Under the pieces are notes generated by a model, which was not told where the DNA came from, searched no databases, and saw nothing but the letters and a program-made list of their open reading frames with translations. This document shows positions 1-28,852 of a DNA stretch of 28,852 nucleotides, piece after piece. The stretch comes from Chiloscyllium plagiosum (taxonomy: Eukaryota): the NCBI RefSeq assembly GCF_004010195.1, contig NC_057751.1:18321325-18350176 (forward strand). The letters run 5' to 3'. Positions within the stretch are counted from its first letter, which is position 1, and every line of letters begins with the position of its first letter. The translations under genes were made by a program, and so were the position numbers.

Positions 1-1220
1 AATCAGCATGGCTATGTGAGGGGCAAGTCATGCCTCACAGATGTTGTTGAGTTCTTTGAAGAGGTGTCAAGACTGGTAGACGACGGACGACTGGTAGACG
101 ACGGACGAGCAGTGGATGTGGTGTAAATGGAATTAGCAAGACATTTGATAGGGTTCCCCATGGTAGACTCATTCATAAAGCCAGGAAGCATGGGTTACAG
201 GGAAATTTGGCGAACTGGATTCAGAATTGGGTGGCTGACAGAAGGCAGAGAGTGGCTCTAGATGGAAAGTATACTGCCTGGAAGACAGTGATCAGTGGGG
301 TTCCGCACTCGGCGCTTTGCAGTTTTTATAAATGACTTGGATGAGGAAGTTGAGGGGTGGGTTAGTAAATTTGCACATGACAAAGGTTCGAGGTGTTGTC
401 GATAGTATAGAGGGCTACTACAGGCTGCAGCACGACATAGACAGGATGCAGAGCTGTGCTGAGAAATGGCAGATGGACTTCAACCTGGCTAAATGCGAAG
501 TGATGCATTTTGGAAGGTCGAACTCGATTGCTGAATATAGGATTAAAGACAGGATTCTTGGCAGTGTGGAGGAACACAGGGATCTGGGTGTGCAAGTACA
601 TAGATCTCTCAAAGTTGCCACCCAAGTGGATAGGATTGTTAAGAAAGCATATAGTGTTTTGGCTTTCATTAAATGGGGTATAGAGTTTAATAGCCACGAC
701 GTTTTGCTGCAGCTCTACAAGTCCCTCATGAGATCACACTTAGAATATTGTGTCCAGTTCTGGCCGCCCTACTATAGGAAAGATACAGAGGCTTTGGAAA
801 GGGTGCAAAGAAGGTTTACCAAGATGCTGCCTGGAGTGGAGGGTTGCCTTAAGAAGAAAGTTTGAATAGGCTCAGACTTTTCTCTCGAGAGAGAGAAGGA
901 GGAAGAAAGGAGACCTGTTCGAGGAGTACAAAATAAAAGCCAGAGACCTTTCCCCAGGGCAGGATTGACTGGTACTAGGGGTCATAGTTTGAAGATATTA
1001 GGAGGAAGCTATAAAGGAGACATCAGAGGTAAGTTCTTTACGCAGAGAATTGTGAATGCACGGAATGAGTTGCCAGTTGAGGCGGTAGAAGCGAGGTCAT
1101 TGGGTAATTTAAGCGACTAATGGGCATGCACATGGATAGCAGTGAGTTGAGGGATTAAATCTTGGCACAACATCGTGGACCTAAGGGCCTGTTCTGTGCT
1201 GTACGTTTCTACGTTCTATT
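1..1220 (+). mobile_element. CR1-clade LINE (HER1-like), degenerate 3' half of ORF2 plus 3' tail
   Basis: NQHGYVRGKSCLT at the window start; ORF 332..865 has KWQMDFNLAKCEVMHFG, RDLGV, HLEYCVQFW and LERVQRRFTKM; ends in ggcacaacatcgtgg...gggcctgttctgtgctgta...ttcta. Confidence 0.95.
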
Positions 1221-1224
1221 CCGT

Positions 1225-1330
1225 GACCCTCGATACCCTTGACAATCAAGTATGTATCTATCTCCGTTTTAAATATCCTCAATGACTTGGCCTCCACAGC
1301 ATCCTGTGCCACTGAATTCCATAAATCACA
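1225..1330 (-). mobile_element. Short CR1 3' fragment
   Basis: tatctatctccgttttaaatat...ttggcctccacagc...gaattcca resembles the reverse complement of the CR1 ORF2 C-terminal region. Confidence 0.55.
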
Positions 1331-1739
1331 ATACGTTTTTAGATTTCCAACACGTCCTCTTCTGGAATGTGGACTCTCGTCAAGATTTCATCATTTGATT
1401 CCATAAGTTCCCTCACGTCCATTTTTCAGCTTCCATGTTCACAGCTGCCCCTGCGATGGCTCTCCCTAAATCACCATCACCCCATAACTTCAAGTCTCCA
1501 TGCTGTTCACATTGCCCGTTATGTTCCTTACTCTTATTCTCTGTGACCTCACCGAGTAATTGTTCAATCTTTCCAGTCCTAACCTCTCTGGCCGCCAATC
1601 TTCACGTCCATCTGAGCCATCCGGGATCTTGCTGTTTCTTTCGAAACATCATTCTGTCTGCACAACAGCATCAGGTCCGTCTCAACGTCAGTAGTACATG
1701 CATCTGTCTAAATATCCTTGTCTCTCCGTGTTCCATACT

Positions 1740-2015
1740 TCCTTATGTTTGTTTGTCTCTACATGTTTTGCAATTTTTCTCCCCTTTTTCCAACTCTTCT
1801 TTCCCTCTATGTTTCTCTCCATCAGTTGTCTCTAAATCTGTTTGGCCGGTATTGCTCCCGAGGTATTTGTTCCCGTGGTCTCCTTGACTTTGGTTCTCTG
1901 CTTTGTCGAAGCATTCTGTATCTCCTTCCTTGTTTCTGTGTTTCTCCCTCTTGTACCGTTGTGTATTTCTTTCTCTTTCCATCCCCCTTCTTTTCCCAGT
2001 TCCTTGCTCTCTCGG
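1740..2015. repeat. Pyrimidine (CT/T)-rich low-complexity tract
   Basis: Strong C/T bias visible in the sequence; explains the S/L/F-rich and R/E/K-rich ORFs here. Confidence 0.7.
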
Positions 2016-2164
2016 TGAATAAAACAATGTGTTTTTTTTTTAACTAAAGGTGAGGCAGATGATGCCTGGGAACTGGAAATGTATTCTGCATTACGTCTGC
2101 CAGTTAAGCTGGTACTGTGGCTCTGCACCCTCTCATTGTGTCCTCCATTATGTTTGATAGAATT

Positions 2165-3320
2165 TAGAAGTCACACAACACCAGAATATAGTCCTACATG
2201 TTTACTTGAAATCATAAGCTTTTGGAGGACCTCCCTTTCTTCAAGAGACGTGGAGAGAGGCATATAGGCACAGAACCTATAGCAGAGAGATTATGAGATC
2301 ATACGAATGATGCGAGGGCAATCTCGACAGGCTGAATATTAAGTCTGTGAAGGTAAACAAAAGTGCCATACGTTATGAGTGAAGTGTCAACAGCCAAATC
2401 ACAAGTGAAGGGATAACTTATAATACATTAACTTGAGGCGGAAAGAGAATTAAAAAAAACACAAAGTAAGGCGTTGCTGGAGACAAATCAAATGGCTGCA
2501 ATTGCACGATAGATATCAGAGTCGAATGCCAAGAGTCTAAGAAAGATAATCAAGTAATCTGAAACAGTGTAATCTAATTAACGTAGAGAGATCATAACAG
2601 ATTATCAAGGAAGGTGATGTTGTTGACAATGATCAGTAAGGAAAATATTATAGAAACAGAACAATATTAGGGGTTTGCATGTAGTGCAGCATGAACACAA
2701 GATCACAGTTGAGGCCGTGTTCATGTGCATGGAACTTGGCTGTTAGCTTCTGCTCGCTGATTCTGTGCTATTGTGTATCTCGAAAGGCACCTTTGAGGAC
2801 GTGTAGCCGCACATTTGATGAGGAATACTCTTGATTGCTGAAGTGTTCCCAACTGGGAGGGAACATTCCTGTCTTGCAAATGTTATGCGATATTCATTAA
2901 TCTGCTGTCGTTTTGTCCGCCTGGTTTCAACAATACCCAAGCCTCGGGATATCCTTGTTTGCAGCTTGAGGTAGACACCATTGACCGAGTCACATGAGCA
3001 TCTGCCGCGTATGTGGTGGATGGTGTTCCCACATGCGATGCTAGTACTCATGGTGACGAATTATGGAGGTCGTCTTGTTATCACCCAGAGATTTCTTTCC
3101 TGTCTGTTCCCTTTCACTAATTTTATTCTGTGTGGTGACTGGCAACTTGCCGTGCATGAAGGTGAAAAATTTTATAGCCAGTCTTTTTCTGCACTGACTC
3201 AGCATACAATCCAAAAACTGGTTGATGCGGTAGAGGTGGGAATGGCAGGGGAAGATTCTTTAAAGAATGGGGATGCAGATGAGCCTTTATACGTAGTTGC
3301 TGGTTTATGCAGCAACTAAT
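2165..3320 (-). mobile_element. Degenerate Penelope-like retroelement (GIY-YIG endonuclease region plus terminal repeat)
   Basis: ORF 2743..3051 HHIRGRCSCDSVNGVYL...ETRRTKRQQINEYR...SLPVG is a frameshifted GIY-YIG domain. 2165-2245 (gtcacacaacaccag...tatagtcc) resembles a shark PLE terminal repeat with an eroded hammerhead core. The element may extend to about 3900. Confidence 0.8.
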
Positions 3321-3949
3321 GATGGGCGTAGTTTCTGAAAGTAGGACATGGAACTGGACAGGTTAGAGCAATTAAACAGGGGCCATGGCCCGATTCATAA
3401 GTGCGAAATGGAGAGAATTGTTTGACAGAAGGTTGAATGTGAGGATAAGAGAGGCTTTGAGGAAGAGAGAGAAAGGTAAGGAGAGTGTAAGGAAGATAGT
3501 AGCACGGGACACAATACGGGGGATTGTGAGGGTACAGTCCAAAATCTAATTGAGTTGGCATTCCATTAATAGTACATTAGGTGAGGCGGTTCAGAGATAT
3601 CAGGCAGTGTGGGGGTGGGTGTTGAGAGCGCAGAATGAAATTGCACAAGAGGTGGCAACGAAACAGGGGTCGGTCACTTTCTTCATTCATGAATGGAGCT
3701 GGTCTATCAGAGAGTTGCCACGATGGGTAGGCAAGGTGCTGAAATAGAACAGTGAAGAGTCAAATAGGGAATTGACAACGAGGGTATGAGATAGGTTAAG
3801 AGAAAGTGGCAATAGATCTATTTGGGAGGATGTGTGGAAACGGCAAAGGGGAGGAGAAATGGTATGAAGGGTAGAGTGCATCACACGAATTTTCATGAAA
3901 TGGGCATCCCATTAAGTGAGCGTTCTTAAAAGTGCGTTTTTTTTTCCTT

Positions 3950-4245
3950 TGTTCATTCAAAGGATAGGGCATCATTGGCGAGCTTGCAGTTATTGTCTAT
4001 CCTTAATTCGCAGCGGGGCAGTTAACAGTCAACTGCATTCTTGTGGGTTTGGATTCAAATGCAGACCAGACATAGTTGGCATTAATTAATAATGGAGGCT
4101 TATCTTCAACAATCGATAATGATTCGTGGTCAACATTACACTCGCATTTCCATCCACAATAGCGAGATTCGAACCCAGGCCCCAGATCACTATCTACACT
4201 GCTTGGTTAACAGTCCACTGATAATATCATAAGGCCATCGTCTCT
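3950..4245 (-). mobile_element. tRNA-derived SINE (SacSINE1/DeuSINE-like), degenerate
   Basis: Minus strand starts gagacgatggccttatgatattatc (A box) ... gggttcgaatctc (B box) and ends in a tail resembling ggatgggcaataaatgctggc...ccc..tgaatgaa. Family name is from recall. Confidence 0.7.
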
Positions 4246-5751
4246 GCTGAGCGAGACCTGCTTTCTCTGTGATTTCTCTGCCTACCTTTCTACCTGTCTG
4301 ATTCTTTATGTTTTCATTCATTGTGTGTGGCTTTCTCTCTGTCTATCTGTCGTTTTGTTTCCCTAGGCTTTCTGTCCCTCTATGTTAACTCTTTTGCTAC
4401 GAGTCGCTCTGGTCTGTCGCCCCCACCTCCAAAACTGGAGTAGATTTGGCATCAGTAGTACTCGATGTATAGGTGGTTAGTGCAGTGGGCTCATCCTGAC
4501 CCATATCTCTGCCGTTTTCTCCAACCTGGACGGGTTGGAGTGGGGCAGGTAAAGCATGTTTCTTATTGATGGGTACGAAAGGGATGCCTATTTGTTGGGC
4601 ACTTGCTATGCGTTAAGGCAGTCAGAAAAATGGTCAGTTCATCTCTACGCATCCTGACTGACTATGTCATCAAGCACGTGAGCTGGCACTCAGTGAGCTG
4701 GAATAGTGTTATTTTATAGATACTGAAGGGAATTTGCATATCATAGGTATGCAAGGGAGTTACTACAGAGAGGGCAGTTAGGGAGCAATTAGATAGCATT
4801 GGAGGTAGACGTTTCTGAGGGAAGCAAAACTTGGAGAATGGTGCAACATATGAATTTAGTTTGTCTGCTGTTTTTGTGACCTTTTATAAATTACCCAAAA
4901 TCTGATTGTCAGGAACATAGATTAATTTTGACCAATACATTTTCTTTACTTATCATTAAAAACTCTTTGTGGGATCGGTGTGGACTTCTTGGGTTAAATG
5001 GCATGTTTCCACACTGTTGGGAATCTAATATAATCCAAACAGAATCTTGTAGATTTTGTCCCCCCTTTCCATGCTTGTTTACATTTATAGTGTTTATCAG
5101 AAAGTAATCAAATCCCTGGTCCTCCTTTGCTGAATTCTCGACTTCTTCCAATTGTGGGCTGTACAAGTTTCCAGTTTGTCTGCCTTTTTTTTTAACCTAA
5201 TACATTGTGACCAATCGTTTGGCACTTGTTTTCTTCGCATTCGTGCTCCAGACTGGAAGAAACCATTCCGTTGTTCAGTTGTTCATTCTTGAAAGTTTTT
5301 CAATGTCTATCAAATGTCATTCCTTTCGGCAAAATTTGCCAACCCATCACAGCCAACTCACGCCTCCAACATTGCAGTTTGTCTACTTTAGTTTCAGGAT
5401 GTTAGTGGTAGAATCAACTGTCTCATTCTCCTTCAGTGCTGAAGAATTTCATTATATTCTGATATACTCGAGGCAATTCTCGTAACTATATTTCCAATTA
5501 TTCCTTTCTTGTTGAGTAAAACAATAGCTAGGACGTCCTGTTCTCCACTTGCTTCTCAATCTACGCCTCTCGTAAATCATCCGAGAGTGCAAACACTAGA
5601 AATCCCTCCTGTACAATATTGTGATTAATTTAATTCTCCCAAACTTTAAGCAAATTAAAGTCGACAGAATTGCAGATGCGCTTTTACTGCATGCATCTCT
5701 GCTTTGCTGTTTAACACCTACCCAACACAATCACTTCAGTTTGGAGGTTTC

Positions 5752-6693
5752 GAACACAGAACATAGAAAAATACAGTGCAGTACAAGCCCTTTGGTCCTC
5801 GATGTTGCGCCGATCCAATCCCACCTAACCTACACTCGCCCACTATCCTCCATATGCCTATCCAATGCCAGTTTAAATGCTCATAAAGAGGGTGAGTCCA
5901 CCACTGCTAATGGCAGGGCATTCCATGAACTCACGACTCGCTGAGTAAAGAATCTAAACCTAACATCTGTCCTATACATACCACCCCTTAATTTAAAGCT
6001 ATGCCCCCTCGTAATAGCGGACTCCATACGTGGAAAAAGGTTCTCATCTAAACTCCTAATCATCTTGTACACCTCTATCAATTCACCCCTAAACCTTTCT
6101 TTTCTCCAATGAAAACAGCCCCAAGTGCCTCAGCCTTTTCTCATACGATCTTCCTATCATACCAGGCAACATCCTGGTAAACCTCCTCTGCACCCGTTCC
6201 AGTGCCTGCACATCCTTCCTATAGTATGGCGACCAAAACTGCACACAATACTCCAGATGCGGCCGCACCAGAGTCTTATACAACTGCAACATGACCTCAG
6301 GGCTCCGGAACTCAATTCCTCTACCAATAAAAGCCAGTACGCCATATGCCTTCTTCACCGCACTATTTACCTGGGTGGCAACTTTCAAAGATTTGTGTAC
6401 ATGGACACCAAGATCTTTCTGCTCATCCACACTACCTGACACATCCTTCCTCACTGTCAACAACTCCACCGACTTTCGTATCATCCGCAAACTTGCTCAC
6501 CCAACCTTCTAGCCCCTCCTCCAGGTCATTTATAAAAATGACGAACAGCAATGGTCCCAAAACAGATCCTTGCGGAACACCGCTAGTAACTGCATTCCAA
6601 GATGAACCTTTATCATCAACTACTATCCTCTGTCTTCTTCCAGCCTGCCAATTCCTAATCCAAACCTCTAACTCACCCTCAATGCCATACCTC
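5752..6693 (-). mobile_element. Younger 5'-truncated CR1 LINE with internal deletion
   Basis: ORF 6089..6490 has KDLGVHVH, LVRPHLEYCVQFWSP and LERVQRRFTRMLPG; the KFADD motif near 6478-6493; tail ends in (TTCTATG)-like units at 5752-5770. Confidence 0.95.
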
Positions 6694-7101
6694 TATATGT
6701 CAACATTACTTATATTTTGAATTTGCTGTTTTTTGTTTATCAATTCTATCTGCATAGATTTTACCCTGCTCGAACTCAAATGTTTTACCAGGAATCCAGC
6801 TAAATTAGTAAATTTTGCCTGTTCTTTCTAAATACTGAATAATCTTAGGTGGTCTGTTCCCATCACTGATCAGCTTGCCACCATATCTCGATAATTCCAA
6901 CTGTCATATCTGTTTTTTTTTTTCTGAATTATTCGTTAAACTACTTTATTTCGAATGTCCCATGCGTTCAGGCGCAAATTCTTAAGGCGAGTTTTGCTTG
7001 TTTTTTTGTTTGTGTGTTCGATGTGGTGCCTCGATTCCTTTGCCTTTCGTTGCCCGATTCCTCCTTCTGATCTTCGTGTACGACTTGTCATTCTCTGACT
7101 C

Positions 7102-7918
7102 ATAGAACATATAACATAGAACATTTAACAATACAGCACAGAACAGGCCCTTTGGCCCACGATGTTGTCCTAGCTTAAGCACCTATCCATGTACCTATCC
7201 AGTTGGCACTTAAAGGTCACCAATGATTCTGACTCTGCTACTCCCACAGGCAGTGCATTCCATGCCCCCACCACTCTCTGAGTAAAGAACCTACCCCTGA
7301 CATCCCCCCATACCTTCCACCCTTCACCTTAAATTTATGTCCCCTTATAACACTCTGTTGTACCCGGGAAAAAGGTCTCTGACTGTCTACTCCATCTATT
7401 CCCCTGATCATCTTATAAACCTCTATCAAGTCACCCACATCCTTCGCCGTTCCAATGAGAAAAGGCCTAGCACTCTCAACCGATCCTCGTATGATCTATT
7501 CTCCATTCCAGGCAACATCCTGGTAAATCTCCTCTGCACCCTCTACAAAGCTTTCACATCCTTCCTAAAATGAGGCGACCAGAAATGCACACAGTACTCC
7601 AAATGTGGCCTTACCAAGGTCCTGTACAGCTGCAACATCACCTCACGACTCTTGAATTCCATCCCTCTGCTAATGAACGCTAATACAACATAGGCCTTCT
7701 TACAAGCTCTATCCACCTGAGTGGCAACTTTCAAAGAGCTATGAACATAGACCCCAAGATCCCTCTGCTCCTGCACCTTACTAAGAACCCTACAGTTAAC
7801 CCTGTATTCCACATTCTTATTTGTCCTTCCAAAATGGACAACCTCAGGGTTGAACTCCATCTGCCACTCCTCAGCCCAGCTCTGCATCAAATCTAAGTCC
7901 CTTTGCAGACGAATACAG
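7102..7918 (-). mobile_element. Younger 5'-truncated CR1 LINE
   Basis: ORF 7543..7974 has WAEEWQMEFN, RDLGVYVH and LVRPHLEYCVHFWSP; (CATAGAA)n tail at 7101-7122; flanked by CTGACTC at 7095-7101 and 7919-7925 (candidate TSD). Confidence 0.95.
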
Positions 7919-8399
7919 CTGACTCCTTGAAGTTGGTCCCCTTGCCGTTCCAATTTAGTTGAGACTCTCCCCAATTACTGGCAAACGCATTCCATCAGGC
8001 ATCAGTACTATCCTGCCATTTTGTAACGTGTAAAAAATCCCTATGATCAAGATTTCACACCTCGACTTTGGATACCCTTTGCTCATCCGATTTCTTTACC
8101 ACGTGATCAATCATATAACCTACTAATTCACCATTGACAAGCATGTCACATTGACAGTAATCCTGTTATCATTACCTTTATGACACTAGTTTTTTTTTAA
8201 ACTTGCTCCCTAAGTACCAATTTCCTAAACTTAAGACTCACAATTTTTGTTTTCACCTTTTTATGGTCCATTATGACAGGCTGCAGGTGAAGTGCTTTAG
8301 CGTGTGCTTTAACTTCGCTGTAATATCTCTGACATGAAAACCAGGGAGGTAACGTTCGAACTTAGATCTCGTATGTGACCACAGAAATGCCGATGCTTT

Positions 8400-9400
8400 T
8401 TCACCTGTTAGGCGTAGGCATCGCTGACTGCCCAGCATATTATTTCCTGTCCACAGATGCCCTTGAGAAATTGGTGGTCAGCTGCCATGTTAAACTACTG
8501 CGGATCATACATCCTACGTTGGGAGGGAATTCCATCATTTTCAGCAATTCCAGCAATATATTTCCCAAGTCAGGTGATTATTAATTTGGAGGGGTTTTAA
8601 GTAATCATGGGATTAGAACGTGATGTCTCAGGATCTGTGGTGAATTTCTGCGTCGCATTTTGCACAGAGTAAGTACTGCAACTGCTGTTTGACAATTATG
8701 GAGGCTGTCAATATATGTGAATAATGTGCCAATCCATCAGGATGCTTCGGGCTGGATGGTATCAAGCTTTGTGAGTGTTGTTGGTGTGCACTAACAAAGG
8801 TAAGTGGAGAGTATTCCATTACATTCCTGACTTGTGCTTGTCAGTGACGGACAATCTTCATAGAATCAGCAGGTGAGTTGCTTGCTGCAGTATTCCTCGT
8901 CTCTTGTAGACACTGCGTTTATGTAATGTTTGTACTTGAGTTTCTGGTTAATGTTGACCACAAATGTTTATTGCGGGGGATTCAGTGATGGTACCATCAC
9001 TGATTTTATCGGAGTTAGTAATTACTTGTGATTTAAGTAGGACAAACGTTACTTGACAGTTGTCAGCCCAAGCCCAGATATTGATCCAAAGCTGTTGAAT
9101 TTGAGCAAGATGCACTTCAGTATTTTAGACGTCGTGCATGTTGCTGAACATTGTGCAATCTTCGAGAACGTGCCAGTTCTGACCTTATGACAGACAGAAT
9201 GTCTTTGCTGAAGCAATTGAAGATGGTTGGACCAAGGACACTACTCGAATGAACTTCTGCAGTGATGTCCTGCAGCGAAGAAAATTAAGATGCACGAACC
9301 AGCGGGGAATTTGCCTTCTAATACTCACAGATTTCTGTATTGATCAAGCTCTTTGATTGTGCAGAATTGCACTCAGTCTTTCATAATCTTTGCTGGTATT
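8400..9400 (-). mobile_element. Degenerate L2/CR1-like LINE (RT C-terminal part plus 3' tail)
   Basis: Minus strand gives AQVRNVMEYSPL near 8805-8840 and a SVLGPTIF remnant of the [10 protein letters not shown] motif near 9220-9260; the tail near 8400-8480 resembles the tail of the SINE at 3950. Confidence 0.75.
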
Positions 9401-9413
9401 CATTTCATCATGC

Positions 9414-9499
9414 CTGGATGCTGCCTGACCTGCTGCGCTTTTCCAGCAACACATTTTCAGCTCTGATCTCCAGCATCTGCAGACCTCACTTTCTCCTCC
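9414..9499 (+). mobile_element. 86-bp Penelope-like terminal-repeat insertion with a 15-bp TSD
   Basis: TTCATTTCATCATGC is duplicated at 9399-9413 and 9500-9514; the insert matches the reverse complement of about 20497-20577. Confidence 0.85.
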
Positions 9500-9574
9500 T
9501 TCATTTCATCATGCTACAATGCAAGGCATTAGGTGCAGGAAGCTCATTCACCTTTAGTTACATTAGTTGTGCGG

Positions 9575-10450
9575 GTAGAATCACAGAGCTACTACAGCTC
9601 AGAGGGAGGCCATTTCGAATTTTCAGCCTGCATCCAATGTTCAGAAGAGTATTGCTTTCCCGTGCCAGCATCTTGGCATTCCCAGAATTTGCAGTGCATA
9701 CCCATCCCAAAAGTAAAGTAAATGCACATTCTTCACCAGGGAAAACGATGTTTTACGATCACTTCTCCAGATTTGGTATCGGATTTTGTATTCTTTTGTG
9801 CATTTTATAATGCGTTCATCTACAAAGACAGATATGGCCAATGTGTTCAATATCAACACTAATTCCTCTTCTGCCATTATTAAGTCCCCAGTTCCACCTT
9901 TCATGGATGAATAATTCCTACCGCTACTGTCATCGGTTCTTTTGTTTCAAGTTTCAGATATAGGAACTTTTGCGATCTTGTTTCCTAAATATTTCTTTCC
10001 AGTATATATTTGCATTTACTTTCTGCACTCCTCTTCCTCGCATTTTTTTTTCAAATCGTCATTTGCTGCATTCAAAATATTTCCAACCTTATACTAGTCA
10101 GCTTCGCAGCATTGACCTCAGTTGTGTCATCCATGATGTGATCCTTAACTTCCATATTTAGTCACGGAGAGTACACCATTTACATTACACTGTGTGTGTT
10201 TATGAATGTTATGAAATATCTCCTTAACTTCCTGGTACTGTTTATTTACCAGCTAGTTTTGCGCTTTTTGTTTTTCTCATCTGCAGTAATCAACGCGATT
10301 AAAAAGCATTGGATTTCTTTAATCAGTTTCAGGCACCAGATTCCAACTGATCATGCTCACCCCCAAACGACGTATCATTTCATCATGTTATGATCACTCA
10401 TGAGAAGTTAACATTTTCTCATGTTTACTCATGCAGCCTTACACACTTGG
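9575..10450 (-). mobile_element. Highly degenerate CR1 remnants
   Basis: Tail-like agaatcacagag...ggaggccatt at 9578; GDLIMAEEELVLILNTLAISVFVDE resembles the CR1 EMAEELNxYFASVF motif; an SDHNM-like motif near 10380-10400. Confidence 0.55.
10241..10246 (-). terminator. Candidate polyadenylation signal AATAAA for the GPCR
   Basis: TTTATT on the + strand about 390 nt downstream of the stop codon; motif only, no transcript evidence. Confidence 0.3.
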
Positions 10451-10631
10451 AAAATTACGCAAAATCATAGCTCAGGAATCAGATACCAATATAAGGGATA
10501 AATTCCCATGTGGAATGGCCAGGAGATATAAGTTTGCTTGACATGTGTCAGTATATCAGATAGTATGCAATATTGATTGCAGCGAAAATTATTCAGAATA
10601 CATTTCTGGTGGGGCAATACTTCAATAAGTC

Positions 10632-11533
10632 TCAACGTTTAAGATATTTAACAATTTGAACAAACGGGTAGTTCATCATCTTCTTCAACTGCTCTCTGAA
10701 CTTTCGATGTATCACAACATAAATCACAGAGTTTGTGCAGCAACTGAGCATCTGAAGCATGTAGCCTAAATCCATTACAAAAATAGGCAGCGATTTTGAA
10801 TGATATCCCAAAAATACCATTCGTGAACTGATGGAAAACACCATTGATACTGACCATAACAATATGAAATTGCCTGAGACGAGAAACAACAAAATGATAG
10901 AATTCCTTCGATTATTTATCTCTGGGTCCCTGGCGCTTTTTCTATTGATCTGTTGGTGAAGTCGCCTGCGAACTTTGCTCGTCACGAAAATGTGTCTGAC
11001 CGTTAAAGCATTGAAAAATAGAATAAGAATAAAGGCAACTCCCGGAGTGAGAATGTAATGGAAGAACTCCATTGCCCCCCAGACGAGAGAAAACTTGAAA
11101 TGCATTTTCACCCAACAAAACCAGGGTCTGTTTTCCAGTCGATATCGACCATTATATACAAAATACCAAAACGTGTTTTTCAAAAAGCTCAATCCAGTCA
11201 CTGTGCCCAGAACCACTGCCGTTGTTTTCGTTTTGCAAAAGCTGGTTTTCAGACTTGAACAACAAATGGCAACAAATCGCTCGAAGGTGAAAGTGCTGGT
11301 GAACCAGACAGAACAGTCAGTGGCTGCGTAAAGTAGAATAGCATGGATATTACATACAGGGATGGCATGTAAAATGTGATATTGTTCCTTATAGACAAAT
11401 AGAATGTGTCGCAATATGAGGTCAACGATAATGACCAGGAGATCTGCCGTTGCCATGGCTATCAGGTAATGAGTAATACGTTTGCAGAGACCACTCTTTC
11501 CCCGGGACAGGATCGTGATTGTTGCGATGTTAG
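10632..11533 (-). CDS. gpr139-like: Exon 2 of the GPR139/GPR142-like class A GPCR (TM1 end to C-terminus); spliced product 402 aa
   Basis: Acceptor tgtttactttcctcacag|CT AAC ATC; G|CT restores Ala, giving GIP-A-NIATITILS (N1.50). Also present: LIAMATADLL (D2.50), PVCNIH (C3.25), FTFERFVAIC (E/DRY variant), ECL2 Cys in PWFCW, TM5 LTPGVAF, TM6 FILLW and TM7 CCTNSVIY followed by helix 8 FREQL. No internal stops; TGA at 10634-10632. Confidence 0.93.
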
Positions 11534-13161
11534 CTGTGAGGAAAGTAAACAATACACTTAGACATTCTGCTCAGAGCAAATGTAACATTTTTTTCTTAAC
11601 ACTGATAGAGGTGTGCAAGTGTTTTTACTGGAATGACGGCCATCTGCTGGAGCCATCTCGGTCTGCAAGATGACAACTTGAAATATAAGATGTCATAAAG
11701 ATTGCAGTCAGCTGAAACTTTTCAAATAGTTGGAACAAATTTTGTTGTAAGTTATACAAACCACGTGATTTAAGTTTTTTTGTGGAATTCAATATGCAGA
11801 TTCATCAGTGAGATCCGTGCGCCAGATTCGATTGTACGCGCGTTTAACTGGATCAGTGATCACCTTACCCTGATAATTATGGAGCACTCCTGGGTGATTG
11901 CCGACTATTGAAGTGCTGATTTCTTCCCCGTGACCCAATGTTGGACTAATGCGAAATTCACTGATTCTCACCTTATTGAAAGCAAAACGTATTAACGAAT
12001 CTTTATTGCGCCCTTATGTTAATTTTTTGAGTCAATTGTGTGATGGAAAAATTCCCACTTGCTTGTGTGTGCTCAACATAATATGGAAATTGAAAACATC
12101 CAGGACAATCGATCTACTCGACTGGAACCATCTAACAAAATACACATTTGTGCAGTCTATCATTGAGCCTTAGCAGCTCTAGTATATATAATCTACACGG
12201 TGCCCTGACGCAACTCACTTTAATAGTATGTTCTCAATCCGTCAATGTGATCCAACAAAAAGACAGGTCTTTAGATGTATCGGAACATGAACCAACACTG
12301 AATCGCCTATCTCAGCTCTTCATTACTATTTTTGCATACTTCTTGGTGTTTCCAATAAACATCATCTTCAGTTTGCAGGCTATTGTGTCAAAATGTAGAC
12401 GCTGGTTATCAGAGTGACTGTGAAGAATGAGAAGTGTGGTCACATTGAATTTGAAACATCGATTCTGTTTTTGCTCCAAGGTGGCTCAGTGGTGTGCACT
12501 GCTACCTCAGAGCACCACAAGTCCAGGTTCAATTCCAGCCTGAGCCGACTGTCTGTGTGGCATTTGCAAATATTCCCTGTGTTTGCGTGGTGTCAGGCAA
12601 GAATCTGGTGTCTGTCCAACGTGCAAGGATGTGCAGGGTACGTGCTTTAGCCATGTTAAATAGCCCCATATGGTCCAGGACTGTGTATACGATATAGATT
12701 CAATTTTTCAAACTTTAAGCTGTCTCTGCTTGATCTTAGGAATTATAAAAGCAGGTTTCATGAGCATGTACCAAAGTCTCGCACCCCAAGGCGTATAAGT
12801 GAACCGGTAGTATTTGATTGCAATAAAATCTTTATGGAGCACCCCTTTCATAGGCGTGCAGTGAAGTCACACTTAAGCAATGCCGTTTGTAACTAACAGC
12901 AAATACTGAGATATTCAGCGAACAAGTGCTTCAACTGCATGAATGTTAAATACAGAATCATTGCTTAGTCAGGAAGGACGCTAAGATGGTGAAGTTTACA
13001 GCGATCATAACGGGATACAAAGATTCTTCATTGGTGCAAAATTGCACAGAGTAAACTACAAGCACAGTTATGCATTGAGCAATGGTTTGTACAACGAGCA
13101 CGAACCGCTGCCAGGTCTGCACACTATAAATGCCACATTAATTGAAATTGGAAAGACTTAC
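11534..13161 (-). other. Phase-1 GT-AG intron (1628 nt) of the GPCR gene
   Basis: Minus-strand GTAAGT donor, pyrimidine-rich tract plus CAG acceptor and a possible branch site (TCTAAG) about 25-30 nt upstream of the AG; splicing preserves the frame. Confidence 0.88.
12480..12690 (+). mobile_element. HE1-type V-SINE, degenerate, inside the GPCR intron (antisense to the gene)
   Basis: ggtggctcagtgg (A box), ggttcaattcc (B box), gactgtctgtgtgg...ttccctgtgtttgcgtgg V-domain. Confidence 0.8.
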
Positions 13162-13468
13162 CAGGGATGCCAAAAATTGCGAGAATGGGGTAATAAATGA
13201 ATTGAATGATCTGAAGTGCCCATCGAATTCGATGATTTGGAAACATCTGATCAAAATTTGCAGAAAGATAACTTGTCGTCTCAAAGAAACCCCTCTCCAC
13301 TATATTATGATTCCAGTCTATTGTTCTGACATTCAGAGCCATTGCTGTAACATTGCAATCTACTGTCTTCACATATTCAACCGTTGTTATGCCATTCCAG
13401 TAATGTTCTCTTGGATTCCAATTCAATGTTGTAACAAAATAATCTACTGTCGCCATATTCCAATCCAT
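13162..13468 (-). CDS. gpr139-like: Exon 1 of a GPR139/GPR142-like class A GPCR (repeat-containing N-terminus and first half of TM1)
   Basis: ORF 13124..13468 reads MDWNMATVDYF...IIQFIYYPILAIFGIP, then a canonical donor CCTG|gtaagt (GT = 13161-13160). YYPILAIFGIP resembles the recalled GPR139 TM1 YYSLLLCLGLP. The 307-nt exon joins exon 2 in frame. Confidence 0.88.
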
Positions 13469-13512
13469 TGCTTCATCTTTCTAATCTATCATTCACGGAT
13501 TGTGATACCTAA

Positions 13513-13538
13513 TCTCTCACTCTCTCTGTCTCTCTCTG
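13513..13538. repeat. Imperfect (CT)n microsatellite just upstream of the GPCR start
   Basis: tctctcactctctctgtctctctctg. Confidence 0.8.
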
Positions 13539-14074
13539 TTGTGACAGAGCACTGTTCATGCCGAATGCGTTGCTCCCAGTGACACGATAGTGAACACATT
13601 GAAAGATGTGCCACATTAATAGATGTGTATCACGCTTCAGGAACTCAATTATGATTCATCAAGATTGATATTAGTGACAGTCACTAAACAAATAGATGTA
13701 AATAACTGCTTTCAATTGAATACCCTCTGAATCACAGTATATAGTATGGCTATCTAGGAAAGATATGAAGTTTGCTGAGGAAGCATTAAAATGTTTATAA
13801 CGATAGCAGTTATGAGATCGGAGTTTGGGAGACACTGGAACTTTACAAACGTACAGCTACGTTTCGAAACTGGAGAAAACTGATGCTGCAACTACTGGGC
13901 AGTCCCTATACAGTTCGCCATATTTTAAAATGCCGGAAAGGTGTCCCAGACATCAGGCAAGGAGTTACGTAATGGAAAGGAAGTAGTGACATAATGTTCA
14001 CAAAGCAAAAGGAGATATGTGGGCTTTCCCCCCGATGCAGATGCGTCTATCCTAAACCTAGCAAACCCGTCTTC

Positions 14075-14990
14075 CAACTCCGATCATGGCTTTCATTCAC
14101 CTAATATTACTCCTTGGCTGCAATAGTCATTAGAAATCTATCAGCTCAGTCTTGAACTTAATATACAATTCCACAGAGTGGAAACAGGCCGTTCGGTCCA
14201 CCATTTCCACAGCAACCCTCCGAAGAGTAACCTACACAGACCCATTCTTCAACATTATTTCTATATATTTATCTCTGACTAATGCACCTATCCTGACCCA
14301 TCCCTGAACACTACGGGCAATTTAGCACGGCCAATTCAACTAACCTGCACATCTTTTGACTGTGGGAGGAAACCGGACCACCAGGAGGAATCCCACGCAA
14401 AAACAATGAGAACGTGTAACCTGCTCGCAGACAGCCGCTCGAGGCTGGAATCGGTTCCCTGGTGCTGTGAGGCAGCAGTGCTAACCACTGAGCCACCGTG
14501 ACACCACAGCGATTAAACTTTCACAGTATGTTCGCTGCAGAATTCCAATGATTCAATTATCCTCTGTGGGAATAAGTTACTCCTCTTTACAAATCTAAAT
14601 TCTTCAGACAGCTGGGAATTCAACACTTCTACATCGGTTGTCAATCCATTGAAGGTCTTTGTAAGATTCTAAAGCGTTTGCCTCTCACTCCTCTAAACTC
14701 CAAACAATCCAGTTTTTTTTAATCCAACTGTCTAAAAATTCAAGTAATGTATCTGGTGAAATTCAGCTGCACTCATTCGACATTAAGTATATGGTTAGTT
14801 TGGCCAGTAGAACAGAGTGGGCACAAAATACACAAAATGCGAAATCTGACATCATTGAACAAAACATCATTGTTTCTGTCGTCAAATTCTCATGCAATAA
14901 AGGTGAGCAAAACGCTCCTCTAACAAGCTATCTACTCTACTTGCATACTGTTTTTCAGTGACTCATGATGAATAAGGCCACCCTGGTTTC
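14075..14990 (-). mobile_element. Old CR1 3' fragment hosting the HE1 SINE
   Basis: gaaatctatcagctcagtcttgaa before the SINE and gaattccaatgattca...cctctgtggg after it continue a CR1 3' region. Confidence 0.5.
14163..14505 (-). mobile_element. HE1-type V-SINE, near full length
   Basis: Minus strand cacggtggctcagtggttagcactgctgcctcacagcaccaggga head, V-domain (tgcgtggg...tccggtttcctcccacagtc) and a CR1-like tail (ggcctgtttccactctgtg). Confidence 0.92.
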
Positions 14991-16049
14991 TTTGGCCACC
15001 AACACTTTCCAACCTTTACGTTTGATCCAAGTTGAGCATCTAAAAATGAGAGATTACTTGATAGATCACATGTTTATGTTTTGTTGGTTAATATGATGTT
15101 TATCTGCTGAAAAATATTCAGTCAGGCAGCACGTTAGTTGCACCGACAGGACAGAAGTTGTTACATAAAGTAAAGGATTGAAGAAAAGACAACAAATACC
15201 ATAAACATAACAGGTATTTGCAAATGTATCAAATCATACAGTAAACTAAAGGCTAAACTGCATTTATGATACTGCATATCACAGATTCTCAGGCGTAACG
15301 AAATTACACTCCATGTTTTTTACTGACCCTGTGTAGTTTTGTTGTAGCTGTTAGTTGCGAAAGCTGTCCAATAAATCAGTTCTGAGTTTGATGACATGAT
15401 ACTGTAAGAAGTATGAAAGCTTCAACTTCTCTGTTCTCTACCAACAGATTTTGAACAAAATTCTCTGAGGTTGGGAGTTCCACAAATTAAATCCATCTGC
15501 TGAGATAACAGGTTACACGATGTCCAGCCACAACCACAGCTGCCACAACACACACCCTTTGCACGAACCCAAGACCTTCCTCTGGGAAAGACTGAATTCA
15601 CTTTTCGATTCAACTCTGTTATTCTCTGAAAACAAATCTGGTAGATTTACTGCGTTTTGAGTGGGCGGGGTGAGGTGCTTCTAAAGAATGGCCCAATACC
15701 CAACCTGGGAGCTTTGGTTGTTTTGTTGAGAAGGTCACAAACTGACTTGAGAAGGGAATGGGGAAGGAGGTAGATATAAAGACTGAAGCAAGTTTCAGCC
15801 AGACATAGAAGGAATGCCAATGCAGTCACATCAGCTGGAGAATGATATGGCACGTGACAAGTATAGAAAAATGAATTGTTCCTTATTTCATGCAAGGAAT
15901 TTGACATGTAAAGCAGATGATCATAGATTATTGATCAGCATGTGGGAATATGCTATTATTGTGATTATTCAGATGTGGTTAATGAAATGTGGCTATAGAA
16001 ACTTAAAATTTTAGGGTAAATAATTTTCAGCTGTGGGAGGGGTAAAGAC

Positions 16050-16745
16050 AATATAAAAAAGTTGGGCGCATTGCATTCTTGAAAAAGGAACCCATCGCTG
16101 CAATAATGAGGGACGAGAGTCGAAAAGGATCCTCAAATGAGGCAATCTTGGTAGATCTTAGAAATAAAAGAAAGGACTGATTTATTTGCTGTGGCCTTTC
16201 TAAAGAACTCAGAACATTAAAAGGGAGAGAGAGGAGCTAATTACAGAACAATATAATAGCAGTTGGATTATAATTGTACAATTGTCGGCAATTTAAAATT
16301 TGCTGACATTAACTGTGCTTCCCTGAGTGTGAAATTATTACACGGGGTTAGTTTTCTAAAGTGCATTCAGGAGAGTTTTTAATTCCAAGAAGTGGATAAT
16401 CCTATTACAGATGGGGCAGCAGTAGATCTAATGCAACTGAATGAACCACTCAAGTGGACAAGCGTTTTTGGGGATAGTGATGATAATTCTGAAAGCTTCA
16501 TTGTCATTGCAGAAGCAGATAAGCAGAGTGCAGAAGCTAAGTATTTAAATCGGGAGAATGCCAATTTCAATATCATGAGACCGGATCTGGAAAACATTGA
16601 CAGCGAACAGCTACTTCCTGATACATCGACAGTTGAAAATGTAGGATAGTGAGAAGTAAGCAACAGTGTAATCCTCTGAGAATGAAGTAAGTACAAGGAC
16701 AGTGTTACCTCGGAATGCTGGACAGCGGGGATATGGATTGATAAG
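16050..16745 (+). mobile_element. Degenerate CR1 ORF2 endonuclease-domain fragment
   Basis: ORF 16392..16649 NPITDGAAVDL...NEP...FGDSDDNS...LNRENANF resembles CR1 PTRxGAxLDL...GDSDHN...LNWxKANF. Confidence 0.75.
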
Positions 16746-16752
16746 AATAAAA

Positions 16753-17246
16753 ATTTGGAATACTGCATCCAGTTCTGGTCGCCGTATTATAGGAAAGATG
16801 TGGATGCTTTGGAGAGAGTTCAGAGGAGGTTTACCAGGATGCTGCCTGAAGAGAGGTTGACTGAGCTCGGACGTTTTTGATTGGAGAAAAGGAGGAGGAG
16901 ACGGGACCTAATTGAGGTATACAAGATAATGAGAGGCATAGATAGAGTCGATAGCCAGAGACTACTTCCCTGAACAGAAATGGCTTACACGAGGGGGCAT
17001 AGTTTTAAGCTGGTTGGAGGGAAGTATAGAGGGGATGTCAGAGGCGGGTTCTTTACACAGAGAGTTGTGAGAGCATGGAATACGTTGCCAGCAGCAGTTG
17101 TGGAAGCAAGGTCACTGGGGACATTTAAGAGACTGCTGGACATGCATATGGTCACAGAAATTTGAGAGTGCCTACATGAGGATCAATGGTCGGCACAACA
17201 TTGTGGGCTGAAGGGCCTGTTCTATGCTGTACTGTTCTATGTTCTA
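16753..17246 (+). mobile_element. 5'-truncated CR1 LINE 3' end
   Basis: LEYCIQFWSPYYRKDVDALERVQRRFTRMLP; TRGHSFKL...FFTQRVVRAWN; tail ends ctgttctatgttcta. Confidence 0.95.
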
Positions 17247-17373
17247 AAACTATGCAAACAAGTATCAAATACAGCACAACCAAATAAAAAGAGAAAATGC
17301 CCTTCAGTCGTGTTAAGAAATGCATGGCGATTGCTAAAAAAAAAATTAGAAGGACATAGCAGAGGCAAAAATG

Positions 17374-19725
17374 TAGAACATATAACATAGAATATTACAA
17401 TGCAGTGCAGGCTCTTCGGCCATCGATATTGCGCCGACCCGTGGAATCAACCTGAAGCACATCGAAACAATATTATTCCATTCTTGTCCATATGCCTATG
17501 CAATGACCATTTAAATACCCTTAAAATTGGTGAGTCTACTGCTGTTGCAGGCATTGCATTCCATTCCCCTACTACTCTCTGAGTAAAGGAACTACCTCTG
17601 GCATCTGTCCTATGTCGATCACCTCTCAATTTAAATCTATGTCCTCTCATGTTAGCCATCGCCATCCGAGGAAAATGATTCTCATTGTCCAGCTTATCTA
17701 ACCCTCTCATTATCATATACGTCTCAATTAATTCCTCTCTCAACGTTCTTCTCTCTAACGAAACAAGCCTCAGGTCCCTCACCCTTCCTCGTAAGGCCTT
17801 CCCTCCATACCAAGCAAGATCGTAGTACATATCTGAACATTTTCCAATGCTTCAACATCCTTCTTAGAATGTGGCGACCAGAACTGTACACAGCACCCCA
17901 AACGTGGCCACACTAGACTTTTCTACAGCTGCAGCATGATCTCATGGTTCTGAAAGTCAATCACTCCACCAATAAAAGGTAACACTCCATATGCTTTCTT
18001 AACAAACCTATCAACCTAGGGGCTGGCGCTGTCTTCACTGGAGCATTGGAGGCAGAAGACTGACTGTACAGATGCTTATAAAATCATGAGGGGCATGGAT
18101 AGGATAAGTAGGCAAAGTCTCTTCCCTGCGTTGGCGGATTCCAGAACCAGCAGGCATAAGTTTCGGGTGAGATGAGAAAGATATAAAATAGACTGAAGGG
18201 AAAACCTTTTCACACTGAACGTGGTATGCGTATGGAATAAACAGCCAGAGGAAGTGGCGGAGGCTACTATAATTGCAACATTTAAACGGCAATGAAAGGG
18301 TATATGAATAGGAAGTGTTTGGAGGGATAAGGGCCAGGTGCCGGCAGGTGGAACTAGATTGGGTTGGGATATTTGGTCGGCATGAGCGAGTTAGACAGAA
18401 GGGTCTATCTCCGTGCTGTACATTTCTATTACTCTCTGACATTACTATCCCCGTTTTTGCATTGAACTCCATTTGTCTCTTCTCAAGCCAGATCTGCAGT
18501 ATATCTATGTCTGTCTGTAAGCTACAACATCCTTCGTCACTATCCGCAACTCTGCAGACCTGAGTGTCATCCGCAAATTTACTCACCCGTCTTTGAATGC
18601 TGTCATTCAGTTCATTTATAAAAATGACAAACAACAGTGGACACAAAACAGATCTTTGTGGCAATCCAATCGTAACTGAACTTCCACATCAACCACCACC
18701 CTTTGTCTTCTTTCAGCTAGCCAATTTCTGATACAACCCGATAAATCACATTTAACACCATGCCTCCATATTTTGTGCTGTAGCCTACCGAGGGGAGCAT
18801 TATCAAACACTTTACTGGAATCTATATTCACCTGTTTGGTAACCATCTCAAATGGCTCAATTATGTTTGTGAGGCATGAACCTCCCAACACAAATCCGTG
18901 CTGAATTCCCCTAATCAATGTATTCCTTTCCAGATGATTATAAATCATTTTTCTTCGAACCATTTCCAACACTTTTGTCACAACCGAAGTAAGGCTCACT
19001 GGTCTATCATTTCCAAGATTGCCTCTACACCCCTTCTTGAACAAGGAGACAACCATTGTTACTCCCAGTCTCCTGGCATTATTTCTGTAGACAATAACGA
19101 CATAACGAACAAAGACAAAGTCTCTGCAATCTCCTTTCTGGTTTCCGAGAGAAGCCTGGGTTGAATCACATCTGGGCCAAGGGGACTTATCTATTTTCAC
19201 ACTTTCCAGAATGGCTAAAATCCTGCTCCTTTTGGACCTCAATTCCATCTAGTCTAACCGCCCGTATCTTACTGTTCTCCTCGACTACATTGTATTTTGA
19301 CTAGTGTGAAAACCGAAGAAAAGTATTAATTTAGCACTTCCACTTCCTTCTCTGAATCCACACACACATTTCCACCACGATGGTTGATTGGCCATAAGCT
19401 TACTCCAGTCATTATTTTATTCCTGATATATCTATAGAAAACCTTAGGGTTTTCCTTGATCCTATACGCTAATAAATTCTCCTCACCCCTCCTGGCTCTT
19501 CTTAGCTCCCTCTTTCGGTCTTGCCGGGATACCTTGTGTCTCTCAAGCGCCCTAACTGAGCCATCACATCTCATTATAATGCAAGGCTCTTTTTTTTCCT
19601 TTTGACAAGGACCTTCTTTCATAATCACGACTCCTGCGCTCAACAGCTTCCTCCTTGCCTTACTGGTAGATACTTATCAAGGAACCGCAGTAGCTTGTCC
19701 TTGAATAAGCTCCACATTTCAACAT
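17374..19725 (-). mobile_element. Long degenerate CR1 LINE (ORF2 RT domain to 3' tail), interrupted at about 18020-18437
   Basis: DKSP, RPVSLTSVV, QHGFV, SKVFD, IRNWL, SVLCPLLF and [10 protein letters not shown] motifs in minus ORFs 18616..19248 and 18035..18664; tail at 17374-17440. Confidence 0.93.
18020..18437 (+). mobile_element. CR1 3' fragment inserted in opposite orientation into the CR1 above
   Basis: ttataaaatcatgaggggcatggatagg...gcataagtttcgggtgaga...tctccgtgctgtacatttctattactct tail. Confidence 0.88.
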
Positions 19726-20496
19726 AGCTTTGGTTCGTGCGATTAGAGCAATCTTAAAGGCACGTTATAACTTTATTTACTGTTATGAAGATAAAGCGTG
19801 AAAGTGTGTTCTTCTTAGACACCAAAGGATAAATCTGTGTTTGGAGACAAAGGACTCGGATGAGGTTTTTAAATGATAATTTGTTATCTTTATTCACAAA
19901 GGCGAAGGAATGAATCAGAGTGTTTCCTTTTGAATCCTGACGTTCTCCAGCATGTTAAAAGTAGTCAGGAGGAGGCATTGGATCCTTTAGTGAGCAGTAA
20001 GTTGCATAAATGTCAAGGGATTTATGAGATGTATCACAGGCTGCCATGGGAAGTAAGGGAAGCAATGGTTGGGACATTGACGGGGACATTTAATACATTT
20101 CTGGCCAGAGGTGAAATGCCAGATGACTTCATAATGGGAAGCATAGATAGGACACGTACTTACAGAGTAGTTTGTTTGACATTAATCACAGGAAACTTTA
20201 AAAAATAAACGTCTGAAGGATAGGACTAATTGATGGCTGGGAAGGTCCCGGTGGATCCGGGATATTCAACATCGATTTATTATAGGGAGATCCTGTCTCA
20301 CTAATACAATCGTTCTTTTTTTGTTTGAAAAAGTGACTGTGTGTTGATGAATTTGGTAAAATTGAAATGGTTATAATGGGCTTCAGTAAAGCATTTGAAA
20401 AGATTCCAACATGGAAGTCTGGTTCAAAAAGAAATATCCATAGGATCCAAAGTAAGTCAGCAATCTGGATCCAAAATCGGCATGCAAAATGGAAGG

Positions 20497-20704
20497 AGAA
20501 AGTGAGGGTTGCAGATCGTGGAGATCAAAGCTGTAAATGTGTTGCTAGAAAAGCGCAGCAGGTCAGGCAGCATCCAAGGAACAGGAGAATAGACGTTTCG
20601 GGCACAAGCCTGAAATTCCTGAAGAAGGGCTTGTGCCCGAAACGTCGATTCTCCTGTTCCTTGGATTCTGCCTGACCTGCTGCGCTTTTCCAGCAAAACA
20701 TTTT
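20497..20704. mobile_element. Fold-back Penelope-like terminal-repeat insertion with a perfect 16-bp TSD
   Basis: CATGCAAAATGGAAGG at 20481-20496 and 20705-20720; inverted arms 20535-20610 and 20628-20703 (72/76 identical). Confidence 0.9.
20615..20650 (+). ncRNA. Minimal type I hammerhead ribozyme motif (PLE-associated)
   Basis: CTGAAGA-A-GGGC-TTGT-GCCC-GAAA-CGTC (20619-20646): intact core, 4-bp stem II, palindromic ACGT in place of stem III and a GUC cleavage triplet; stem I is weak. Confidence 0.7.
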
Positions 20705-20844
20705 CATGCAAAATGGAAGGCGTTCGGTAAGGGTTTTTTCCATGACTGGACGCCTCTAACCAGACGTGTACTACGTTTTGTGTTAGTTGTTCAGCAATGA
20801 CATGGTGAAGGGTGTCATTCTGAGTTGTATAACGCCATGAGTCT

Positions 20845-21387
20845 CGATTAGAGTGGTGCTGGACAAGCACAATAGTTCAGGCAGCATCTGAGGAACAGGA
20901 AAATCGACGTTTCGGTCAAAAGCCCTTCATCAGGAATAGTGTAGGGAGCCTCCGGAATGGATAAATAAATGGAAGGGGGTGTGGCTGGTGATAAGGTATT
21001 CAAGAGTACAATTGGTAGATGGAGGTGGGGATGAAGGTGATAGTTCGGAGAGGAGGGTGGAGTGGATAGGTGGGAAGGAAGATTGGCAGGTAGGATATGT
21101 CATGAGGACGGTGCTGAGCTGGAAGGTCGGAACTGGGGTAAGGGGAAGGGCAATGAGGAAACTGGGGAAGTCCACGTTGACGCCCTGGGGTTGAAGAGTT
21201 TTGAGGCGGAAGATGAATTGTTCTTCCTAATGGCGTGGGGTGGTGAGGGAGTGGCGGTGGAGGAGGCCCAAGACCTGCATGTCCTCAGTAGAGTGGGAGG
21301 GGGAGGTGAAATGTTTGGGAACAGGGTGGTGGGTTTGATTGGTGTGGGTGTCCCAGAGATGTTCCCGAAAGTGCTCTGCAAGAAGAA
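20845..21387 (-). mobile_element. 5'-truncated Penelope-like element (GIY-YIG C-terminus plus terminal repeat)
   Basis: LAEHFREHLWDTHTNQTHHPVPKHFTSPSHSTEDMQVLGL, continuing to FIFRLKTLQPQGVNVDF; the terminal repeat is related to the 20497 element. Confidence 0.9.
20902..20937 (-). ncRNA. Minimal hammerhead ribozyme motif in the PLE terminal repeat
   Basis: Minus strand CTGATGA-A-GGGC-TTTT-GACC-GAAA-CGTC (20933-20906); one mismatch in stem II. Confidence 0.62.
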
Positions 21388-22307
21388 CCATGAATCCAGC
21401 ATAGGCAGTAGACAAGTCACTGCAATTTTCTGATCGTTTATCAAGTTTGATATCAAAGGATGAACAGTCTGTCGGGACAGAATTTTCAATCTTGTTGAGA
21501 TGTTTGGAGCAGCGTGATGGTACCTAACTGTGCTATTCAAGAAGGTTTCCTCAATTTCCTCCTCTCACTCTGGTCCATCTTCCATCTGCTTGGAGAGGAC
21601 TTTTCTCCGAAAAAAAACGATACAATCATGACCTCTCCTGCCCTAAATTCACTCTCTTCTCCGTGTCTGTTCAGATCATCCAGCGGGGAATTAAACTAGG
21701 CCCAGTGCAGTTCCTCACGTCATGAGTTCCACATCGTGTGGAATTCAACCCATGAGTTCTTGGCCAATGTACAGCTATCGTAGCATGAAGTTTTTTTCGC
21801 CAACTTCCTCTCCTCCAACGTATAAATTTCATCTTCGAATTAAAATAGCTCTTGCAATCTTTTTCTGGTGCCTCCCAATCAGAATATTCCTACCTGAGCA
21901 GTTATTGATGCATCATATTTCTAGGATTGTGCTATTTTCTCTATGCTTGTCAATTGACTGAACGTTATTTGCCAATGGCCATAGGATGTAAAGCTCTGAC
22001 GTCATTTGAAAATTCCCCACATTTATCTGAGGGTTTGTTAACCATTCTTTCAAAGCTTATATTCAAAAACAAAAGAAAACACATTTATTAAAAGGTGCAT
22101 TTGCGCCAGATGATTTGTTGATGATAGTTCCAGATTTCCTCCATCTTCATTTTCGATCATTACTCACATTTTTTTGTCATATGCCAAAATCTTGGAAAGT
22201 CAAATACTGCTGTAGCAGCTCTTCAATTGCAGCTCATGCGATTGCATAAATATGAGGTTAATTCATTTCTGAAGTATCATAAATTTACTCGACATGTTGA
22301 AAATCCA

Positions 22308-24000
22308 AAATAGAAACAAAAACTTGGCCATTGAGCATATTAAGCCTGCATCACACTTCAAGTGCTAATCGAGCAAACACAGTATCCCATTCATGCTTTC
22401 TCTTCGTATCCCTGGATCCTTTTTGCCACAATGGCCACATCCAGATCCATCTTAAATATATCTAATAAATTGGGCCCAACAGCTTCCTGTGGGAGAGAAT
22501 TCCACAGGTTCGCATCTCTCTGAGTGAAGACACTCATTCTCATCCCAGTCTTGACTGGCTTACACCTTATTTTTAGAATATGGCCGCTAGTTCTGAACTT
22601 GCCCAGCTTCAAAAACAGCATTCACGTTTCTAGCATATCCAGTCCCACCAAGATATTAAATGTTTTTATGATTTCTTCCCCACCAACATTTTTCTAAAAT
22701 CCTGCGATTACAGGTCCACTCGATCCAAACTTTCTTTACATGTCAGTGCAGCCATCCTGGAAATTAATCTGGTGAACCGTTGCTTGACTTCATTAACAAC
22801 GAGAATATCCTCCCTCAGACTGGGAGACCAAAACCATCCACAATGCGCAAGGTGTGGCCTCAACTAGCCCCTGTATAACAGCAGCAAGACATCCTTACTC
22901 CGAAGCTCACATCGTCTCGCTATTAATACCAGGTTTCCTCACCACCATTTGCACCTACACGCAAACCGTCAGCGACTGTTACAAACGTAACAACCAACTT
23001 TCGTTGCACCTCACCGTTTCCTAAACTGCCACCATTCAGGTAATAATCGGTTCTCCTTTTTCTGAAACGAAAGGGGAAAATATCACAATTATCGACATAA
23101 TACTGCACTTGCCCACATAGCTGGTTTGTCCAAGTAACACTGCATCCTCTTCGCATCCTCCTCAAAGTATACACTGCCATCCAGCTTCCTGTGACTTGAA
23201 AATTTGGACACATTGCATTGAATTCCATCATCGAAATCATTAATGCATGATGTACACAGCTGAGGTCCCAGCACTGAACCCTGCAGACCCTGCTTGTCGC
23301 TGCCGGCCAGTCTGAAAAGGACTAGTTTATTCCAGTTCTCAGCTTCCTGTCTGCCAGCTACTTCTCTATCCATCTGATTACCCTACGTCCGAAACATGAG
23401 CTATAATTATCTTATGAAGCTCTTTTGTGGAACCTTGTGAAAAGCCTGTTGGAACTATCAGTGTATAGAATTTACTTATTCACCTTTGTCCACTCTTCTA
23501 ATGACACACTAAAATAATTGCAGTAAGATTGTCAAGCGTGATTTCCATTTAGTCTATAATGACGAGGTCAGCTTCTGTCACCACTTTCTAAATCCTCAGT
23601 TATTACATAATTGACTCCAGTATTTCCCCTTCATTGATGTCAGGATAAGCAGGCTATAATTCTCTATTTTCACTCTCCACCCCACTCATTGTAAAAAGTG
23701 GGTTTACATCAGCTACCCATCATTCGATTGAAATGCTTTCAGAATACAAATGCAGGAAAATAATCACCAATATGTGCACTATTTCTAACTCGAATTCCTT
23801 AAGTACATTAGTATGCAGAGCATTAGGCCATGGGTATTATCGGGTTTTAATCTCATTAGTTGCCGCAGTTACGTTTCCTGATGAAGAGGGATTTTATTTA
23901 GTTCCTAATTCATGCTTAACACTCCCTCCCCAAGCATTTCCTGGAATTTATTTGCATCTTCCACAGTGAAAACAAATACAAAATATTTGTTCAACTGACC
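22308..24000 (-). mobile_element. Degenerate CR1 LINE (RT domain to tail)
   Basis: QGSVLGPQL...INDFDDGIQCNVSKF in ORF 23089..23373; RTSGHILKI...FTQRDANLWNSLP in ORF 22391..22621. Confidence 0.88.
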
Positions 24001-24004
24001 TACG

Positions 24005-24196
24005 AGTGGTTAGCACTGCTGCCTCACTGTGCTAGGGTCCCGGGTTCAATTCCAGCCTTGGGCCACTGTCTGTGTGGAGTTTGAACATTCTTCCTATGTC
24101 TGCGTGGGTTTCCTCCGGATGCTCCGGTTTCCTGCCACAGTCCAAAGATGCGCTGTTCAGGTGAATTGGCCATGATAAATTGCCCATAGTGTTAGG
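24005..24196 (+). mobile_element. HE1-type V-SINE (head and V-domain, tail missing)
   Basis: agtggttagcactgctgcctcac...cccgggttcaattcc...gtctgtgtggagtttg...gtctgcgtgggtttcctccggatgctccggtttcc. Confidence 0.92.
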
Positions 24197-24324
24197 AGTC
24201 TATGCAATTCATGACAAGGTCAGAAGAGAGATCACAGACGTACCTGATTCCAGGCTCGATCAGGATGCATTCTGATTTCCATTCCTCTATCACAAACATA
24301 CAAGTGTAGTTCGCATATGCAGTA

Positions 24325-25445
24325 CAGAGGAACCTCGATTATACGAAGGAGATGGGAGTGCACTACTTCATTCAGAGAACTGATTATTTCGTTCATTGAT
24401 TCAATGTCTCTTCTCTCGGACTTGGAGATTCCTGATAAGCCCGCTGTCCGTTCAGGAGACGAATAGGCAGCACACCGTGCGTGGGCCCAAGCCGCTCCGT
24501 CCGTCCCAAACCCTGTTCAACCCTGTCCCAACCCCATTCAACCCCACCCCGCAACCCCAACCCCCAAACACAGCTCCATCTGCCCCCAACCCGCCTGCCC
24601 GCCAACCCCGTCCAAAACCTCGAACATACCGCAACCCCGTCGAACACCACCCGCTCCCACACCTAACCCCGTCCAACACTGCACGATCCGTCCACTACAT
24701 GTCCCAACCCTTTCAAATAAAGACACCTTGCCCTCCACTATTCTCCACACCCGTCCAACACCACCCACCAACTCCCAACACCGTCCAATACCGCCCTGCT
24801 GACTGCCCCAATCCCGAATGCTATTTAACACTGATGCCCTACCCGACCCCACTATCCAACTTCGTCCAAAACCGCCAACCTCTCCCCGCATCCAACCCTG
24901 ACCAACACCACCTCCCCTCCACCAGCCCATCTCTGTCCGCACCAGGCCCCTCTCTGGGCCAGCCAGACTGGACACCAGTAACAAGACTGCTGCTGCTTTT
25001 GCTGCCATTTAGGGGTGAGTCTCCCATTAGCGTGCACACACACAAACATACACACACACAGCCAAACACACGATGTTTTACTGCATCTTTCGTCAAGGTT
25101 CCACGTTTGTCCGGCACAGGACAATGTAGGAAAAAATATCTGAGGAAGGTGGTTTAAGGCTACACTCCTGTGTCGAATTCCAAGTAAAGTGTGAGGGGTG
25201 AGAGAGACGAGGGGGAAGTTAGCCATTTGGAGACTAATCTGTGCTCCCATCGATGTCCAGGAGTGTTCACGGCAGCGAGTGTTCATGGTAAGCCGAGTTC
25301 AATTTTAATCATTATAAATAGAAGACACGATCAATATTGCAAACACGTCATTGATGTATTGTTTTTTTTTATCGGGGACCTCAAGGTCTCCTTCGGATAA
25401 TCCAATATTTAGATAAATGATATTTGGATAATCAAGGTTCCTGTG
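24325..25445. mobile_element. Non-autonomous Tc1/mariner-superfamily (pogo/Tigger-like) DNA transposon, 1121 bp
   Basis: TA at 24323-24324 and 25446-25447; TIRs CAGAGGAACCTCGATTATACGAA (24325-24347) and the reverse complement of 25423-25445, CACAGGAACCTTGATTATCCAAA (19/23); subterminal TTCGGATAAT-like repeats; no transposase seen. Confidence 0.85.
24495..24935 (+). repeat. C-rich degenerate minisatellite (core AACCCCGTCCAACACCACCC)
   Basis: Recurring aaccccgtccaa / acccgtccaacaccaccc / aacaccgtccaa / aaccctgaccaacaccacc units about 25-40 nt apart. Confidence 0.8.
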
Positions 25446-25599
25446 TATTTGATATTCTGTCAAAGGCAGATGAAGTAGCTGTCAGTGTCTTGTGCACAGC
25501 GGCCCCCTCAATTACCAATCTCTTAAGGAAGTTGAAGGAACTGCTCAGGAAGATCCCATTTACTCTGGAGCTGACATGAATCGAATGTTGAAGATTGTT

Positions 25600-26580
25600 T
25601 CAATTCAGATAGCTGTGAGATGGTGACACTGCACAGAACAAAAATATTCAATCACATATATGATGAATGGTAGATCACTTGAAAGCACTGGGGATCAGAG
25701 GACTTCTGCATGTATGCCTGCTCAGACCATGGAAGTACTTCGACAGGGAGCGAGAGTGGTTTAGAAAGTATTCACGATGCTTATATGTATTAGCTGAGGC
25801 ACAGGATTATGACTGATGCTGAAACTGAGACAACTCTTAGTTGGGCCACATGGCCACAGGAGTGTTTGCAATTTTAATTTCCATATGGCAGCGCACATGC
25901 AATAGCAGCAGAGAGGATGCATAGGAGATTTACTAGAATGTTACCTGGACTAGATTGTTTTTTGCTGTGAAAAGAAATTGGAGAGATTGTCGTTGTTTTC
26001 TTTGATGCATTGGATCCGAGAAGTTGGGACATGACTGAGATGTATACAATTAGAACGATCATAAATTGGGCACAGGAAGAAACGTTATTCTTCAATACAT
26101 TGCGCAATTACAGTGGCCACAGATTTATTGAAAGGGGGGAGCATTCAGAGAAGACGTGATCAATTGCTTTAGAACATAGAAGATAGAAAATTGCAACACA
26201 GCAGAGGCCCGTCGGCCCTCGATGTTGCGCCGAACTGTTGAACGAATCTGAATCCTATCCAACCTACAATATTCAATTTTCAGCCATAAATTTATTGAAT
26301 GACCATTTAAGTGTCCATAAAGTTGACGAGTCTACTACTGTTGCCAGCAGTGGGTTCCACGTCCCTCCTACACTGAGTAAAGAAACTACATCTGTGGTTT
26401 TCATCCACAGCATGGTGAGAATCTGAAACCCGCTGCCTGTAATTGTTTCAGAGGCACAAACCTTAGAGTAGAAGTTTGATATATACCTGGGAAGCCATGT
26501 ACTTGTTTGAAATGGTTAGCTTATTTTTTTAAACTGCACAGGTTCGATGGGTTGCATGTTTTTCAGTACAGTCGCTTTTC
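25600..26580 (+). mobile_element. Highly degenerate CR1 3' region, split by the 26171-26390 insertion
   Basis: gagaggatgcataggagatttactagaatgttacctgg (ERxxRRFTRMLPG) and continuation after 26392 to a tail-like end. Confidence 0.65.
26171..26390 (-). mobile_element. Short CR1 3' tail insertion
   Basis: agaacatagaagatagaa...ggccctcgatgttgcgccg...gagtctactactgttgcc, the same tail type as 5752 and 17374. Confidence 0.85.
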
Positions 26581-26619
26581 CTTTTCTGACTCTCTCACAT
26601 CATTTGGCAGAACATAAAC

Positions 26620-27110
26620 GGTCCAGCTAAGCCTCCTGCAGTCATTCCCAAAATTAAAGATGCCAATCTTCACGCCTTGATTCACTCCATGCAATATCAA
26701 AGAATGCTTGTAGGCATTGATTGTACACGAAGTGCAGGATAAGTTCAATTGCCGCCCAGGAAATTGACTCATGATCATCAATAAAGCCATGGAAGATGTG
26801 ACCAGATGTACAGTCAAGCAGCACCGGCTCAGTAGTGATCAGGCCATTGACTTCCAGTTTGTGTTCTGCCAGGAACATTCAGCTACTGAGGTATATTATA
26901 GCCTTGGTTCATACACGGACGAAAGCAGAATTCTAGAGGTGAGGTAAAAGTGACAGCTCTGTGACTCAAGGCCGCATTTGTGTCACATCGAGGAGCCCAA
27001 ACAAAGCTGGAATCAACAATTATCTGGAGTTAAACACATCTGCATTGGTTGAATAGGAGCAAGAGATTTTATTGGCCGATAACCAGGAAATTATCCATTC
27101 TGGAAGGTCC
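26620..27110 (+). mobile_element. Degenerate L2/CR1-like LINE RT fragment
   Basis: atcatcaataaagccatggaa, cagtttgtgttctgccagg (QFGFR-like) and gactcaaggccgcatttg (DIKAAFD-like); probably the same family as 8400-9400. Confidence 0.65.
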
Positions 27111-27143
27111 ATTTGCAGCTATTTGGAAAAATTAAATTTCAAA

Positions 27144-27431
27144 GTTTGTGAGAAGATTTGTAGCTCGGATGCTTGTAGTTGTGGTTCTGTTCGCCGAGCT
27201 GGGAATTTGTGTTGCAAACGTTTCTTCCCCTGTCTAGGTGACATCCTTAGTCTCCAATATAGCAGACAGCTGGGACGGATAACTGGAAGCGGCAGAGACA
27301 AACCACTATAAATGCCAGAGCAAACAACACAGAAGCGCTTCACAGGAGGCTCCCAAGCACTGAGGATTTCACCTAGACAGGGACGAAACGTCTGCAACAC
27401 AAATTCCCAGCTTGGCGAACAGAACCACAAC
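27144..27431. mobile_element. Fold-back Penelope-like terminal-repeat insertion (second family)
   Basis: Inverted arms 27178-27251 and 27359-27431; candidate 16-bp TSD AAAATTAAATTTCAAA (27128-27143) / AAAATCAAATTGCAAA (27432-27447); hammerhead cores in both arms. Confidence 0.82.
27357..27395 (+). ncRNA. Minimal type I hammerhead ribozyme motif (PLE-associated)
   Basis: GCA-CTGAGGA-tttcacctagacagggac-GAAA-CGTC-TGC: stem I GCA/TGC, stem II TC..CCT/AGG..GA, ACGT palindrome and a GUC triplet. Confidence 0.7.
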
Positions 27432-27859
27432 AAAATCAAATTGCAAATTAACATTCAAATCAGAGGTAATCAAAATAAATGCCGGGGTAAATAGTCACCC
27501 AATTCTAACGGAGGTCTGTAGTGGTGTAGCTGTAACAGTAATTGCAGCACCAGTCTTTAATGGAAATTCACTCTGGACTCCAAATCGTGCACATTAACCA
27601 GGCCTCGATGTGTCTTATACATTTTCAGAGATCATTCCGTCATGCAATGTAAATGCTAAAAGTATTGTCAGAGAGGTATTTATATGTATCAGTTGATACA
27701 CAATAAAAACAGAAATACAATCAAATCCAGGATGCAATTTTACATCAAAGCCATTCATGGAAATTACGGTTAGCTGAAGGATAAATAAAATTAAATCAAC
27801 TATGCATTATACAGAATCACGTTGGAATGGTGACATTAAAATTTAAAGACCATGGACTA

Positions 27860-28454
27860 AAGGGATACCATTTTCCTGAGGGTGAGGGGTGGGATGAATT
27901 TGCTAATGCTCTTCGGTAGGGTTTACAATAATTCAGCGGGGTGATGGGAACCTAAATTGTAGTTCATATGTCCAGGAGGTTGAGAGCAGTGAGGTCAGAA
28001 ATAAGGTTTCACGTTCACAAGTGCGCACTGGCAAGCAGGAAGGTGACTAGAAGTGTGTCTACTTCAAATCCAGGAGCATCTGGAATAAGATGGGTGAAAT
28101 TGCAACACGGACTTGTACCTGGGATTTCGATGTTGTCGCCATTTTGATACATTGATATCGCAGGGACAGGAATTCTTCTTGCAGGTTCCGGGATTTAGAT
28201 GTTACAGAAAGAACAGGGAAGCTCGTAAAAAGAAGGCGAGGTGTGCCAGTGTTAGTCAAGGACGATAATACGGTTTCAAAATAATGTTTGAGGACTCGTC
28301 TGCTGAGGTCGTATGGGCTGAGGTTTGAAACAGGAAAGGGGAGGCCACTCTGTTGAGAGTTTTGACTCGGCTTCCGAATAGTTCACGGAGATGTAGAGAA
28401 AAGGATTGCAACAACAATTCTCGGTAGGAATGAGTGTAATAGGGTATTTGTTAT
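27860..28454 (+). mobile_element. CR1 ORF1 end / ORF2 endonuclease N-terminus, degenerate
   Basis: KCVYFKSRSIWNKMGEIATRTCTWDFDVVAI resembles YFNARSIRNK...WDFDVVAISETW; GGVxVLV and EVVWAEV motifs follow. Confidence 0.88.
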
Positions 28455-28581
28455 AGAAGAATACAGCGCAGTATAGGCCCTTTGGCCCTTGATGTTGCGC
28501 CGATCCAAGCCCACCTAACCTACACTAGCCCACTATCCTCCATATGCCTATCCAATGCCCGCTTAAATGCCCATAAAGAGG
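28455..28581 (-). mobile_element. Short CR1 3' tail, same family as 5752-5890
   Basis: gatgttgcgccgatccaagcccacctaacctacactagcccactatcctccatatgcctatccaatgcc is nearly identical to about 5800-5870. Confidence 0.92.
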
Positions 28582-28852
28582 CGTGTTGTTGTGGTCTGGC
28601 GATGGAGGAGTCCAAAGACCTGCATATCCTTGGTGGAATGGTAGGGAGAGTTGAAGTGTTGAGCCACAGGGTGGTTGGGTTGGTTGGTCCGGGTGTCCCA
28701 GAAATGTTCTCTGAAACGTTCCGCAAGTAGGCGGCCTGTCTCCCCAATATAGAGGAGGCCACATCGGGTGCAGAGGATGCAATAGATGATGTGTGTGGAG
28801 GTGCAGGTGAATCTGTGGCGGATATGGAAGTTTCCTGTGGGGCCTTGGAGGG
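28580..28852 (-). mobile_element. Penelope-like element, GIY-YIG endonuclease domain (continues beyond the window)
   Basis: Hand translation of the minus strand from 28850: LQGPTGNFHIRHRFTCTSTHIIYCILCTRCGLLYIGETGRLLAERFREHFWDTRTNQPNHPVAQHFNSPYHSTKDMQVFGLL, with IIY...YIG and no stops. Confidence 0.93.

Follow-up and report, generated by a model that had tools for sequence, protein, structure and literature searches.

GPR139 and GPR142 are class A receptors, regarded as orphans or as receptors for aromatic amino acids, and human GPR139 has a short, plain N-terminus. Extracellular segments built by coding VNTRs are known as glyco-stalks from the mucin-type arrays, the decamers of PSGL-1, the 13-aa VNTR of GPIb-alpha and the neck repeats of DC-SIGNR. 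GPR139 is described, in a 2025 review that does not contain the word 'shark', as highly conserved across vertebrates (PMC12208981), and its Trp/Phe pocket is formed by F3.33, H5.43, W6.48, R6.51 and N7.38 (PMC5430874). Coelacanth, salamanders and ray-finned fishes have cryptic orphan receptors that resemble GPR139/142; Rinne et al. (2019, PMC6504862), in whose main text the words 'shark' and 'cartilaginous' are absent, gave those of coelacanth and fishes the name GPR210A/B. Two papers describe the repertoires of GPCRs and olfactory receptors in cartilaginous fishes as poor (PMC8455134, PMC10116579), the former of which, on the whale shark genome, speaks of a paucity of GPCRs in these fishes (PMC8455134).

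Here we describe a copy-number-variable N-terminal repeat that is a property of an undescribed shark receptor subclade at the level of the family, and whose kind, a coding VNTR stalk, is already known. Our starting point was a 28,852-nt stretch of the Chiloscyllium plagiosum genome (NC_057751.1; hereafter the window). No literature on this receptor family or its repeat, including GPR139 in elasmobranchs, was found by a search that did not extend to subscription journals and shark genome supplements. Like the coding VNTR glyco-stalks, the shark array is a tandem coding minisatellite, in which copy number sets the length of the extracellular segment and the units are homogenised within a gene. 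Unlike them, it is placed on a rhodopsin-class GPCR that lacks a signal peptide, its unit carries one N-linked sequon in place of O-linked Ser/Thr/Pro tracts and repeats the start codon, and it varies among paralogs, with no allelic variation in two sequencing runs.

Gene structure and start codon

The window contains an intact two-exon receptor gene with a CDS of 1209 nt (402 aa), the parts of which are, in the order of transcription:

13489-13469, minus strand: degenerate ninth heptad in register, in which an in-frame stop takes the place of Trp, outside the ORF (from the reading frame)
13301..13468, minus strand: repeat array, residues 1-56, eight heptads, taken as four degraded 14-aa (42-bp) units (from periodicity and ungapped paralog alignment)
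13346..13354, minus strand: sole N-x-S/T sequon left in the N-terminus of the window protein, N39 in unit 6
13162..13300, minus strand: non-repetitive rest of exon 1, comprising a juxtamembrane segment (predicted helix) and most of TM1
11534..13161, minus strand: predicted phase-1 GT-AG intron of 1628 bp (from the splice sites; the frame stays open across the joint, which agrees with homologs)
10632..11533, minus strand: exon 2, from the end of TM1 through TM7, with the stop at 10632

Exon 1 is predicted to extend from the ATG at 13468 on the minus strand, which is also the start of the array, to a GT donor after 13162, and no hydrophobic signal peptide was detected in it. Exon 2 is recognized as a 7tm_1 domain by Pfam (E 1.1e-15; 58.2 bits vs a cut-off of 30.5), and the receptor displays an ERF motif, which resembles the D/ERY of TM3, as well as W6.48; by domain and motifs the predicted product belongs to the class A (rhodopsin-like) GPCRs. 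A tblastn search with eight homologs recovered no second receptor copy within the window. The N-terminus is indeed long, as the initial annotation held, its length ahead of the conserved YYP of TM1 being 91 residues and not about 85.

Translation beginning downstream of the repeat, or frameshifts within it, had been raised as possible objections. The closest relatives start at the same Met as the window gene, and neither of two DNA runs has a frameshift in the repeat: run X1 yielded a contig over 13199-13664 with 2 differences and no gap, and run X4 a contig over 13178-13463 with 0 differences. Since both contigs are gapless, these two samples, one of which may be the source of the window, show no allelic difference in the number of units. 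The differences in X1 are at 13464, in the second codon, and at 13476, in the 5' leader, where the change abolishes an out-of-frame upstream ATG eight bases ahead of the start. The Met at 13246 was also considered as the start and rejected, given that the closest relatives have no Met there. Among RNA data, run X5 gave 7 partial reads at 90-95% identity with ~2% of the run covered, and run X6 gave 0 reads with ~6% covered. Same-species paralogs about 90% identical to exon 2 (10861-11287; X4, contig record 13) and to the 3' part of exon 1 (13179-13337; X1, records 6 and 8) are present in the DNA contigs, and the summed contig depth over exon 2, which is not a copy number, is very high in both X1 and X4. 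TATA-like words occur on the minus strand at 13743 and 13799, some 275 and 330 bases ahead of the ATG.

The remainder of the window harbors broken LINE-type reverse-transcriptase fragments (60-1120, 5881-6720, 7238-7974, 17447-19248 and 22391-23382), which we take to be CR1-like; RVT_1 matches below the cut-off were obtained at 18619-19248 (E 8e-6) and 332-862 (E 0.06). The segments at 20930-21564 and 28443-28730 are presumably Penelope-like retroelement ends, with no Pfam hit for the two frames tested in the former. The intron contains a high-copy SINE-like interspersed repeat (12480-12603), at which the summed depth is very high and loose ends are numerous. An 88-aa open frame at 16383-16649 on the plus strand is acidic and protein-like in composition but without a match in Pfam. 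Short tandem repeats rich in C, with periods of 6-22, lie at 24503-24800, no 26-bp satellite is evident upstream of the gene (13500-22000; highest identity at lag 26, 0.40), and Rfam gave 0 matches in the window.

The repeat array in exon 1

The eight heptads reported in the initial annotation were found at 13468-13301 on the minus strand exactly as written, with W-N at heptad positions 3-4 in four of the eight (units 1, 3, 4 and 8) and Asn at position 4 in six (units 1, 3, 4, 6, 7 and 8). DNA identity within the array at lags of 21, 42 and 63 bases is 0.46, 0.48 and 0.50, and these lags exceed all 5000 of 5000 codon shuffles; none of the 5000 (0/5000) matches the mean lag identity of the array even when the best period is left free for each shuffle. 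In a scan of the whole window at lags 10-60, the top signal was lag 42 at the exon 1 array (0.51). The array is absent from the output of Tandem Repeats Finder run on the window at score 30, because its units share on average just 10.7 of 21 bases.

The 7-aa unit originally proposed had to be revised, as in relatives the repeating unit is 14 aa long and composed of two alternating heptads. The last four units of the sawshark protein P0285 can be aligned with window exon 1 without a single gap, 42/105 residues (40%) being identical. With a heptad PSSM, the A/B alternation is not cleanly assigned in the window, unit 1 scoring as B and units 3-5 below 0 for both, so that the reading as 4 x 14 rests on periodicity and the ungapped alignment with P0285. 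By these two lines the array reads as four worn 14-residue (42-bp) units, each of two alternating heptads. The degenerate upstream heptad is directly preceded by an in-frame ATG (whole part 13469..13492, minus strand) and would represent a dead repeat unit.

The unit in other shark receptors

The repeat is no novelty of this gene: the 14-aa unit is shared by five shark orders, where it is confined to one subclade and present in 0 to ~9 copies, which bears out the proposed copy-number differences among paralogs. In homologs the A heptad typically has Met, Gly/Asp, Arg/Gln, Asn, Leu, Arg, Thr, and the B heptad Ile, Asp, Trp, Asn, Val, Thr, Thr; successive Asp-Trp-Asn anchors are 14 residues apart in 89/128 spacings and 7 apart in 24/128. 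For unit counts, 24 of the 120 best homologs were dropped for want of a recognisable TM1 anchor, and among the 96 kept a loose pattern detects one to five W-N-type heptads in 65 and none in 31. When the P0031 repeat region was used as query, 56 hits were obtained among 8000 scored candidates, all from sharks and 55 of them with 7tm_1. The longest arrays are those of P0285 (8 units), P0284 (~9) and the catshark protein P0216 (~9 of a 13-residue variant), and one degenerate unit is apparently present, by eye, in the stingray protein P0190. The notion that a coding minisatellite builds the N-terminus is thus sustained as a prediction by the tandem 14-aa units of the homologs, whose N-termini are automatic gene models biased to open frames.

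Similarity of units within a gene is 0.90-0.96 in four of five test genes and 0.71 in the fifth, which has two units, vs 0.69-0.83 between genes; that they are more alike within than between genes indicates repeated, separate amplification. In a FastTree tree of the 157 of 216 7TM cores that were usable, with no true GPR139 or GPR142 among them, every unit-bearing protein falls in one subclade (support 0.82), which also includes short-tailed members. Outside it, no unit was found in any of the 15 proteins with a recognisable exon 1 (0/15), many others having no usable exon 1 model. The window protein is sister to 16 Stegostoma proteins (support 0.98), listed together with one 57.5-Mb contig; most of the full-length Stegostoma sisters share its start Met, and they number seven heptads vs eight in the window. 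By its position in the tree and its exon 1, the window gene appears to be a member of the repeat-bearing chondrichthyan GPR139-related subclade.

P0216 (Scyliorhinus canicula) has its approximately nine 13-residue units on a truncated gene model, and in P0284 (Stegostoma) the long array is joined to a broken 7TM; the longest arrays may therefore favour damaged copies. Further, many database gene models, such as P0027, P0054, P0091, P0115, P0133 and P0307, have N-termini that resemble LINE reverse-transcriptase fragments where the true exon 1 should be, and the P0147 model is fused to an integrin-like one. Annotation of the family is unreliable at the 5' end.

Relationship to GPR139 and its relatives

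Homologs were recovered through exon 2 only, for exon 1 alone found 0 among 50 candidates in longer proteins. The exon 2 search yielded 1002 clusters (90% identity) at E<=1e-10 among 2287 candidates, and the best 120 of these 1002 are all from sharks: 53 Heterodontus, 40 Heptranchias, 18 Stegostoma, 7 Pristiophorus, 1 Carcharodon and 1 Scyliorhinus. An exhaustive search of the 50% representatives gave 104 at E<=1e-30. The 30 members that were looked up include sharks, two batoids and Callorhinchus, with distant ones beyond Chondrichthyes. The distant homologs, at 24-30% identity, are from salamanders, coelacanth, bichirs, teleosts and a snail, the nearest bony-vertebrate hits in this range being from Pleurodeles, Latimeria, Odontesthes, Engraulis and Erpetoichthys.

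Most homologs carry the NCBI name 'probable G-protein coupled receptor 139', and the initial annotation likewise took the receptor for GPR139. Human GPR139 is the best match of the window receptor among solved structures, though with E 1.2e-6 and 31.5 bits only, and 7vug is the second Foldseek hit for a paralog model, at 23% identity. At the five positions of the GPR139 pocket (F3.33, H5.43, W6.48, R6.51, N7.38) the window protein has Tyr, Glu, Trp, Ser and Tyr. Across 93 sequences, W6.48 is kept in 93/93 and position 3.33 is Tyr or Phe in 87/93, whereas H5.43 is replaced by Glu in 88/93, R6.51 mostly by Phe, Leu or Ser, with Arg absent from the five commonest residues, and N7.38 by Phe, Tyr or Leu in 93/93. 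The weak match together with three of five pocket residues changed speaks against GPR139 orthology, and the identification as GPR139 has to be given up. The shark family is related to GPR139/GPR142 by a remote match only, consists of hundreds of paralogs as opposed to one conserved gene, and in one subclade bears a repeat N-tail that GPR139 does not have.

The bony-vertebrate relatives have a similar TM1 start, short N-termini, few genes per genome and no repeat. They are far from human GPR139, as expected of the GPR210 group; the salamander protein P0233, for instance, also matches it weakly (E 2.6e-13). In the FastTree tree, salamander, coelacanth and teleost proteins are placed at the base of the chondrichthyan radiation or adjoining it, with mixed support. 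GPR210A/B may be the bony-fish side of the shark family.

Sequons, sequence conservation and the ligand question

The repeat consensus carries an N-glycosylation sequon, as had been suggested, 94/146 W-N sites in homologs being sequons. The number of sequons tracks that of units (rho 0.91, from sequences that share history and are hence not independent). Of these sequons the window copy retains one, N39 in unit 6, vs two to four in Stegostoma, where two of them overlap; the first sequon keeps its Asn and Thr without exception in the 14 Stegostoma paralogs. In these 14, conservation is 0.90 for the repeat, 0.91 for the receptor body, 0.80 for the juxtamembrane linker and 0.72 for ECL2, and entropy across the whole subclade is maximal in ECL2 and ECL3.

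These values bear on the proposal of a tethered ligand, or of a variable module for ligand binding, in which Trp-bearing units of the array engage the receptor's own aromatic-amino-acid pocket or capture diverse ligands. Trp does recur regularly in the B heptad, and the nearest solved relative by sequence, GPR139, responds to Trp and Phe; against this, only F3.33 and W6.48 of the five GPR139 pocket residues are kept, the units differ in number and hardly in sequence while variability peaks in ECL2 and ECL3, and no conserved protease site was noticed. We regard this proposal as very improbable. A hypervariable repeat is at odds with its conservation being higher than that of ECL2, and given that the repeat changes in number and not in sequence, ligand diversity is more likely to reside in the loops and the pocket. 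The suggested connection between a Trp-rich repeat and the sensing of aromatic amino acids likewise fails, being baseless in a receptor that is not GPR139 and does not keep its pocket. Most likely, the repeat does not bind ligand but serves as a flexible tail that carries sugars.

The non-repetitive segment ahead of TM1 (window 13240-13310) is predicted with fair confidence to be a helix, and varies more than the repeat (0.80). This segment is a candidate for a lid over the ligand pocket.

Predicted structure of the array

In AlphaFold models the array of an eight-unit paralog has pLDDT values of 44-58 and is drawn as long helices, with the 7TM mostly above 90, and residues 1-59 of window exon 1 form a low-confidence hairpin with pLDDT mostly under 50; low values on a repeat can mean poor alignment instead of disorder. 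The beta-rich repeat that had been considered is not borne out, no confident beta-rich fold being predicted. A beta-solenoid was rejected, as the models contain no confident strands. The repeat matches no Pfam family at cut-off, and an Atlas search with the array gave no usable hit. Taken over the family, there is one sequon per unit, variation in copy number and no stable fold; in the window the sequon is kept in 1/4 units.

The helices invite comparison with a parallel coiled-coil stalk of variable length, in which heptad positions 5 and 1 would form the a and d core, and which would bring receptors into clusters or hold a surface lined with glycans and Trp away from the membrane. Among 353 heptad counts, with overlapping windows included, a hydrophobic residue stands at position 1 in 82% and at position 5 in 87%, such residues are almost absent at positions 2, 4, 6 and 7, and 118/128 distances between anchors are divisible by 7, although the latter would follow from the duplication of units by itself. 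The homogeneous P0284 array furthermore shows weak, sub-cut-off Pfam hits to DUF1664 (E 8e-6), FlaC_arch, DUF7491, V-SNARE, CENP-F and NPV_P10, mostly families of the coiled-coil type. Conversely, Gly stands at position 2 in 80/118 A heptads and Pro at position 6 in 15/136 B heptads, the catshark P0216 has amplified a 13-residue unit, albeit on a truncated gene model, position 5 is taken by Pro, Gly and His in three of the eight heptads of the window copy, and the confidence of the helices is low. We thus consider a coiled coil unlikely, and we know of no class A GPCR with an oligomerisation module of this kind. It is equally doubtful that a glycosylated coiled-coil stalk, whose length would be set per paralog and perhaps by the Met used, controls the clustering or reach of the receptor.

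Decay of the window copy

Mismatches of the window array to the heptad consensus are distributed over the three codon positions as 16/18/17, and the chance of the array staying stop-free is 0.17 in simulation; these figures therefore provide no support for selection on it. The 7TM of the window protein departs from the family at 18/136 near-invariant columns, the third highest of 93 (median 4), and pN/pS against a same-species paralog contig is 0.59, which is indistinguishable from 1 (p 0.12; 31/40 differences listed). The window gene looks, from its substitutions, to be under relaxed constraint with four old decayed units, and is a worn example of modest interest on its own.

The array could also be a DNA minisatellite that surrounds the start codon, is close to neutral and has no function of its own, with the window copy decaying; it would be tolerated because its units are multiples of three in length, or would lie mostly in a 5' UTR with translation from the last Met. 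The absence of codon-position bias and of significant stop avoidance in the window array, the dead unit directly upstream of the start, the lack of units in 31/96 homologs and the drift of the window 7TM are all in keeping with such a minisatellite. This contrasts with the Asn, Trp and Thr pattern being kept across five shark orders, and with the Stegostoma repeat being conserved like the receptor body; moreover, four units 30% off the consensus that remain in gapless register with a distant paralog should be rare for neutral DNA. On balance, neutrality strikes us as a minority possibility, and somewhat improbable.

A proposed glycosylated tail of variable length

In light of the above, we propose with moderate confidence that the array is a flexible, VNTR-built and N-glycosylated N-tail, whose length follows copy number. 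An ancestral member of the subclade would have had a 14-codon leader that began with the start codon and contained one N-x-T sequon. This 42-bp segment would then have been tandemly duplicated many times, independently in different lineages, by slippage or unequal crossing-over, with single heptads occasionally gained or lost. The product would be an extracellular N-tail without a signal peptide, in which length and the number of N-glycans scale with the copies. Signal-anchor GPCRs need an unfolded N-tail, and this one would most likely aid folding, surface delivery and shielding, and would serve as a spacer from the membrane, with the choice of ligand left to the 7TM pocket, ECL2 and the juxtamembrane helix. 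As each unit begins with Met, nested shorter tails are possible from one gene, and as 31/96 close homologs lack the unit, the tail would be dispensable. For the array we thus infer translation, glycosylation, disorder, a role in trafficking or shielding, and nested starts. A mere glycan spacer would require neither the retained Trp nor the regularity with which hydrophobic residues fill positions 1 and 5 of the heptad.

Implications

An orphan family of 1002 clusters contrasts with the supposedly small GPCR repertoire of sharks, and its automatic name, GPR139, is misleading; the pharmacology of GPR139 should not be carried over to the genes of the shark family. The repeat constitutes a recognisable and repeatedly re-amplified N-terminal module of one branch of this family, and, with 0 to ~9 units on closely similar 7TM cores, offers a natural dose series for the effects of N-tail length and glycans. 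Were the coiled-coil reading to be true, cartilaginous fishes may possess in this family a large set of chemosensory or immune receptors that has so far escaped notice.
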